A stretch of DNA of 64,000 nt from an uncultured Actinomycetes bacterium (lineage in GTDB: Bacteria > Actinomycetota > Actinomycetes > Mycobacteriales > SCTD01). The position numbers and the translations under genes are program-made. This document shows positions 1-64,000 of this stretch, in pieces. Each line of letters starts with the position of its first letter. The first letter of the stretch is position 1. The notes under the pieces were generated by a model, which did not search any database, was not told where the DNA came from, and saw nothing but the letters and a program-made list of their open reading frames with translations. The stretch covers positions 23,792 through 87,791 of the forward strand of contig CAWASE010000023.1 in assembly GCA_963784675.1 (NCBI GenBank), written 5' to 3'.

Positions 1-1245
1 GCGTCGCCAGCCGCACCGCCTCCTCGCTGGTGAACACCGCCGTGCCGACCGCCGCGCCGGGGCTGGCGCCCATGCCACGCGTCAGGGCGGTGGCGTCCGT
101 GGTAGATCCGAACCGCGGGAACATCAGCTGTGCCAGCTGCGCACCCGTCACGCGGGTGAGCGCCTCGTCGAGCTGCAGCACGCCCTCGTCGACGAGCTGG
201 GTGGCGATGCGGAAGGCGGCGCCGGCGGTGCGCTTGCCGACTCGCGTCTGGAGCATCCAGAGCGTGCCGCGCTCGATCGTGAACTCGATGTCGCACAGGT
301 CGCGGTAGTGCTGCTCCAGCGTCGCCATGATCTCCACCAGGCGGTCGAAGCTGGCCTTGTCGAACTGCTCGAGCTGGTCCAGCCCGACGGTGTTGCGGAC
401 CCCGGCGACGACGTCCTCTCCCTGGGCGTTCTGCAGGTAGTCGCCGTAGAGCCCTGGCGCGCCGCTGCCCGGGTCGCGGGTGAACGCGACGCCGGTACCG
501 GAGTCCATGCCCAGGTTCCCGAACACCATCGCGCAGACGTTGACCGCGGTGCCCAGGTCGGCCGGGATGCGCTCCTGACGGCGGTACAGCCGCGCCCGCT
601 CGGTGTTCCAGGAGCCGAACACCGCACGCATCGCCAGGTCCAGCTGCGCCTGCGGATCCTGCGGGAAGTCGTCGCCGGTCTGCCGCGCGACGACCTCCTT
701 GAACCGTGCGACGAGCGCCTGCAGGTCGTCGGCGTCCAGGTCGAGGTCGTCCGGGTGCCCTTGGCCTGCTTGGCCGCGTCGACCTCGCGCTCGAACAGCT
801 CGCCGTCGACGCCGAGCACCGTCTTGCCGAACATCGCCAGCAGGCGGCGGTAGGAGTCCCAGGCGAAGCGGCTGCTGCCGGACTGCTCGGCCAGGCCCTG
901 CACGCTGCGGTCGTTGAGCCCGACGTTCAGCACCGTGTCCATCATGCCCGGGCATCGAGAAGCGACCGCCGGAGCGCACGCTCACCAGCAGCGGGTCGTC
1001 CGCGTCGCCCAGCCGCTTGCCCATCGCGGTCTCCAGCGCCGTCAGGTGCTGGGCCACCTCCTCAGCCAGCCCGGACGGCAGGTCTCCGTCGCGCAGGTAG
1101 GCGGTGCAGGCCTGCGTGGTCACGATGAACCCGGGCGGCACCGGGAGCCCCAGCACGGTCATCTCCGCGAGGTTGGCCCCCTTGCCTCCGAGCAGGTCCG
1201 CCATGTCGCGCCGCCCTCGGCGAAGTCATAGACATACTTGGGCAC
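1..1245 (-). CDS. ppdK: Pyruvate phosphate dikinase, 5' part (runs off window; several apparent frameshifts)
   Basis: Motifs spread over frames: VPKYVYDFAEG, LLGGKGANLAEM-LGLPVPPGF, MPGMMDTVLNVGLND, FAWDSYRRLLAMFG, GTGVAFTRDP, DIEFTIE-LWMLQTRVGKRT. GTG start at 1245. Confidence 0.93.
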
Positions 1246-1286
1246 GCGTGCTGCCTCTCTGGGCGGACGGCGGTGACGGGCTGAGA

Positions 1287-2357
1287 TTAGCGAGCGACGC
1301 GTCGACGGACTGCCACCAGGGTCAGAAGCAGCGCGACCGGCGCCAGCAGGTAGAGCAGCGGCCGGCGGGTCGTCGAGCTGTCGGCCCCCAGCGGCGCGAC
1401 GGGGGCACCGGACGGGTCGCCGGACCCGCCCTCGACGCCGGCCGCGCCGTTCGGCACGGCTTGTCGCGGCAGCCGGTGGACGGGCGCGTCCACGCCCTCG
1501 CTGCTCGTCAGCAGAGCCGCCCCGCTCCGGTCGTAGGCCAGGCCCTCGCCCTGCTGCGTCGGCGGGAGCGGCGTGATGGCCGGTTCGCTGGAGAAGGCCT
1601 GCGCCAGGTCGCCGCCGGTCGGCACGGCCCACTCGTAGACGTCGGTATAGGTGCGCAGGGCGACATGCCGACCGTCGGGCGAGATGTCACCGGCGGTGAA
1701 CAGCAGCTGGGCGAGGCCGCCGATCCCCGGCCCGCCGACGGTGCCGGTCCGGCGCGGCTCGACGCTCGCCACCAGCACGAGGTCGTTGGGGCCGGCGGGG
1801 TCGAGCACCGCTGGGGCCGCGTACGACCTTCGCCGGCCCGGCCAACGGCTTGGTGACCAGGTAGACCCGCCCGGTGTCGCGGGGTGACGAGCAGCGTCTC
1901 GGCGTCGCCGGGACCGTCCGGGTAGCGCAGCCGGAAGTCCACGGACGGCTCGGTGCGTCACCCGCGCGCGCGCCGTCGGCCCCGGCTCGCGCACGCGGTG
2001 CACGCAGCACCCCGTTGTCGCGCACGCGCGTTGTTGTCGCCGATGTCCGCCAGCCACAGGGAGCTGCGGCCGTTCTCGTCCGGGCCGCGGGCGATGTCCT
2101 CCCAGTCGCGGGCCGGCACGCCGGGCACGGTGAAGATCGCCCGGGTCGCGCCGTCGGCACCGACCGCGAAGAAGCGCGGTGCGTCACCGCTGTCGTTGTG
2201 GGTGAACAGGACCCCGTCCTCGCATCGAGACTGCTCACCAGCCCGCTGGACTCGGTGATGCGCGCGTCCGCGAACCGGAACAGCTCGGTCCCGGGCCCGA
2301 ACGACGGCGCCCCGACCAGCAGCGCGAGTGCGGCGCGGACCGGAGCGGGACCAGCAA
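1287..2357 (-). CDS. Secreted/membrane-anchored beta-propeller-like hypothetical protein (frameshifted)
   Basis: Pieces ITESSGL, LFTHNDSGDAPRFFAV, DWEDIARGP, LWLADIGDNN, YPDGPGDAETLLV, FTAGDISPDGRHVALRTY, QQGEGLAY; C-terminal TM helix plus Arg tail. Start approximate. Confidence 0.65.
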
Positions 2358-2358
2358 G

Positions 2359-2990
2359 TCAGACGACCCCGTAGAGGCGGTCACCCGCATCGCCGAGGCC
2401 GGGTGTGATGTAGCCCTGCTCGGTCAGCCGCTCGTCGATGCCCGCGCGTGACGACGGTGACCGCGTGGTCGCCGGAAGCCGTCCTCCAGCCGGGCGAGAC
2501 CTTCCGGGCTGCCAGCAGGCAGAGCGCCGTGACGCTGGCCGCTCCCCTCGCCAGCAGCAGGTCGATGGTGGTGAGCAGCGTGCCGCCGGTCGCCAGCATC
2601 GGGTCCAGCACGAAGACCTCGCGACCCTGAGATCCTCCGGCAACCGGTTCGCGTAGGCGGTCGCCGCCAGCGAGACCTCGTCGCGCACCATGCCCAGGAA
2701 GCCGACCTCGGCCGTCGGCAGCAGCCGCGTCATGCCGTCCAGCATCCCAGGCCGGCACGGAGCACCGGGACGACCAGCGGCACCGGCCGCGACAGCCGCA
2801 CGCCCGTCGTCGTCGCCACCGGCGTCGTCACCTCGACCGGTTCGACGCTGACCTCACGCGTCGCCTCGTAGGCGAGCAGGGTCACGAGCTCGTCGGCCAG
2901 CCGGCGGAAGGTCGGCGAGTCGGTGCGCTCGTCGCGCAGCGCCGTGAGCTTGTGCGCGACCAGCGGATGGTCGACGACCAGGGTCCGCAC
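2359..2990 (-). CDS. upp: Uracil phosphoribosyltransferase (frameshifted)
   Basis: [62 protein letters not shown] in three frames. Confidence 0.95.
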
Positions 2991-2994
2991 CTGC

Positions 2995-4353
2995 TCAGAC
3001 CGGGCCGAGCTTGTCGTGCAGGTACCGCGGCACCTGGTCCAGGGACACCCGCTCCTGCGTCATCGCATCGCGCTCGCGGACCGTCACCGCCTGGTCCTGG
3101 AGGCTGTCGAAGTCGATCGTCACGCAGAAGGGGGTACCCACCTCGTCCTGGCGCCGGTAGCGGCGACCGATGGCTCCGGCGTCGTCGAAGTCGACGTTCC
3201 AGTCGCGCCGCAGCCGGGCCGCGAGGTCGCGTGCGATCGGCGACAGGTCGGCGTTGCGCGACAGCGGCAGCACCGCCGCCTTGATCGGTGCCAGCCGCGG
3301 GTCCAGCGCCAGCACCACGCGCTTGTCCACGCCGCCCTTGGCGTTGGGCGCCTCGTCCTCGCGGTAGGCGTCGAGCAGGAAGGTGAGCGCGCAGCGGTCG
3401 ACACCGGCGGCCGGCTCGATGACGTAGGGCGTCCAGCGCTCGCCCGACTCCTGGTCGAAGTAGTCCAGCGCCACCCCGGACGCCTTGGAGTGCACGGTCA
3501 GGTCGTAGTCGGTGCGGTTGGCGATGCCTTCCAGCTCGCCCCACGGCGAGCCCTGGAAACCGAACTCGTACTCGATGTCCACGGTGCGCTTGGAGTAGTG
3601 CGAGAGCTTGTCCTTCGGATGCTCGAACTGCCGCAGCTTGGCCGGGTCGATACCCAGGTCGACGTACCACGCGAACCGCTCGTCGATCCACTGCTGGTGC
3701 CACTGCTCGTCCTCGCCGGGCTTGACGAAGAACTCCATCTCCATCTGCTCGAACTCGCGCGTGCGGAAGATGAAGTTGCCCGGGGTGATCTCGTTGCGGA
3801 AGCTCTTGCCGATCTGGCCGATGCCGAAGGGGGGCTTCTTGCGCGCGCTCTGCTGCACGTTCGCGTAGTTGATGAAGATGCCCTGCGCCGTCTCGGGGCG
3901 CAGGTAGGCCAGCCCGCTCTCGTCCTTCACCACGCCCAGGTGGGTGGACAGCAGACCGTTGAAGAGCTTGGGCTCGGTCCAGACGTCACGGTTGCCGCAG
4001 CTCGGGCACGCGATGTCCTTGAGCGCCTTCCCGGCCCCTTCCTCCAGGTGGTCGGCCCGGTAGCGCTTGTGGCACGACGTGCACTCGACGAGCGGGTCGA
4101 CGAACGCCTGCACGTGGCCGCTGGTCTCCCACACCTCGCGCGCCAGGATCACGCACGAGTCCAGGCCCACGACGTCGTCGCGGCCCTGCACCACGGCCTT
4201 CCACCACTGGCGCTTGACGTTGTTCTTCAGCTCGACGCCGAGCGGCCCGTAGTCCCAGGACGCCCGCAGCCCCCCGTAGATCTCGGACGAGGGGAACACC
4301 AACCCCCGCCGCTTGCAGAGGCTGACGATGGTGTCCATGCGGTCGTTCTTCAC
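2995..4353 (-). CDS. glyQS: Glycine--tRNA ligase (homodimeric alpha2 type)
   Basis: [63 protein letters not shown]. Confidence 0.97.
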
Positions 4354-4443
4354 AGGATGGCTCCGGTCCGGCTGGCGGTCGGCGGGTGGGCTCGCAGGCT
4401 ACCGGCGCGAGGACGCCCGGGTCGTCGGGAGCCCGGGTCCGGT

Positions 4444-4830
4444 TCAGCCCGGCAGGTCGCTCCGCGCCGGACCGGACGCCGAGCCGATGCCGACCTGGTC
4501 GGCGTCGCGGGCGCGACGGCTCGGGCCCACGACCACGCCCGCGCCGTCGGAGGCGTGCAGGATCTCGAACGCGCTCGGCTCGTCGCGACCGCGCGACAGC
4601 AACGGCGCCGCGTCGACCTTCACCTCGTAGGCGGACAGGCTCCTGCGGTAGGCACCGACGCCGACCCACTCGGTGGTCAGCACCCACTGCGTCGGGTCGT
4701 CGGCAGCCCGGCCGACCCGACCTCGCAGATATCCCGGTCGAGCGGCAAAGGCCGCCAGCGCGGCCCGCGCCTGGTCCAGGAACTGCTCGGCGTCGTCCAT
4801 GGGAACGTCGAACCTCGTCACGACCAGCAC
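4444..4830 (-). CDS. Antibiotic biosynthesis monooxygenase (ABM) domain protein
   Basis: AALAAFAARPGYLRGRVGRAADDPTQWVLTTEW-GAYRRSLSAYEVK; this family commonly precedes glyS in Actinobacteria. TAGCGT hexamer 6 nt before the GTG. Confidence 0.8.
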   Translation of the reverse strand: MLVVTRFDVPMDDAEQFLDQARAALAAFAARPGYLRGRVGRAADDPTQWVLTTEWVGVGAYRRSLSAYEVKVDAAPLLSRGRDEPSAFEILHASDGAGVVVGPSRRARDADQVGIGSASGPARSDLPG

Positions 4831-4907
4831 GGTGACACGCTAGTCATGACCCGGTCGGGGTGCGCGTGGCGCTCGAGCCCGCACGCACGAGCGAGCAAGG
4901 AGCAGGC

Positions 4908-5204
4908 ATGGACAGCGACCATCCCCCGGAGCTGCGTCGACGGGTGGAGCGCGCCAGCGGGCCCGCGCTGCTGTGGTTGTCGGCTCGGCCCGCCTTCGTG
5001 CTCCCCGGCCTCATCGTCGTGCTCCTGGTCGCCGGCCTGGCGACGCCACCCGCTGTCGGAGTCGTGCTGCTCGCGCTGCTGCTCGTGGTGGTCGGATGGC
5101 TGTGCTTCTTGTCCTGGCCGGCGCTGCTCACCGCCCAGAAGGCCCTGCGCCTCGCGACTCTCGGGCTGCTCGCCGCTGCCCTGGCCGGACGCACCGGGCA
5201 GTGA
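4908..5204 (+). CDS. Small membrane protein (DUF6703-like)
   Basis: ATG after AAGGAG; VERASGPALLWLSARPAFVLPGLIVVLL...GWLCFLSWPAL; about 3 TM segments. Confidence 0.65.
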   Translation: MDSDHPPELRRRVERASGPALLWLSARPAFVLPGLIVVLLVAGLATPPAVGVVLLALLLVVVGWLCFLSWPALLTAQKALRLATLGLLAAALAGRTGQ

Positions 5205-5313
5205 TGTGCGCGACCACGTCGTGCCGGAGTGCCGGGACGAGCGCCGGACGTGCCAGGATTGCCGGACTGCACGCGCCGGCTGGGCCACGGCCGACGACGA
5301 CACGGAGGACACC

Positions 5314-5774
5314 TTGAGCGAGACCCTGGACGACACCGCCACCGACATGTCCGAGGAGGACGCCTCCATGCCTGAGCCGAGCAAGCCGGCCAAGAGCACG
5401 CCCGCGCGCCGTGGACGTGGTGCGGGCTCGGCCAAGAGCGCCAGCCGCAAGAGCGCCCGCCCGGTCGAGCTCCAGCGCGTCCGTCGGCGGCCGCGGCCAC
5501 CGACGCCGCCGGCTCGCTGGCCTCCGCCCTGCGCGGCCTGGTCGGCGGCATCGAGGAGGAGGTCGCGGCCATCACCGGTCTGTCGGCCGAGATCGACGTC
5601 CACGTCGACGCTCTCAACGAGCTGCGCGCCGAGGCGACGCGCCGCCTGCTGCACCTGGACGACCTGCGCTCTGCCGCCGAGGACGTCAACCTCAGCGCCT
5701 TCCTCGACACCTCGATCCAGCCGCAGCTGCCGCAGGTCGAGGAGGACTTCCCCGACCGCATCTACGGCGGCTGA
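5314..5774 (+). CDS. Hypothetical protein: low-complexity N-terminus plus coiled-coil domain ending EDFPDRIYGG (frameshifted; C-terminal frame absent from ORF track)
   Basis: GGAGG then TTG at 5314 (alternative ATG 5368). Hand translation of 5520-5774: ASALRGLVGGIEEEVAAITGLSAEIDVHVDALNELRAEATRRLLHLDDLRSAAEDVNLSAFLDTSIQPQLPQVEEDFPDRIYGG*, with strong GC3 codon bias. Confidence 0.75.
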
Positions 5775-5973
5775 GCAGCACCGCACGACGAGCTCGAGCG
5801 TTCGACCGGGGCCGGCAGGCGCACGTCGCCTGTCGGCCTCGCGGCGTCCCGGTCCGCGACACGCCGTCGGAGCGGCAGTCGTCGGTCCGGTGAGGTCCTC
5901 GGGTCGGGGACGTCCGCTCCTTCCGAGCGGCCAGCCGGGCGGTCGAGTCAAGCGAGGGTCAGTCCGGCGAGGG

Positions 5974-6256
5974 TCAGTCGGCGAGGTACAGCCGGTCGGG
6001 AAAGGTCTCGACCTGGTGCGGCAGGGTCACCCTGGACCGGGTCCGCAGGAAGCGTTCCAGCTGCGGGTCCCCGGCCGCCTCGACCACCGCGTCCAGCCGG
6101 ACGATCCGTTCGGCGAGATCTCGTCGGGCGGTGTTGAGGGCGTGGACGTGCTCGTCGATACGTCGGGCCAGGCTGCTCACGAGCGCGCGTCTCGCTCTCG
6201 ATCGCCCACAGCAGCTCCCGCTGCGCGTAGGTGAGCCGTGCACCGTCCTCGGTCAT
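5974..6256 (-). CDS. Small coiled-coil hypothetical protein, paralog of 5314-5774 (one frameshift near 6185)
   Basis: ATG overlaps the uppS stop (ATGA). [23 protein letters not shown]../[69 protein letters not shown]. Confidence 0.75.
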
Positions 6257-7077
6257 CGGCTGCTTCCTTCTTGTCCCGCGACGGCGTCCGAGGGTGCGCC
6301 GCCGTACCGCCGGTCCCGTTCCGCGTAGATCTGCACCGCACGCCACAGCGTCCGCCGGTCGACGTCGGGCCACAGCTCGTCGAGGAAGACCAGCTCGGCA
6401 TAGGCCGACTGCCACAGCAGGAAGTTGGACGTCCTCTGTTCGCCGGACGTGCGCAAGAAGAGGTCGACGTCAGGCATGTCCGGCTCGTCGAGATAACGGG
6501 CCAGCACCCGCTCGTCGACCTTGGCCGGGTCCAGCCGCCCCGCCGCCACGTCCAGCGCCAGCAGCCGTGCCGCGTCGGCGATCTCGGCCCGACCTCCGTA
6601 GTTGACGCACATGGTGAGCGTGCAGACGGTGTTGTGGCGGGTGAGCTCTTCGGCCTCCTCCAGCTCGCGGATGACCGAGCGCCACAGCCGCGGGCGCCGG
6701 CCGGCCCAGCGGACACGCACCCCCAGCGCATGCATCTCGTCGCGCCGCCGACGGATCACGTCGCGGTTGAAGCCCATCAGGAAGCGGACCTCGTCCGGCG
6801 AGCGCTTCCAGTTCTCGGTCGAGAACGCATACGCCGAGACCCAGCCGATCCCGAGCTCGATCGCCCCCTCGACGACGTCGAACAACGACGACTCGCCCTC
6901 TTCGTGCCCCGCCGTGCGCGGCAGCCCGCGGTCCTTCGCCCACCGACCGTTGCCGTCCATGACGATCGCGACATGCCGGGGGACGAGCTCGACGGGCAGC
7001 ACCGGAGGGGTGGCGCCGGAGGGGTGCGGGGTCGGCGCCGCCACCTGCAGCCGCGGCTGGGCCGGGGGGCGCCTCAC
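6253..7077 (-). CDS. uppS: Isoprenyl transferase (undecaprenyl/decaprenyl diphosphate synthase)
   Basis: [58 protein letters not shown]; GTG overlaps the recO stop. Confidence 0.96.
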
Positions 7078-7811
7078 ACCCGCTCCACGTGCGGCAGGCT
7101 GCGCAGCCCTCGCTCCAGGTGCCACTGCAGGTGCGCCGCGACGAGGCCGCCCGCCTCGCGTCGGGTCCGGGCGTCGGTGGAGTCGGCGGACTCCCAGTCG
7201 CCGGTCAGCAGGTGCAGCATGAGGCTCAACGCGGCCGGTGAGGGCGACGCCGCGGCGGCCGGTCGACAGGCTGGGCACACGGTGCCGCCCGCCGGCACCG
7301 AGAAGGCACGGTGCGGCCCCGGAGCGCCGCAGCGGGCGCAGTCGGCGAGCGCGGGTGCGTACCCCGCCACCGACATGGCGCGCAGCAGGAAGGCGTCCAG
7401 CACCAGGCCCGGGTCCCGGACGGGCTCGGGCTGCACCAGCGTGCGCAACGCGCCGACCACGAGCAGGAACAGACGCAGCGACGGCTCCCGCTCCTCGGCC
7501 GTGAGCCGCTCGGCCGTCTCCAGCACGGCGGTGCCGGCGGTGTAGCGGGCGTAGTCGGCGACCAGGTCCTGACCGTAGGAGGTGAGGCTCTCGGCCTGCA
7601 CGACGATGTCCAGGCTGCGCCCGGCGTACAGCTGCAGGTCGACATGGCTGAACGGCTCGACGGTGGCCCCGAACCGCGAGCGGGTCCGACGCACGCCCTT
7701 GGCGACCGCTCGGACGCGACCGTGCCTCCTGGTCAAGATCGTGACGATGCGATCCGCCTCGCCCAGCTTCTGGACGCGCAGCACGACACCCTCGTCGCGG
7801 TACAGGCTCAC
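7074..7811 (-). CDS. recO: DNA repair protein RecO
   Basis: [39 protein letters not shown], CxxC...CxxC zinc finger. Confidence 0.96.
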
Positions 7812-7950
7812 GCCGTCCTGCCGAAGAGAGAAGACACGCAGCAACGGTAGTCCGCAGGGGCTGCCGTGTCGGTGTGCCGTGCCGTGGCAGGCTTGTCTGC
7901 TCGCGTCCGGGAGCGCGTCCCCCCGTCCGCGACCGAGCGAAAGGGCAACG

Positions 7951-9570
7951 GTGGCAGTTCCTCTGCTCGATGCGCCCTTCGTCGAGCGTCGCGGCGCCTG
8001 GGCCCTGCCACCCCGGCCGCCGGAGACCTGGATCGGCTCGCGCTACACGGTCGCCCTGTACGCCGCGGGTCTGGCCTGCGCGGTCCTGTGCCTGCAGCCG
8101 CTCGCGGTCGATCGCAGCGGTCGTACCGTCCTGGTGACCCTGACGGGGCTGCTGGGCTGTGCGGCAGCGCTGACGGTGGCCTACGTCCTGCTGATCCAGC
8201 ACAGCGTCACCGGCGACGCGGAGCTGCGCTGGGTGGCTGCGGGGGCTCTCATCACCGTGCCCCTGGTGGTCGGCGAGGCGCTGTATCTCGCCGACGCCGA
8301 CCAGGCGGCCGGATCGCTCGAACGCGCCGGACCGATCGCGCTGCTGGCGCTGGGGGTGCTGCCCCTGGTGGCGCTCACCTCGGCCTGGGTGCGCCTGGGC
8401 CTGCCCCTGGTCCTGGTGCCGCTGAACGCTGTTGCCGCCCTCGGTCTGGGCATCGTCCTGTGGCCCTGGCTGCTGGCGCTGCTGGTCGATCCGGGCGGGC
8501 GTCCGACGCCGGTGCTGCGCGGCGCCTTCCTGATCGTGGGCCTGTTCGCGGCCGCAGGTGCGCTGCGGTGGTGGACCGGTCGGCCGCGGGGCGTGCGCGG
8601 ACCGTGGGTCTGGATCGTCGTCAGCCTGGCCATGACTGCTCTCGCCGCCCTCGCGCACGCTGTCGCCGGTCGTCCCATGACGGCGTCCTGGTGGACGGCC
8701 GTGCTGCTCGACGGGACGACCCTGACGGCCACGGCCCTGGGGCTGGCGCTGGTCAGCGCCGCCGGCTACCGCCGTCAGAGCCGACGCTGGCGCCAGCTGG
8801 TGGCCCAGGTGGGGATGCTGAGGGCGGCCTCTCCGCTGCTGCCGGGCCTGTCCATCACCCCCGAGGACGACGACGGCCTGCCCGGGCACGCCGAGGTGCG
8901 GGCGCTGATCGACGACGGTCGGGTCCGGGTCGCACTGCAGCCGGTCGTGCGGCTCGCCGACGGTGAGGTCGTCGGTTTCGAAGCGCTCTCACGCTTCGGT
9001 GGCCGTGTCCCGACCGACCGATGGTTCCGCGGGGCCAGCCACTGCGGCCTGGGCGGCGAGCTGGAGCGGGTCACGCTGCACGCGGCGCTGGCGCTGCTCG
9101 ACCAGCTGCCCGAAGAGGTCTTTCTCGCGGTGAACGTCTCCCCCGCGGCAGTCCACGACGGCGAGGTCGTGAGCCTGCTGCACGGCTGCGACCTGCGCCG
9201 CATCATCGTCGAGGTGACCGAGCACGAGGCGGTCTCGGACTACGGAGCCACCCGGGACGTCCTGGACGGGTTGCGACGGGCCGGAGCCCGCATCGCCGTC
9301 GACGACACCGGCGCAGGCTTCGCCAGCCTGCGTCACGTGCTCATGCTGCAGCCCGACATCATCAAGCTCGACACCAGCCTGACCCGCGACGTGCAGAACA
9401 ACCAGCGTCAGCAGGATCTCGTCGTCGCGCTGGCGACCTTCGCCGTCGAGGTCGGGAGCACCGTGCTGGCCGAGGGCATCGAGACGGTCGAGCAGCTCGA
9501 CACCCTGCGCGGGCTTCAGGTGCCGCTCGGACAGGGTTGGCACCTCGGCGTGCCGACGATCGTGGGCTGA
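7951..9570 (+). CDS. Multi-TM sensor fused to an EAL (c-di-GMP phosphodiesterase) domain
   Basis: About 8 hydrophobic helices, then [51 protein letters not shown]. Confidence 0.9.
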
Positions 9571-9576
9571 GCCCGG

Positions 9577-10491
9577 TCAGAAGCCCAGCTTCTTGAGCTG
9601 CTTGGGATCCTTCTGCCAGTCCTTGGCGACGCTGACCCGCAGGTCCAGATACACGCGCATGCCCAGCAGCGACTCGATCTGGTGCCGCGCCGTGGTGCCG
9701 ACGCCCTTCAGGCGGGCGCCGCCGGTCCCCAGCACGATGGCCTTCTGGGAGTCGCGCTCGACGTAGAGCGTGGCGAACACGTCCAGCAGCGGGCGGTCGT
9801 CGGGGCGGTCCTCGCGCAGGCGCATCTCCTCCACGGTGACGGCCAGGCTGTGCGGCAGCTCGTCACGGACGCCCTCCAGCGCGGCCTCGCGGATGAACTC
9901 GGCGACCAGCACCTGCTCGGGCTCGTCGGTCAGCTCGCCGTCGGGGTAGAGCACCGGGCCCTCCGGCAGTCGGGCCACCAGCAGATCGGCCAACAGGCCC
10001 ACCTGGAAGTCCGAGACAGCGCTGGTGGGGACGATCTCTGCCCAGTCGGCCAGCTTGGAGACGGCGAGCAGCTGCTCGCCGATCTGCTGCTTGCCGACCT
10101 TGTCGGTCTTGGTGACCACCGCCAGGACGGGGGTCGAGACCTGGGCCAGCTCGGCGGCGATGAAGCGGTCGCCCGGTCCGATCTTGTCGTCGGCGGTGAC
10201 GCAGAACACGATCACGTCGACGCCCGCGTAGGTCTCCCGGACGATGTCGTTCAGCCGCTGCCCCAGCAACGTGCGCGGCTTGTGCAGTCCCGGGGTGTCG
10301 ACGAGTACCAGCTGTGCGTCGGGGCGATGGACGATGCCCCGGACCGCGTGCCGGGTGGTCTGCGGTCGGCTGCTGGTGATGGCCACCTTCGTGCCGGTGA
10401 GCGCATTGGTGAGGGTGCTCTTGCCGGCGTTCGGACGGCCGACGAAGCAGGCGAAGCCGGAGCGGTAGCCGGCAGGCTGGTCGGGGCTCAT
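9577..10491 (-). CDS. era: GTPase Era
   Basis: GRPNAGKSTL, PQTTR, DTPGLHKP, TKTD, KH domain ELPHS...SQKAIVLG. Confidence 0.97.
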   Translation of the reverse strand: MSPDQPAGYRSGFACFVGRPNAGKSTLTNALTGTKVAITSSRPQTTRHAVRGIVHRPDAQLVLVDTPGLHKPRTLLGQRLNDIVRETYAGVDVIVFCVTADDKIGPGDRFIAAELAQVSTPVLAVVTKTDKVGKQQIGEQLLAVSKLADWAEIVPTSAVSDFQVGLLADLLVARLPEGPVLYPDGELTDEPEQVLVAEFIREAALEGVRDELPHSLAVTVEEMRLREDRPDDRPLLDVFATLYVERDSQKAIVLGTGGARLKGVGTTARHQIESLLGMRVYLDLRVSVAKDWQKDPKQLKKLGF

Positions 10492-10501
10492 CGGGGGCTG
10501 C

Positions 10502-10858
10502 TCACGTGGTCACGGTGTGGTGCACCGCTCCGTCGTCACCGGCGAGCATCATCGGCACGCCGACCCCGAACTCGCGGAGCACAGCCACGTCGGCCTCGGA
10601 AACCAGCGCACCGCCGACGACGGCTGCGGCCTCGAACTCGCGGGCGCCGCTGGACGCGGCAGCCACCACGGCCCCGCGCAGGGCTGACGTCGTCAGGGCC
10701 GGGTCGGCGTTCTCGACCGTCGCCGCGGAGTACGTGCGCCCCTCGATGTCGCGCACGGCAGCGCCTTCGGCGACGCCGCTGTGCGGCACGTGCGCGCGGG
10801 TGCGCGCATGGCGGGCGAGCACCACGAGCTTCGCGTCCTCGGGATCGAGCTCAGCCAC
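10502..10858 (-). CDS. Cytidine deaminase-like protein lacking the catalytic zinc motifs
   Basis: GAAVRDIEGRTYSAATVEN fold motif at the usual cdd position before era; no (C/H)AE or PCxxC. Confidence 0.75.
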   Translation of the reverse strand: MAELDPEDAKLVVLARHARTRAHVPHSGVAEGAAVRDIEGRTYSAATVENADPALTTSALRGAVVAAASSGAREFEAAAVVGGALVSEADVAVLREFGVGVPMMLAGDDGAVHHTVTT

Positions 10859-12143
10859 GATCGGGCTCCTGTTCGGGGTCGGTAGAGGGGTTCGAGCGGC
10901 GGACGAGGACGGTGCCGATGCGGTTGCGCCGCCCCTTGGCGCTCTCCGCGACGAGCACGAGCCCGCCGAGCTCGACGGTCGCGCCCGGGATGGGGACGCG
11001 ACCGAGCACCATCGCCATCAGCCCGCCCACGGTCTCGACGTCGTCGTGCGGCAGGTCGACCCGGTAGAGCTGTTCGAGGTCTTCCACGGGCAGCCGGGCC
11101 GTGACGCGGTGCTGCCCCTCGCCGACGCCTTCGATCGGTGGCGCCTCGCGGTCGTACTCGTCCTGGATCTCGCCGACGATCTCTTCCAGCACGTCTTCCA
11201 TCGTCACCAGGCCGGCTGTGCCGCCGTACTCGTCGACCACCACCGCGATGTGGCCGAGGCTGCTCTGCATCTCGCGGAGCAGCTCGTCGACCGGCTTGGA
11301 CTCCGGGACGAACACCGGCTCCCGCATCGCTTCTTCGACCTTCTGCGCGCCGCCACCCTCGGTGCGCTCACGGCGTACGAGATCTTTGAGGTAGGTGACG
11401 CCGAGGACGTCGTCGGCGTTGTCGCCGACGACCGGGATCCGGCTGAAGCCGCTGCGCAGCGCGAGGTTCAGGGCCTGCCGGACGGTCTTGCCCCCCTCGA
11501 TCGTGACGATGTCGGTGCGCGGCACCATCACCTCGCGCACGATCGTGTCGCCCAGCTCGAAGACGCTGTTGATCATGTCGCGCTCCGACCGCTCGACGAC
11601 GCCCCGCTCCTGCGCCAGCTCGACCAGGTCGCGAAGCTCGGCCTCGGAGGAGAACGGGCCCTCGCGCAGACCCTTGCCCGGCGTCACGGCGTTGCCCAGC
11701 AGGATCAGCAGTCGCGGCAACGGCCCGAAGACCCGGGCCAGGGCCAGCGCGAGCCCGGCGCCCAGCAGGGCGACCCGTTCGGACTGCTGGCGCCCGAACG
11801 TGCGGGGGGCGACCCCCACCAGCACGTAGCTCACGACCGTCATGATCGCCACCGCCAGCACGACGGCCTCGGAGCCGTCGATGCGCGCCAGGCAGTAGGC
11901 GACGACGACGCCGACCGCCGACAGCTCGAAGACGGTGCGCAGCAGGAGCAGCAGGTTCAGCGACCGGGGCGGGTCGGCGAGCACCCGCTGCAGGCGCAGC
12001 GCTCCCGGGCGCTCGTCCCGGACGAGCTCCTCGACCCGCACGCGGGACACCCGGGCCAGCGCCGCCTCCAGACAGCCCAGGGCTCCCGCCAGCAGCACGA
12101 ACACGGCCGCGACGAGCAGGGGGACGACGTCGGTCACCGTCAC
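10851..12143 (-). CDS. Hemolysin/CNNM family protein (DUF21-CBS-CBS-CorC)
   Basis: N-terminal TMs, VREVMVPRTD, SGFSRIPV, VVVDEYGGTAGLVTMEDVLEEIVGEIQDEYD, ETVGGL. Confidence 0.93.
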   Translation of the reverse strand: MTVTDVVPLLVAAVFVLLAGALGCLEAALARVSRVRVEELVRDERPGALRLQRVLADPPRSLNLLLLLRTVFELSAVGVVVAYCLARIDGSEAVVLAVAIMTVVSYVLVGVAPRTFGRQQSERVALLGAGLALALARVFGPLPRLLILLGNAVTPGKGLREGPFSSEAELRDLVELAQERGVVERSERDMINSVFELGDTIVREVMVPRTDIVTIEGGKTVRQALNLALRSGFSRIPVVGDNADDVLGVTYLKDLVRRERTEGGGAQKVEEAMREPVFVPESKPVDELLREMQSSLGHIAVVVDEYGGTAGLVTMEDVLEEIVGEIQDEYDREAPPIEGVGEGQHRVTARLPVEDLEQLYRVDLPHDDVETVGGLMAMVLGRVPIPGATVELGGLVLVAESAKGRRNRIGTVLVRRSNPSTDPEQEPDRG

Positions 12144-12243
12144 GCGGTCGTCTGTTCGGGCAGGCAGTGGCTGGACATGAGTCGACGCGACAGCGTCGCC
12201 ACACCTGCTCTCGGCTCGGGAACGGACCCCCTCAGCGTAGTGG

Positions 12244-12654
12244 TCAGCTTCGGGTCGTCGCGCAGGTCCGACAGGTGCCGAAGATCTCCAGGGTGTGCTC
12301 GACGTCAGTGAATCCGTGCTCGGCCGCGACCTGCGAGGTCCAGGTCTCGACCGCCGGACCCTGGACCTCGACCCCGGCGCCGCAGCTGCGGCACACCAGG
12401 TGGTGGTGATGCGTCGGGCTGGCGCAGGCGCGGTACACCGCCTCGCCGTCCGCGTGCCGCAGCACGTCGAGCTGGCCGGCGTCGACCAACGCCTGGACGT
12501 GCCGGTAGACGGTGGTCAGTCCGACGCCGGCCCCCTCCGACCGCAGGATCTCGTGCAGCTCCTGCGCGCTGCGGAAGCCGTCCAGCCGGGCCAGCAGGTC
12601 GGCGACGGCGGTGCGCTGCCGGGTGGTCCGCAGCGGGGTGCGGGCGGAGGTCAT
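12244..12654 (-). CDS. zur: Fur-family zinc uptake regulator
   Basis: TRQRTAV, FRSAQELH, VGLTTVYR, HHHHLVCRSCG...GTCRTC; last gene of a znu operon that has a Zur box. Confidence 0.88.
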   Translation of the reverse strand: MTSARTPLRTTRQRTAVADLLARLDGFRSAQELHEILRSEGAGVGLTTVYRHVQALVDAGQLDVLRHADGEAVYRACASPTHHHHLVCRSCGAGVEVQGPAVETWTSQVAAEHGFTDVEHTLEIFGTCRTCATTRS

Positions 12655-13508
12655 CTCACCTGCTCGGGCAGCAGGGGGACGACAGAGCTCCGGACCGGCC
12701 GACGGCGCCACAGGGCCGAGGTGAGCGTAGCCAGCACGAACACCCCGATGCAGACCACGACGATCAGGGCGCCGGGCGCGGTGTCGGCGTAGAAGGAGCC
12801 GGTGACGCCGCCGACCGCCGACACCACGCCGATGGCCAGCGCGACCACGACGGTGGCCCGGAAACCGTGCACCCACTGCTGTGCGGCCGCGACCGGGACC
12901 ACCATGAGCGCGCTCACCAGCAGGAGTCCGACGACGCGCATGGCCACGGTGACGGTCACGGCGGCCATGACCGCCAGGACCAGGTTGAGCGCCACGACCG
13001 GCAGACCCGACACGCGGGCGTGCTCCTCGTCGTGGCACACAGCGAACAGCTCTCGTCCCAGCCCGAGCAGGCCGAGCAGCAGCACGCCGGACAGCGCGCC
13101 GATCACCCAGAGGTCCTCCGGCGAGACCGAGGTGAGCGATCCGAACAGGTACGCGAGCAGGTTGGCGTTGGTGCCCCCCGGGGCCAGCCCGATCAGGAGC
13201 ACTCCCCCGGCGATGCCGCCGTAGAACATGAGGGCCAGCACGACGTCTCCGCTGGTGCGGCCGTGCTGCCGGACCAGCTCGATCACGATCGCCCCCAGCG
13301 AGGCCACCACGACGGCGGTGAGCACCGGGGCGGTCCCGAGCAGAAAACCCAGTGCGACTCCGGTGAGCGCGATGTGCCCGAGCCCGTCGCCCATGAGCGC
13401 CAACCGCTTCTGGACGAGGAAGACGCCCACCGACGGCGCGGCCAGGCCCACCAGCACCGCGGCCAGCAGAGCCCGGCGCATGAAGTCGAACTGCAGCAGC
13501 TCGAGCAT
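12651..13508 (-). CDS. znuB: Zn/Mn ABC transporter permease
   Basis: FMRRALLA, LMGDGLGHIALTG, LLAYLFGS, RVVGLLLVSALMVVP. Confidence 0.9.
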   Translation of the reverse strand: MLELLQFDFMRRALLAAVLVGLAAPSVGVFLVQKRLALMGDGLGHIALTGVALGFLLGTAPVLTAVVVASLGAIVIELVRQHGRTSGDVVLALMFYGGIAGGVLLIGLAPGGTNANLLAYLFGSLTSVSPEDLWVIGALSGVLLLGLLGLGRELFAVCHDEEHARVSGLPVVALNLVLAVMAAVTVTVAMRVVGLLLVSALMVVPVAAAQQWVHGFRATVVVALAIGVVSAVGGVTGSFYADTAPGALIVVVCIGVFVLATLTSALWRRRPVRSSVVPLLPEQVR

Positions 13509-14281
13509 CAGCGACCTCCCCAGAGCGAGCTCGTCGGTCGGTCGTGCGCGGGGTGGGCATGGTCCGGGTCGTGCTCGTGCAGATGGTCGGCGTCCGGCGG
13601 AGGCCCGTCGTGCAGCACCCGGCCGGACTTCATGACGACGGCGCGGCGCAGCAGCGGCAGCATCGGACCGATCTCGTGGGCGACCAGCACGACGGTGACG
13701 CGGTCGGCCACCAGGCGGGCGAACGCCTCCGCCAACGCCTGCTGGCTGTCGGCGTCGACGCCCGAGGTCGGCTCGTCCAGCACCAGCAGGTCTGGGCTGC
13801 ACGCCAGCGCCCGCGCGATGAGCACCCGCTGCTGCTGGCCGCCGGACAACGTCTGGACGCTGTCCCGGGCTCGGTCGGAAAGGCCCACCGTGTCCAGCGC
13901 CGCGTCGATCGCCGCGCGGTCGGCGGCGCTCTGCCGGGCGAACCGGCGCATGCGTGAGAGCCGGCCGGAGGAGACCACCTCGCGGACGGTCGCCGGGACG
14001 CCTGAAGCGGCCGTGACCCGCTGCGGGACGTACCCGATCCGGGACCAGCCCGCGAACGAGGACAGCGGCTGACCGAACAGCTCGACCTGCCCCGTGGTGA
14101 CGCTCGTGAGGCCGAGCATCGCCCGGATCATCGTGCTCTTGCCGGAGCCGTTGGCGCCGAGCACCGCGACGACCTCGCCCACGTCGACCCGGAGGTCGAT
14201 GTCGTGCAGGACCGGCCGGCCGCCGAGGTTGACCCCGACCCCGGTCAGCACGACTGCCGGCGCGGTCACGACGTCGTACAT
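13508..14281 (-). CDS. znuC: Zn/Mn ABC transporter ATP-binding protein
   Basis: GANGSGKST, IGYVPQ, LSGGQQQRVLIARAL, LDEPTSGVD; His-rich tail. Confidence 0.9.
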   Translation of the reverse strand: MYDVVTAPAVVLTGVGVNLGGRPVLHDIDLRVDVGEVVAVLGANGSGKSTMIRAMLGLTSVTTGQVELFGQPLSSFAGWSRIGYVPQRVTAASGVPATVREVVSSGRLSRMRRFARQSAADRAAIDAALDTVGLSDRARDSVQTLSGGQQQRVLIARALACSPDLLVLDEPTSGVDADSQQALAEAFARLVADRVTVVLVAHEIGPMLPLLRRAVVMKSGRVLHDGPPPDADHLHEHDPDHAHPAHDRPTSSLWGGR

Positions 14282-15165
14282 CCGAGAGCCTCCTGCAGCG
14301 TGCGCAGGTTCAGCCGCATCTGGCTGAGGTAGTCGCCTGATCTCGGCGGACCCTCGAGCGGGCTGAGCTCGACGGCTCGCGCGCCCACCTCGCGCGCCAG
14401 CGACTGCGCCACCCGTGGACTCACCAGCTCCTCGAAGAAGATGGTCGTGACCCCGTCGGCCCGCACCTGCTGGGCGATCTCCGCGAGCCGCCCGGAGCTG
14501 GCCTCGGCGTCCGGCGTCAGGCCGGTGATGGCCACCTGCCTCAGGCCGTAGGTCCGGGCCAGGTAGCCGAACGCGTCGTGGCTGGTGACCAGCTCGACGC
14601 GCGTGCAGTCGGCAAGTCCCTGGCGGAACTCGGCATCGAGGGTGGTCAGGTCGGCGCGCAGGCCCGCGGCGTTGCTCCGGTACAGCTCTGCGCCCTCCGG
14701 ATCGATCTGGACCAGCCTGTCGGCCACCGCGTCGCCGAGACCGGCGAAGCGCAGCGGCTCGAGCCAGACGTGCGGATCCGCAGTCGTTCCCGCGGGGATC
14801 ACGAAACCCTCGTCGGTCCGGCCGCGCTGCGGTCCGGGGACGGAGGCGAGGTCCAGCGAGGTGTTCGCGGCCTCCGCATCGACGGCCGCGTCGACGGCCG
14901 GCTGGAAGCCGCGCAGGTAGAGCACGAGGTCGTCGACGGAGACGGCTGCCACCTGGCGCGGGGTCAGCTCGAGGTCGTGCGGCTCGGCCCCGGGCATCGT
15001 GAGGTTGGTGACGGTGACCCGCGCGCCCCCGACGCGGTCGGCCAGGTACTGCATCGGGTAGAAAGCGGCGCCCAGGCGCAACCGACCGTCGGCAGGTGGC
15101 ACGGCCGGACCGCACCCGGTCAGGGCGGCGAGGGCGCAGCACACCAGGGTCAGTCGGAGCAGCAC
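14266..15165 (-). CDS. znuA: Zn/Mn ABC transporter substrate-binding lipoprotein
   Basis: Lipobox LTGC; PGAEPHDLEL, DPHVWLEP, TSHDAFGYLA, LSPLEG. Confidence 0.9.
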   Translation of the reverse strand: MLLRLTLVCCALAALTGCGPAVPPADGRLRLGAAFYPMQYLADRVGGARVTVTNLTMPGAEPHDLELTPRQVAAVSVDDLVLYLRGFQPAVDAAVDAEAANTSLDLASVPGPQRGRTDEGFVIPAGTTADPHVWLEPLRFAGLGDAVADRLVQIDPEGAELYRSNAAGLRADLTTLDAEFRQGLADCTRVELVTSHDAFGYLARTYGLRQVAITGLTPDAEASSGRLAEIAQQVRADGVTTIFFEELVSPRVAQSLAREVGARAVELSPLEGPPRSGDYLSQMRLNLRTLQEALGCTTS

Positions 15166-15182
15166 CCGACCAGTCCACCGTT

Positions 15183-15201
15183 GATGACAACGATTGTCAA
15201 C
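15183..15201. promoter_or_regulatory. Zur-binding box
   Basis: TGACAAC-G-ATTGTCA (15185-15199), a 7-1-7 near-perfect inverted repeat resembling the actinobacterial TGAAAATnATTTTCA consensus; AT-rich, about 20 nt upstream of znuA. Confidence 0.85.
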
Positions 15202-15202
15202 G

Positions 15203-15700
15203 TCAAAGACTGGGCGGAACCCCGAAGGACGCCAGCAGCTCGGCCTGCAGGCCGAACATCTCCGTGTGCTCGTCGGGCTCACCGTGGTCGTAGCCGAGCA
15301 GGTGCAGCAGCCCGTGCACGCTGAGCAGGTTCAGCTCGGCCTGCATGCTGTGGCCCGCCTCCTGGCCCTGTCGCAGAGCAACCTCCGGGCACAGGACGAC
15401 GTCGCCGAGCACGGTGGGCTCACCGTCGTCGGGCTCCGGCGAACCGGACCCGTGGGCGTGGCCGACGCCGCGTGAGCCGCGCAGGTCGAGCTCGTCCATC
15501 GGGAAGGCCATGACGTCGGTCGGACCCGGTTCGTCCATCCAGCGCACGTGCAGCTTCTCCATCTGCTCGACGTCGACGAGCAGCACCGACAGCTCGGCCA
15601 GCGGAGAGACGCCCATGTTGTCCAGCACGTGCCGCGCGACCTTCACCAGCGCCTGCTCGTCGACGACGACGCCGCTCTCGTTGGCGACCTCGATGCTCAT
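15203..15700 (-). CDS. ybeY: rRNA maturation RNase YbeY
   Basis: [32 protein letters not shown]. Confidence 0.96.
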
Positions 15701-16763
15701 CGCGAGCGCCGGCTGTCGTCGCGACGGCCGGGCCCGCGGACCGGACCGGCGGCGGACTGCTGCTCGGCGTCGTACTGCGCGTAGGCGTCGACGATGCGGC
15801 CGACCAGCTTGTGGCGCACCACGTCGGCGCTGGTCAGCAGGCTGAAGTGCACGTCGTCGACGCCGTCCAGGATCTCGCGGACGACGCGCAGCCCGGAGGT
15901 CGTCCCGCTCGGCAGGTCGACCTGCGTGACGTCGCCCGTGACGACGATCCGGCTGCCGAAGCCGAGCCGGGTGAGGAACATCTTCATCTGCTCGGCCGAG
16001 GTGTTCTGCGCCTCGTCCAGGATGATGAACGCGTCGTTCAGCGTCCGACCGCGCATGTACGCCAGCGGCGCGACCTCGATCGTGCCGGCCGCCATCAGCC
16101 GCGGGATCGACTCCGGGTCGAGCATGTCGTGCAGCGCGTCGTACAGGGGTCGCAGATACGGGTCGATCTTGTCGAACAGGGTTCCGGGCAGGAAGCCGAG
16201 GCGCTCGCCCGCCTCGACGGCCGGGCGCGTCAGGATGATGCGGTTGACCTGCTTGGCCTGCAGCGCCTGCACGGCCTTGGCCATCGCCAGGTAGGTCTTT
16301 CCGGTGCCCGCCGGGCCGATGCCGAACACGATGGTGTGCTTGTCGATGGCCTCGACGTAGCGCTTCTGGTTCACCGTCTTGGGCCGGATCGTGCGACCCC
16401 GGTTGGACAGGATGTTGAGCGACAGCACCTCAGCGGGGCGGCCACCCTCGGACGAGGACAGGATCGCCAGGCTTCGCTCCACCGCGTCCGACGTCAGCGG
16501 CTCACCACGTCCAGCAGCGCCAGCAGGTGCTCGAACAGCAGCCCGCCCACGGCGGTCTCGGACGGGGTCCCGGTGAGGGTGATCTCGTTGCCGCGCACAT
16601 GGACGTCGCAGCTGAGCACCCGCTCGACGGTGGCCAGAACCTCGTCGCGGCTGCCGAGCAGCGCCACCATGGACTGGCTAGGCGGGACGACGATCTTGCG
16701 GACAGCCCGCTCGGGGGAGCCGCCCCCGGTGGGCGCGGCGGACGTGCGTGGGGTGTCGGGCAT
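15697..16763 (-). CDS. phoH: PhoH-family ATPase (frameshift near 16490)
   Basis: [49 protein letters not shown]; N-terminal part ([10 protein letters not shown]) is in ORF 16494..16763. Confidence 0.94.
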
Positions 16764-16848
16764 GAGGTCGGCTGCTGCCGTTCGCCTGCTCTCCGGGTGA
16801 GGCGGGTGGACCGCACAAGGCTACCCGGCTCGGTGCCGACGGGCGCCG

Positions 16849-17187
16849 TCAACCGAGCAGGCCGAGCGACCGTCCTCCGAGCACGTGCACGTGCACGTGG
16901 TGGACCGTCTGGCCCGCGTCGTCACCGCTGTTGCTGAGCACCCGGAACCCGCCCGTGAGGCCCTCTTGCCGGGCGACCTCGACCGCGGCGGCGAAGACCT
17001 CGGCGAGCAGGGTCCCGCCCGCGTCCGACAGGGCGGAGATGTCGCGATGGTGCGCGCGCGGGACGACGACCACGTGCGTCGGCGCCTGCGGGCTGATGTC
17101 CCGGAACGCCGTCACCGTGGGCGTCTGCAGCACCGTGGCCGAAGGGATCTCGCCGCTGACGATGCGGCAGAACAGGCAGTCGCTCAT
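16849..17187 (-). CDS. HIT-family nucleotide-binding protein
   Basis: MSDCLFCRIVSGEIPS, AFRDISPQAPTHV, AGQTVHHVHVHVLGGR. Confidence 0.93.
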   Translation of the reverse strand: MSDCLFCRIVSGEIPSATVLQTPTVTAFRDISPQAPTHVVVVPRAHHRDISALSDAGGTLLAEVFAAAVEVARQEGLTGGFRVLSNSGDDAGQTVHHVHVHVLGGRSLGLLG

Positions 17188-17747
17188 GGGGCCTCTCTGG
17201 TCAGGTAGAGGCCGCCGGCACCGGCGGCACCGAGCAGGACGGCCAGCACGACGACGGTCTGGAGCAGCCGGTCGAAGCGTTCGCCGGTCGCCGACAGCAC
17301 CGGTCCCGGCGGCTGCGCAACCTGCTGATCGACCGGTTCGACGGGGGTGCCGACGTCGAGGGGGGCGGACGACGGCGACGGTGTCGCGGTGGGCGAGGCT
17401 GAGCCGACCGGCGAGGTCGGTGCGGTCGGGCCCGTCGCCGGGGGCGGGGTGCGCGCTGCTCGGGGCGACGACGCGGCGACCCGCGTGCGGGGGGAGCGGG
17501 CCGGCGAGGGCTCGGCGGGCTCGGCGGACGCCTCGGGGGAAGCGGGCGAGGCGCTGGGGAACGGCAAGGGCAAGGGGTCCGGCGACGGATCGCCGGTCGG
17601 CGGGCTCGGGGAGGCGGCCGCCGGCGACGGCTCGGCCTGCAGCCGTGGCGAAGCCTGGACCGGTACGGCGACGGTCACGGCCAGTGCCGTACCCAGCAGG
17701 GCGCCGAGCAGCAGCGTCGCCGCACCGCGCCCGACTCCGGTCCTCAT
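17184..17747 (-). CDS. Pro/Ser-rich surface protein with signal peptide and C-terminal TM
   Basis: MRTGVGRGAATLLLGALLG...VQA signal, PSP-rich middle, VVVLAVLLGAAGAGGLYLT; stop overlaps the HIT start. Confidence 0.6.
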   Translation of the reverse strand: MRTGVGRGAATLLLGALLGTALAVTVAVPVQASPRLQAEPSPAAASPSPPTGDPSPDPLPLPFPSASPASPEASAEPAEPSPARSPRTRVAASSPRAARTPPPATGPTAPTSPVGSASPTATPSPSSAPLDVGTPVEPVDQQVAQPPGPVLSATGERFDRLLQTVVVLAVLLGAAGAGGLYLTREAP

Positions 17748-17839
17748 GCTGGACACCTTCGCTCTCGCTGCGACCGCCGCCCTCCGGCTTCCGGCCGATC
17801 GTAGGTCGGCGACCAGCAGCACGAGCACCCTTGGTGGGG

Positions 17840-18565
17840 TCACGCCCACCGTGTCGTGCGCGCGCTGATGACCGCGGCCGCGACGGCACCGGCCGACGAG
17901 GTCCGCAGGACGCTGCGGCCGAGCCGGACGGCCTGACCACCGGCCGCCTGCAGCGCCGCGAGCTCGTCTTCGGTCAGACCCCCCTCGGGTCCGACGACCA
18001 GCAGCACCTCACCCACAGCCGGGAGCGCGACGGAGGCCAGCGCCACCGTCGCCTGCTCGTGCAGCACCAGCAGCGTTGCCCCGGCGCTGCGCTGCACCAG
18101 CCCCGCGGTCGTGACCGGGTCGCCGACGGTGGGATGGCGAGCCTGCCGCGACTGCTTACCGGCCTCGCGCGCCGTCGACCGCCAACGTTGCAGAGCCTTC
18201 TCGCCGCGGGCGCCGTCCCAGCGGACCACGCACCGCGCGGCCGACCACGGGAGGATCTCCTCCACGCCGACCTCGGTGGCCAGCTCGACCGCGAGCTCAC
18301 CGCGGTCGCCCTTGGCCAGGGCCTGCACCAGCACCAGCCGGGGCGAGCCCTCCGGCACCTGCTCCCGACGGAGCACCTGCACCTGCAGCCCGTCGGGGAG
18401 CAGCGCCGCCACCTGTCCGCGGACCAGCTGTCCCTTGCCGTCCGCCAGATCGAGCGGCTCCCCCACCTGCAGCCGCCGCACCGTCGCGGCGTGCCTGCCC
18501 TCGGGCCCGGTCAGCGAGAGCAGGTCGCCGGCGAGGTCGTCGAGCAGGAACAGCGGGGCTGTCAC
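17840..18565 (-). CDS. rsmE: 16S rRNA m3U1498 methyltransferase
   Basis: EGRHAATVRRL, VQALAKGDRGE, EAGKQSR, VVGPEGGL, LGRSVLRTSSAG. Confidence 0.95.
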   Translation of the reverse strand: MTAPLFLLDDLAGDLLSLTGPEGRHAATVRRLQVGEPLDLADGKGQLVRGQVAALLPDGLQVQVLRREQVPEGSPRLVLVQALAKGDRGELAVELATEVGVEEILPWSAARCVVRWDGARGEKALQRWRSTAREAGKQSRQARHPTVGDPVTTAGLVQRSAGATLLVLHEQATVALASVALPAVGEVLLVVGPEGGLTEDELAALQAAGGQAVRLGRSVLRTSSAGAVAAAVISARTTRWA

Positions 18566-19683
18566 CGCTCCTTGCGGCGCCGCCCGAACAACCCGCCGCC
18601 CTTGCCGGACACCCCGGGCCGCTCCTCGTTGCGCAGCTTGGCGAGGTCGCGCAGCAGCTGCTCCTGGCGGTCGTCGAGCCGGGTCGGTACCTGCACCTGC
18701 AGGTGCACGTGCAGGTCCCCGCGACCGGTCCCGCGCAGGTGCGGGACCCCGCGGGCCCGCAGCGTCAGCACGGCGTCGGGCTGGGTCCCCGCCACGACGT
18801 CGACCTCTTCCTCGCTGTCCAGCGTGGTGATGGACAGGCAGGTGCCCAGCGCGGCCGCCGTCATGGGGATCGGCATGACCAGGTGCAGGTCGTCGCCGTC
18901 GCGCTGGAACAGCGGATGACGCTTCTCGATGATCTCGACGTAGAGGTCCCCCGCCGGGCCGCCGCCGGGGCCTACCTCGCCCTCGCCGGTCAAGCGGATG
19001 CGCATACCGTTCTCGACCCCGGCCGGGACCTTGACGGTGAGGGTCCGACGCGCGCGCACGCGTCCGTCGCCGGAGCACTCCGCGCACGGGTGCTCGATCA
19101 CCGAACCGGCGCCGGCACAGCGGGGGCAGGGGCGTGCGGTCATGACCTGACCGAGGAAGGAGCGCTGCACCTGCTGCACCTCGCCCCGGCCGCGGCACGT
19201 GTCGCAGGTGCTCGGGTGGGTGCCGGGAGCCGCGCCCTGACCCGTGCAGGAGGAGCAGACGACGGCCGTCTCCAGGCTCAGCTCGCGGTCGACGCCGAAG
19301 GCGGTCTCGGCCAGCTCGCACTCGATGCGCAGCAGCGCGTCGGCGCCCTGCCGCATGCGACCCCGCGGACCGCGCCCGCTGCCCCCTCCGCCGAAGAACG
19401 CGTCCATGATGTCGCCGAGGCCGCCGAAGCCCTGCCCGAACGGCGACCCGGCGCCCCCTCCCCCGCCGGAGGACAGCGGGTCACCGCCGAGGTCGACGAC
19501 CTGCCGCTTCTGCGGGTCCGACAGCACCTCGTAGGCCGCCGTGACGGCCTTGAACCGCTCCTGGGCGTCAGGGTCGGGGTTCACGTCGGGGTGCAGCTGG
19601 CGAGCAAGCTTGCGGTAGGCCTTCTTGATCTCGTCGTCGCTGGCGTCCTGGGCAACTCCCAGGACGTCGTAGTACGCGGCCAT
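18562..19683 (-). CDS. dnaJ: Chaperone DnaJ
   Basis: J domain with HPD, G/F region, four CxxCxGxG repeats. Confidence 0.97.
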   Translation of the reverse strand: MAAYYDVLGVAQDASDDEIKKAYRKLARQLHPDVNPDPDAQERFKAVTAAYEVLSDPQKRQVVDLGGDPLSSGGGGGAGSPFGQGFGGLGDIMDAFFGGGGSGRGPRGRMRQGADALLRIECELAETAFGVDRELSLETAVVCSSCTGQGAAPGTHPSTCDTCRGRGEVQQVQRSFLGQVMTARPCPRCAGAGSVIEHPCAECSGDGRVRARRTLTVKVPAGVENGMRIRLTGEGEVGPGGGPAGDLYVEIIEKRHPLFQRDGDDLHLVMPIPMTAAALGTCLSITTLDSEEEVDVVAGTQPDAVLTLRARGVPHLRGTGRGDLHVHLQVQVPTRLDDRQEQLLRDLAKLRNEERPGVSGKGGGLFGRRRKER

Positions 19684-19725
19684 CAGTGCTCTCCTGAGCG
19701 TCGGGTCGGGCGAGGCGTGCGGGGC

Positions 19726-20745
19726 TCAGGCACCGGCCAACAGCTCCCCTACGTAGCGAGCGACGGCGCGCACGGAGCCGATGTTGCCCGCGTAGTCCAT
19801 GCGGGTGGGACCGAGCACGGCGATACCACCGTAGGCGCCGTCGTCGGGTCCGTACCCCATCGTGACGACCGAGGTCGAGCGCAGCCCCTCGACGTCGTTC
19901 TCCGCGCCGATGCGCACGAGCACCGTGCCGGGGTCGTGCATCTCGCCCAGCAGCTTGAGCAGCACGACCTGCTCTTCCAGGGCTTCCAGGACGGGCCGGA
20001 TGGTCTGCGGGAAGTCGAGCACGTGGTGGGTCAGGTGCGAGGTCCCGCCCAGGGCCACCCGCTCCTCGGGCTGGTCGACGAGCGTCTCGAGCACCACGGA
20101 CATCACGCTGGTCAGCACGGGACGGATGGCAGCGGGCGCAGCGTCAGGCAGGTCGGACAGCGCGGCCGGGACATCGACCAGGCGGACGCCGTGCAGCCGG
20201 CTGCCGAAGGACTGACGGATCATCGCGACGTCGTCCTCGCTCACCACGGTGGGGAACTCGAGCACCCGCTGCTCGACCCGGCCGGTGTCGGTGATGAGCA
20301 CCAGCAGCAGCCGGTGAGGGGCGAGGTGGACGATCTCCAGGTGGCGCACGGAGCTGCGCGACAGGCGGGGGTACTGCATCACCGCGACCTGACGGGTGAG
20401 CTGGGAGAGCAGCCGCACCGACCGTCGCACCACGTCGTCGAGGTCGACAGCGCCCTCCAGGAAGCTCTGGATGGCGCGCTTCTCCGCGGCGCTCAGGGGC
20501 TTGACCGCCGAGAGCTTGTCGACGAACAGGCGATAGCCCTTGTCGGTGGGGATCCGCCCGGCACTGGTGTGGGGATGGGTGATGTACCCCTCGTCCTCCA
20601 GCGCGGCCATGTCGTTGCGCACCGTGGCGGGGCTGACGCCGAGCCCGTGGCGTTCCGCGAGGGACTTGGAGCCCACCGGCTCGGTCGTGGACACGAAGTC
20701 CTGCACGATGGCCCGCAGCACCTCGAGCTTGCGGTCGTCCAGCAC
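19726..20745 (-). CDS. hrcA: Heat-inducible transcription repressor HrcA
   Basis: [46 protein letters not shown]. Confidence 0.97.
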
Positions 20746-20775
20746 GTGGCCTCCCGCCTGCGTCTCGGTGGTCGT

Positions 20776-20802
20776 CTGGCACTCGTTGCGACTGAGTGCC
20801 AA
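20776..20802. promoter_or_regulatory. CIRCE element (HrcA operator)
   Basis: CTGGCACTC-N9-GAGTGCCAA, 30 nt upstream of hrcA; a TACACT -10 hexamer (minus strand, 20802-20807) abuts it. Confidence 0.93.
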
Positions 20803-20828
20803 GTGTACGGCGGGTAGGCGGCTCGGGC

Positions 20829-22235
20829 TCAGCCCAGCAGGGTGAGGTCGAGCGAGAGCACGACCCCGCCGACGATCCCCAGCCCGATCGACGCGGCGGC
20901 AGCGGCCACGGCGCACAATGCGGCGATCGGCCGTACGGCGACCGGAGCGGCCTGCGCGGCTCCGGTGCGGTCGAAGACCGGGGCCAGCCAGCGCAGGTAG
21001 TAGACCAGGCTGATCACCGTGTTCACGGCTGCCACGGCGACCAGCCAGCCGAACCCGCCGTCCAGGGCAGCGCCGAAGACGGCCACCTTTCCGACGAAGA
21101 CCGCCGTCGGCGGCGTGCCGACCAGACCGAGCAGGAGAACCAGCAGCGACAGGCCGAGCCAGGCGCGTCCGGCGGCGAGTCCGCGGTAGTGGTCGATCCG
21201 GGTCAGCGCCGGCAGCGCCGCCACCACGGCGAAGGCCCCGATGTTCGTGACCGCGTACGCCGCCAGGTACAGCGCGAGGGCGGGCAGGGCGAGCTCGGTA
21301 CGGGAGGCCACCGCGACAGCCATCAGCAGGTAACCGGCCTGGCTCACCGTGGACCAGCCGAGCAGCCGGCGGACGTCCTGCTGGGCGAGCGCCGCAAGAT
21401 TGCCCACGGTCATGGTCAAGGCCGCCAGCACGGCGAGCAGCACCGGCCAGCGGACGACGGTGTCGGGGACCACGGACAGGACGCGGAAGGCGGCGAGCAG
21501 TCCGCCCACCTTGGGGACCGTGGTGAGGATCGCGGCCGCCCCGGACCGGGACCCCTCGGCGGCGTCCGGCACCCAGAAGTGACCCGGGACGAAGCCGCCC
21601 TTGAAGGCCAGGCCGGCCAGCAGCGCCACCACGCCGGCCGCGACGGCTCCCCGGTACGTCTGGTCGAGTGCGCGCAGGTCGGCGTAGCCCGTCCCCCCGG
21701 CGACGCCGGACAGCAGCACGACGCCGACCAGCATGGCGACCCCCAGGAACGCCCCGAGCAGGTAGGTCTTCAGCGCCGCCTCGCTGCCGGCCCGGTCGCG
21801 CGCCGCACCTGCCAGTCCGTAGAGAGGGACGCTGGCGAGCAGGTAGCCCACCGACAGGACCAGCAGATCGTTGCTGCCGGCGAGCACCTGGCTGCCGAGG
21901 ACGGCGAACAGCAGCAGGACGTAGTGCTCGGTCTCGCGCCGGTCTCCCGCCACCTGTTCCCCGACGATGCCGAGCAGCAGCAGACCGGCGAGGGCGCCGA
22001 CGATCCGGGCGGTGGCAGTCACTCCGTCGACGGCGAACGTGTCGTCGAAGACGAGCCGGTCGGCGCCGGCCAGCGCCGCCACGGAGGCGACCAGCGACAC
22101 CACGAGAACCGCGGCCGTGGCGAGGCGCGCCAGCCACTGCCGCGAGCGCGGCAGGAAGGAGCCGAGCAGCAGAACGCCGGTCGCACCGAGCAGCAGGACC
22201 AGCTCGGGCAGCAGGGCGACGGGGTCCTCGTTCAA
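20829..22235 (-). CDS. NuoN-like antiporter-type subunit
   Basis: [78 protein letters not shown]; TTG overlaps the nuoM-like stop. Confidence 0.9.
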
Positions 22236-23737
22236 CGACCCACCAGGTCGGCGACGGCCCGCGCCGACGGCTCGACCACGTCCAGCAGCGGCCTCGGCAG
22301 GATCCCGATCAGCACCGAGAGCGCCAGCAGCGGGACGACGCCGGCGAGCTCGCTCGGCCGCAGGTCGCGCACCTTGCCGGTGCTCGGACCGGGCGTGCCG
22401 AGCAGCATCCGCCCGATGGCCAGCAGGAACAGCGCGGCCGTGACGAGCAGCCCGAGCAGCGCCACGATGACCCCGACCGGCGCCGAGCCGAGCGAGCCTG
22501 CCAGGACCTGGAACTCGGCGACGAACCCGGACAGACCCGGTAGCCCGAGGCTCGCGAAGCAGGCGAGCCCGAACAGTCCGGCGAAGCGCGGCGCCTGCGG
22601 TCCGAGCCCCCCGTACTGCGACATCTCGTAGGTCCCGGCGCGGTCCTGCAGCACACCGGCCAGCAGGAAGAGCGCACCCGTGACGAGTCCGTGGCTGACC
22701 ATCTGCGTGACGGCACCGGTCAGCGCCACCGTCCGGGCCTCGGCATCGGTGCTGCCGAGCATCCCGGCTGCCCCGACCGCGAGCAGGACGTAGCCCATGT
22801 GCGCGACCGAGGTGTAGGCGACCATCCGCTTCAGGTCCGTCTGCGCCAGCGCCACCAGGGCTCCGTACAGCACCCCGACGGCGCCGATCACGACAGCGAC
22901 GACCGCCCAGGTGCGCCACGCGTCCGGCAGCATCGGCATCGCGATCCGCAGGAAGCCGTAGGTGCCCATCTTGAGCAGCACGCCGGCCAGGATCGCGGAG
23001 CCGACCGCCGGGGCGTCCGTGTGCGCGGGGGGCAGCCAGGTGTGGAAGGGGACCGTCGGCGTCTTCACGGCGAGGCCGATGCCGATCGCCAGCAGCGCCA
23101 GCCCCCCGGCCAGACCGCGTCCCTGCAGCGCGGGGTTGCGGGTCAGCTCGACCATGTCGAACGTGTGCGGCGACGAGCCGGCGAACAGCACCAGGAAGCC
23201 GACCAGCAGCGCCAGGCTGCCCAGGAACGTGTAGAGGAAGAACTTCAGCGCCGACCGCGCCGCCTGGCCGTGGCCCCAGCCGGCGATGACGAAGTACATG
23301 CCGACGATGGACAGGTCGAAGAAGACGAAGAACAGGATCAGGTCCAGGCTCACGAACACGCCCAGGCACATCGTCTCCAGGAACAGCAGCAGCGCCGCGA
23401 AGGTGCGTGGCCGCAGCTGTTCCCGCCAGGCATAGAGCGCACAGCAGAAGAACAGGCCCGCGGTCAGCAGCACGAGCGGCAGCGACAGTCCGTCGACGCC
23501 GACGTGGTAGCTGCTGCCGACCGACGGGATCCAGGTCAGCGTGCGTTCGTGGGCGAAGCCACCGACGAGTCCCGCCCGGGGTTCGTAGGTGATCCAGAGC
23601 CCGAGCGCCAGGGCCAGCTCGGCCCCCGTGACGCCGATGAGCACGGCGCGGGCGGCGACGTCGGGAAGCCCGGGCACGGCGACCAGGACGACGGCCGTCA
23701 GCAGGGGAAGGAAGACCAGCAGGTCGAGCACGCTCAC
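22232..23737 (-). CDS. NuoM-like antiporter-type subunit
   Basis: [77 protein letters not shown]. Reads FFVFFD where canonical NuoM has FYxFWE. Confidence 0.92.
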
Positions 23738-24230
23738 CTCATCAGCAGCAGGAGCAGGGTGGACACGGCAAGCACGGCCGCAGCCTGGCCGTAGTACTGG
23801 TGCAGCTGTCCGGTCTGCAACCGACGGGCGCCCGCACCGCCGCGCGCGACCAGGCGGGTCACCGCGGCGACGGTCCCGTCGAGGCCGCCGAGGTCGAACC
23901 GCGCGGAGGCGCGAGCGGCGCTCGTGGTGGCGCGCGCGGTCCCGACCACCGCGCCGTCGAGGACGCCGTCGTCGCCTCGAGCGAGTGCCCCGGACACCGA
24001 GCGGACGCGGCGCGCGACCCGTTCGACGGAGCCGTCGACGATCTGGTCGTCGAAGACGGCCAGGGCCTGCGACAGCGCCAGCACCGGGCGCACGGCCACG
24101 GCGTGCGCGGCCTGCTCCATCAGCAGCCACCGGCTGAGCAGGGGGACGCGCGCCCTGCGTTCCCAGCGCGTCGTCGCGACGAGGACGACCAGGGCGAGCA
24201 CCGCCGACAGCAGCAGCCCGAGGACGCAGC
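23734..24230 (-). pseudogene. NuoL-like subunit, C-terminal fragment only (5' part deleted)
   Basis: FDDQIVDGSV...DDGVLDGAV...FDLGGLDGTV...ARRLQTGQLHQYY, the typical NuoL C-terminal helix/TM; frame breaks at the IS110 junction. Confidence 0.8.
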
Positions 24231-24233
24231 GCC

Positions 24234-24716
24234 GCCCGCTGGCGTCAGCTCAACGAGGACCTGGAGCGCGTCGAGGCCGACATGACCCGGCTGCTCGCGC
24301 TGACCGACGGTCAGGTCCTGACCAGCCTGCCGGGGGTCAAGGACGTCCGGGCGGCCTGCTTCAGCGCCTTCACCCTGCCGATCGACCGGTTCCCGACCGC
24401 CGAGCACCTCTACTCCGCGACCGGGCTCGCGCCCGCCCGCTACGAATCTTCAAGCCTGCGCAAGCGCGGCGGCATCAGCCGGCAGGGGCTGCCCGAGCAC
24501 CGCGACGCCCTGATGGGCATCGCCTGGGGCCTGAGCCAGTACTGCGGCCCGTTCATCGACCGAGAGGAGCAGCTCCGCGCCCGACACATGAGCCCGATCC
24601 AGGTCCGGGTGTCCCTGGCCCGACACGCCTGCCGGCTCCTGTTCCGGATGCTCACGACCCAGGAACCGTTCGACGAACAGCGTTACCGTCGAGCCCGGCA
24701 CCAGGTCAGGCAGTGA
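24234..24716 (+). pseudogene. IS110 transposase, C-terminal (Transposase_20-like) part; DEDD N-terminal domain missing
   Basis: ARWRQLNEDLERVEADMTRLL...LTSLPGV...IDRFPTAEHLYSATGLAPARYESSS...GISRQG...RDAL. Confidence 0.85.
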
Positions 24717-24845
24717 CGGCGCTCCCGCTATGCCGCACGACGGCGCAACCTAGCTAGCCGCCTGCCTGACCTGGGGCCACCTGACGGCGAAGACGAGAGC
24801 CTGCCGCACGACGGCGACTGATCAGCCTGCCGCACCCGGCCCCAC
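24701..24845 (+). ncRNA. Putative IS110 bridge/seek RNA (two stem-internal-loop modules)
   Basis: 13-bp stem 24701-24713/24762-24774 and 7-bp stem 24772-24778/24838-24844, each enclosing the module TGACGGCG-[variable]-TGCCGCACGACGGCG-[variable]-GCCGC. Confidence 0.65.
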
Positions 24846-24945
24846 TCGCCGAGCAACACCACAACGCTCAGCCGAGCCCGACACCACCAGCGGTCCCGGG
24901 CCGATGACCCACGCCCACGAACGACTTGACGCCGACAGGTGAGAG

Positions 24946-25491
24946 CTAGACCAGGAACGCCAGCGGCATGTGCACCACGTTCCAGCCGGCGCCCTGAGCA
25001 GCCGCGACCGCGCGCACGTCCAGGCTCTGCGCCACGACCGCCGGCGGGATCAGGGCGAACATCAGCGGCAGCTCATACGCCAGCGCAAGGGCCAGGAACC
25101 GGTAGCCGCCGACGAGCGCGAGCGTGCTCGCACCACCCCAGCCGAGCAACCACACCAGTGCCCAGACGCAGACGTCGAGCGCGTTGAACCAGACGACGCC
25201 CGCGGGCAGGTCGGCGACGACCTGACCTCCGATCGGGACGACCGCCATCATCAGGGCCGCGACGACGAGCAGGCCACCGCCACCGAGCCGCCACAGCAAG
25301 GCATCCGGGGCGGGGGTCGTCCGTCGACGTTGCACGAGCAGCCGGGCGACGTCAGGCCAGGGCGACAGCCCGGCCCGGGACGGAGGCTGACCTGCAGCGC
25401 GGGCGACGAGGTAGCGGTCCCCCACGGCGGCCGCCGTCGCCAGCACCGCCAGCGCCAGCAGGGCCGCAGGGGCGAGGAGCAGCTCAGGCAT
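24946..25491 (-). pseudogene. NuoH-like subunit truncated at 181 aa by the IS insertion
   Basis: RLLVQRRRTTPAPDALLW, DLPAGVVWF, LVGGYRFLALALAYELPLMF, AAQ..WNVVHMPLAFLV; the stop is created at the IS junction. Confidence 0.85.
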
Positions 25492-26596
25492 GCGCTCCCA
25501 CCCGTTCCAGGCAGGGCCCGAACGCCGCGACGACGGGAGCCGCGGACGCCAGGTCGAGTCCGGTGACGGCAACCTGAAGCTCGTGCAGCGACGCTCGCGG
25601 CACAGCCGCACGGTCCCGGACGGCAGCCACCAGCGCGTCCAGGTGAGCGACGAGGTCCCGCCCAGCAGGTCCGGGCAGTCCACGCAACGACCAGCGGAGC
25701 ACGCGCGCCTGCTCGGTCCGGCGCAGCAGGGCCTCGACCGCCGTCGCCTCGCCCTCACGGCGCGCCCGGCGCCCTCGCCGCGCGAGATCGTCCCAACCGG
25801 CCGCCGCCAGCAGCACCAGCAACGCGTCGAGCGGACCGGTCGGGTCTGCCTGCATTGGAGGCTGGTCCAGCACCTGCGCCGAGACTTCGGTCAGCACGTC
25901 ACCGGACAGCGTCACGGTCAGCTCGAGGCCGGCCGGCCAGCCGGGCAGGATCGGGCCGACCGTCTGTCGCAGCCCCTCGAGCCGGAGGCCGTCGCGGTCC
26001 GGGACGCGGTCAGCCATCACCAGGCCGCCGGGCAAGGACATGTCCATGCCGGCCATGTCGTGGTCCATCCCAGACATGTCCATGTCGTGGTCCATCCCAG
26101 ACATGTCCATGTCGTGGTCCATGCCGGCCATGTCCATGCCAGGCATGTCGTGGTCCATGCCAGCCATGTCCATGCCAGGCATGTCGTGGTCCATGCCGGC
26201 CGTGTCCATGCCGGCCGGGTCGTGGCTGTCCGGGCCAGCACCGTCGCCACCGCGATCGCGGGCGTCGTCGTGCTGCGCCCGCAGGTCGGCCAGCCGCTGC
26301 CGGGCCTGGTCGAGCCCGGCCTCGAGCCGCCCGACGTCGTCGACAAGTGCCAGGGCTCGCGGGCCCGGCATCGCCTCATAGGCGGCGTCCACGCGTCGGC
26401 TGAGCTCAGGACCCGCCGGTCCGCACTCCAGCAGCACGTCGGCCGCAGCAGGCGACAACGCTCGCGGCCAGCCACGCACGTCCAGCGCATCCTCGGCGGC
26501 CCGGTACACGTTGGCGTGGCCAGGGACAGGCACGAGCAGCACGTGCGGCCGCCGCACAGCAGCGGCGAGCAACCGGGCGGCCAGCGTGCGACTCAC
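25484..26596 (-). CDS. Degenerate NuoB-like / Met-His-Asp repeat / NuoD-N-like fusion protein
   Basis: SPAAADVLLECG...VDAAYEAMPGPR resembles NuoB SPRQADLMIVAG...VYDQMPEPK without the Fe-S Cys set; central MDHDM repeats; VGPILPGWPAGLELTVTLSGDVL resembles NuoD GPQHP...LRLILELDGE. Confidence 0.75.
   Translation of the reverse strand: MSRTLAARLLAAAVRRPHVLLVPVPGHANVYRAAEDALDVRGWPRALSPAAADVLLECGPAGPELSRRVDAAYEAMPGPRALALVDDVGRLEAGLDQARQRLADLRAQHDDARDRGGDGAGPDSHDPAGMDTAGMDHDMPGMDMAGMDHDMPGMDMAGMDHDMDMSGMDHDMDMSGMDHDMAGMDMSLPGGLVMADRVPDRDGLRLEGLRQTVGPILPGWPAGLELTVTLSGDVLTEVSAQVLDQPPMQADPTGPLDALLVLLAAAGWDDLARRGRRARREGEATAVEALLRRTEQARVLRWSLRGLPGPAGRDLVAHLDALVAAVRDRAAVPRASLHELQVAVTGLDLASAAPVVAAFGPCLERVGAHA
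26038..26217 (-). repeat. Coding tandem repeats GMDHDM / GMDM (15-36 bp units)
   Basis: ccatgtcgtggtccat-type units; the peptide contains 19 Met and five MDHDM motifs. Confidence 0.95.
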
Positions 26597-26600
26597 GTCG

Positions 26601-26951
26601 TCAGGACCATCGGAACGCGCCCTCGCGCCAGGCGTAGACCACGCCGGCGAGCAACAGCGCCAGGAAGGCGAACATCTCGATCACGGCGGACGCCCCGACC
26701 GAGGACACGACCACCGACCACGGGTACATGAAGAGCATCTCCAGGTCGAAGGCCAGGAAGACCAGGCTCATCGCATACCAGCGCGCATGGAAGCGGTGCA
26801 GGGCATGCTCGGTCGCCGCGGTCCCACCGGCCCACGGGTCGGCCACCAGAGGGGCCTGATGGATGCTGACCCGCCGCGACAGACCGTACAGCCCGACCAC
26901 CCCCAGACAGGCGAGCACCAGCAGCAGCACGGCACCTCCGTACGCACTCAC
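26601..26951 (-). CDS. NuoA-like subunit
   Basis: RFHARWYAMSLVFLAFDLEMLFMYPW...YAWREGAFRWS; 3 TM; GTG start. Confidence 0.9.
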   Translation of the reverse strand: MSAYGGAVLLLVLACLGVVGLYGLSRRVSIHQAPLVADPWAGGTAATEHALHRFHARWYAMSLVFLAFDLEMLFMYPWSVVVSSVGASAVIEMFAFLALLLAGVVYAWREGAFRWS

Positions 26952-26981
26952 GTCCCAGCCCCCTCTGCTTCCCTCTACCCC

Positions 26982-26996
26982 TACCCCCCAGGGGTT
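26982..26996. promoter_or_regulatory. Putative CsoR/RicR-type copper-responsive operator
   Basis: TACCCCCCAGGGGTT = ACCCC-N3-GGGGT palindrome about 30 nt upstream of nuoA-like; one mismatch to TACCCCnnnGGGGTA. Confidence 0.65.
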
Positions 26997-27083
26997 CTCC
27001 AACGCTCTCGGACGAAAATGACCCCGAGCGGTGTTTGCTCAGCAGGCGAGGTCGCCGGTCCTCGCCACGTCGAGAGGGACCTG

Positions 27084-27596
27084 ATGGGCATCCACCGCCT
27101 CAACCACGCCGTCCTCTACGTCCGTGACCTCTCGCGCAGCGTCGCGTTCTACACCGAGGTCCTCGACTTCCGGGTCACGACCACGATGGCCGACCGCGCC
27201 GCCTTCCTGCAGGCGCCCGACTCGACGAACGACCACGACCTGGGGCTGTTCGCACTGGGCGCGCAGGCCGGCGCCACGACCGCTGGGCGCAGCAGCGTCG
27301 GGCTCTACCACCTGGCCTGGGAGGTGAGCACCTTGGACGAGCTCGCCGAGCACCGTGACCGCCTGGATCAGGCGGGAGCGCTCGTGGGGGCATCCGACCA
27401 CGGCACGACCAAGAGCCTGTACGCCGCGGACCCGGACGGCCTGGAGTTCGAAGTCGTGTGGATCGTCCCGGCCGACCTGCTCGACCAGGCGACGTCGCTG
27501 GCCTCGGCCGCCATCCGCCCGTTGGACCTGGCTCAGGAGCAGGCGCGCTACGGCGGCGGCACCCGCGGCGGGGTCGGCATCAGCGTTCCGGGCTGA
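27084..27596 (+). CDS. VOC/glyoxalase family protein
   Basis: RLNHAVLYVRDLSRSVAFY, NDHDLGLF, GLYHLAWEV, SLYAADPDGLEFEV. Confidence 0.9.
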   Translation: MGIHRLNHAVLYVRDLSRSVAFYTEVLDFRVTTTMADRAAFLQAPDSTNDHDLGLFALGAQAGATTAGRSSVGLYHLAWEVSTLDELAEHRDRLDQAGALVGASDHGTTKSLYAADPDGLEFEVVWIVPADLLDQATSLASAAIRPLDLAQEQARYGGGTRGGVGISVPG

Positions 27597-27665
27597 GGCC
27601 GGGCCAGCCCAGGAACGACGAGAGGGCCGACCCAGCGGGTCGGCCCTCACGTCACGGACGGAAGA

Positions 27666-29161
27666 TCAGGTGCTGCGGGCCGCCTGCGGCCGGGTCGGAC
27701 GACCCGACGCAGAGCGCGGAGCGCCTGCGCTCCGAGGCCGGTTGGGGCGGCGGTCGCCCTGCGGACGAGGCACGTACGGTGCGCGCGGAGCCAGCACGAT
27801 CGCCTCGCCGGACTCCGCCAGCGCGCGCACGGCCGGGTGGCCGACGACCACGGTGACGGCGCTGGCCTCGACCCCGGCCCGCTCGCGCATGCGCTGGTGG
27901 TCGCGCACCTGGTCGCTGGTGATCAGCGACAGCACGGTGCCGCTGGCACCGGCGCGCGCGGTGCGGCCGGAGCGGTGCAGGTAGTCCTTGTGGTCGGCCG
28001 GCGGGTCGTAGTGCACGACCAGGTCGACGTCGTCGACGTGGATGCCGCGGGCGGCGACGTCGGTGGCGACCAGCACGCGGGCGTGGCCGGTCGGAGAAGT
28101 TGTCCAGCGCGCGCTTGCGGGCGTGCTGGGTGAGGTTGCCGTGGATGGCGCCGGCCTCGACGCCGACCTTGCGCAGCTGCAGCGCCAGCCGGTCGGCGCC
28201 GTGCTTGGTGCGCACGAAGAACAGCGTGCGGCCCGGGCGGGCGGCGATCTCGGCGGCGATGTCGACCTTGGCGTCGTGCTGCGACGGCGAAGACGCGGTG
28301 GTCCATCGTCGTGACCTCGGACTCCGCCGAGGCGACCGCGTGGATCGCCGGGTCCTTGAGGTAGCTGCGGACCAGCTTGTCGACGCCGCGGTCCAGCGTC
28401 GCGGAGAACAGCAGCCGCTGGCCGTCCGGGTCGGTCAGGTCGAGCAGCGCGGTCACGGCGGGCATGAAGCCGAGGTCGGCCATGTGGTCGGCCTCGTCCA
28501 GCACCGTGACCACGACGTCGGTCAGGGCGCACTCGCGCTGCTCGATGAGGTCCTGCAGCCGACCGGGGGTGGCGACGACGAGGTCGACGCCGCGACGCAG
28601 CTGGTCGATCTGTCGGCCCATGGAAGCGCCGCCATAGACGGGGACGACCTTCAGGTCGAGGGCCTGACCCAGCGGGGCGAGCGCGTCGTGCACCTGCTGC
28701 GCGAGCTCACGCGTGGGCACGAGCACCAGACCGCGCGGCAGGCCGCGCTTGCGCTCGCCGCCGATCAGACGGGTGAGCATCGGCAGGCCGAAGGCGAGCG
28801 TCTTGCCGGAGCCGGTGGCGCCCCGGCCGAGGACGTCGCGCCCGGCCAGAGCGTCGGGGATCGAGCGCGTCTGGATGGCGAACGGCGCGTGGAGGTCGCG
28901 ACGCGCCAGCGCGCTGACGAGGCGGTCGGGCAGACCGAGGGAGGAGAACGTCGCGGCCGAGTCGTCAGGCTGCGAGGCGGCGAGCTCGGCCGCGGCGTCG
29001 AGCGCGAGCTCGAGGTCGGACTTGACCGGCGCCGACGGACGCGACGCGCCGCGCGAGCTGCTGCGGGTGCCGCGGTAGCCCCCGGAGGAGCCGCGTGCGG
29101 ACGAGCTGCGCGCGGGGCGCGGGGTGGAGGAGGAACGGGACGGGGTGGGGCGGCCTGGCAT
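27666..29161 (-). CDS. DEAD-box RNA helicase (frameshifts near 28275 and 28090)
   Basis: Q motif [64 protein letters not shown]. Confidence 0.93.
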
Positions 29162-29398
29162 GAAAGAAAAAGGCTCCGTAGCTGTATCGGTAGCCGCAGG
29201 AAGCGCACACGCAGACGGGCCCCCGTCAAGGAGCGGGCGACGACGCACGAAGCGGCAGGCGGGCGGCTCGCCCGCAAGAGGTGACGGCCGGATCGCGGTG
29301 ACCAGAACGTCTGAGCACCGCCAAGGGTACTGCGTGGGAGCGACCCCAGCCCCGGGACGGACCTGTGTGATGCCCCACCCCGGCGATACCGTCGCAGC

Positions 29399-29940
29399 AT
29401 GACGACCCCCAGAGACCCGTTCGGTGTCCCCGCCGACGACGACGCGGTGGACGGCGGCGCACCGGGCTACGGACCCGCGCCGGGCCACGGACCGCCGCCC
29501 GGGTACGGAGCCGCGGAGGGCTATCGACCCCCGGAGGGACACGGCCCCCCGCCGGGCTACGGACCCGCGCCCGGAGCTGGGCTGCCCCCGCCGGCTACGG
29601 CGCTCCTAGGGTGTCCGGCCCGTCCGGGGACCAGACGGTGTGGGCGGTGCTGGCGCACCTGTCGATCTTCGCGCTCGGCCTGGTCGGTCCGCTCGCGCTC
29701 TACCTGGTCTATCGCGACACCTCGCCCATGGTGCGTCACCACGCGGCCCAGGCCCTCAACTTTCACCTGACGCTCGCGCTCGCCTTCGTCGTCAGCTTCG
29801 TGCTGGCGTTCGTGCTGATCGGTCTGCCGATGCTGGTCTTCTTGGTCTTCTACGGACCAGTGCTCGGCATCCTGGCCGCGATCAAGGCTTCGCGCGGTGA
29901 GCCCTACCGCTACCCGCTGACCATCCCGTTCGTGCGCTGA
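29399..29940 (+). CDS. DUF4870-domain membrane protein with PGYGP-rich N-terminus (frameshift near 29600)
   Basis: WAVLAHLS, GPLALYLV, VRHHAAQALNFHLT, AIKASRGEPYRYPLTIPFVR. Confidence 0.85.
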
Positions 29941-29953
29941 GCCCGGCGCGCCC

Positions 29954-31154
29954 TCACTCGACCAGCCGGCGCACCACGGCGTCGGCCAACAACCTCCCGC
30001 GGAGCGTCAGCACGGCGCGTCCGGCCTCGTGCTCGACGGCTTCCAGCAGCCCGTCATCGACCAGCTGTGCGGCGGCCGAACGTCCGTCTGCCGACAGCAC
30101 CTCGTGGTCCAGACCCGACCGCAGCCGCACCTCCAGCAGGATCCGCTCCACGCGTCGGTCGGCCGCGCCCAGCACCTCACGGCCGGCCCCCGGCGAGATG
30201 CCGCTGTCCACCCGCGTCTGGTAGGTGCCGGGGTGCCGGACGTTCCACCACCGCACCCCGCCGACGTGGCTGTGCGCCCCGGGACCGATCCCCCACCAGT
30301 CGCCGCCCTGCCAGTAGCCGAGGTTGTGCCGACAGGGGACGCCCCAGTTGCTGACCTCGTACCAGCCGAGATCACCCAGGGTCCGCTCGGCCGCGAGATA
30401 CCGGTCGGCGAGCACGTCGTCGTCGGGCGCCGGCAGCACGCCCTTGGCGACCTGGCGGGCCAGGCGCGTGCCGTCCTCGACGATCAGCGCGTACGCCGAG
30501 ACGTGCGTCGGCGCCGCGGCCCGCACGGCGTCCAGGGACCGCTGCCAGTCGTCGTCGCTCTCGCCCGGCGTGCCGTAGATGAGGTCCAGGCTGACCTGCT
30601 CGAACCCGGCCGCGACGGCATCCCGGACGGCCTGCTGCGGGCGCCCCGGCGTGTGCGTCCGGTCCAGGATCTGCAGCACGTGGGGGACGGCGGACTGCAT
30701 GCCGAGCGAGATCCGGGTGAAACCGCCGGCGCGCAGGGCCGCCAGCGCGGCGAGGTCGACCGAGTCCGGGTTGGCCTCGGTCGTCACCTCGGCGTCGACG
30801 GCCAGGCCGAACTCCGCGCGGACGACGTCGAGCACCCGCACCAGGTCCGAAGGTGGCAGCAGCGTGGGGGTGCCGCCGCCGACGAAGACGGTGTCGACCA
30901 CGGGTGCGTCTGCCCCAGCACGCGTCGAGCCAGTCGCACCTCGGCGATGGCGGCGTCGGCGTAGGAGGCCTGGAGCGCACCGCCGCCGAGCCGCTGCCGA
31001 GGTAGGTGTTGAAGTCGCAGTAGCCGCACCGGGAGGCGCAGAAGGGCACGTGCAGATACAGCCCGAACGGGCGCGTGCCCAGTCCGTCCCTCGCCTGCGG
31101 CGGGAGCGAGCCGTCAGCGGGGACGGGCTCGCCGTCGGGCAGGACGCTGGGCAT
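29954..31154 (-). CDS. hemW: Radical SAM heme chaperone HemW (frameshifts near 30900-30990)
   Basis: YLHVPFCASRCGYCDFNTY, FVGGGTPT, TEANPDSV, DLIYGTPGES, YEVSNW, HNLGYW. Confidence 0.93.
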
Positions 31155-31169
31155 GCCGACCAGTCTGCG

Positions 31170-32459
31170 TCACGGCCTCGTGCCGTCCGGGGTCCGCGAG
31201 AGCGGCGGACGGGCGGCGGACGCGAGGCACGCGCCGGCCCCCAGCGCCACGACCACGGCCAGCAGCGCGTCCAGGATGCCGAAGCGGTCTGCGAGCAGAC
31301 CGATCAGCGGCGGACCGGCCAGGAAGGCGGTGTAGCCGATGCTCGAGACGACCGCGACCCGCACGCCGGCGTGGGCGCCCTCGTCGGCGGCAGCGCTCAT
31401 GCCCACCGGGAAGCCCAGGCTCGCCCCCAGCCCCCACAGCACGGCCCCGAGCAACGCCGTCGTCACCGAACCGCCGAAGACGAACAGCAGCACACCGCCG
31501 AGGGCGAGCAGGGCCGTCAGGCGCAAGCAGGCGGCCCGGCCGTAACGATCGAGCAGCGCGGTGCCGAACCACCGTCCGGTCGTCATGGCGGCGACGAAGA
31601 CTCCGAAACCCAGCGCGCCGACCTGCTCGCGGGTGTCCAGCCCGTCGACCAGGGCGACCCCGATCCACTCGTTCGCCGTCCCCTCGGTGAACGCGAAGGC
31701 CAGCACCAGCAACCCGATCGCGAGGGTTCGCGGCTCCCGCCACGCCTGCGCCGGACGCAGGCGGGTCGTCGGTATCGCCCCGTCGACGACGGGCACAGGC
31801 GCGAGGAAGCGACCGGCGGCCAGCCACACGACTGCTGCGGACAGGACCGCGACCGCCGCCAGGTGCGGCAGGGTGCCGATTCCGAGGTGCAGGCCGGCGG
31901 CGCCCACCAGCGCTCCGAGGACGGTGCCGATGCTGAAGCCCGCGTGCAGGCGCGGCATCAGGCTGCGGCCCAGCCGCCGCTCCACGGCAGCGCCGTGGAC
32001 GTTCATCGCCACGTCCCAGAGCCCTGACCCGACGCCGAGCGCGAGCAGGCCGACGACGACCAGACCGGTGGGCAGCAGTGCCGGACGACCTTCGCCGAGC
32101 GCACTGCCGGCGCCGACCAGGACCAGCCCGGCGGTAGCGACCAGGACAGCGCCGCGCACCGTCCTCGCCACGCCGAAACGGTGCTCGACCGCCCCGGCCA
32201 CCGGCAGGGCGGACACCGCCCCGGCAGCCAGGGCGAGCAGCACCAGCCCCAGCTGTCCCGGCGTCAGGCCCAGCGCCGCCTTCGTCGTGGGGATCCGGGC
32301 GACCCAGGTGGCGTAGACGAGGCCGTTGACGACGAAGGCGGCCGTCGCGGCGTAGCGGGCGTCGCGCAGCAGGCCGGCCGTGCCGACTGTGCCGACTGTG
32401 CCGACTGTGCCGGGTGTGGAGGCTGCTCGTCCTGCCCCGACGTCGACCACCTGGTTCAC
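31170..32459 (-). CDS. MFS transporter
   Basis: NGLVYATWVARIP, WDVAMNVHG, LHAGFSIG, EGTANEW, SSIGYTAFLAGPPLIG; about 12 TM. Confidence 0.9.
   Translation of the reverse strand: MNQVVDVGAGRAASTPGTVGTVGTVGTAGLLRDARYAATAAFVVNGLVYATWVARIPTTKAALGLTPGQLGLVLLALAAGAVSALPVAGAVEHRFGVARTVRGAVLVATAGLVLVGAGSALGEGRPALLPTGLVVVGLLALGVGSGLWDVAMNVHGAAVERRLGRSLMPRLHAGFSIGTVLGALVGAAGLHLGIGTLPHLAAVAVLSAAVVWLAAGRFLAPVPVVDGAIPTTRLRPAQAWREPRTLAIGLLVLAFAFTEGTANEWIGVALVDGLDTREQVGALGFGVFVAAMTTGRWFGTALLDRYGRAACLRLTALLALGGVLLFVFGGSVTTALLGAVLWGLGASLGFPVGMSAAADEGAHAGVRVAVVSSIGYTAFLAGPPLIGLLADRFGILDALLAVVVALGAGACLASAARPPLSRTPDGTRP
32380..32412. repeat. 9-bp tandem repeat (GTGCCGACT)x3.7
   Basis: Directly visible; encodes GTV repeats in the putative MFS N-terminus. 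Confidence 0.85.
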
Positions 32460-32494
32460 GGTACGTCCGGATCCGGGCTGGAGGATCGCTGGCC

Positions 32495-34519
32495 TCAGGC
32501 GAGCAGGTCCGGTGTCTGCCAGGGCTCACCGAGGACGTGCGTGGCCAGGAACGCCAGCACCGTCTCGTACCAGAGCCGCGCGTGCTGCGGCGTGAGGATC
32601 CAGTGGTTCTCGTCCGGGAAGTAGAGGAAGCGGTGCGGCAGGGCCGCCGGGTCCGGCGCCCGGGAGACCAGGTCCCACCACAGCCGCAGACCCTCGCCGA
32701 TCGGGACGCGGTAGTCCTTGTCGCCGTGGATGACCAGGACCGGCGAGGTGATCGCGTCGGCGTACCGGCTCGGGCTGTTGCTGCCCGCGTCATCTCAGGG
32801 GTCATCTCGCGGGACCAGTAGTAGGACGCGTCGGTCGTCCCGCCGAACTGCTCCAGGTCCCACAGGCTGGCGTGCGTCACGACGGCGGCGAAGCGGTCGG
32901 TGTGGCCGGCGATCCAGTTGGCCATGTAGCCGCCGAAGGAGCCGCCCATCGCGGCGGTGCGCGACGCGTCGACCGCCGGCGTGCTCCGCGGCGGCGTCGG
33001 TGAGCGTCATCAGGTCGGTGTACGGGCGCCGCCCCAGTCGCCCCAGCCCGCCGACCATGTCGCGGCCGTAGCCGGTGGACAGCGCCGGGTCGGGCAGCAG
33101 CACCGCGTAGCCGCGGGCCGCCATCAGCCACGGGTTCCAGCGCCAGGACCAGCCGTTCCACGACGACAGCGGTCCGCCGTGCACCCACAGCAGCAGCGGG
33201 TGCGGGCCGTCCCCCCGGGCGGGACGCCAGCCAGGATCGCAGCGGCGTGCCGTCCTGCGGCCGTGGCCGTCGACCTCGGTGAGCGCGCCGGACGGGGGCG
33301 CGCACGTGGCGGGCGACGGCAGCAGGACGGCACCCCGGGGCCAGCGGGTCGAAGCGGACCAGCCCCTGGCGCGGCGTCGAACGCGTCGCGGATCGCGTAG
33401 CCCGTCCGTCCGTCGGGAGCGACACGGACACTGCCGTAGTGGCCGTCGTCGGTCGTCAGCCGCATGACGTGCCCGGTCGCGACCTCGACGCGGAACACCG
33501 GGGCGCGGCCGCCGTCGTCCGCGGTCACCAGCAGGGCCGTGCCGTCGGGGGTCCAGGTGAGCTCGCTCGGCCACCGGTCCCAGCCGCGGCGAGCCGGCGC
33601 GCGGGAGCGGAGCCGTCGAGTGGGGACGAGCACGAGGTGGCGGTCCGGCGGCAGGTCGGGCGTGCTCCGCGTCTCCCGGACGAAGGCGACCGTGCCGCCG
33701 TCGGGGGACACCTGCTGGCCGCCGCAGTCGCTCGTCCCGTCATCGTGCAGCACGCGGCGTCCCCCGGTGGCGACGTCGATCGCGACCAGCGTCTGGCGGG
33801 ACGAACCGTACGGCTCGGCGACCGTCCACCTGGTGAGCACCGTGCGGCCGTCCGGCGTCAGCGCCGGAGCGGCGCCGTGCAGCGCGCGACCGGGGCTCGG
33901 GGTCAGGTCGCGCCAGACGACGGGACCGACCGCGCTCAGGTCGCCGACGAGCAGGCGTTCCTGGCCGGCTCCCAGGTCACGGTCCCAGTAGCCGGACCGG
34001 ATAGCCGCTGTGCAGGACCGCCTCGACCTTGGCGTCCTTGCGCGCCTTGCGCCGGGTCGCCTCGCTCTCGGCGTCCGTCGAGGCCGGCAGCGTGTCGCTG
34101 AGCACGACGACGACGCCGGCCTGCCGGGCGACGTCGTGCGCGCTGAACCCGCCGGGGCGCGTGCCCACGACGCGGGCCTCGCCCGACGAGGGCAGGGACC
34201 ACAGCGCAGCGGGAACGTCGTCCTCGGGCTCACCCTGCGGGTCCGGGCGCGCCGAGACGAACAGCACCTCGCCGTCCGGCGCGAAGACCGGACCGCCCTC
34301 GGCCTTGGCGCTGCGGGTCAGGCGCCGGGCCGGCCTCGCGCCGGCCGGGTCGACCTCCCACAGCGCCGTCAGCCACCGGGTGCCCTTGACGTCCAGCGTG
34401 GCGACGGTCGTGACCAGACGCGTGCCGTCCGGACTGAGGTCGAGTCCGGCGATGCGTGCCACGGCCGCGAAGGCAGCGAGGTCGCGGTAGGGATCGTCGG
34501 CAGCAGAGGGGTCGGTCAT
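32495..34519 (-). CDS. S9 prolyl oligopeptidase family serine peptidase (multiple frameshifts)
   Basis: Propeller repeats (SPDGTRL, SPDGGTVAF, WTPDG), LLWVHGGP, GGSFGG nucleophile, VIHGDKDYRVP, FPDENHWI. Confidence 0.9.
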
Positions 34520-34577
34520 CGCTGGAGCCTGCCATCTCGCGACCCTTCGCGGACCGGCTTCCTGGCTTGCGAGCCGG

Positions 34578-36401
34578 TTACTTGCCGGCGGTCTCGGCTC
34601 CGGTCGACAGCGCGGCGATGAACGCCTCCTGGGGAACCTCGACGCGGCCGACCATCTTCATCCGCTTCTTGCCCTCCTTCTGCTTCTCGAGCAGCTTGCG
34701 CTTGCGGGTGATGTCACCGCCGTAGCACTTGGCCAGCACGTCCTTGCGGATGGCCCGGATGTTCTCGCGGGCGATGACGCGCGCACCGATGGCCGCCTGG
34801 ATCGGCACCTCGAAGTTCTGCCGCGGGATGAGCTCGCGCAGCTTGGACGCCATCGAGGTGCCGTAGGCATAGGCCTTGTCCTTGTGGACGATGGCGGAGA
34901 ACGCGTCGACCGGCTCGCTCTGCAGCAGGATGTCGACCTTCACCAGGTCCGACGCCTGCTCGCCGGACAGCTCGTAGTCCAGCGACGCGTAGCCCTTGGT
35001 CCGCGACTTCAGCTGGTCGAAGAAGTCGAAGATGATCTCGCCCATCGGCAGCAGGTAGCGCAGCTCCACCCGGTCCTCGGACAGGTAGTCCATGCCCTGC
35101 AGCACCCCGCGGCGCCCTTGGCACAGCTCCATGACCGTGCCGACGTACTCGCTGGGCAGCAGCACCATCGCCTTCGCGACCGGCTCGAGGATCTCCGCGA
35201 TCTTCCCGCCGGTGGGCCAGTCGCTCGGGTTGGTGACCACGACCGTCTCTCCGCTCTCCAGCACCACGTTGTAGACCACGTTCGGCGCGGTCGAGATCAG
35301 CGCCAGACCGGCTTCGCGCTCCAGCCGCTCGCGCACGATCTCCAGGTGCAGCAGTCCGAGAAAGCCGACGCGGAAGCCGAACCCGAGCGCGAGCGAGGTC
35401 TCCGGCTCGTACACCAGGGCCGCGTCGTTCAGGCGCAGCTTGTCCAGCGCCTCGCGCAGCGCCGGATACTCGCTGCCGTCGAGCGGATACAGGCCGGAGA
35501 ACACCATCGGCTTGGGGTCCTGGTACCCGCCGAGCGACTCGGTCGCCGCGTTGCGCACGGTGGTGAGGGTGTCGCCGACCCGCGCCTGCCGGACGTTCTT
35601 CACCCCGGGGATCACATAGCCGACCTCGCCGGCCGACAGGAACTCCGTCGGTTTCATGTCCGGGCTGACGACCCCCACCTCGAGGATCTCGTGCGCGTTC
35701 TGCGTGCTCATCATCAGCCCGCGGTCCTTGGTCGACAGCTGTCCGTCGAACACGCGCACGTAGGTGATGACGCCGCGGTAGCTGTCGTAGACGGAGTCGA
35801 AGATCATGGCCCGGGCGGGGCTGTCGACCCGGCCCATCGGTGCCGGGATGTCACGCACGATCGCGTTCAGGACGTCAGGCACGCCCTCGCCGGTCTTGGC
35901 GCTGATCCGCAGGACGTCCTCGGGCTCACATCCGATGATCTTGGCGATCTCGATCGCGTACTTCTCCGGCTGCGCCGCCGGCAGGTCGATCTTGTTCAGC
36001 ACCGGGATGATGTGCAGGTCGTTCTCCAGCGCCAGGTACAGGTTGGCCAGCGTCTGGGCCTCGATGCCCTGCGCCGCGTCGACGAGCAGCAGGGTGCCCT
36101 CGCAGGCGGCCAGCGACCGGGACACCTCGTAGGTGAAGTCGACGTGGCCCGGTGTGTCGATCATGTGCAGGACGTAGTCCTTGCCGTCGTCGGCCGTCCA
36201 CGGCAGGCGCACGTTCTGCGCCTTGATGGTGATGCCGCGCTCACGCTCGATGTCCATCTTGTCCAGGTACTGCGCGCGCATCTGCCGTGCGTCGACCACC
36301 CCGGTGAGCTGCAGCATGCGGTCGGCCAGCGTCGACTTGCCGTGGTCGATGTGGGCGATGATGCAGAAGTTCCGGATGATCGACGGATCGGTGACAGGCA
36401 C
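34578..36401 (-). CDS. lepA: Elongation factor 4
   Basis: [53 protein letters not shown]. Confidence 0.98.
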
Positions 36402-36481
36402 CGCTCCAGACTACGGACCGCCGGACCCGCCATCGGGTCCGCGCAGAGGGGCGCTGCTCGGCACTGCTCGGCCGGTCTCCC

Positions 36482-37324
36482 TCAGAGCAGTCTGGTCACC
36501 TCGACGACGACACCCAGCGACTGGGACCCGCCACCGGAGTACACGCCCTTGAGCGGAGTCACGTCGCCGTAGTCGCGACCGCGGGCGACGATCACGTGCC
36601 GGTCGCCGGCCGGCACGCCGTTGGTCGGGTCGAAGGCCCACCACCCTCCGAGCCAGACCTCGACCCAGGCGTGGCTCTCGCCGGTGACCATCTCCCCGAT
36701 CGCCGCGTCCGGGCGCGGGTGCAGGTAGCCGCTGACATAGCGCGCCGGCAGTCCTGCCGCCCGCAGCGTTGCCAGGCTGACGTGCGCGATGTCCTGGCAG
36801 ACGCCGGCGCCGAGGTCCCACGCCTCGGTCGCGGAGGTGGCGACGCCGGTGGTGCCCTGCCGGTAGGCGACCCGGTCGCGGACCGTCTCGCAGATGCTGC
36901 GCGCCGCCGCGTACGGCAGCTGGTCGGCCGTGAGGGTCGTGGCCAGGTCGGTCAGCGCCTCCCCGGGCAGGGTGCGGGGAGTCGGGGTGAGCAGCTCGAC
37001 GAAGCGGTCGCGGACGGCCTCGGTCGCGAGCAGGTCCCACCCGGGGGTCTCCGCCGGCTCGTCCGGGGTCGTCGTGTCGACGACCGACGTCGCCTGCACC
37101 TCCAGCGCCGTGTGCGGGACGTGCACGTCGAAGGAGGTGACCTGCGTTCCCCAGTAGTCCCAGTACCGCTGCTGCCGGCAGTCCGGTGTCGTCTGGACGC
37201 GGGCCTCGAGCGTCGTCTGCTCCAGGCCGGTCATCGGGGTGAGGCGCGCTTCGTTGTAGGAGCGACCCACCTCGGTGTCGTAGCGGTAGCCGGTGGTGTG
37301 CCGGATGCGCAGGCGCGCGCTCAC
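36482..37324 (-). CDS. Bacterial transglutaminase family protein
   Basis: LRIRHTTGYRY, SYNEARLTP, GVCQDIAH, ARYVSGY, SHAWVEVW, FDPTN, GRDYGDVTPLKG. Confidence 0.93.
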   Translation of the reverse strand: MSARLRIRHTTGYRYDTEVGRSYNEARLTPMTGLEQTTLEARVQTTPDCRQQRYWDYWGTQVTSFDVHVPHTALEVQATSVVDTTTPDEPAETPGWDLLATEAVRDRFVELLTPTPRTLPGEALTDLATTLTADQLPYAAARSICETVRDRVAYRQGTTGVATSATEAWDLGAGVCQDIAHVSLATLRAAGLPARYVSGYLHPRPDAAIGEMVTGESHAWVEVWLGGWWAFDPTNGVPAGDRHVIVARGRDYGDVTPLKGVYSGGGSQSLGVVVEVTRLL

Positions 37325-38259
37325 AGACCCGACTCCGCGGACCAGGCCAGGGCGCCGGCGTGGTGAAAGTAGCGGTGGCTCACCGCGTCGCCCACGTCGG
37401 AGCAGGTCTTCTGCAGCCCGTCCAGCAACGAGGGGAGATCGGCGAAAAGGTCCTCGGCCAAGCGGAACTCCAGGTCCGTGCGGGCCCGGCCGAGCATCCG
37501 GCGGGAGATGTCGTCGACCCCGGTCCGACCGGCGGTCGGGTCCAGCTCGGTGAGGCAGCGCTCGGCCTGCATCATGGCGGCATAGACCGACCGCGGGAAG
37601 AGCCGGTCCAGGACGAGGAACTCGACGACGCGCTCGGCCTCGACCGCAGACCGGTAGGTGCGCAGGTAGGCCTCGTGCGCGCTGCACGACTTGAGCAGCC
37701 CCACCCAGCCGGCGCTGACGTTGGGCTGCCCCGCACGCGCCCAGAGCAGGCGTGCGGTCATGTCGACGCGTTCCAGCGAACGACCCAGCATCAAGAAGCG
37801 CCAGCCGTCGTCGCGCGGCATGGTGCCGTCGATGAGCCCGGACACCATAGCGGCCCGCTCGCGGACGAACCGGAAGAACCCCGGCCCGCCGTGCCGGCCG
37901 GTGGCGGCCTGCTGGGCCGGCAGCGAGTGATACGTGGCGTTCAGGCACTCCCAGAGCTCGCTGGACAGCGCCTCGCGCACACCCCGGGCGTTCTCGCGCG
38001 CACCGGCCAGCGCCCCGACGATGCTCGTGGTGCTGCCTCGCTCGAAGGCCAGCAGCCCGGTGGTGCGCTCGGAGTCCAGCGCGCCCTCCGGCACCGGTAC
38101 GCCCATGACCTGGAGCAGGTCGCGGCAGGCCGTCGGCTCGTGCACCCACGGGTCCTCCAGCAGGGTGGCGACGTGCACGTCCAGCAGCCGGGCGGTGTCC
38201 TCGGCGCGTTCGGTGTAGCGGCCGATCCAGTAGAGCGACTCGGCGACCCGGCTCAGCAC
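37321..38259 (-). CDS. Alpha-E domain protein
   Basis: [42 protein letters not shown]. Confidence 0.93.
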
Positions 38260-39836
38260 GAGCGGGACCCGTCTCGCTGCTGCTGTTGTTGCTGTTGTTG
38301 CTGCTGCTGCTGGTCGGCGAAGGAGGCGTTGCCGGCGTCCATCAGGCGCGACGCACCACCGGTGAGCAGCGGCCCCGGCCGGTCGGGTCGGGCCTCGGTC
38401 TGGTCGTCGGAGGCGAGCACCCAGGTGTCCTTGCTCCCGCCGCCCTGGCTGGAGTTGACGACGAGCGAGCCCTCGGGCAGCGCCACGCGCGTCAGACCGC
38501 CGGGCAGCACCCAGACCTTCTCCCCGTCGTTCACCGCGAACGGCCGCAGGTCGACGTGCCGGGGCGCGAGGCGGTCACCGATGTGCGTGGGTGAGGTCGA
38601 CAGCTGCACCACTCCCTGGGCGATCCAGCCGCGCGGGTCTGCGGCGACCGCGGCCCGGAGCACGACGAGCTCCTGCTCCTGCGCCTGCGGGCCGATGACC
38701 AGACCCTTGCCGCCGGATCCGTCGACGGGCTTGAGCACCAGGCTCTCGAGGTTGTCGAGCACCCAGGCCAGCTCGTCAGGATCCTCCAGCCGGTGCGTGT
38801 CGACGTTCTTCAGTACCGGCTCCTCGCCCAGGTAGTAGCGCACCAGCTCCGGGACGTAGGTGTAGAGCAGCTTGTCGTCCGCCACACCGTTGCCCACCGC
38901 GTTGGCGATCGTGACGCGGCCGCCGCGCGCGGCATTGAGGATGCCGGGGCACCCGACCAGGCTGTCCGGCCGGAAGTGCAGCGGGTCCAGGAAGTCGTCG
39001 TCGATGCGTCGGTAGACGACGTCGACGCGCTGCTCCCCCTCGGTCGTCCGCATCCAGACGACTCCGTCGCGGCAGGTGAGGTCGCGACCCTCGACCAGCT
39101 CGACGCCCATCAGCCGGGCCAGCAGCGAGTGCTCGAAGTAGGCGCTGTTGTAGACGCCGGGCGTGAGCACGACGACCGTGGGGTCGTCCACCCCGGCCGG
39201 CGCCGCCGCCCGCAGCGCGTGCAGCAGCAGCTCGGGGTAGCCGTCGACGGGCTGGACCCGGTGGCTGGCGAACAGCTCCGGGAAGACCCGACCCATGGCC
39301 CGGCGGTTCTCGATGACATAGCTGACGCCGGACGGCGTGCGCAGGTTGTCCTCCAGGACGCGGAACTCCCCCTGCTCGTCGCGGATGAGGTCGATGCCGG
39401 ACACGTGCACCCGGACGCCGTTGGCGGGGTTGACCCCGTAGGCAGCGGTGACGTGGGCGCTGCTGCTCACGACGACCCGGCGCGGCACGATGCCGTCGGC
39501 GAGCACCTCCTGGCCTCCGTGGACGTCGGCCAGGAACGCCTCCAGCGCGCGTACCCGCTGCGCGACGCCGGTCTCCACGCGCTTCCACTCGTCGGACTCG
39601 ATGACGCGGGGGACCAGATCGAGCGGGAACGGCCGCTCCTCGCCGGACAGGCTGAAGGTGATGCCCTGGTCGCGGAAGGCGTGCGCCAGCGCGGTGGACC
39701 GACCGTCCAGGTCCTCGGCCGACATCGCCTCCAGCGCCGCGTGCAGAGCGCGGCTCTGCTCGTGCGGGACCCCCGGTGCGGCGAACACCTCGTCCCAGGC
39801 GCCGTCGACGCGGTAGCCCTCGAAAAGATCAGCCAT
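38253..39836 (-). CDS. Circularly permuted type 2 ATP-grasp protein
   Basis: [71 protein letters not shown]; poly-Q tail. Confidence 0.94.
38277..38312 (-). repeat. CAG/CAA trinucleotide run encoding 12 Gln
   Basis: Directly visible. Confidence 0.95.
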
Positions 39837-40082
39837 GTCCGCAACCTAGTCAGCCTGCGTGTCGAGGGTGTGTCCGCCAGCACGCCCGTCACGACGGCAG
39901 GGCGCCTGGTGGTGCTGCTGCTAGTGTGCGTGGTCGACGTGCAGGCCGTCGGGGTGACTCGTGCCCCAAGCGCGCAACGGCCGCGTCCGCGCGGCCCTTC
40001 GCGCCGGACCGACGACCTGCCCCGACAGACCTGAGCCGCTCCACCGGGTGGCTCATCCCGAGCAGACCGAGGACGACTCAGC

Positions 40083-40358
40083 GTGGCGAACATCAAGTCG
40101 CAGATCAAGCGCATCAAGACCAACGAGAAGGCGCGGCTGCGCAACAAGTCGGTCAAGTCCGCGCTCAAGACCTCGGTGCGCAAGTTCCGCGAGGCCGCTG
40201 ACGCCGGCGACACCACGGCCGCCGCGACGCTCATGCGCGACGCGGGCAAGGCCCTCGACAAGGCCGCCAGCAAGGGCGTCATCCACGCCAACCAGGCCGC
40301 CAACCGCAAGTCCGCCCTCGCCAAGCGCGTCGCGCAGCTGCAGTCGACCAGCACCTGA
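40083..40358 (+). CDS. rpsT: 30S ribosomal protein S20
   Basis: [25 protein letters not shown]...[20 protein letters not shown]. Confidence 0.98.
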
Positions 40359-40415
40359 GCGTGGCGCTGCGTCGCCCGCCCCCCTAGGGCGCGGAGCGGC
40401 TGCTCGTCCCGTCGT

Positions 40416-40733
40416 TCACGACCTCGACCGGCGCCGTCCCTGCGGGACGGCGCCGTCGTCGTCGGGCGTCGAGGTACGGGTCGGTCCGGGGTGCAGGGCG
40501 CCGGCGAGGGCGTCGTGACCCTTGACGACGGCCGCCACCGTCAGCGGGAGCACGAGCAGGGTCCAGGCCGAGGCGACGTCGGCGAGCACGAGCAGTGCTG
40601 CGACAGCCACCGCGCCCTCGCCGAGCACGGCGCGCTGCCAGCCGTTGGGGCTGACATGGCGCAGCCGCAGGAGCCTTGCGTAAAGCGCAGGCTTGGGCGA
40701 CTCCCTAGCGGGCTGCGTGCGCGTCGGGCTCAT
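40416..40733 (-). CDS. Small membrane protein
   Basis: ATG overlaps the holA stop; PALYARLLRLRHVSPNGWQRAVLGEG...SAWTLLVLPLTVAAVVK; 2 TM. Confidence 0.7.
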   Translation of the reverse strand: MSPTRTQPARESPKPALYARLLRLRHVSPNGWQRAVLGEGAVAVAALLVLADVASAWTLLVLPLTVAAVVKGHDALAGALHPGPTRTSTPDDDGAVPQGRRRSRS

Positions 40734-41701
40734 CGCCCCTCGCCGCGGGCCTGGCAGACGGCCAGCAGCACCCGCTCGACGGCATAGCCCTGGTCGGCGG
40801 CGGCCCCCTTGACGTCGGCATCGGCCCGGGCGACGGCTGTCAGCGCCGCAGTGAGGCCCTCGGGGCGCCAGCCTCTCGCCTGGCGCTGGGTCTTCTCGAC
40901 CTTCCACGGCGGCATGCCCAGCTGCCCGGCCAGCTGGTGGGCCGGTGCCCGCCCGGCGGAGGCCACCATCGCCATCGCCCGCAGGGTGCTGGCCAGTGCG
41001 CTGGTGACCAGCACCGGCGCCAGGCCCGTGCTCTGCCCCCAGCGGGCCAGCTCCAGGGCGCCGTCGAGGTCACCGTCGACGGCCCGGTCGGCGACCGTGA
41101 ACCCGGAGGACTCGGCCCGACCCCGGTGGTAGCGGGCGACGGCTTCGGCGGTGATCGGCCCGTCGGTGTCGGCCCTGAGCTGCTCCGCTGCGCTGGCCAG
41201 CTCGCGCAGGTCGCTGCCGACGGCGTCGAGCAGCAGCCCGACGGCGTCCTCGTCGACCGGCCGGTTGCCCGCACGCAGCTCGCGACGCAGGAAGTCGCGG
41301 CGGTCTCCGAACTTGGTGATCTTCGGCGCGTCGATGCGGCGGGGCCTGCGGGCGAGCAGCGCGGTCAGCAGCGCCTTTCCCTTCGCCCCGCCGGCATGGA
41401 CGACCACCACGCTGACCTGGTCCTGCGGGTCCGCGAGCTGGGTGAGCAGCTCGCCGGCGAGGTCCTTGGCCAGGTCCTGCGCAGCACGGACCACCAGGAT
41501 CCGGCGCTCGCCGAACAACGAGGGGCTGAGCGCGTCGGCTAGGGTTCCCGGCTCCAGCTCAGCGGCGGTGAGGTCGGTGACCTCGACCGCCGGATCGGCC
41601 GAGCGGCCTGCACGGACGACCGCGGACACCGCGCGGGCGACCAGCAGCTCCTCGTCGCCGACGACGACCGTCAGCGGCGCGAGCAGGTCGTCGGCGGGCA
41701 C
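40730..41701 (-). CDS. holA: DNA polymerase III delta subunit
   Basis: VVGDEELLVARAV, SPSLFGE, HAGGAKGK, AVGSDLRELA, LGMPPWK, DADVKG. Confidence 0.94.
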   Translation of the reverse strand: MPADDLLAPLTVVVGDEELLVARAVSAVVRAGRSADPAVEVTDLTAAELEPGTLADALSPSLFGERRILVVRAAQDLAKDLAGELLTQLADPQDQVSVVVVHAGGAKGKALLTALLARRPRRIDAPKITKFGDRRDFLRRELRAGNRPVDEDAVGLLLDAVGSDLRELASAAEQLRADTDGPITAEAVARYHRGRAESSGFTVADRAVDGDLDGALELARWGQSTGLAPVLVTSALASTLRAMAMVASAGRAPAHQLAGQLGMPPWKVEKTQRQARGWRPEGLTAALTAVARADADVKGAAADQGYAVERVLLAVCQARGEGR

Positions 41702-42027
41702 GTCACATCTTCCCACGGCCTCTCGCTGCTGGCGTGCGCGCCCAGCGACGGACGCGGCCCGCAGCACCGTCCGCACGCCGAAGGGCGTGGCCCGCGTCGG
41801 GCCGAGCAGCGCTGCCAGCCCGCACAACGTGACGCCCTACCGGGCCCCGGGGGGGCGAGCCGCGCGTCAGAGTCGACGCACGCAGGCCGTGGCAGCTCCA
41901 GGCAGCGGCCAGGCCCCGGTCCTGCACCGACGACGCCGGTCACCGGCCCCATCGGCGGGGCGCAGTTCAGGACGCGGCCCGTCGTGCCGATACCCGACGA
42001 GAAGGTGCCGCAGCTCGCGGGTGGACG

Positions 42028-43578
42028 ATGCCTCCCACGAGAGCTGACGCCGTGCCCTCCTGCCTCGCCACCCGACACCGCGCGACCGCACGCGCCGTGG
42101 CCCTCGTCCTGACCCCGTGCCTGGCGCTCGCCGCCGGCCTGGGCCTCGCACTGGCCGGACCGGCCGTCGCCGCGACGACCGCCTTGAACCTCGGCGAGGC
42201 GACCGGCGTGGCGGTCCTGGCTGCCTCGACGATCACGAACACCGGGCCGTCCGTGCTGGTCGGCGACCTCGACCTGAGCCCGGGTACCTCCGTGACCGGC
42301 TTCCCGCCCGGCACCGTCTCCGGCGCGACGCACGTCGCTGACGCCGACGCCGGCCGCGCGCAGACCGACGCGACCGCAGCGTTCGTGAGCGCCGGCGCGC
42401 GGGCGCCGGAGAGCGCCCTCGACGTCGACCCGAGCGGCCAGTCGCTCGCCCCCGGCGTGTACGACGGCGGGGACCTGAACCTCACCGGCTCCGTCACCCT
42501 GGACGCCGGCGGCGACCCGCAGGCCGTCTTCCTCCTCCGCCTGGCGGGCACGCTCGACACGGCCGTCGACAGCTCCGTCGTCCTGGCCGGCGGTGCGCAG
42601 GCCTGCAACGTGTTCTGGACCGTCGGCAGCTCGGCCACGCTCGGCGGGGGCTCGGTCTTCCGCGGCACGATCCTGGCCGTGGCCTCCATCTCGACCGGCA
42701 ACCGGACAGCCGTCGACGGACGCCTGCTGGCCCGCAACGGCGCTGTCACCCTCATCAACAGCGACGTGGCTCGGCCCGTCTGCGCCCCCGTGGTCGTCCC
42801 GCCCTCGCCAGCGCCTCCGACGGCCAGTCCCACGCCGAGCGCGTCGCCCTCCGTGACTCCGTCCGTGACCATGTCCGTGACCCCCTCGGCCACCCCGTCC
42901 GTGACCCTGTCCGTGCCCCCGCCGCCGACCGTGCCCGTGACCCCGCCGGTGACCGAGACCCCGCCCGTGACCCCTAGCGTGCCCGCGACCGTGATCCCGA
43001 GCATGACCCCGAGCGTGGCCGCGACCGTGATCCCGACCGTGATCCCGACCGTGACCCCGACCGTGACCCCGACCGTGACCCCGACCGTGCCTGTGACTGC
43101 GCCCGTGCTCCCGATCGTCACCCCGTCCGCGAGCCCGACCGGCGCCCCCAGCCCCAGTGCGAGCGCTCAGCCCACGTCGACGACGCCGGCCCCCGGCCAG
43201 GCGCCCGAGGCGCCCGTGAACGGCCCGTCCGTCCCGGTCCCTGTCGCCCCGGCGGTCGCGGGTGGGAGCACGACCGACGAGGGGCTGTCCGGCGGCAGGC
43301 CGGTCCGCGGCGTCCCGTCCCTCGGCGGATCGGGCGGCACGACCGGCGGGGGGTCGTTGACCGGCGGCTCCGCCACGGGTGGCGGCTGGATCGGTGGCCA
43401 CTCCTTCTCGAACGGCAGCACCCCACAGCTCCCGCGGACCGGCGTCGACGCCGACCGCCTGGCCCTGGGCGGCGGGGCGGCCGTGGCGCTCGGGGCACTG
43501 CTGCTGGCCGCGGCGGGCACGAGCTCCAGCAGGCCCCGGCACGCGGCCTCACGCTCTCGGACGCCCTCGGCTGCGTGA
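42028..43578 (+). CDS. DUF3494 ice-binding family protein with Pro/Thr stalk and LPRTG sortase signal
   Basis: Signal peptide; AVLAASTITNTGPSV-GDLDLSPGTSVTGFPPG, LAPGVY, LTGSVTLDAGGDPQAVF, AQACNVFWTVGSSATLG, FRGTILA, GRLLARNGAVTL; then LPRTG, hydrophobic helix and basic tail. Confidence 0.9.
   Translation: MPPTRADAVPSCLATRHRATARAVALVLTPCLALAAGLGLALAGPAVAATTALNLGEATGVAVLAASTITNTGPSVLVGDLDLSPGTSVTGFPPGTVSGATHVADADAGRAQTDATAAFVSAGARAPESALDVDPSGQSLAPGVYDGGDLNLTGSVTLDAGGDPQAVFLLRLAGTLDTAVDSSVVLAGGAQACNVFWTVGSSATLGGGSVFRGTILAVASISTGNRTAVDGRLLARNGAVTLINSDVARPVCAPVVVPPSPAPPTASPTPSASPSVTPSVTMSVTPSATPSVTLSVPPPPTVPVTPPVTETPPVTPSVPATVIPSMTPSVAATVIPTVIPTVTPTVTPTVTPTVPVTAPVLPIVTPSASPTGAPSPSASAQPTSTTPAPGQAPEAPVNGPSVPVPVAPAVAGGSTTDEGLSGGRPVRGVPSLGGSGGTTGGGSLTGGSATGGGWIGGHSFSNGSTPQLPRTGVDADRLALGGGAAVALGALLLAAAGTSSSRPRHAASRSRTPSAA
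42820..43135 (+). repeat. Degenerate 12-bp repeats (CCGACCGTGACC-type) encoding (T/S)VTP
   Basis: Near-perfect units at about 43021-43090. Confidence 0.85.
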
Positions 43579-43679
43579 CCGCCACCTGACCGCCTGACCG
43601 CAGCCCGTCCCGGCACCAGCACCCTCACCCGTTCCCGCTTCCCGACCCCTGCCCGGCACCCGTGCCGACCGGCCTGTGC

Positions 43680-46037
43680 TCAGCCGCGCGGAACCACGAC
43701 GAGCCTGCCGTCGCGCACGGCCAGCGCCACGTCACCGTCCTGGTCGGTGCGGAACGACTGCGCGCCGCCCGCCGTCAGCCGGGACAGCGTGCCGGCCGAG
43801 GGGTGCCCGTAGGTGTTCCCGGCCCCGACCGACGTCAGCACCAGCCGCGCCCCGACCGCATCAAGGAACGCCGGGTCCTGGTGATCGCTGCCATGGTGCG
43901 GCACCTTGAGCACCGCGGCGCGCACGTCGATGCCGCGCGTCAGCAGGTCGCGCTGCGCCTCGGGCTCGATGTCCCCGGTCAGCAGCACCGTGGTGCCGCC
44001 GAGCTCGACCCGCAGCACCAGCGAGCTGTTGTTCGGGTCCGAGCGGGTGCCCCGGTACACGCGGCTCGGAGCCAGCACCTGCCAGCGGACCGCGCCGATC
44101 TGCCGCACCTCGCCCAGGGCCGGCCGGGTCACCGGGACCCCCGCCGTGGCAGCCTCCGCCACGAGCTCGGCGTACTGCTGCTCGGGGTCCTCCAGCGGTC
44201 CGATCTGCACCTGCCCGACCTGGCGGCCGCGCAGGACGCCGGTCAGCCCGTCGACGTGGTCGGCGTGCAGGTGCGTGACGAGCACCAGCGGCACCTGGCC
44301 GATGCCGAGCCGCCGCAGGCAGGCGTCGACCAGCCGCGGTTCCGGCCCGGCGTCGACCACGACTCCGACGCCCGCCGCCACCCGCAGCACCACGGCGTCG
44401 CCCTGCCCGACGTCGCAGACCACCATCGTCCAGCCCGCCGGCGGCCAGGCCGGGCGGGCGAGCGCCGCGCCGGACGTCACCACGGCGATGCCGGTCGTCG
44501 CCGCCAGCAGGGTCAGGCGCACGCGCCGGTGCCGGGCGCCGAGCAGCAGCCCCAGGGTGAGCGCGCCGAGCAACAGTCCACCCCGCGCCCCGTCGGGCCA
44601 GGGTAGGTCCGCACCGGGCAGCCCCGAGCCCCAGCGGGCGACCCAGACGAGCCAGGCCGTCGGCAGCCACCCCAGCCAGGCCACCCCCTGCGCCAGCGGC
44701 AGGCACACCGGGGCGAGCAGGGCAGCGAGCACTCCCGCCACCGTCGCCGGCGCGACCGCCAGCGCCGCCAGCAGGTTGGCCGGGACCGACAGCGCGCCGA
44801 GCTGCGAGCTGATCGCCACGACGACCGGTCCGCAGGCTGCCTGGGCCGCGGCAGGGACGGCGATCGCGTCGGCGAGCCACCCCGGCAACCTCCTGCCCAG
44901 CCAGCGCCGCCACGGCGGAGCGAGCACCAGCAGCCCGCCGGTCGCCAGCACCGACAGCGCGAAGCCGGCGGCACCCGCGAGGTCCGGATCGACCAGCACC
45001 AGGGCGAGCACGGCCGTCGCCAGCGCCGGCAGCGCAGCCCGCCGGCCACCGGTGGTCAGGGCTACCAGACCCACCACGCCCATCACCGCCGCCCGGAGCA
45101 CGCTGGGCGACGGCCTCGCCAGCACGACGAACCCCAGCAGCGCCAGGCCGGCGAGGGCGGGCCCGACCCGGAGACCGAAGCCGAGCCGGCGCGTCAGCAG
45201 CAGCACGGCGCCGGTCACGATCGCGACGTTCGTGCCGCTCACCGCCGTCAGGTGCGTCAGGCCGACCGTCCGGAAGTCCTCGCGGACGTGCGGGTCCAGC
45301 CGGCTCACGTCGCCGACGACCAGCCCCGGCAGGAGGCCGCGCTCCCGCTCGGGCAGCGGTGACACCGCCTCCCGCAGCCCGGCGCGCAGGCCGCCGGCCA
45401 CCCGCTGTACCCGGCTCGGTGGCGACAGCACCACCGGGTGGCCGCGGTCGGACAGCACGGCCGTCACGTCGTCACCTGGTTCGGCGGCCCGCAACCGTCC
45501 CTCGGCGCGCACCCGCTGGCTGGGCAGCAACGGCAACCAGGCCCGGTCCGAGGACAGCACGAGCACCGGCGTGCGCAGGTGCAGCGTCGTCGCGCCGCGG
45601 CGCAGCACCTCCACGCGCAGCCGGACCACGACCAGATCGGTCCTTCGCGGACCGGTGGCGGCGGCCAGCCTCGGGTCGTCGACCAGCACGCCCTCCAGCG
45701 CGACGGCGGAGCGGTCGGACGCCCACCCCGGCAGCGGCCCTACCGCGCGGGACTGCGTGTGCAGGCCGGTGACCGCTGCCGACGCCGCGACGCACGCCAG
45801 CACGGCGGCCGCCAGCAGCGCGCGGCCCCGGCGCCGCGCGGCGAGCACACCGACCGCCGCCGCGGCCGCCAGTGCACCCGTCCCCAGGACGGCCGGCGGC
45901 GGGAGGTAGCGGCCCACGAAGGCGACCAGCCAGGCGGCGAGCGCCGGCAGCGCGAGGCGCAGGTCCAGCGGCTCCTGGTCCGGATCGTCCCCGTCCTGCT
46001 GCGGCGGCGGCCGGGTCGTCGGCGGCGAGGCGGGCAT
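43680..46037 (-). CDS. comEC: Competence protein ComEC/Rec2
   Basis: GLLPGLVVGD, GLTHLTAVSGTN, PSVLRAAVMG, CDVGQGDA, THLHADHVDG, LKVPHHGS, NTYGHP. Confidence 0.95.
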   Translation of the reverse strand: MPASPPTTRPPPQQDGDDPDQEPLDLRLALPALAAWLVAFVGRYLPPPAVLGTGALAAAAAVGVLAARRRGRALLAAAVLACVAASAAVTGLHTQSRAVGPLPGWASDRSAVALEGVLVDDPRLAAATGPRRTDLVVVRLRVEVLRRGATTLHLRTPVLVLSSDRAWLPLLPSQRVRAEGRLRAAEPGDDVTAVLSDRGHPVVLSPPSRVQRVAGGLRAGLREAVSPLPERERGLLPGLVVGDVSRLDPHVREDFRTVGLTHLTAVSGTNVAIVTGAVLLLTRRLGFGLRVGPALAGLALLGFVVLARPSPSVLRAAVMGVVGLVALTTGGRRAALPALATAVLALVLVDPDLAGAAGFALSVLATGGLLVLAPPWRRWLGRRLPGWLADAIAVPAAAQAACGPVVVAISSQLGALSVPANLLAALAVAPATVAGVLAALLAPVCLPLAQGVAWLGWLPTAWLVWVARWGSGLPGADLPWPDGARGGLLLGALTLGLLLGARHRRVRLTLLAATTGIAVVTSGAALARPAWPPAGWTMVVCDVGQGDAVVLRVAAGVGVVVDAGPEPRLVDACLRRLGIGQVPLVLVTHLHADHVDGLTGVLRGRQVGQVQIGPLEDPEQQYAELVAEAATAGVPVTRPALGEVRQIGAVRWQVLAPSRVYRGTRSDPNNSSLVLRVELGGTTVLLTGDIEPEAQRDLLTRGIDVRAAVLKVPHHGSDHQDPAFLDAVGARLVLTSVGAGNTYGHPSAGTLSRLTAGGAQSFRTDQDGDVALAVRDGRLVVVPRG

Positions 46038-47104
46038 CACCCGACGGAGACCTTGCCCTGGAGATCGCCGTACTTCGCCTCGCCGATGCCCGTCACCTCG
46101 CGCAGCTGGTCGATGCTCTCGAAGCGCCCGTGCTCCTCGCGCCAGTCGACGATGCGCTGGGCGAGCACCGGTCCGATGCCGGGCAGCGCGTCCAGGTCCC
46201 CGACCGCGGCCACGTTCAGGTCGAGCAGCCCCCCTGCACCGCGCTGACCACCCGCGGCCGCAGGCGCCGCACCGGGAGGAGGATCGATGCCCACCAGGAT
46301 CTGTTCGCCGTCGACGAGGCGGCGGGCCAGGTTCAGCAGCCCGGGTGACGCACCCGGCAGGACGCCTCCGGCGGCTCGAACCGCGTCGTCGACGCGGCTC
46401 CCGCTGGGCAGCTCGACGACCCCCGGGCGGACCACCTTGCCCGCGACCGCGACGACCACCGCGCCGGTGTCCGGCCCGGCCGACGGCGAGGGCAGTCCAG
46501 GCAGCGGTACACCGTCGGTGACGACCTGCGGCACCTCCACCACCTGCGGGCGTCCCCGCACGACGACCAGCCCCGCCAGGCACGACGCCACCAGAGCGAC
46601 CGCGAGCAGGGCCGCCACCGCCCCCCTGGTGAGGTCGACCCGGCCGCGGGCCAGGCGCGCCGGCAGCAGCCCGGTGCCGCCGGAACGCACCCGCCTGGAC
46701 GCCGCCCGGCGACCCCTGACCCGGCTTGCTCTGTCGAGTGCCGGTGGGGGCGAGCCGGGCTGCGCTGCAGGATCGCTCCGCACGGTGGCCGGGTCGTCGC
46801 CCGGGTCGGCGATGCGCGCGCCGTCGTCCACCGGGCTGTCGTCGAGGCCACTGTCGTCGAGCCTGCTGTCGTCGAGGCCGCTGTCGTCGAGGCCGCTGTG
46901 GTCGAGCGTGCTGTGGTCCCCCGTGCTGCCGTGGCCGACCGCGGTCGCCAGCGGCTCGGTCGAGCGGTCCGCGGCCGGCCCGGCATCCGGTACCCAACCG
47001 CCCCGGCGCCCGGCCGGGCGCGAGGGGATCGCCCTGCCGAGCATTCCTTCCACCCGGCGCAGCGCAACCGTCGGATCAGGCTGGCGACGGCCGCGGATGC
47101 GCAC
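46037..47104 (-). CDS. comEA: Competence protein ComEA (SLBB + HhH) with long low-complexity N-terminus
   Basis: VAGKVVRPGVVELPSGSRVDDAV, LNLARRLVDGEQI, LDALPGIGPVLAQRI, EVTGIGE; start uncertain. Confidence 0.92.
   Translation of the reverse strand: MRIRGRRQPDPTVALRRVEGMLGRAIPSRPAGRRGGWVPDAGPAADRSTEPLATAVGHGSTGDHSTLDHSGLDDSGLDDSRLDDSGLDDSPVDDGARIADPGDDPATVRSDPAAQPGSPPPALDRASRVRGRRAASRRVRSGGTGLLPARLARGRVDLTRGAVAALLAVALVASCLAGLVVVRGRPQVVEVPQVVTDGVPLPGLPSPSAGPDTGAVVVAVAGKVVRPGVVELPSGSRVDDAVRAAGGVLPGASPGLLNLARRLVDGEQILVGIDPPPGAAPAAAGGQRGAGGLLDLNVAAVGDLDALPGIGPVLAQRIVDWREEHGRFESIDQLREVTGIGEAKYGDLQGKVSVG
46835..46918. repeat. 15-bp tandem repeat (GCTGTCGTCGAGGCC)x~5.5 encoding LDDSG
   Basis: Directly visible inside the comEA 5' region. 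Confidence 0.9.
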
Positions 47105-47265
47105 CCGGCGGACGCTAGGAGCAGGCGCTTCCCCTCGCGACCCCGGCGAGCCGATCTGTGGACAGCCTCCCTGATGCGTGGGCGTACCTCGATCCCCACG
47201 CACGCCACCGCCCGTGCCGGCCTCCCCGCCACGCCTGCGCACGCACCCGCGCTGCTGCCAAGACG

Positions 47266-47814
47266 TCAGCGGCGCTGTCTCAGGTTCGACCGGTGCCGGA
47301 CGACGATGACCGCCGCGACGACCAGCGCCCACCACCGGTCCTCCGAGAGCACGACGGCGACGACCAGCAGCGCGAGCGCCGAGGACACCGACGCGGCCGC
47401 GATCCAGCGCGATCCCGCCAGCACCAGCACCCAGGTCAGCAGCACGACCGCCGCCCAGAGCGGGTGCGACCCGAGGACGGCGCCGGCCGCGGTCGCCACC
47501 CCCTTGCCGCCCCGTCCGCGCAGCAGCGGCGAGCTCACGTGCCCCAGGACGGCGGCGACCCCCGCGAGGAGCCCGGCGCGATGGTCCACGGCGCCGAACA
47601 GCGCCGACGGGACGCCTCCCTTGGCCACGTCCAGCACGGCGACCAGGACCCCCGTCCGACGTCCGAGCGCCCGTCCGGCGTTCGACGCGCCCGGGTTGCC
47701 CGAGCCGACGGCGTGCAGGTCGATGCCGCGGCGCCGGGCCAGCGCCGTCGCGGGCGAGACCGCCCCCACCAGGTAGCCGATCACGCCGGCGCTCACCAGC
47801 AGCAGGGTGCTCAC
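47266..47814 (-). CDS. plsY: Glycerol-3-phosphate acyltransferase PlsY
   Basis: GYLVGA, GSGNPGASNAGR, DVAKG, GH-SPLLRGRGGKGVAT, RHRSNL. Confidence 0.92.
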   Translation of the reverse strand: MSTLLLVSAGVIGYLVGAVSPATALARRRGIDLHAVGSGNPGASNAGRALGRRTGVLVAVLDVAKGGVPSALFGAVDHRAGLLAGVAAVLGHVSSPLLRGRGGKGVATAAGAVLGSHPLWAAVVLLTWVLVLAGSRWIAAASVSSALALLVVAVVLSEDRWWALVVAAVIVVRHRSNLRQRR

Positions 47815-48731
47815 CGGCGCGAGACCACGACCCCGAGCAGCCCCGGACCCACGTGGGCCCCGACCACGGCGCCGACCTCGCTCACGTACATCGAACGCAG
47901 CCGCGGCAGCCTCTCGACCAGACGCGCGGCGAGAGCCTCGGCGCGCGCGGGCGCGGCGAGGTGGTGCACCGCGACGTCGACCGCGCCGTCGCCCGCACGG
48001 TGCACGGCGATCTCCTCCAGCCGGGCCATCGCCTTGGACGCGGTGCGGACCTTCTCCAGCGCCGCGATCTGCCCGTCGGTCACGTGGAGCAGCGGTTTCA
48101 CCGCCAGGGCCGCCCCCACCAGCGCGGCTGCGGCGCCGATGCGTCCGCCACGACGCAGGTGCTCGAGCGTGTCGACGTAGAACAGCACGTCCGTCGCCGC
48201 AGCGGCTTCGGTCGCTGCGTCCGCCACGGCGTCCAGATCGCCCCCGGCCCGCGCCGCGGCGACCGCCCCCAGCACGGCGAACCCCAGACCCATCGCGATG
48301 GTCCGGCTGTCGACCACCCGCACCTGGATGCCCTCACCGGCGACCTCGGCGGCGGCCAGCCGCGCGTTGTCGTGCGTCCCCGACAGCCGCGAGGACAGCT
48401 GCACCGACACGACGTACCGGGCGCCGCTGGCACGGTACGCCGCGACGAAGTCACCGGGCGTCGCTCGTGAGGTCGAGACCTGCACCCGCTTCTCGTGCAG
48501 CGCTGCCGCGACGTCCGCGGGCGACACCTGCTCGCCCTCGGTCCCGGTGCGGGTCCCCAGCACGACGTGGAGCGGCACGACGCCCAGCCCGACGTCCAGC
48601 CCCTCGGGCAGGTAGGCGGTGCTGTCGGTGACCACGGCGACGGTCTGCTCCGCCGACGGCTCACCCCCGAGCAGCGCCCCGGCGCACGGAACGGCAGAAG
48701 GGCGACCGCCTGCGCCCGAGCCGGCGCTCAC
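47811..48731 (-). CDS. DegV family fatty-acid-binding protein
   Basis: [49 protein letters not shown]; start uncertain. Confidence 0.92.
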
Positions 48732-51211
48732 CCCGGGACGATGTTGACCAGCTTGGGGGCCTTGACGATCGCGAGCTTGACGCTGCGTCCGTCCAAGGCC
48801 TTGCGGACCGCGTCGCTGGCCAGCGCCAGGGTGCGCAGCGCGTCCTCGGAGATGTCCGGCGCGACCTCCAGCCGGTCGCGCACCTTGCCCTGGACCTGCA
48901 CGACGCACGTGACGCTGTCCTGGACCAGCAGCGACGGGTCGGCGACCGGCCAGTCGGCGGCGTGCACGGAGTCGCCGGCGTCGACGTCGTGGCTCAGCAG
49001 GGACCACGCCTGCTCCGCGGCGTAGGGCGCGAAGCACCCCAGCATGACCGCCAAGGACGCCACCCCGTCCCGCAGCGAGGCGGGACCGGCCGCGCCTGCT
49101 TCGACGGATCTGCGCAGTGCGTTGGTCAGCTCCATCAGGCGGGCGATCGCGACGTTCAGGCGCTGCACCTCGACCAGACGGGTGACCTCGTCGACGGTCC
49201 GCGCGACCGCGCGGTCCAGCTCGGGCTCGCGCTCGTCCGAGGCAGCCAGCGCGCCGACGTCCTCGGCCAGGCGGACGACGCGGGCCAGGTACTTCACCGA
49301 ACCGGACGGGGAGACGTCGGCCCAGTCGATGTCGTCCTCGGGCGGACCGGCGAACACCATCGTCAGCCGGACGGCGTCGACGCCGAACTGGGCCAGCTGC
49401 TCGCCGAGGTCGACCATCGTCTCCGGCTTGGACTTGCTCATGGCCTGGCCGCCGTTGATGACCTGCCCCTGGTTCATCAGCCGCGTGAACGGCTCGACGA
49501 AGTCGACCATGCCCATGTCGTGCAGGACCTTGGTGAAGAAGCGGCTGTACAGCAGGTGCAGGATCGCGTGCTCGACCCCGCCGACGTACTGCGCGACCGG
49601 CATCCATGCGCGGACGGCTGCGGGGTCGAAGGGCCCGTCGGTGTAGTCGGGCGAGCAGTAGCGCAGGAAGTACCAGGACGAGTCGACGAAGGTGTCCATG
49701 GTGTCGGTGTCGCGTCGCGCGGGCGTCCCGCAGGACGGGCAGTCGACGTGCACCCAGTCCGTCGCCGCGCCCAGCGGTGACGTGCCGGCCGGTTTCAGCG
49801 CGGCCCCGCGCAGGTCGGGCAGCCGCACCGGCAGCTGGTCGTCCGGCACCGGCACCTCTCCGCAGGCGTCGCAGTGCACGATCGGGATCGGCGCGCCCCA
49901 GAAGCGCTGCCGCGACAGCAGCCAGTCGCGCAGCCGGAAGTTGACGGCGCCCTTGCCGACGCCGCGCGCTTCCAGGTCGGCGACGACCCGCTCGATCGCC
50001 TCGGTCTTGGACAACCCGTCGTAGGGGCCGCTGTTCACCAGCACGCCGTCGCCGGCGGTCGCGGTCCCGCTGGTGGCGGGGTCCTGACCGTCGGTCTGCA
50101 CGACCACGCGCACCGGCAGACCGAAGGCACGCGCGAAGTCCAGGTCGCGCTGGTCGTGCGCGGGCACCGCCATGATGGCGCCGGTGCCGTAGTCGGCCAG
50201 CACGTAGTCGGCGGCGTAGACGGGGATCTGCTCGCCGTCGACCGGGTTCGTCGCGGTGACCCCCAGGTCGACGCCGGTCTTCTCTCGGTCGGTGGCCTGC
50301 CGCTCGATCTCCGACAGCGCCGACACCTGCTCGCGGTAGGCGTCCAGCGCTGCTCGTCGTTCCGGTGCGCACAGCTGCAGGGCCAGCGGAGCGTCGGCCG
50401 CCACCACGAAGAACGTCGCGCCGTACAGCGTGTCGGGACGGGTGGTGAACACGGTGACGGGCTGCTCGCCCGCAACCGTGTGCACCACGAAGTCGACGTG
50501 CGCGCCCTGGGAGCGGCCGATCCAGTTCTTCTGCATGAGCAGCACGCGCTCGGGCCAGTGGCCGCGCAGCTGCTCCATGTCGTCCAGCAACCGGTCGGCG
50601 TAGTCGGTCACCTTGAAGAACCACTGCGTCAGCTCGCGCTTGGTGACGAGGGCGCCGCAGCGTTCGCAGGCACCCTGGACGACCTGCTCGTTGGCCAGCA
50701 CCGTCTGGTCGTTCGGGCACCAGTTGACGGCACTGGACTTGCGGTAGGCCAGTCCCCGCTCGCGAAAGCGCAGGAACAACCACTGCGTCCATCGGTAGTA
50801 CTCGGGATCGCTGGTGTGCAGCCGCCGGGTCCAGTCGAAGCTGATGGCGAAACGTCGGAAGCTGTCGGCCTGCGTCTCGATGTTGGCGTAGGTGTAGGTC
50901 GACGGGTGCTCGTCCCGCCGGATGGCGGCGTTCTCGGCCGGCAGCCCGAAGGAGTCCCACCCGATCGGGTGCAGCACGTCGTAGCCCCGTCGACCCCAGT
51001 AGCGGGCGAGCACGTCGCACAGGCCGTACGCCTCGGCATGACCCATGTGCAGGTCACCGCTGGGGTAGGGAAACATGTCGAGCACGTACTTCTTCTCCGC
51101 ACCGGCGTTGCGGCCGGCACGGTAGAGATCGAGGCGGTCCCAGACCGGCAGCCACCGGTCCTGCACCGCCTGCGGGTCGTACGGTTCGCGCTCGGTCGCC
51201 TGCGTGGTCAT
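48728..51211 (-). CDS. leuS: Leucine--tRNA ligase
   Basis: [13 protein letters not shown] (HIGH), [39 protein letters not shown] (KMSKS). Confidence 0.98.
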
Positions 51212-51245
51212 CGCTGCTCGCTCCTGGTCGCTCGGCCGGGTCCGG

Positions 51246-51276
51246 ACACACAAGAGCCCCCGTGGGTCACGGGGGC
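51246..51276 (-). terminator. Attenuator terminator hairpin upstream of leuS
   Basis: RNA GCCCCCGUG-ACC-CACGGGGGC (9-bp stem) followed by UCUUGUGUGU. Confidence 0.75.
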
Positions 51277-51298
51277 GCCGCGCTGACGTGAAGCCTGG

Positions 51299-51328
51299 TC
51301 AGCGCGGCCCGGGAAGCAGCGAGGTCAT
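51299..51328 (-). CDS. leuS leader peptide MTSLLPGPR
   Basis: ATG 6 nt after a TAGCAT -10 (leaderless); tandem Leu codons CTG CTT; stop lies within the 11-bp hairpin 51277-51308. Confidence 0.72.
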   Translation of the reverse strand: MTSLLPGPR

Positions 51329-51406
51329 GCTCACATGCTATCGCGGCACGTCCAGCGTCTTCGTCGCGTTCGACCCCCGTACCCTCGACGCACGGACGGA
51401 GGACTC

Positions 51407-52492
51407 GTGAGCAACCTGCTGCACCAGCCCGAGCCCACCGGGCTCGACCCGCAGGAGCCGGTGCGCGCGGTGTCTCCGTGGCACGCCACCGGCCTGCGCG
51501 CCCAAGGTCGGCGGCGCCGGTGGTTCCTGGCGGTGGGCATCGCCTTCGTGCTCGTCAGCATCCCGTTCGGCTTCCCGACCGGCCGCGACGTCATCACCGG
51601 TTGGACGCTCCTGCTGCTGCTCGCTGCCTTCGGCGGCGACCTGCGGCACTGGGGACGGTCGGTGCTGCGCGACTGGTTGCCGCTGTTCGGCGTCCTGTTC
51701 CTCTACGACTTCCTGCGCGGCTCCGCCGACGAGCTCGGCAGCCGGCTGGTCTCGCTGCCGGCCCTGCGCAACGGCAAGACGGGTGCGGAAGGCATCGACC
51801 ACGCGCACGTGCTCCCGCAGCTGCGGGCCGACGAGATCCTGTTCGGCTGGGCCACCGGCGGCCGCGTGCCGACGGTCTGGCTGCAGGACCACCTGCACGT
51901 CGCCGGGCAGGTGCGCTGGTACGACATCGCGATCGTGCCCGTCTACATGTCGCACTTCGTCGTCCCGATGGCGCTGGCCGTCGTGCTGTGGCTGTTCGGT
52001 TACCACCTGTTCCGCCGCTACGTCTGGACCCTGGTCACGCTGACGCTGCTGACGCTGGCCACCTATGCCCTGTTCCCCGCTGCGCCGCCGTGGATGGCCG
52101 GCCTGAACGGCTACCTGCCCGACGTGACGCGGGTGGTGTCGGAGACCTTGCAGGCCACCGGCATCGGCACGATCCGGTCTGCCGTGGCCAGGGGCGAGGC
52201 CTATGCGAACGCCGTGGCCGCGATCCCGTCGCTGCACTCCGGGGTGCCGATGATGGTGCTCCTGTTCAGCTGGTCGCTGGTCGGTCGGCGGGTGCGTGCG
52301 CTGCTCGTCGGCTACGTCCTGGCGATGACCTTCACGCTGGCCTACGGCGGCGAGCACTTCGTCGTCGACGCCTTCGTCGGCTGGCTGTACGCCGCCGTCA
52401 GCGTCTACGGGGTGGCCTGGTTCTTCCGTCGGCGCGCGGCCCGCACCGCGACGACCCCGCCCGCGCCCCTGGACCGGACGGCGGCAGGTTAG
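51407..52492 (+). CDS. PAP2-family (Aur1/IPC-synthase-like) membrane protein
   Basis: DWLPL, VYMSHF, YALFPAAPPW, NAVAAIPSLH, YGGEHFVVD. Confidence 0.88.
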   Translation: MSNLLHQPEPTGLDPQEPVRAVSPWHATGLRAQGRRRRWFLAVGIAFVLVSIPFGFPTGRDVITGWTLLLLLAAFGGDLRHWGRSVLRDWLPLFGVLFLYDFLRGSADELGSRLVSLPALRNGKTGAEGIDHAHVLPQLRADEILFGWATGGRVPTVWLQDHLHVAGQVRWYDIAIVPVYMSHFVVPMALAVVLWLFGYHLFRRYVWTLVTLTLLTLATYALFPAAPPWMAGLNGYLPDVTRVVSETLQATGIGTIRSAVARGEAYANAVAAIPSLHSGVPMMVLLFSWSLVGRRVRALLVGYVLAMTFTLAYGGEHFVVDAFVGWLYAAVSVYGVAWFFRRRAARTATTPPAPLDRTAAG

Positions 52493-53706
52493 GGCCTGCG
52501 GGCGAGCACGTACAGCCGCTGGGTCGTCTCGTCCCGGGAGGCGATCGGACCGCGCTGGTACCACTCGACCTCGACGAGCCCGGCCCCTGCGACGACGTCG
52601 CAGACGGCCTGCGGGTCGTGCAGCACCACCTCGAGCTCGACGCGCTGCCCGAACCACTCGTCTGCCGTCCGCACGCCCTGTCCGGCGTGCATCGCCAGCA
52701 CGAGCAGTCCACCGGGAGCCAGCGGACGGGCCAGCGCCTGCACGGCCCCGGCCAGCTCGGACTCGGCCAGGTAGATCAGCGAGTACCAGGCGAGCACGGC
52801 GCCCCAACCTGGCCCGGCCGTCGGCCGCATCAGGTCTCGCAGGTCGCCGACCTCGAACGTCAGCCCGGGGAAGCGGCTCCGCGCCTGCGCGACCATCTCC
52901 GGCGACAGGTCCAGGCCCTGTGCCTGCGCCCCCGCCCGGGCGAGCCACGACGTCACGTGCCCCGGCCCGCACCCGACCTCGATGACCGGCTCTCCGGCGG
53001 ACTCGGTCACGACCCGGTCGAGCAGCCAGCGCTCGAACGGCAGGCCGTCCAGCTCGGCCGTGAAGCTCTGCGCGTAGGGCTCGGCCACCGCGGCGAAGGT
53101 GGCGAGCATCCGCGCGGTACGGGCCTGCTCGCCGTCGCGGAGCACGCTCTCGCGGTCGACGACCTCAGGGAACGGCCCGACACCGATCTCGACCGGGCCG
53201 AGCAGGTGCACCCAGCGGCTGTCCTGCTCGCGCGGGCGCCGGGCCAGCTCGCGCACCAGCGGCCGGTCGGCCTGTGCCATCCGGGTCAGGCACTCCTGGA
53301 CGGCGTCGCGGTCGGCGAACGCGTGGAGCCGTTCCGTACGCACCCGCAGGGCACCAGGGGCCTGCGCTCCCCGCAGCAGCAGCACCGTCAGCAGCGCCCG
53401 CTCGTCCGGCGGCAGGCCCAGTCGGGGCGCGAGGGTCTGCAGGTACTTCACCGTGCGACGGCCCGGGTCGGTCCAGTACGCCACCAGCTCGCGGTCCTTC
53501 AGCGACCGCAGCAGCTGCTGCACCTGCTCCTCGTCGAGGTCGGTCACCGGATCGCGGCTGCTCGTCTGGTTGCAGGCGGCGCGCACCGCGTTCACCGTCA
53601 TCGGGTAGGTGGCCGGAACCGTCACCTCCTTCTCCAGCAGGCTGCCGAGCACGCGCTGCTCGTCAGGGCTCAGCTGGGGCAGGCCGGTCGACGCGGTGTC
53701 CGCCAT
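52489..53706 (-). CDS. DUF480 (YceH-like) domain fused to a class I SAM methyltransferase
   Basis: EQRVLGSLLEKEVTVPATYPMTVNAVRAACNQTSSRDPV, LLLRGAQAPG-LRVRTERL, RWVHLLG; then IEVGCGPGH, GLDLSPEM, AWYSLI. Confidence 0.88.
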   Translation of the reverse strand: MADTASTGLPQLSPDEQRVLGSLLEKEVTVPATYPMTVNAVRAACNQTSSRDPVTDLDEEQVQQLLRSLKDRELVAYWTDPGRRTVKYLQTLAPRLGLPPDERALLTVLLLRGAQAPGALRVRTERLHAFADRDAVQECLTRMAQADRPLVRELARRPREQDSRWVHLLGPVEIGVGPFPEVVDRESVLRDGEQARTARMLATFAAVAEPYAQSFTAELDGLPFERWLLDRVVTESAGEPVIEVGCGPGHVTSWLARAGAQAQGLDLSPEMVAQARSRFPGLTFEVGDLRDLMRPTAGPGWGAVLAWYSLIYLAESELAGAVQALARPLAPGGLLVLAMHAGQGVRTADEWFGQRVELEVVLHDPQAVCDVVAGAGLVEVEWYQRGPIASRDETTQRLYVLARRP

Positions 53707-53742
53707 CAGCGCAGCGTGGCACAGCGCTGACCGCCCGCGCCG

Positions 53743-54444
53743 CTACCGGTACTCAGGGTTCGGGTGGTCGAACCGCTCCCCGGCGTCCCAGTCCCGGCGC
53801 GAGTTGCCGTGCGCCGGCAGACCACCGGCGTCCTTGAGCAGCCGGGCCAGGTGCAGCAGGTTCCACGTCATGAAGGTGGTGTTGCGGTTGGTGAAGTCGT
53901 TGTCCAGCCCGGCACCGTCGTCGCCGTAGGACGGGCCGGGGCCGGCCTCGCCGATCCAACCCGCGTCAGCCTGCGGCGGGATGACGTAGCCGAGGTGCTG
54001 CAGGGAGTAGAGGACGTTCATCGCGATGTGCTTGATGCCGTCCTCGTTGCCCGTGACCAGGCAACCACCGACGCGGCCGTAGTAGGCGTACTGACCTGCG
54101 TCGTTGAGCTCACCGGACAAGCCGTACAGCCGCTCGACCACCCGCGTGCAGACCGAGCTCTTGTCCCCGAGCCAGATCGGCGTCGCGATCACCAGGATGT
54201 CGGCAGCCATCACCTTGGTCTGTACGCCGGGCCACGCGTCGTTCGCCCAGCCGTGCTCGGTCATGTCGGGGTAGACCCCGGGGGCGACGTCGAGATCCAC
54301 GACGCGGACCGTCTCGACCTGCACGCCCTGGCCGCGCATGAGGGCCGCCGAGCGCTCCACCAGCAGATCCGTGTGCGAGGGCTCCGGCGAGGGCTTGAGG
54401 GTGCAGTTGAGGAACAGGGCTCGAAGGTCGGTGTAGGTGGTCAC
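53743..54444 (-). CDS. Flavodoxin-like / NADPH-dependent FMN reductase family protein
   Basis: FLNCTLKPSPEPSHT, ADILVIATPIWLG, TGNEDG, NTTFMTWNLLH. Confidence 0.88.
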   Translation of the reverse strand: MTTYTDLRALFLNCTLKPSPEPSHTDLLVERSAALMRGQGVQVETVRVVDLDVAPGVYPDMTEHGWANDAWPGVQTKVMAADILVIATPIWLGDKSSVCTRVVERLYGLSGELNDAGQYAYYGRVGGCLVTGNEDGIKHIAMNVLYSLQHLGYVIPPQADAGWIGEAGPGPSYGDDGAGLDNDFTNRNTTFMTWNLLHLARLLKDAGGLPAHGNSRRDWDAGERFDHPNPEYR

Positions 54445-54497
54445 GCCGCGCAGCCTCGCACCCCAGACCGCCGAAGCCGCTTACCGCTCGCTCACGG

Positions 54498-54875
54498 CTA
54501 CGCGACGCCGTAGTGGAACGTCAGCCGGGCGCCGCCCGCACCGGTGCAGGCATAGTCGGTGTCACCCTCGGCCGCGTCCGTCGGGGTGCAGGAGAACCCC
54601 TCTGCCTCGTACGCCGCACGACCCTGTCCGACGGCGGCCAGGATCACCTTGCGGGCGAGCGCACAGTCCAGACCGGTCAGCACCACGTCGGTCCCCTCGT
54701 GCGCGGGGACCTGCACGCGGCTGCAGCCGCCGGCAGGCTGGCTGTCGTCGCCGCCGGCGCTGTCGTCGCCGCCGGCTGCGCCGACTGCGGCCCGGTCGCT
54801 GCCGGCGGACCCGCACGCGGTGACGATCGTCAGCAGCACGGCGAAGGGCACGAGCATCGGTGCGCGCGGTCTCAT
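54498..54875 (-). CDS. Small lipoprotein with four additional Cys
   Basis: Lipobox VTAC; duplicated GGDDS linker; C..C..C..C small domain. Confidence 0.7.
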   Translation of the reverse strand: MRPRAPMLVPFAVLLTIVTACGSAGSDRAAVGAAGGDDSAGGDDSQPAGGCSRVQVPAHEGTDVVLTGLDCALARKVILAAVGQGRAAYEAEGFSCTPTDAAEGDTDYACTGAGGARLTFHYGVA

Positions 54876-54983
54876 ACCGCTGCCCTTACCCGCCAGCGGC
54901 TTCGCCAGCCTGCCAGCCGGTGACAGGACGCTCGGACCAGCAGGGCAGAGTGACCTGACCCGACCCGCTGCCCCGGAGGAACG

Positions 54984-55391
54984 ATGACCGAACCGCTGTC
55001 GATGCCGCCGAGCGCCTTCACCGCCGCGATGGGCCTCACCATGGGCGAGATCACGGGCGACGTCGTCCGGGCCACGATGACCGTCACCCCCGACCAGCAC
55101 CAGCCGTACGGCATCGTCCACGGCGGCGTGTTCTGCGCCGTCGTCGAGACAGTCGCCAGCGTCGCCGGCGCGACCTGGCTGGGTGACCGCGGTCAGGTGG
55201 TCGGGGTCGCGAACAGCACGCACTTCCTGCGAGCGGTGCGCGAGGGTGAGCTGAGCGTGGAGGCAACGCCCCTGCAGCGGGGCCGGACCCAACAGCTGTG
55301 GCAGGTCTTCATCCGCGACGACCAGGACCGCCTGGTCTCCAAGGGCGAGGTCCGCCTGGCGAACATCCAGCCGGAGGCGATCGGCGGATGA
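54984..55391 (+). CDS. PaaI family thioesterase
   Basis: HQPYGIVHGGVFCAVVETVAS, NSTHFLRAV, GRTQQLWQV. Confidence 0.92.
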   Translation: MTEPLSMPPSAFTAAMGLTMGEITGDVVRATMTVTPDQHQPYGIVHGGVFCAVVETVASVAGATWLGDRGQVVGVANSTHFLRAVREGELSVEATPLQRGRTQQLWQVFIRDDQDRLVSKGEVRLANIQPEAIGG

Positions 55392-56383
55392 GCGTCTTCG
55401 ACCTGCCCGACGGCGTGCTCGACGTCGTGCTCGACACCGACGTGATGAACGAGGTGGACGACCAGTTCGCGATCGTCTGGGCCCTGCTGCGGCCGGATCG
55501 CGTGCGGCTGCTGGGACTGCACGCCTGTCCTTTCGGGCTCTCCCCCGACCTGGTGGCGCCGGGCAAGGGGCTGCTCACCGAGCTCGACCGCCGACACCTC
55601 ACCCGTGAGATCGAGGCCCTGGGCCTGACCGCCGACGACGTGCCGGTCAAGCTGCCCGCAGAGGGCGCCCAGCAGGCGTACGACGAGCTGCTGCGCGTCG
55701 TCGCGCTCGCCGGGTCCGACGTGCCGGTGGCGCGCGGCAGCGAGAGCTACCTGCCGGACGCCTCGACGCCGGTCGACTCCGAGGCCGCCCGCCGCCTGGT
55801 CGAGCTGGCCCACCAGCCTCGCGAGGGCAGGCTCTACGTCGTCGGGATCGGCTGCGCGACGAACATCGCCAGCGCGCTGCTGCTCGACCCGTCGATCGCC
55901 GATCGGATCGTGGTGGTCTGGACGGCGGCCTACCCGAGCTTCTGGCCTTATGAGAACTCCTCCTACAACCTCGCGCAGGACGTCCCCGCGGCACAGGTGC
56001 TCTTCGACTGCGGCGTGCCGCTGGTGTACGTGCCGGGCTACTACGTCGGCGAGGAGCTGCGCCTCACGCTTCCCGAGCTGGAGCAGAACGTGCGCGGCAA
56101 GGGCGTGCTGGGCGGCTACCTCTGGGAGTCGGTGCGCGCCCACCCGCTCTTCAAGCTGGACCGGCTGGGCTCGTCGAAGGTCATCTGGGACCTGGCCCCG
56201 CTGGCGTGGCTGCTGGAGGCCGACTGGTGCACGCTGCGCGAGGTGCCGACGCCGGCGATGGGCGACGACCTGCACTGGGTGGCCCGGCCGGAGCACGCCG
56301 CCATGCTGGAGATGCACGACCTGGACCGCGACGCCGTCTACGGCGACCTCTACCGGCTGCTGGACGAGCACGCCGCCGACTGA
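55388..56383 (+). CDS. Nucleoside hydrolase-like protein
   Basis: VVLDTDVMNEVDDQFA, IGCATNIASAL, YNLAQDVPAA, KVIWDLAP. Confidence 0.85.
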   Translation: MSVFDLPDGVLDVVLDTDVMNEVDDQFAIVWALLRPDRVRLLGLHACPFGLSPDLVAPGKGLLTELDRRHLTREIEALGLTADDVPVKLPAEGAQQAYDELLRVVALAGSDVPVARGSESYLPDASTPVDSEAARRLVELAHQPREGRLYVVGIGCATNIASALLLDPSIADRIVVVWTAAYPSFWPYENSSYNLAQDVPAAQVLFDCGVPLVYVPGYYVGEELRLTLPELEQNVRGKGVLGGYLWESVRAHPLFKLDRLGSSKVIWDLAPLAWLLEADWCTLREVPTPAMGDDLHWVARPEHAAMLEMHDLDRDAVYGDLYRLLDEHAAD

Positions 56384-56412
56384 AGCGTTCGCGAGCCCCC
56401 CGACATGCCGGT

Positions 56413-59183
56413 TCAGGGACGACTGACCGCCGCGAGCGGTCCGCTGCGCGCGATGGCCCGCGGGTCGGTGCCGAGGTAGGCGGCGATCACGGCCGGGTCG
56501 GAGATCACGTCCGCCCCGGAGCCATCGGCGATGATCGCGCCTCCCGACAGGCACACCACCCGGTCCGACAGCGACAGCACCAGCGGCAGGTCGTGCTCGA
56601 CGAGCACCACGGTCGCGGCCAGCTCGTCGCGCACGTCCGCGAGCAGCGGTGCGAAAGCCTCGGTCTCGCGCTGGGCGAGCCCGGCGGTCGGCTCGTCGAG
56701 CAGCAGGACGCGCGAGCCCTGCCCCAGCACGCAGCCGAGCTCCACGATCCGGCGCATGCCGGTGGACAGCGCCCGGACCGGACGGTGCTGCACCTCGCGC
56801 AGCCCCAGCCGGTCCAGCACCTCCTGCGCTGCGGCGTGCGCGAGGCGCTCGGCCCGGCGCGCCGGCGGCGCGAACAGCAGCGCCGGGACGACGTCGACCG
56901 CCTCCGGAGCGCACGCGAGCGAGAGCGTCTCGAGCACGGTGAGCTCGGCGAACAGCCTGGCGTCCTGGAACACCCGCCCGATGCCCAGGACTGCACGGGC
57001 GTGCGGGGGCAGCGGCGTGACGTCACGGCCGTCGAGGAGCACCGAGCCGGCGTCCGGGCGACGGGCACCCGCCAGCACGTCGAGCAGCGTCGACTTGCCG
57101 GAGCCGTTCGCGCCGATCAGGCCCAGCGACTGCCCGGGCGCCACCGTCAGACTGAGGTCGTCCACGGCGGTACGCCCCCCGAACCGGACGGTGATCCCGG
57201 CGGCCTCCAGAGCGGGGGCCTCGGCCGTCGGCGCGGCGGCGACAGCCCGTTCCCGCACGGTGGCCGGCGGACGCGGCTCGGGCTGAGGGAGCCGCGCCGC
57301 GACCGCCGTGAGCAGTGCTTCCCGCGCGCGGTCGACGAGCCCTGCCAGCCCGCCCGGCAGGTACAGCAGCAGCGCCAGCAGCCCGACGCCGCTGGTCAGC
57401 AGGGCCGGTAGCGCCCCGCCACCGAGCAGGGTCGGCAGCCCCACCACCCAGACAGCACCCAGCACGGCGCCGTCGACCCGTCCGATGCCGCCGATGACCG
57501 CCAGGGCGACGATCTGCAGCGACAGCGAGACCGGCACGTCCAGCGGCGACAGGCGGCCGGTGAGCGGCGCGTAGAGGGCGCCGGCGAACGACGCGAGCCC
57601 ACCGGCGAGCGCGAAGGCGACCAGTCCGGTGCGCTGCGGCGGCACGGCCAGCGCGGAGGCCCGACGGGGGTTGGCGCGCACCGCCACCACCGAGCGGCCC
57701 AGGGCGCCCCGCCGCAACCGGGAGACCAGCAGGCCGGACAGCGCGAGCGCCGCGAGGCACAGCTCGAAGTAGGCGACGTTGCTGCCGAACCCGGCGGGTC
57801 GCTGCACGACGACGGTGCCGGTGCTGTCGACGAAGAACGACGTGGAGAAGACGAAGGAGGCTCCGGCGACCGCGGCCGCGAGGGTGGACACCGCCAGGAA
57901 CAGCCCCCGCACACGCAGCGCCGGCAGGCCCAGCAGCAGCGACACGGCGACGCCGACGGCCACCGCCTCGACGACCGCTGCCGGGAACGGCACCCCGCGC
58001 ACCGTCAGCGCCGCCGTCGCGAACGCGCCGAGCCCGAACAGCGCCCCCTGGCCGAGGGACACCTCGCCGCCCCAGCCGGTGAGCACGACGAGCGACAGGC
58101 CGGTCAGCGCCAGCAGCGCCACCCGGGACAGGGTGAACAGGTCGCCCGCCCCGGAGAACACCAGCGGCAGCAGCGCGGCGACGAGCAGTGCGGTGCACGC
58201 GGTCAGCGGGCCGAGCCGTTCGGCCCACCAGCGACCGACGAGCGCGGCCGGCAGCACGCGCACCGTGGGCGGGACCGGCAGGGCGGTGTCGCCGGAGGCC
58301 GGTCCGCGTCCCCCCGACCCCGGCCGCAGCAGCACCGGCAGCACGACGAGCACCACGGCCAGCAGACCGAGGTCGATCAGGCCGGGACGGGTCGGGGCCA
58401 GCTGCAGCGCCACCGCTTCGGCCACGCCGACGCCGAGGCCGCCGGCCACCGCCATCGGCAGCGAGACGAGCCGTCCGACCAGCGCTGCCACCAGAGCGCG
58501 CAGCAGCAGCGCCGGACCCACTGCCACCTGCGGCTGTCCGAGCGGCAGGCGGGTGAGGCCGTCGAGCAGGACGATGGTGACGGCCGCCAGCGCCCCGGAC
58601 AGGGCCCAGATGCCGGTCGCGACCCGCCGCGTCCGTACGCCTGCGAGCTCGGCCGCCTCGCGGTTGTCGGCGGTCGCGCGCAGCAGCAGCCCGACGGGGG
58701 TGCGGGTCACCAGCAACGCCACCCCCACCGCCACCGGCGGGGTGAGCGCGAGCACCGACAGCCGGGGACCGTCCAGCAGCACCGGCCCGACCTGGATCAC
58801 GCGGTCCAGCGCCGCGGGGAACGCGCGCACCGACGAACGCACCGACGGAAGGACGAACTGCACCGCCAGCAGCAGCTGCGACACCCCCACGGTCGCCACC
58901 AGCAGCAGCGCCGGCGGTGCCGAGGAAGCCGTCGCACCACCAGCAGCTCGATGCCGGCGGCCACGCCCGCACCGAGCACGCAGGCCAGCAGCAGGGCGAC
59001 GAAGAACGGCACGCCGCGGTCGAGCACCAGCAGCGCGAGGACCGCCGCCGCGAGCCCCCCGGTCTCGCCATGGGCGATGTTCAGCACCCCCGACACGCGC
59101 TGCACGAGCACCAGCCCGACAGCCAGCAGCCCGTAGCAGAGCCCGGCGAGCGCCCCACCGACGAGCAGGTCCAGGGTCAGCAC
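56413..59183 (-). CDS. Fused LivH/LivM-type permease + ATPase ABC subunit (frameshift near 58910)
   Basis: GLVLVQRVSGVLNIAHGE, GLLLRATADNREAAELAGV, GEVSLGQGALFGLGA, AVIGGIG; GANGSGKST, LSTGMRR, LDEPTAGL, VEHD. Confidence 0.88.
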
Positions 59184-59204
59184 GGGAACGACGACGTCAC
59201 GGGC

Positions 59205-60832
59205 TCAGAAGGTCCCGGCCGTGAAGGCGTCCAGCGCCTTCCAGCACGTGCAGTCGCGGAAGGCCTGCACCCGCCGCACCTGTGTGGGGGCGTCGGTGCG
59301 CCCGCCGGTGAACGACGACGGTCCGAAGCCGCCGTTGTCGAAGCTGCCGATCCGACCGAGCGCCGACGCGAAGCCGGCCCGGGTCCCGTGGGGCCGACCG
59401 CGTCCATCCCGCGCACGAACAGCTGCAGCAGCGTGCAGTTCCACTGCGCCTGAAAATAGGTGAAGGACGTGGTGGAGCTGCGATCCAGCCGCTCACCCGT
59501 CGCCTTCTCCGAGATGGCCCTACAGGCCTTGTCGTGGGCAGGTTCGGCCGCGCCCGCGCGCCCTTCCCCGACCCGGCTGGACGTCACGCCGATGGCGCGC
59601 CGGTAGAAGCCGTCGGGCATCTGCTGCAAGAAGCTGTCGCCGGACATCTGGTAGTCGAAGTCGCTCATCAGGTACGACGGTCGGCAGCCCGGGCGCGACT
59701 CCACCTGGTTGACGAACTGCGCACCGAACAAGGCGTTGGTGTTGAGGAAGATGGCCTGGACGCCCGCGTTGCACATGTTGCTGGACGCGACCGAGAGCTG
59801 CGCCGGGACGTTCTGCGAGCTCGACGAGCTGTGCGTCCCGCGGGTGACCTGGAAGCCCTTCTGCTCCAGCAGCCGCTGCAGCGCGTCGTTGTCGGCCGCC
59901 AGATAGCCGTCCTCGGACAGCAGCCCGATCTTCTTGCCCGTGCCCTTGGCCGGGTCGCCCAGCTCGCCGGTGTCGATCAGCTTCACGACGCTGTTCAGGT
60001 GCGTCCGCAGGGTCGACGGCTGCACCGTGAACAGATATCCGCCGGACTCGCGGTAGAAGGAGGAGACGGCCCCGTCGACGGTGAGGTACGGCGTCTTGTG
60101 GTCGCGGGTGAAGCACAGGATCGGCGCGCCGTAGATGCCGATGAGATGGACGACCGCGAAGGCCTTGTCGGTCTCGGTGAGCTGCTTGCAGGCCGCCTGC
60201 GAGCTGGCCTGGGCGTTGCCGAACTCGACGGTGGCGTACTTGGGCACGATCTTGTGGCCCGCTGCCCCGCCCTTCGCGTTGGCGCTCGCGATGTAGACCT
60301 CCCAGGCCCGACGCTGCTTGTCCAGGGAGTACTGCTCGGTCCCGGCGAAGCCGGAGGCGGCGAGGGCGCCGATGTCGGTCAGCACCACGCCGAGCGTGAC
60401 CGGGCTGCCTGTCGTCGTGCCGCCGTTGCCGCCGGCGCCTCCTGCGGGCGGGGCTGCGGGGCCACCGTTGCGCACGGGCCCGGCGGACGTCGGGGCTCCG
60501 CCCGGCCCGGTCGCGGCGCCGGAGGGGCCGGAGCCGTCGCTGCCGGCCGCGGGACCCGCTGCGCTGCCGCCGGTCCCGTCGGGTCCGGTCGGGGCGGTCG
60601 GCGCGAGCGGGTCGCCGTCCGGTCCGACGGGACCCGCGACCGGACTGTCCGGGTCCAACGCAGCGGTGCCGGTGGAGGACGGCAGCTCGCTGACGGCGTC
60701 GGTGGCGGTCCGGTCGCCGAAGACGACCGGCACGGCGACGCCGGCGACCAGCAGTCCCAGCACGAGCGCCAGGGCTCCGCCGTAGGTGCGGCTGCGGCTG
60801 CGGAAGCGTCCGCCGTCGACGGGTTCGGTCAC
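59205..60832 (-). CDS. ABC substrate-binding protein (type I periplasmic fold) with TM anchor and Gly/Pro linker (frameshift near 59400)
   Basis: N-terminal TM; VTLGVV...ANAKGGAAGHKI...AACKQLTETDKAFAVV; C-terminus in ORF 59205..59444. Confidence 0.8.
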
Positions 60833-61647
60833 AGGTTCTCCAGGCTGGTGCGGAAGGCGATGCGGAACGGCAGCGGCGAGGCGGGCTCGGGGAGCAGGGT
60901 GATGCCGGCGCCCGTGACGTCCGGGAAGCTGCTCAGGTCGAACGACCAGGTCCCGCCGGCCAGGGTGCCCGTGACGCAGCGCTGGGCGTCGAAGGGTGGC
61001 GCCTGCGCCTGGGCGCGTCCCGGTGTCCAGGCGGTGGTGGACGTCTGGCACGCCCGCGCTCCTGCGACGGGTCCGCCGAACCCTGCGCCGGGAGCGTTGT
61101 CGGCCGGGAGCAGGAGCACCTCCCCCTGGCCGGACAGGCGCACCCAGGATCGCGCCACCTCCCCGGCCGGGCCGGCCTGCACCGGCAGGTCTGTCGCGGG
61201 CACCGTCGCATCGTCGCCGACGGTGGACGTCCACCCGGCAGCGGCCACGGCCAGCGGCCTCGGGGAAGCGGCGGCCGACGGGCGCGGTGCCGCCGACGGC
61301 TGCGCGGGCGACGGCTCCGGCGCGAGCGGGACGAGCCCCGGCAGCAGGCCGGGCGGCGGTGGCAGCACGGGCACCGGCGCCGCCGGACCGACCGGGAGCG
61401 CGGGCACGACGCCGTCCGGGAGCGGCGCGGACGGCGCTGCGACCGGCTGCGGGCTCGGCAGCGGCAGCGGCAGCGGCAGCGGGCTCTGCACCGGGGCTGC
61501 GGACGCTCCTGGAGCAGTCCTGCCGGCGACCCCCAGGACGGACGCGAGCAGGACGGGCACCGCCAGCACCAGCCCCGGCACGACGGTCCAGGCCTGTCCG
61601 GGGGTCCAGCCCAGCCGACGGGCGGCGGCGCCCAACGGGTCTCTCAC
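60829..61647 (-). CDS. Pro-rich membrane-anchored hypothetical protein
   Basis: TM helix, Pro linker, AGWT...ACQTSTTAW...PPFDAQRCVTG...WSFDL; overlaps both neighbours. Confidence 0.7.
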   Translation of the reverse strand: MRDPLGAAARRLGWTPGQAWTVVPGLVLAVPVLLASVLGVAGRTAPGASAAPVQSPLPLPLPLPSPQPVAAPSAPLPDGVVPALPVGPAAPVPVLPPPPGLLPGLVPLAPEPSPAQPSAAPRPSAAASPRPLAVAAAGWTSTVGDDATVPATDLPVQAGPAGEVARSWVRLSGQGEVLLLPADNAPGAGFGGPVAGARACQTSTTAWTPGRAQAQAPPFDAQRCVTGTLAGGTWSFDLSSFPDVTGAGITLLPEPASPLPFRIAFRTSLENL

Positions 61648-63755
61648 GCGCCTGCTCCGAGGAACACGGCCCGCAGCAGGTCGTCACGCTCGAGCAGGTC
61701 GGCGGCCTGCCCGTCGAAGCGCACCTGCCCCTTCTCCATGAAGACGGCTCGGTCCGCGACCGCCAGCGCGACGTTCACCGACTGCTCGACGAGCACGATC
61801 GCGGTGCCCTCGTCGGCGAGCCGGCGCACCACCTGCAGCAGCTGCTGGACGACGACCGGCGCGAGGCCGAGCGACAGCTCGTCGATGAGCAGCACCCGCG
61901 GCTCCAGCAGCAACGCCTTCGCGATGGCGAGCTGCTGCTGCTCGCCGCCGGACAGCAGTCCGGCGTCCTGGTCCAGGCGGGCGCGCAGGTCAGGGAACAG
62001 CGTGATGACGCGTTCCAGCTGCGTCGTGCGGCGCGAGGTGTCCCACAGGAAGCTCGCGGCGCCGATCAGCAGGTTGTCGCGGACCGTCATCGACGGGAAC
62101 ACGGCCTTGCCGCCGGGGACCTGGGTGATGCCCAGCCGCACCCGGGTGGGCGTGTCGGCGAAGGTCACCGCCCGACCCTCCAGCCGCACCGCGCCGCGCT
62201 GCGCGCCGAGGGACCCGCACACGGCACGCAGCAGGGTGGACTTGCCGGCGCCGTTGGTCCCGAGCAGCGCCAGGATCTCGCCTGCGTGCACGTCCAGGTC
62301 GACGCCGAACAGCACCTGCTGGTCGCCGTAGGAGACCTCCAGCCCGCGCACCGTGAGCAGCGGGCCGTCCGCAGGCGCCTGCTCGTCGGCCAGCAGGTCG
62401 GCCGAGGCGGCGAGGGTGTCCGCGGCCACGGTCGGCACGGCCCGCAGGACCAGCGCCGCTGCCAGCAGACAGCTCGGGAGCACGACGATCGCGAGCGCCT
62501 GGCGCGGACCGCGGGCGTCGGACAGCAGCCCGGTGGCGAGGGTGCCGAGCAGACCGCCCCCGACGAAGACCGCCACTCCCAGCACGGCGAACGACAGCGA
62601 CCGCAGCCGGGCCGGGACGACGCCCGCCACGACGGCGTAGGCCGGGACGATGCCGGTGCGGAAGACCAGCTTCGCCACCGCGACCCCGGACAGCAGCAGC
62701 CCCAGCGACGGGCTGGCGATCGCCAGCGGGAAGAGCACCCCGAATCCCACCGCGCAGCCGGCGAACAGGCGCAGCGGCAGGCCGGGCCCGCGGGCGCTGA
62801 GCCGGTCGCCGACGAAGCCGCCCAGCAGCGTCCCGAGCACGGCGCCGATCTCGGTGAGCGACAGCGCGAGCCCACGCTGGGCGGTCGTCAGGTCGAAGGT
62901 GCGGTCCAGCGCCAGCGAGAAGTAGATCGGGACCGCGACCAGCTCCAGCCCCAGCACGGACACCGCAGCGATCACCGACCGATAGGTGGGGATGGCCAGC
63001 AGGCGCTGCACCCCCACCGTCGCCGATACCGGGACCGTCGCGGGTCGCCGCCGCGGCCCCCAGCTCGGCCAGCTCGCCGCCGCCCCGCTGCGGCTCGCGC
63101 AGCCCCAGGCACAGCACCCCGAGGAACAGCGACGGGATGCCCAGCACCAGGAACGCCAGCCGCCAGCCGTCCGGCCCGTTGCCGGTGGCCGCGAGCAACC
63201 CGGCGACGACCGGTCCCAGCAGCGTTCCGACCGGGGCGGCAGCGGCATGCAGCCCCAGCACGCGGGCGCGGGACGCGGGCGGGTAGCCGTCGGCCAGCAG
63301 CGACGGGTGCACGGGCAGGATCGCCGACTGCCCCGCCTCGTTGACGATCCGTGCGGCGTACAGCTGGCCGACGCTCTGCACCGCGCCGGTACCGATCGTC
63401 GCCAGGCCGGCGACGATCGCCGTGACGCCCGACAGCGTCGTGCGACGCACCCGGTCCGAAGCAGCCCGATCGGGACGGCCGCCAGCACGAACACGCCGAG
63501 CTGGACCGTCACGACGGCCGCGAACCCGCTGTCGGACAGTCCGAGCGAGCGCTGGATGTCCGGCGCCAGCGCCGCCAGGGCCGCCGAGTCCAGGTAGTCC
63601 ACGAGCTGGATGGCGGCGAGCACGAGCAGCAGCCCGGGTCCGCCGAGCTGCAGGGTCCGGCGCAGCGAGGGGGCAGGGCCGACGGCGGACGCCGGGGCGG
63701 GCTCGGCGGGTGCGGGAAGGCCCGGCTCAGCCGCAGGGACGGTCTCGAGAGCCAC
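61644..63755 (-). CDS. MFS permease fused to a LivF-like ABC ATPase (frameshifts near 63465 and 63045)
   Basis: LVDYLDSAALAALAPDIQ, SLLADGYPPASRARV, DGWRLAF, GGFVGDRL; then GTNGAGKST, LSGGEQQQ, IDELSLGLAP, VEQS. Confidence 0.85.
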   Translation of the reverse strand: MALETVPAAEPGLPAPAEPAPASAVGPAPSLRRTLQLGGPGLLLVLAAIQLVDYLDSAALAALAPDIQRSLGLSDSGFAAVVTVQLGVFVLAAVPIGLLRTGCVARRCRASRRSSPAWRRSVPARCRASASCTPHGSSTRRGSRRSCPCTRRCWPTATRPRPAPACWGCMPLPPRSERCWDRSSPGCSRPPATGRTAGGWRSWCWASRRCSSGCCAWGCASRSGAAASWPSWGPRRRPATVPVSATVGVQRLLAIPTYRSVIAAVSVLGLELVAVPIYFSLALDRTFDLTTAQRGLALSLTEIGAVLGTLLGGFVGDRLSARGPGLPLRLFAGCAVGFGVLFPLAIASPSLGLLLSGVAVAKLVFRTGIVPAYAVVAGVVPARLRSLSFAVLGVAVFVGGGLLGTLATGLLSDARGPRQALAIVVLPSCLLAAALVLRAVPTVAADTLAASADLLADEQAPADGPLLTVRGLEVSYGDQQVLFGVDLDVHAGEILALLGTNGAGKSTLLRAVCGSLGAQRGAVRLEGRAVTFADTPTRVRLGITQVPGGKAVFPSMTVRDNLLIGAASFLWDTSRRTTQLERVITLFPDLRARLDQDAGLLSGGEQQQLAIAKALLLEPRVLLIDELSLGLAPVVVQQLLQVVRRLADEGTAIVLVEQSVNVALAVADRAVFMEKGQVRFDGQAADLLERDDLLRAVFLGAGA

Positions 63756-63797
63756 CGTTCAGCCCTCTCGTCCAGCCGGTCGCGATGTGGACATAAA

Positions 63798-64000
63798 CTA
63801 GCGCGTATGTGCCGCTGAGGGAGCCAGCAGCGGCCAGGGCCGCTCCCGCTCCAGCTGCAGGGCGACGTCCAGAAGCAGCGCGTCGTGGTGCCGGGGCGCG
63901 ATGATCTGCAGCCCCACCGGCAGGCCGCGCGGCGACAGCCCGGCCGGGACGGTGATCGCCGGCAGCCCGGACAGGTTCATCGGCATCGTGAGCCGCCCGG
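63798..64000 (-). CDS. Amidase family protein, 3' end
   Basis: PMNLSGLPAITVPAG...GLPVGLQIIA...ERERPW. Confidence 0.85.
   Translation of the reverse strand, partial: GRLTMPMNLSGLPAITVPAGLSPRGLPVGLQIIAPRHHDALLLDVALQLERERPWPLLAPSAAHTR

Follow-up and report, generated by a model that had tools for sequence, protein, structure and literature searches.

RNA-guided recombination systems of the IS110 family, working with bridge or seek RNAs, have been known since 2024, and both kinds of RNA are in active development as programmable recombinases. The bridge RNA system of IS621 belongs to the IS110 group (Durrant et al. 2024, PMC11208160; Hiraizumi et al. 2024, PMC11208158; structures 8wt6-8wt9) and, in the sections of these papers drawn on here, has left guides directed to the bottom strand and right guides directed to the top strand; IS621-type RNAs lie in the left end of the element, upstream of the transposase gene. 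The seekRNAs of the IS1111-family elements ISEc11, ISKpn4, ISPa11 and ISPst6 (Siddiquee et al. 2024, PMC11187229) are encoded in a non-coding region downstream of the transposase gene and, in the part of that paper drawn on, have the complement of the top strand 5' of that of the bottom strand. The IS110-family element ISPpu9 also has a small-RNA gene, Ssr9, downstream of its transposase gene; in the portion of the source used, it targets REP sequences in Pseudomonas (PMC12288879).

The window, the whole 64,000-nucleotide stretch of DNA analysed here, holds at positions 24701-24844 what is very probably the gene for a bridge (seek) RNA of about 145 nt, carried by a dead, 5'-truncated remnant of an IS110-family element. 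The biology of such RNAs is already known in principle, and the actinobacterial branch of RNA-guided IS110-family systems represented by this element is undescribed. The element, its copies in the same genome and its surroundings are as follows.

24225 to 24947, plus strand: IS110-family element copy lacking its 5' part (positions about 823 to 1547 of the 1547-bp element)
24228 to 24716, plus strand: last 163 codons of the transposase gene (residues 253-415) and the stop codon TGA at 24714-24716 (Pfam Transposase_20, tblastn)
24941 to 24947, plus strand: right element end, made up of GAGAG (left donor) at 24941-24945 and CT (core) at 24946-24947 (junction comparison including L077-L080)
24948 to 24949, plus strand: AG, positions +1 and +2 of the right target, host-derived (empty-site orthologue L106, frames of flanking genes)
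24946 to 25758, minus strand: N-terminal part of a nuoH-like gene, ended by a TAG from the junction CTAG (Pfam NADHdh)
23734 to 24201, minus strand: open reading frame that adjoins the element where its left side is broken, resembling the C-terminal tail of a NuoL-type subunit
L002:676-2222: full-length copy 1
L003:1502-3047, minus strand: full-length copy 2

Protein domains and the guide-RNA loop matches described below assign the element to the IS110 family (sensu lato). The transposase fragment of the window matches Pfam Transposase_20 (E 8.7e-14), and tblastn of P0001, the full-length protein, onto the window recovers residues 253-415 at 100%. P0001 has an N-terminal DEDD RuvC-like domain (PF01548, E 3.7e-11), which is absent from the window copy, and the C-terminal Tnp domain PF02371 is found in both. 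The NCBIfam model NF033542, 'IS110 family RNA-guided transposase', is matched at 142.7 bits, barely above its cut-off of 140. As in IS621, the enzyme combines the DEDD motif with a recombinase serine: the protein aligns to residues 198-323 of IS621 (8wt6) with its YES(S) opposite YESG, which holds the catalytic serine, and D19, E71, D115, D118 and S327 are invariant in 14 relatives. By a count along the printed alignment, S327 would correspond to S241 of IS621. The similarity between the two proteins amounts to just E 1e-4, and they differ in length, with 415 amino acids here against 326-328; the approximately 340 residues quoted for IS1111 transposases in the part of PMC11187229 drawn on are also exceeded by about 75. 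A tblastn search of plasmids for a named insertion sequence returned generic labels only ('IS110 family transposase').

Over 24225-24947 the window copy is 100% identical to L002:1498-2222, and its left break lies at about 24222-24225. The original prediction had asked for full-length copies, and the same genome has two, of which only one encodes an intact 415-aa transposase; their ends and flanks fit the loop strands of the RNA. Left ends beginning about (GC)TGATC had been forecast, and the copies begin GCTGATAG, just 66 nt upstream of the start codon; their left flanks, CGCCC|GC and ATCCT|GC, agree with the expected CCC(GC). IS1111-type subterminal inverted repeats (7-17 bp) were sought between the first and last 45 nt of eight elements, and none was found beyond chance: the best inverted run was 0-7 nt and, where present, was reached by 23-179 of 200 shuffles.

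The RNA gene itself consists of two modules, each with a hairpin at its centre.

24701 to 24774, plus strand: module 1, the putative target-binding loop (folding, repeat analysis, compensatory changes)
24731 to 24745, plus strand: hairpin 1 (UGCCG-CACGA-CGGCG), part of the scaffold (helix 2, 99.7% of cells paired)
24772 to 24844, plus strand: module 2, the putative donor-binding loop (inverted-repeat search, arm pairs of relatives)
24802 to 24816, plus strand: hairpin 2, identical to hairpin 1 (repeat search, helix 4)

Two simple internal loops with the target loop 5' of the donor loop are also the layout of the IS621 RNA, whereas the position of the gene, downstream of the transposase gene, is that of the seekRNAs and of Ssr9; here it also overlaps the last transposase codons. 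The overlap with the transposase stop had been pointed out at the start: the TGA at 24714-24716 lies inside the first of two copies of TGACGGCG (24714-24721 and 24782-24789). The duplicated 15-mer TGCCGCACGACGGCG is present at 24731-24745 and 24802-24816, exactly where it had been placed; with at most one mismatch it has three matches in the window against 0.18 expected (0 of 100 shuffles gave three), the third being at 11039 on the minus strand. An inverted-repeat search likewise recovered the two outer stems at their predicted lengths. That of module 1 (24701-24713 with 24762-24774) is a perfect 13 bp, CCAGGTCAGGCAG/CTGCCTGACCTGG, within 17-nt arms at 24697-24713 and 24762-24778 that are 94% complementary; that of module 2 pairs TGGGGCC (24772-24778) with GGCCCCA (24838-24844) over 7 bp. 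Each module also has a CGGC/GCCG inner stem, at 24717-24720 and 24757-24760 in module 1 and at 24785-24788 and 24829-24832 in module 2. Folding of 24695-24850 gave module 1 as originally drawn (z = -2.3). Another inverted repeat, 24778-24789 with 24930-24941, was used by a single-sequence fold and was discarded, as it was not seen on reading the tails of relatives.

The structure is conserved among relatives. A sequence pattern matched both modules in 77 of 83 surveyed loci (transposase identity 57-100%); the six misses comprised two contig ends, two loci with foreign DNA in module 2, one variant stem and one misplacement by a frameshift. Across relatives 94.7% of the stem cells are paired, against 31-60% in slid controls, and 13 of 32 pairs are changed on both sides, a value reached by 0 of 500 shuffles; in the module 1 helix, compensatory changes affect 10 of 18 pairs. 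In 50 of 58 relatives the outer stem of module 2 runs to 6 or more contiguous bp, and its arm pairs come in 31 distinct versions. Since the median of 7 bp for own pairs against 6 bp for cross-pairs is statistically weak, the case for this stem is made by the clearly different arm pairs and not by that comparison. These data bear on the view that the repeats are DNA-level signals, such as subterminal recombinase sites or a replication or packaging signal, which would agree with the empty promoter and terminator predictions and with metatranscriptome matches that do not prove transcription. We consider this very improbable: pairing kept through double changes is unneeded in a site for a protein on duplex DNA, matching repeats are absent at the left end, and an internal site cannot account for a loop strand that covaries with flanks 1.3 kb away.

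An origin of the RNA by internal duplication, as originally proposed, agrees with the data in part. A scaffold sequence common to both loops, which distinguishes this RNA from that of IS621, fits such an origin, and when only module 1 of relatives was used to build a covariance model, module 2 was its second-best match in the window (22.9 bits, E 9e-4; the next match has 15.6 bits). In most relatives, however, the likeness is partial. Of 58 loci searched with a module 1 model, just 5 had module 2 matched over its full length (E no higher than 0.013), while in approximately 26 more the hairpin alone was matched (E 0.07-0.77), and thus the modules are alike in scaffold and not throughout. Solo modules were sought in the genome with the covariance model and none was found, in contrast to ISPpu9, for which extra solo ssr9 copies are described in the part of PMC12288879 drawn on.

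The variable strands of the two loops are candidate guides.

24721 to 24730, plus strand: L1, left target guide GCTCCCG-CT-A (left-flank matches in 60 insertions)
24746 to 24756, plus strand: R1, right target guide CAACCT-AG-CTA (R1-junction comparison among relatives)
24790 to 24801, plus strand: L2, left donor guide AAGACGAGAG-C-C (guide/end combinations among relatives)
24817 to 24827, plus strand: R2, right donor guide ACTGATC-AG-CC (left-end comparison)

The statement that all four strands end in GC holds only if the following TA (module 1) or C (module 2) is omitted. Natural variation among relatives supports the assignment of module 1 to the target and module 2 to the donor, and the expected covariation of loop strands was found for L1 with left flanks and for L2 with right ends. 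In L1, CCCG (24724-24727) equals target positions -4 to -1, CT (24728-24729) the core and A (24730) position +1; the strand has top-strand sense and would pair with the bottom strand. From -1 to -4, L1 matches the left flank at frequencies of.98/.93/.88/.63, against.92/.44/.54/.26 in cross-pairs, and the score of 60 independent insertions with 32 distinct L1 sequences was reached by 0 of 10000 permutations. Beyond -4 the matches fall to control level, and the variable 5' bases of L1 match nothing tested. That the transposase mRNA simply ends here in an ordinary structured 3' UTR or terminator, with end and flank matches arising by chance, is hardly credible next to these permutation tests and cross-pair controls; the matches of the window alone are only 5-6 nt in a genome of 73% G+C, which would suit chance, yet the loop-based predictions came true in copies that had not been seen when they were made, and the T-run of a terminator is absent.

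R1 contains CTAGC (24750-24754), correctly recognised as the reverse complement of GCTAG at 24945-24949: CT (24750-24751) faces target positions +2 and +1, AG (24752-24753) faces the core CT, and the 3' bases CT(A) (24754-24756) pair with the last bases of the left donor. The latter resemble the handshake guide of IS621, in which, according to the sections drawn on, bases 3' of the right target guide are complementary to the left half of the donor. Among relatives R1 tracks the junction, CTTAG variants occurring at CTAA junctions and, in L077, the guide TAGTTT going with the end GAAGAA-CT-AG. Exceptions are L060 and L064, with CTAC and CTAT in place of the CTAA expected from the guide, and L005, whose right end has AT as core. 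Beyond +2 the matches of R1 are at control level, and its conserved CAACC matches nothing tested. The guides thus read 4+2+2 bp of target, less than those of IS621. Both target strands are matched over short stretches that overlap one another in the target, and no target duplication goes beyond the core; these features recall the seekRNAs as described in the part of PMC11187229 drawn on. The order of the two strands is reversed relative to that source, as here the 5' strand, L1, reads like the top strand and the 3' strand, R1, is complementary to it.

The GC core suggested earlier, and marked there as uncertain, was not upheld. In one element represented by L077-L080, the left junctions vary before CT (three G|CT and one A|CT) while the right end stays GAAGAA|CT, and hence sequence comparison identifies the crossover core as CT, as in IS621; the preceding G is the last base of both the left target and the left donor. 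The 'GC' of the right strands arises where AG, complementary to the core, runs into a C. The AG after the core is target-derived, giving a target site NNNG-CT-AG, because the closest orthologue (87% identity) of the gene whose stop codon carries the L003 insertion reads CTAG at the empty site, and because flanking genes end exactly in the stop frame of the junction. The actinobacterial branch tends to insert at TAG stop codons. A full-text literature search found no IS110-family targeting of CTAG or of stop codons; NCTAGN is reported for IS481-family elements in the portion of PMC2516522 drawn on.

The left side of the insertion in the window is deleted. In translation, the open reading frame at 23734-24201 resembles the C-terminal end of a NuoL-type subunit, and its search against Pfam returned no family. 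The nuoH-like frame 24946-25758 covers NADHdh profile positions 13-180 of 298, and nuoH orthologues continue beyond the point where it stops. The caveat that the original target would have placed a stop in nuoH still applies, as a CT core followed by AG also yields an in-frame TAG, which means that the window copy cannot have entered an intact nuoH at such a site; when the empty site was sought in nuoH orthologues (73-76% identical), these read GA-AG where CT-AG was expected. For the L002 insertion, matches in relatives begin at query base 103 or later and leave the junction uncovered.

In loop 2, GAGAGC of L2 (24795-24800) equals the right end GAGAG plus the core C (24941-24946), as had been claimed. 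L2 matches the right end at frequencies of at least.96 from the core C to -5 in 27 distinct guide/end combinations, whereas cross-pairs reach.34-.74 at -1, -3 and -5. The core T meets a mismatch in the final C of L2, a difference from IS621, so that L2 holds the first core base only; the core is present in L1, R1 and R2. The reverse complement of R2, GG-CT-GAT-C-AG, matches the core and left end CT-GATAG with one extra base, which is C, T or G in relatives. It may be asked whether the RNA seeks the target only, module 2 being a structural or protein-binding duplicate and the ends being recognised by protein. The additional base of R2 and the mismatch of L2 would suit this reading, as would the near constancy of module 2 and of the ends, with covariation stemming from few events (the GAGAG, GAAAG and GAAGAA clades). 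Still, we find it unlikely: each of these three end variants is repeated letter for letter in L2, R2 of L071 is without the additional base and then matches CTGATAG fully, and the strand senses mirror those of loop 1 and of IS621 (PMC11208160, in the sections drawn on).

With module 2 taken as a donor loop, a mechanism may be proposed by analogy with IS621. In loop 1, L1 (5') has the sense of the left target and core, and R1 (3') is complementary first to the core and right target and further on to the bases with which the left half of the donor ends; in loop 2, L2 (5') has the sense of the right end with the first core base, and R2 (3') is complementary to the core and left end. A tetramer of the DEDD/Ser recombinase would hold both loops, which would pair with the circularised element (junction ...GAGAG-CT-GATAG...) and the target NNNG-CT-AG, followed by strand exchange at the CT core. 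Binding of the RNA by the recombinase and formation of the circle are presumed in this scheme, and the RNA would have to be made, probably by excision from the 3' part of the transposase transcript. A candidate for expression from the circle is the following hexamer.

24926 to 24931, plus strand: TTGACG, -35-like (right-end conservation)

It ends 15 nt before 24946, the spacing given in the original prediction, and 14 nt before the core in the window; of 50 distinct right ends, 47 have TTGACN at 13 nt ahead of the core, and it would be part of a junction promoter facing the left end of the circle. IS621 also has a -35-like box near its right end. No convincing -10 was seen, and a promoter and terminator scan of 24400-25000 yielded none of either; no T-run follows the transposase gene in the window. 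Contigs of four soil metatranscriptomes (X1, X4, X5, X7) match 24300-24849 and 24872-24949 at 85-99% likeness, a kind of match that cannot prove transcription, ends or strand. In an Rfam 15 scan of 24000-25300 no family matched, the best hit being an unrelated miRNA model (18.4 bits, E 0.76).

A broader reading, which we put forward as possible though rather doubtful, is that the clade constitutes a distinct third bridge-recombinase layout, combining a 3' RNA and IS621 topology with a two-scaffold trace of tandem duplication, minimal guides for CTAG and TAG stops, and near-harmless insertions. If so, the RNA, built from one scaffold module used twice, would preserve a living record of the origin of two-loop bridge RNAs by tandem duplication, and minimal guides (4+2+2 bp) would be aimed at the rare palindrome CTAG, i.e. 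at TAG stop codons. The upstream gene would then acquire a new TGA in frame from the left end CT-GA-TAG, and a downstream convergent gene would keep CTAG at the right junction, making insertions near harmless by design. The approximately 60 independent insertions with 32 target-guide variants form a natural series from which rules may be read in genomes (the CT core, the bases read, the handshake-like bases), and this series blurs the published split between IS110, with its RNA on the 5' side, and IS1111, in which the RNA is 3', the subterminal repeats are long and the guides stand in the opposite order. For annotation, the 230 nt at the 3' side of such elements are very probably a gene and not a spacer, and the 'CTAG' of their right junction is half host.

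The stretch in question is best read, from sequence comparison, as a true bridge/seek RNA gene carried by a dead copy of an IS110-family element. On checking the window sequence, the coordinates originally given for it were all right. The features are:

24228-24716, ORF with Pfam Transposase_20
24714-24716, transposase stop TGA, inside the first TGACGGCG
24714-24721 and 24782-24789, TGACGGCG
24731-24745 and 24802-24816, the 15-mer TGCCGCACGACGGCG, in the window sequence
24697-24713 / 24762-24778, 17-nt inverted repeat containing the module 1 outer stem (perfect 13 bp)
24772-24778 / 24838-24844, module 2 outer stem (7 bp)

The RNA overlaps the transposase stop, as had been proposed. At no more than one mismatch, TGCCGCACGACGGCG has three matches in the whole window against 0.18 expected, and RNA folding of 24695-24850 recovered module 1 as drawn (z = -2.3). 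Another inverted repeat, 24778-24789 / 24930-24941 (12 nt, 92% complementary), connects the 5' side of module 2 with the right end just after TTGA; it was used by the single-sequence fold and was not seen in relatives.

Positions 24225-24949 match segments of two further loci of the genome at 100% identity; these hold the full-length elements of 1547 bp (97.7% alike):

L002:676-2222, full-length element
L003:1502-3047, minus strand, full-length element

The L002 product, P0001, is an intact transposase of 415 aa with PF01548 and PF02371 (Pfam), scoring 142.7 bits against NCBIfam NF033542 'IS110 family RNA-guided transposase' (cut-off 140) and alignable to the solved recombinases IS621 and ISCro4 at E ~1e-4. 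Its Y-E-S motif lies opposite the IS621 motif with the catalytic serine, the position being counted by hand on the alignment, and D19, E71, D115, D118 and S327 are invariant among 14 relatives. In L003 (contig C19), a 1-nt deletion at element position 379 breaks the transposase frame. The 36 differences between the two copies form a mosaic pattern, 35 falling within the first 1050 nt; the 3' 500 nt, RNA gene included, differ by one base.

The window copy retains only element positions ~823-1547. On the right it adjoins the N-terminus of a nuoH-like gene (NADHdh in Pfam, profile positions 13-180 of 298), and the ORF at its broken left side, which has no Pfam match, would in our reading of the translation be the tail of a NuoL-type subunit. 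This arrangement points to a later deletion that took the 5' half of the element together with host DNA. The nuo-like gene row (20829-27002, minus strand) is interrupted by the element and the deletion:

26601-27002, minus strand, nuoA-like ORF (translation only)
25484-26596, minus strand, ORF with GMDHDM-type repeats (translation only)
24946-25758, minus strand, nuoH N-terminus (Pfam)
23734-24201, minus strand, NuoL-like tail, directly next to the nuoH N-terminus (translation only)

Two long membrane-protein ORFs, named from translations, follow the NuoL-like tail on the same strand.

P0001 has more than 2000 homologues at E ≤1e-20, and a scan of species-representative genomes yielded 80 loci with 57-85% protein identity, mostly from genomes labelled as Actinomycetota. 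Our own pattern found both modules 3' of the transposase gene in 77 of 83 loci; the six misses comprise two cut by contig ends, two with foreign DNA in module 2, one misplaced by a frameshift and one with a variant stem, visible in its sequence on inspection. In L023 and L025 (~3815 onward; two copies in one MAG), module 2 breaks off after CCTAATC and unrelated DNA follows, within which there is a ...CTCGATAGGTC... motif; an insertion nested in the donor guide may explain this. A sub-branch (L028, L037, L040, L046, L056, L067, L068), in genomes labelled Kribbella, Agromyces, Glaciibacter, Jiangella and Propionibacteriaceae MAG, has ~190 extra conserved nt separating the transposase start from the true left end (xCTGATAG); the internal GGCTGATGATGG of this stretch was rejected as the left end, the true one lying farther out.

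The structure proposed for module 1 and for the inner portion of module 2 was tested in an alignment of 58 distinct RNA sequences. The stems covary: 94.7% of stem cells are paired, 13 of the 32 pairs are changed on both sides (69 cells), and none of 500 shuffles reached any of five stem measures, while slid controls were only 31-60% paired. RNAalifold, unprompted, gave identical helices. Since the module 2 outer stem varies in length and is misaligned by MAFFT, it was scored one sequence at a time: at least 6 contiguous pairs were present in 50 of 58 sequences, with 31 different arm pairs (e.g. TGGGGCC/GGCCCCA, GCCACTC/GAGTGGC, GCCGCTGC/GCAGCGGC), and the median was 7 against 6 in the cross-pair control, a slight gap, as similar arms are common.

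When a covariance model was made from the module 1 sequences of 52 relatives, its second-best match in the window was module 2 (22.9 bits, E 9e-4; next 15.6 bits). In the whole genome the model matched the two modules of each of the three copies and one weak unrelated place (19.6 bits, E 0.44), and nothing more; thus it found no RNA module at the other, distinct IS110-family DEDD transposase genes of this genome, of which there are at least five (C19:389383-389856, C8:47764-51165, C7:114-593, C24:3527-3901). The two modules share the scaffold ACGGCG-N12-UGCCG-loop-CGGCG-N11-GCCG, and their origin by tandem duplication, as originally suggested, is a fair reading. However, full-length module 2 matched the model in only 5 of 58 related loci (hairpin-only in ~26 more), and common protein-binding constraints would produce an equal picture of two like modules.

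The assignment of module 1 (24701-24774) as the target-binding loop and module 2 (24772-24844) as the donor-binding loop is supported by the guides. The left target guide L1 was compared with left flanks in 60 independent insertions (32 distinct L1), leaving out five sub-branch loci (true left end ~190 nt farther), flanks under 10 nt and duplicates. Matches at -1 to -7 before CT were.98,.93,.88,.63,.25,.15 and.30, against.92,.44,.54,.26,.23,.17 and.26 in the cross-pair control, and 0 of 10000 permutations attained the observed score. For the right target guide R1 (62 junctions), +1 matched at 1.0 and +2 at.97 (control 1.0 and.67), and from +3 onward the match was no better than control. R1 with CTTAG goes with CTAA junctions (L041-L044, L072, L075), the exceptions being L060 (CTAC) and L064 (CTAT). 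The left donor guide L2 matched the right end at ≥.96 from core C to -5 in 27 distinct combinations (controls.34-.74 at -1, -3 and -5), having matching letters for each of the end types GAGAG, GAAAG and GAAGAA. The reverse complement of the right donor guide R2 is GG-CT-GAT-N-AG against the left end CT-GATAG; the extra base N is C, T or G, and its absence in L071 gives a full match. Full-length copies also have the anticipated left end (about GCTGATC) and left flanks resembling CCC(GC).

The possible GC core suggested earlier has to be replaced. One genome carries the same element four times (L077-L080); the left junction is G|CT in three of these copies and A|CT in one, and the right end is GAAGAA|CT in all of them. 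Base -1 thus derives from the target at the left junction and from the donor at the right one. Beyond CT, GATAG follows at the left junction and AG at the right. Hence the shared stretch, and the core, is CT, identical to that of IS621 (PMC11208160).

L003 sits at the stop codon that ends a minus-strand gene (...IQL*); were CT-AG not target-derived, this gene would be left without a stop. Related genes end at the same point in 12 of 13 cases in the genus, and the closest (87% identity), element-free, reads ...CTAG|CGCTGGATGG. Coding-type ORFs (≥60 codons, GC3 ≥0.8, GC3 > GC1 > GC2) end in the junction TGA frame in 21 of 56 left flanks (other frames 0 and 0) and in the junction TAG frame in 20 of 52 right flanks (2 and 2). 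The element-free orthologue and this stop-frame bias together indicate that AG is host DNA, and therefore that the target is NNNG-CT-AG.

CTAG occurs at 965 sites in the genome (73% G+C) against 9695 expected from base composition, i.e. ~10x more rarely; at 29% of these sites a coding-type ORF ends on one side or on both. Of the 364 GCTAG sites, 64 (left side) and 66 (right side) close a coding-type ORF in the stop frame, about half the share at insertion sites, one genome being compared here with many; later selection could produce the excess. At least one "gene end" of the insertion set, nuoH, is an interrupted gene. A CT-AG target there would read GTC TAG, and nuoH orthologues (73-76% identity) read GA-AG at the expected position; this would mean either tolerance of a core mismatch or a more complicated history.

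The left end CT-GA-TAG gives a TGA in frame with the lost TAG, and CTAG is retained at the right junction, so an element inserted at a TAG stop keeps both reading frames closed whichever way it is oriented, whether by design or coincidence. Full-text searches of the literature turned up no account of this in the IS110 family. At L009, L041, L053, L066, L070, L072 and L083, coding-type ORFs end in the stop frame on both sides, which suggests convergent genes with stop codons overlapping in one CTAG at the empty site.

Relatives of the gene 3' end and of both modules are represented in contigs from four soil metatranscriptome runs, which is no proof of transcription, and no promoter or terminator was predicted around the RNA gene (24400-25000). 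In 47 of 50 distinct right ends, TTGACN precedes the core by 13 nt; it would fit the -35 of the kind of junction promoter that PMC11187229 describes for the IS110 family; no good -10 was seen to pair with it.

In the account of IS621 in PMC11208160, the bottom strand is bound by the left guides and the top strand by the right guides, and the core is present in all four. Likewise, L1 and L2 here have top-strand sense and R1 and R2 are top-strand complements. The IS621 handshake guides, which immediately follow the right target guide on its 3' side and pair with the donor left half after strand exchange (PMC11208158), have a likeness in the R1 3' CT(T/A), complementary to donor ...AG; in the L077 clade, with a donor ending in ...AA, R1 ends in TT(T), a single evolutionary event. 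Unlike in IS621, the RNA lies 3' of the gene, as in IS1111 elements (PMC11208160; PMC11187229), a location with precedent, since both sources mention exceptions. Two IS1111 hallmarks fail: subterminal inverted repeats were not beyond chance in 8 elements, and the guide order is opposite to that of the ISEc11, ISKpn4 and ISPa11 seekRNAs, for which PMC11187229 places the top-strand complement first. The RNA gene is thus of a known kind of system, with some features that cross the IS110/IS1111 divide.

What the first reader, a model, noticed from the sequence alone, without database searches (positions are those of the whole stretch)
25484..26596. NuoB-like/NuoD-like fusion with Fe-S ligands lost and a 19-Met/5-His insert
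The N-terminus follows NuoB (SPAAADVLLECG...YEAMPGPR) but lacks the CC...C...CP ligand set of cluster N2. The C-terminal part starts like NuoD (GPILPGWPAGLELTVTLSGD) but is much shorter and lacks the quinone-site His. Between them sit five MDHDM and several GMDM units. Inference: a vestigial Q-module scaffold that docks on NuoH and presents a flexible metal-binding loop in place of a redox centre.
Basis: partly seen in the sequence, partly recalled or inferred. Interest (0 to 1): 0.75.

Follow-up and report, generated by a model that had tools for sequence, protein, structure and literature searches.

The report
Degenerate NuoB-NuoD fusion with methionine loop
This gene encodes worn-down copies of two respiratory complex I subunits joined by a methionine/histidine-rich loop; it belongs to a redox-less, complex-I-like membrane machine of actinobacteria that probably handles copper, and in this genome that machine's operon has been broken by a mobile element.

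Summary
Window 25484-26596 (-) is a 370-aa ORF with 19 Met in a 77-residue insert, five MDHDM units and only two Cys. A family profile and fold searches show an N-terminal NuoB-like domain (Z 9.5) and a shortened C-terminal NuoD-like domain (Z 10.8-11.2). The linker between them is disordered in the model.

The protein has no Pfam or NCBIfam hit. It belongs to a large actinobacterial family: 1255 clusters at 50% identity with E<=1e-3. In relatives the gene sits in a fixed operon nuoA-X-nuoH-J-K-L-M-N that lacks NuoC, E, F, G and I. Papers describe this operon as a "partial nuo operon" and a marine adaptation trait, and call X a hypothetical protein.

Three results are new here:
- The Met/His/Asp linker is a family trait (>=3 Met in 110 of 119 homologs).
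- NuoJ2 carries a conserved methionine stripe on TM3, and both conserved Glu of NuoK2 are flanked by Met.
- 44 of 80 related loci hold copper-homeostasis genes, and multicopper oxidase is about 20-fold enriched.

My best reading is a proton-driven Cu(I) antiporter derived from complex I, with X as its cytoplasmic cap. Copper transport is inferred, not shown.

In this genome an IS110 insertion plus a deletion removed the nuoH2 3' part, J2, K2 and most of L2. The gene here is probably a leftover.

The parts
25484..26596 (-). X: 370-aa NuoB-like/NuoD-like fusion protein (the finding)
   Evidence: ORF. No Pfam or NCBIfam hit. AF2 model with pLDDT 82.9 and pTM 0.75. Family of 1255 clusters at 50% identity with E<=1e-3.
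26249..26596 (-). Residues 1-116: NuoB-like flavodoxin-fold domain without Fe-S ligands
   Evidence: Profile vs PDB NuoB/NDUFS7, E 5e-5. hhalign vs own NuoB, 86% probability. VIA-align Z 9.5, rmsd 2.4, 104 residues aligned to 9ce2_I. Foldseek's top hits are all NDUFS7/NuoB. C58 is the only Cys in the domain.
26033..26248 (-). Residues 117-188: disordered Met/His/Asp/Gly repeat linker (five MDHDM units)
   Evidence: Composition. pLDDT below 50 over most of residues 118-193. DNA tandem repeats of period 27 and 36. Linker is variable but Met-rich in 110 of 119 homologs.
25487..26032 (-). Residues 189-370: shortened NuoD / [NiFe]-hydrogenase-large-subunit-like domain (N-terminal beta-sheet plus helical bundle)
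   Evidence: VIA-align: 7zm7_C Z 11.2 (171 aligned); 8qby_D Z 10.8, rmsd 3.2, 169 aligned over model 198-367; 6u8y_l Z 10.7; 7z0t_E Z 10.0. No sequence-level significance.
26601..27002 (-). NuoA2 (NuoA-like subunit; likely true start near 26930)
   Evidence: PF00507, E 4e-23. My gene call is 26601-26930. The family conserves the loop motif HAL-SR.H.RWY.
24946..25491 (-). NuoH2 fragment, truncated after about residue 181
   Evidence: PF00146 matches profile positions 13-180 of 298. Only residues 38-177 of a relative's 307-aa NuoH2 are found in the genome.
24225..24949 (+). IS110-family element, 3' 725 bp only (transposase C-terminal 144 aa at 24282-24716)
   Evidence: PF02371 and NF033542 positions 217-343 of 343. 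100% identical to G000:C12:68898-69622. Full copies are about 1550 bp.
23734..24201 (-). NuoL2 C-terminal fragment
   Evidence: TIGR01974 positions 549-612 of 630. Only residues 491-614 of a relative's 630-aa NuoL2 are found.
22232..23737 (-). NuoM2 (intact)
   Evidence: TIGR01972, E 2e-146. 82% identical to a relative's NuoM2 over 480 residues.
20829..22235 (-). NuoN2 (intact)
   Evidence: TIGR01770, E 1.8e-85. 76% identical to a relative's NuoN2 over 436 residues.

Best explanation
X is the cytoplasmic cap of a redox-less membrane complex derived from complex I (NuoA2-X-NuoH2-J2-K2-L2-M2-N2), found in Actinomycetota. It fuses a NuoB-like domain that has lost all Fe-S ligands to a shortened NuoD-like domain that has lost the quinone-site His. 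A disordered Met/His/Asp repeat joins the two. The invariant motifs of X (GW, SPADAD, PGPR, GPxLPxWPAG, GD, LRWSL) form the surface that sits on NuoH2, where the Q-module sits in complex I. These points are shown, or supported by models. Inferred: the complex works like an Mrp antiporter, with Cu(I), and perhaps Ag(I), as the cation. Protons would flow in through the three antiporter-like subunits, which keep their conserved Lys/Glu. That flow would drive Cu(I) out through a path lined by the methionine stripe on NuoJ2 TM3 and the Met-flanked Glu of NuoK2. The X linker, the His-bearing NuoA2 loop and the Met/His loop after NuoJ2 TM3 would collect Cu(I) on the cytoplasmic side. In this genome an IS110 insertion in nuoH2, followed by a deletion, removed the nuoH2 3' part, J2, K2 and most of L2. 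The intact X gene is therefore most likely a recent non-functional leftover.
For: Domain identity:
- The family profile hits NuoB/NDUFS7 chains in the PDB (best E 5e-5).
- hhalign against the genome's own NuoB gives 86% probability.
- Foldseek's top 10 are NDUFS7/NuoB chains.
- VIA-align ranks 1-4 are NuoD-family chains (Z 10.0-11.2, 161-171 residues aligned). Ranks 5-7 and 9 are NuoB-family chains (Z 8.5-9.5).

Operon:
- X was called in 61 loci. A2 lies at -1 in 55 of them, H2 at +1 in 55, J2 at +2 in 54, K2 at +3 in 53, and L2/M2/N2 at +4/+5/+6 in 54/53/50.
- No NuoC, E, F, G or I cluster appears.

Docking:
- Complex prediction of X with NuoH2 from locus L069 scored 0.77; the best of 3 controls scored 0.00.
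- That mark was reached by 116 of 157 solved complexes and by 2 of 215 mismatched pairs.
- The runs agree in at least 81% of contacts, and the partner's pLDDT is at least 75.
- The interface residues coincide with the family's invariant motifs.

Metal link:
- Linker composition is D 20%, G 17%, M 14.5%, H 9.5%, against M 1.3% and H 2.7% in the rest of the proteins. There are >=3 Met in 110 of 119 linkers.
- NuoJ2 has about 17 Met columns conserved at >=90% in 70 sequences. Its Met fraction is 0.098, against 0.027 in the canonical NuoJ.
- NuoK2 has a Met fraction of 0.100 against 0.051, with Met next to both conserved Glu.
- The Met-rich helix is TM3 of the NuoJ/ND6 fold.
- M65, M69, M72, M76 and M80 fall on one helix face.

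Context:
- 44 of 80 loci, and 33 of 53 loci of >=18 kb, hold at least one of: multicopper oxidase, CopM/DUF305, P1B-ATPase with HMA domain, CsoR, Csp1/DUF326, CopZ. Eighteen of the 53 hold two or more kinds.
- Multicopper oxidase is present in 10 of 31 loci against about 0.5 expected from at most 123 matches in 157 Mb (Poisson P 1.7e-10).
- In two of those genomes (G015, G021) the only match lies next to the operon.

Antiporter modules:
- The conserved Lys/Glu/His of L2/M2/N2 match the genome's canonical NuoL/M/N.

Decay in this genome.
Against: - No metal binding or transport was measured; the copper function rests on context and composition.
- 36 of 80 loci show no copper gene in the DNA fetched. 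These include the closest relatives (L010-L014) and the Mycolicibacterium loci L012, L038, L048 and L073.
- The window's own operon has no copper gene beside it.
- The regulators next to the operon differ between loci: two-component pair in 15, ArsR in 10, CsoR in 7, MerR in 4.
- A CsoR-like palindrome lies upstream of nuoA2 in the window, but none was found upstream of A2 in the 66 related loci.
- Met-rich copper sites are typical of periplasmic proteins, and X is predicted to be cytoplasmic.
- Copper islands are mobile, so co-location could be hitchhiking.
- The complex model may pass through likeness to solved complex I.
- The NuoJ2 model has only moderate confidence (pLDDT 68.6).
- Published papers propose osmotic or marine adaptation instead (passages read).
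Confidence: 0.55

Rival explanations
1. The complex is an Mrp-like Na+(K+)/H+ antiporter or a proton-handling device for salt or marine adaptation, as papers on the 'partial nuo operon' propose. X only caps it.
For: PMC6676996 and PMC6002675 (passages read) report the operon in marine or sponge-derived Streptomyces, Salinispora and Kocuria and not in the terrestrial strains they compared. L2/M2/N2 keep the antiporter residues. NuoJ2's first three helices also resemble the MrpA C-terminal domain (6z16_A, Z 8.8). A Na+/H+ exchanger gene lies nearby in 4 loci.
Against: Without a redox module the complex cannot generate a proton gradient, as those papers assume. Soft Met/His ligands in X, NuoA2, NuoJ2 and NuoK2 do not suit Na+. 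Relatives include soil, cold-habitat and mine organisms. Copper genes are enriched around the operon. PMC6676996 itself notes a strain from copper-rich mine fluids, and PMC6002675 one from a copper mine.
Confidence: 0.15
2. X is only a structural plug that stabilises a relic membrane arm. The linker is a tolerated low-complexity spacer that expands by slippage. The copper genes are neighbours because both travel on mobile islands.
For: Linker length ranges from 6 to 215 residues, and 2 of 119 homologs have no Met in it. The DNA repeats are young. The operon behaves as an inserted island in Mycolicibacterium. Transposases occur in several loci. 36 of 80 loci lack copper genes.
Against: The same Met/His/Asp composition recurs across a family down to about 35% identity. 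The conserved Met in NuoJ2/NuoK2 lie within transmembrane helices in 69-70 sequences and cannot be explained by slippage. The invariant X motifs map to the modelled NuoH2 interface.
Confidence: 0.15
3. The complex handles copper, but not for efflux. It could be proton-driven delivery of Cu to secreted cuproproteins (multicopper oxidase, CopM, Csp1), or a copper sensor that gates ion flow.
For: The commonest neighbours are proteins of families that are as a rule extracytoplasmic: CopM/DUF305 in 27 loci and multicopper oxidase in 20. A CopM-like gene sits at -2 on the same strand in 7 loci.
Against: CsoR, the P1B-ATPase, CopZ and the two-component pairs point to a response to copper excess. No chaperone-docking feature was found.
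Confidence: 0.1
4. The ORF is a chance open frame or an annotation artefact in GC-rich DNA.
For: High-GC DNA (about 73% GC) gives many long spurious ORFs.
Against: 239 homologs with E<=1e-3 and 1255 clusters. A confident fold. A conserved operon position.
Confidence: 0.01

Closest known systems
Q-module of respiratory complex I (NuoB/NDUFS7 plus NuoD/NDUFS2)
   Same: Both folds are present, in B-then-D order. They are encoded between nuoA and nuoH. X is modelled on NuoH through the N-terminal helix, the PGPR region and the beta1-beta2 loop.
   Different: The two are fused into one 370-aa chain. There is no cluster N2 (2 Cys in all). The D part is cut to about 180 residues from the 454 of the genome's own NuoD. 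The loop His is replaced by an invariant Trp-Pro. A Met/His/Asp linker is inserted. No NuoC, I, E, F or G partners exist.
The 'partial nuo operon' (nuoA, hypothetical, nuoH-J-K-L-M-N) of Salinispora, Streptomyces and Kocuria, proposed as marine adaptation genes
   Same: Relatives have the same gene order, with a hypothetical gene between nuoA and nuoH (passages of PMC6676996 and PMC6002675; my loci). Kocuria and Streptomyces species are among my 80 loci.
   Different: PMC6676996 (figure 7 legend) calls the hypothetical proteins without homologs in UniProt or PDB, and both papers discuss proton pumping or osmoadaptation. Here the gene is identified as a NuoB-NuoD fusion, and the operon is linked to copper genes and Met-lined subunits. 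The window's copy is broken.
Mrp-type multisubunit cation/H+ antiporter
   Same: No redox module. Three (Mrp: two) antiporter-like subunits with conserved Lys/Glu. A small-subunit region resembles the MrpA C-terminal domain. The proposed working principle is the same.
   Different: It has NuoH and NuoA homologs plus a cytoplasmic B/D cap, which Mrp lacks (recalled). The candidate cation path is lined by Met rather than by hard ligands.
Membrane-bound hydrogenase (MBH), sulfane reductase (MBS), formate hydrogenlyase and 11-subunit NDH-1
   Same: These are reduced relatives of complex I without the NADH module. Their L- and J-type subunits are among the best fold matches: 6u8y_l, 6cfw_L, 7z0t_E, 6cfw_J.
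   Different: Those keep Fe-S clusters and a catalytic or quinone site (recalled). X has none.
Met/His-rich copper motifs of CopA/PcoA, CueO and the CopB N-terminus; Met relays of CusA and Ctr1 (recalled, not tested)
   Same: MDH/MxxM-type repeats. The family profile's linker weakly aligns to the CueO chain 8r4f_A (E 0.4, not significant). The Met stripe on a transmembrane helix recalls Ctr1 and CusA.
   Different: PcoA and CueO motifs are periplasmic, while X is predicted to be cytoplasmic. There is no homology outside the low-complexity stretch.

Membership tests
NuoB / NDUFS7 (Pfam PF01058) | Flavodoxin-like fold superposable on NuoB | tested here: met
   VIA-align Z 9.5 (rmsd 2.4, 104 aligned, 9ce2_I), 9.4 (8iuf_S7) and 8.8 (8b9z_B) over model residues 1-109. 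Foldseek's top 10 are NDUFS7/NuoB, E about 1e-2, probability 1.00.
NuoB / NDUFS7 (Pfam PF01058) | Sequence match above the family's curated threshold | tested here: not met
   No Pfam or NCBIfam hit at E<=0.01. There is only a local profile match of 38-47 residues (E 5e-5; hhalign 86%).
NuoB / NDUFS7 (Pfam PF01058) | Four Cys ligands of Fe-S cluster N2 | tested here: not met
   The whole protein has two Cys (C58, C362). C58 aligns to Ala of the canonical VAG. The canonical copy keeps the CC motif.
NuoD / NDUFS2 / [NiFe]-hydrogenase large subunit (Pfam PF00346) | Fold of the large subunit | tested here: inconclusive
   A partial fold only. Z 10.8-11.2 with 169-171 aligned residues, against chains of 410-427 residues. 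The aligned chain ranges run nearly end to end (5-412 in 8qby_D), so inner parts of the fold are skipped.
NuoD / NDUFS2 / [NiFe]-hydrogenase large subunit (Pfam PF00346) | Sequence match to the family | tested here: not met
   No Pfam hit. hhalign vs the genome's own NuoD gives E 0.11, probability 0.5%.
NuoD / NDUFS2 / [NiFe]-hydrogenase large subunit (Pfam PF00346) | Quinone-site His on the beta1-beta2 loop | tested here: not met
   In the non-significant hhalign alignment, the His of GPQHPSTHG falls on Pro221, which is invariant with Trp220. The quinone-site Tyr was not examined.
Actinobacterial partial nuo operon (nuoA-X-nuoHJKLMN) | Gene order A, X, H, J, K, L, M, N without NuoC/E/F/G/I | tested here: not met
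   Met in relatives (50-55 of the 61 loci with X called). In the window A, X, M and N are intact, but H is truncated, J and K are absent from the whole genome, and L is a C-terminal fragment. The window holds a broken member.
Mrp-type cation/H+ antiporter | Antiporter-like subunits with conserved charged transmembrane residues | tested here: met
   Charged residues of L2/M2/N2 conserved at >=90% coincide with identical residues in the genome's canonical NuoL/M/N. Examples: L K248, K362, K418; M K283, K314, E456; N E135, K279, K423.
Mrp-type cation/H+ antiporter | Cation/proton exchange activity; MrpA-G subunit set | not testable with these tools
   Activity needs vesicle assays. The subunit set differs, since NuoH, NuoA and X are present, so this is likeness of working, not membership.
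Met/His-rich copper-binding repeats | Repeated Met/His motif | tested here: met
   Five MDHDM units and 19 Met in 77 residues. The trait is family-wide.
Met/His-rich copper-binding repeats | Cu(I)/Ag(I) binding | not testable with these tools
   Needs titration of the peptide. Only context supports it.

The most novel reading that the evidence does not exclude
The actinobacterial nuoA-X-HJKLMN complex is a proton-driven Cu(I)/Ag(I) exporter built from complex I. The former E-channel (the NuoJ2 TM3 methionine stripe and the Met-flanked Glu of NuoK2) has become a soft-metal path. The gutted Q-module (X) has become a cytoplasmic copper-collecting lid. This would be the first transition-metal transporter in the complex I/Mrp superfamily, and a new class of copper resistance determinant.
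Probability: 0.4. Interest if true: 0.9.

Novelty: new variant of a known kind. Interest (0 to 1): 0.78.

Why it matters
Complex I relatives are known to couple redox chemistry, or Na+ exchange in Mrp, to proton flow. A version stripped of all cofactors and re-lined with methionines next to copper resistance genes would extend the superfamily to transition-metal transport. It would also give a natural experiment on how the E-channel and Q-site region couples to the antiporter modules without any quinone chemistry.

The result also revises a repeated claim in comparative-genomics papers that the partial nuo operon is a marine or osmotic adaptation trait. It names the 'hypothetical protein without homologs' at the operon's centre. 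The family is large (590 clusters at E<=1e-30) and has no Pfam or NCBIfam model, so a family definition would improve annotation of many actinobacterial genomes.

Tried and rejected
- Pfam and NCBIfam scans of X gave nothing at E<=0.01.
- Foldseek against the PDB gave no match at E<=0.001. The NuoB chains ranked first at E about 1e-2. The NuoD likeness became clear only with VIA-align wide.
- hhalign against the genome's own NuoD was not significant.
- A CsoR-type operator pattern (motif recalled, not from a tool) gave one hit in the 64-kb window, at 26982-26996 just upstream of nuoA2. However, 23 of 100 shuffles also gave at least one hit somewhere in the window. A looser ACCCC-N(1-7)-GGGGT search found it upstream of A2 in 1 of 67 cases, and that case was the window itself. 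I rejected it as a conserved regulatory feature.
- The 'ABC transporter with YHS domain' cluster was dropped from the copper count. Only its representative was scanned, and other members may be ordinary ABC ATPases. The counts fell from 46 to 44 of 80 loci.
- Cluster 10 (13 loci) is an opposite-strand ORF over the repeat region. I treated it as a gene-calling artefact.
- Three look-ups of earlier findings returned nothing.
- Seven literature searches found no paper linking this operon or protein to copper or to NuoB/NuoD (plus passages of PMC12361115). Subscription journals are not covered. Penn and Jensen 2012, Ian 2014 and Sun 2018 are cited in PMC6676996; I read passages of Sun 2018 (PMC6002675) and saw Ian 2014 only in a search listing.
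- I did not search for split forms (B-like or D-like alone). All of the best 150 of the 1255 representatives are 301-654 aa, and nearly all span both halves. The rest were not seen.
- I did not look for expression data.
Full report
**1. What is there**

The window is GC-rich, about 73%. On the minus strand, 25484-26596 is an open frame of 370 codons. It lies 4 nt after a NuoA-like gene (26601-27002, PF00507, E 4e-23). Its stop overlaps the ATG of a NuoH-like gene.

Residues 117-193 hold 19 Met, 6 His, 19 Asp and 14 Gly. There are five MDHDM and three GMDM units. The protein has two Cys in all.

The DNA under the insert is a young tandem array. One array has period 36 with 95% matches, and another has period 27 with 94% matches.

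**2. What the two halves are**

Pfam and NCBIfam give no hit. A word-index search found 239 homologs with E<=1e-3 among 8000 scored candidates. All of those that carry a name are called 'hypothetical', and none has a Pfam domain on record.

I aligned 29 of these homologs (A1). A profile of A1 hits NuoB/NDUFS7 chains in the PDB over residues 35-83. The best E-value is 5e-5, and all but three of the 42 listed sequences are NuoB-family proteins. hhalign against the genome's own NuoB gives 86% probability and E 4.9e-6.

The AlphaFold model built on A1 has pLDDT 82.9 and pTM 0.75. It has two well-folded parts, with low confidence between about 118 and 193.

- Foldseek ranks NDUFS7/NuoB chains first, but none reaches E<=0.001.
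- VIA-align against 48,161 representative chains puts four NuoD-family chains on top. These are 7zm7_C (Z 11.2), 8qby_D (Z 10.8, rmsd 3.2, 169 residues aligned over model 198-367), MbsL (Z 10.7) and HycE (Z 10.0).
- NuoB-family chains come next, at Z 8.5-9.5 over model residues 1-109 (up to 126 for 7eu3_K).
- By sequence the NuoD likeness is not significant (E 0.11). It pairs GPILPGWPAGLELTVTLSGD with [20 protein letters not shown] and puts the canonical loop His on the invariant Pro221.

X is therefore a NuoB-like domain without Fe-S ligands, fused to a NuoD-like domain cut to about 180 residues.

**3. The family and its operon**

A full HMMER search over 1.84 billion representatives found 1255 clusters at E<=1e-3, 1001 at E<=1e-10 and 590 at E<=1e-30. 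The best 150 are 301-654 aa, and nearly all span both halves.

In one-genome-per-species contigs, 244 stretches encode a relative. The best 80 were kept, and all are Actinomycetota.

I called genes in these loci with a GC3-based script and clustered them. X was called in 61 loci. In the other 19, an opposite-strand frame over the repeat or a short contig got in the way.

Among those 61 loci the neighbours are fixed:

| Gene | Position relative to X | Loci |
|---|---|---|
| NuoA2 | -1 | 55 |
| NuoH2 | +1 | 55 |
| NuoJ2 | +2 | 54 |
| NuoK2 | +3 | 53 |
| NuoL2 | +4 | 54 |
| NuoM2 | +5 | 53 |
| NuoN2 | +6 | 50 |

Subunit identities were checked on locus L069. No NuoC, E, F, G or I gene belongs to the set.

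This operon type is already in print. PMC6676996 and PMC6002675 describe nuoA, a hypothetical protein, then nuoH-J-K-L-M-N in Streptomyces, Salinispora and Kocuria (passages read). They treat it as a marine or osmotic adaptation trait. PMC6676996 calls its hypothetical proteins without homologs in UniProt or PDB.

**4. Docking**

I modelled X and NuoH2 of locus L069, each with a 34-row alignment. The score was 0.77 and the best of 3 controls scored 0.00. That mark was reached by 116 of 157 solved complexes and by 2 of 215 mismatched pairs. The runs agree in at least 81% of contacts, and the partner's pLDDT is at least 75.

The contacting residues of X are:
- the N-terminal helix;
- the GW/SPADAD and PGP stretches;
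- the beta1-beta2 loop;
- the GD and LRWSL motifs.

These are the family's invariant columns. Both anchor points of the linker lie among the interface residues. Because complex I structures are solved, this pass may show likeness rather than prove binding.

**5. The linker across the family**

Of the 120 listed homologs, 119 have both flanks. In those the linker is 6-215 residues long, median 53.

| Linker feature | Homologs (of 119) |
|---|---|
| >=3 Met | 110 |
| >=5 Met | 92 |
| >=1 His | 103 |
| any Cys | 2 |
| no Met | 2 |

Linker composition is D 20%, G 17%, M 14.5% and H 9.5%. The rest of the proteins have M 1.3% and H 2.7%. One relative, P0068, has 39 Met and 39 His in a 215-residue linker.

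**6. Methionines in the membrane subunits**

This goes beyond the finding as given. I aligned each family-2 subunit with the genome's own canonical subunit. Rows outside 0.8-1.25 times the median length were dropped, as were the window's own copies.

- NuoJ2 (70 sequences) has about 17 Met columns conserved at >=90%, at places where the canonical NuoJ has hydrophobic residues. It also has a conserved Glu and a conserved His. Its median Met fraction is 0.098 against 0.027.
- NuoK2 (69 sequences) has a median Met fraction of 0.100 against 0.051. Invariant Met sit beside both conserved Glu, as VMVMMGLELM and MTxEMA.
- A model of NuoJ2 (pLDDT 68.6) places the Met-rich segment in helix 56-80. Residues 1-94 superpose on TM1-TM3 of NuoJ/ND6/NdhG at Z 8-10.
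- M65, M69, M72, M76 and M80 fall on one helix face.
- TM3 is followed by the conserved loop GMNPALMPMxMVH.
- NuoA2 conserves HAL-SR.H.RWY in its first loop.
- L2, M2 and N2 are not Met-rich, and they keep the canonical Lys/Glu/His.

From recalled structural work, TM3 of ND6/NuoJ and the two Glu of NuoK belong to the E-channel next to the quinone site. The ND3 loop and the ND6 TM3-4 loop lie on the cytoplasmic side, beside NuoD.

**7. Copper context**

I scanned representatives of the accessory gene clusters. The number of loci holding each cluster is given below.

| Accessory gene | Loci (of 80) |
|---|---|
| CopM/DUF305 (two clusters together) | 27 |
| Multicopper oxidase | 20 |
| Histidine kinase / response regulator pair | 15 |
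| P1B-ATPase with HMA domain | 11 |
| ArsR | 10 |
| CsoR | 7 |
| Csp1-type DUF326 | 7 |
| CopZ-like HMA | 4 |
| MerR | 4 |

At least one strict copper gene lies in 44 of 80 loci and in 33 of the 53 loci of >=18 kb. Two or more kinds lie in 18 of those 53.

As a baseline, PF07732 gave at most 123 matches in the 31 genomes I could reach, which total 157 Mb. That predicts about 0.5 matches in the DNA fetched. Ten of the 31 loci have a multicopper oxidase (P 1.7e-10). In two of those genomes the only match lies next to the operon.

Against this, 36 of 80 loci show no copper gene. They include the closest relatives and the window itself.

**8. State of the operon in this genome**

NuoH2 matches only profile positions 13-180 of 298. 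A relative's NuoJ2 and NuoK2 find nothing anywhere in the genome. NuoL2 is present only as residues 491-614 of 630. NuoM2 and NuoN2 are intact.

Between the two stumps lies the last 725 bp of an IS110-family element. Full copies of about 1550 bp lie on contigs C12 and C19. One insertion into nuoH2, followed by one deletion running from inside the element into nuoL2, explains the layout.

The genome keeps a complete canonical nuoA-N operon on C12. X is still an intact frame, so the loss is probably recent. The complex cannot be assembled here.

**9. Reading**

Shown or model-supported:
- the domain identity of X;
- the loss of cofactor ligands;
- the fixed operon;
- the modelled seat on NuoH2;
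- the family-wide Met/His linker;
- the Met-lined NuoJ2 and NuoK2;
- the enrichment of copper genes;
- the decay of the operon in this genome.

Inferred:
- the complex exchanges protons for Cu(I), in the manner of Mrp;
- X and the neighbouring loops collect the metal on the cytoplasmic side.

I put 0.55 on this whole reading. I put about 0.9 on the structural part alone.

The rivals are a salt-related antiporter, a mere structural plug whose copper neighbours are hitchhikers, and copper delivery or sensing rather than efflux.

I found no paper linking this protein or operon to copper or to NuoB/NuoD. Subscription journals are outside that library.

Noticed in passing
window 24225-24949: This is the 3' 725 bp of an IS110-family element, 100% identical to G000:C12:68898-69622 and 99.3% identical to a copy on C19. 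Full copies are about 1550 bp with a transposase of roughly 400 aa. The truncated end abuts the nuoL2 stump, and the intact end abuts the nuoH2 stump.
   Followed up: yes
window 26982-26996: The palindrome TACCCCCCAGGGGTT lies just upstream of the likely nuoA2 start. It resembles a CsoR-type operator (recalled). It is the only hit in the 64-kb window, but no such site was found upstream of A2 in the 66 related loci.
   Followed up: yes
window 34578-37324; L012, L038, L048: In three Mycolicibacterium loci the operon and a few extra genes lie between homologs of two genes that are adjacent in the window. This suggests the operon is an inserted, mobile island.
   Followed up: partly
G000:C12:31921-33313 (outside the window): A small trio of genes lies just beyond the canonical nuoN: a NuoB-like gene (140 aa, keeps the CC motif), a 178-aa gene and a gene with Cys-rich (CxxC) motifs. 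It may be another reduced complex-I-like module.
   Followed up: no
G000:C2:16772-17474 (outside the window): PF00346 (NuoD / hydrogenase large subunit) matches here in three adjoining pieces with different open frames. This may be a frameshifted or divergent gene.
   Followed up: no
protein P0068 (relative, 544 aa): This relative has an extreme linker of 215 residues with 39 Met and 39 His in MDHSG/MDHST repeats. Linker length varies from 6 to 215 across the family.
   Followed up: partly
L014, L016, L017, L019, L028 and others: An ArsR-family regulator is present in 10 loci. In 6 of them it lies two genes upstream of X on the opposite strand, so it is probably transcribed divergently from nuoA2. 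It is a candidate metal sensor for the operon where no CsoR or two-component pair is present.
   Followed up: no
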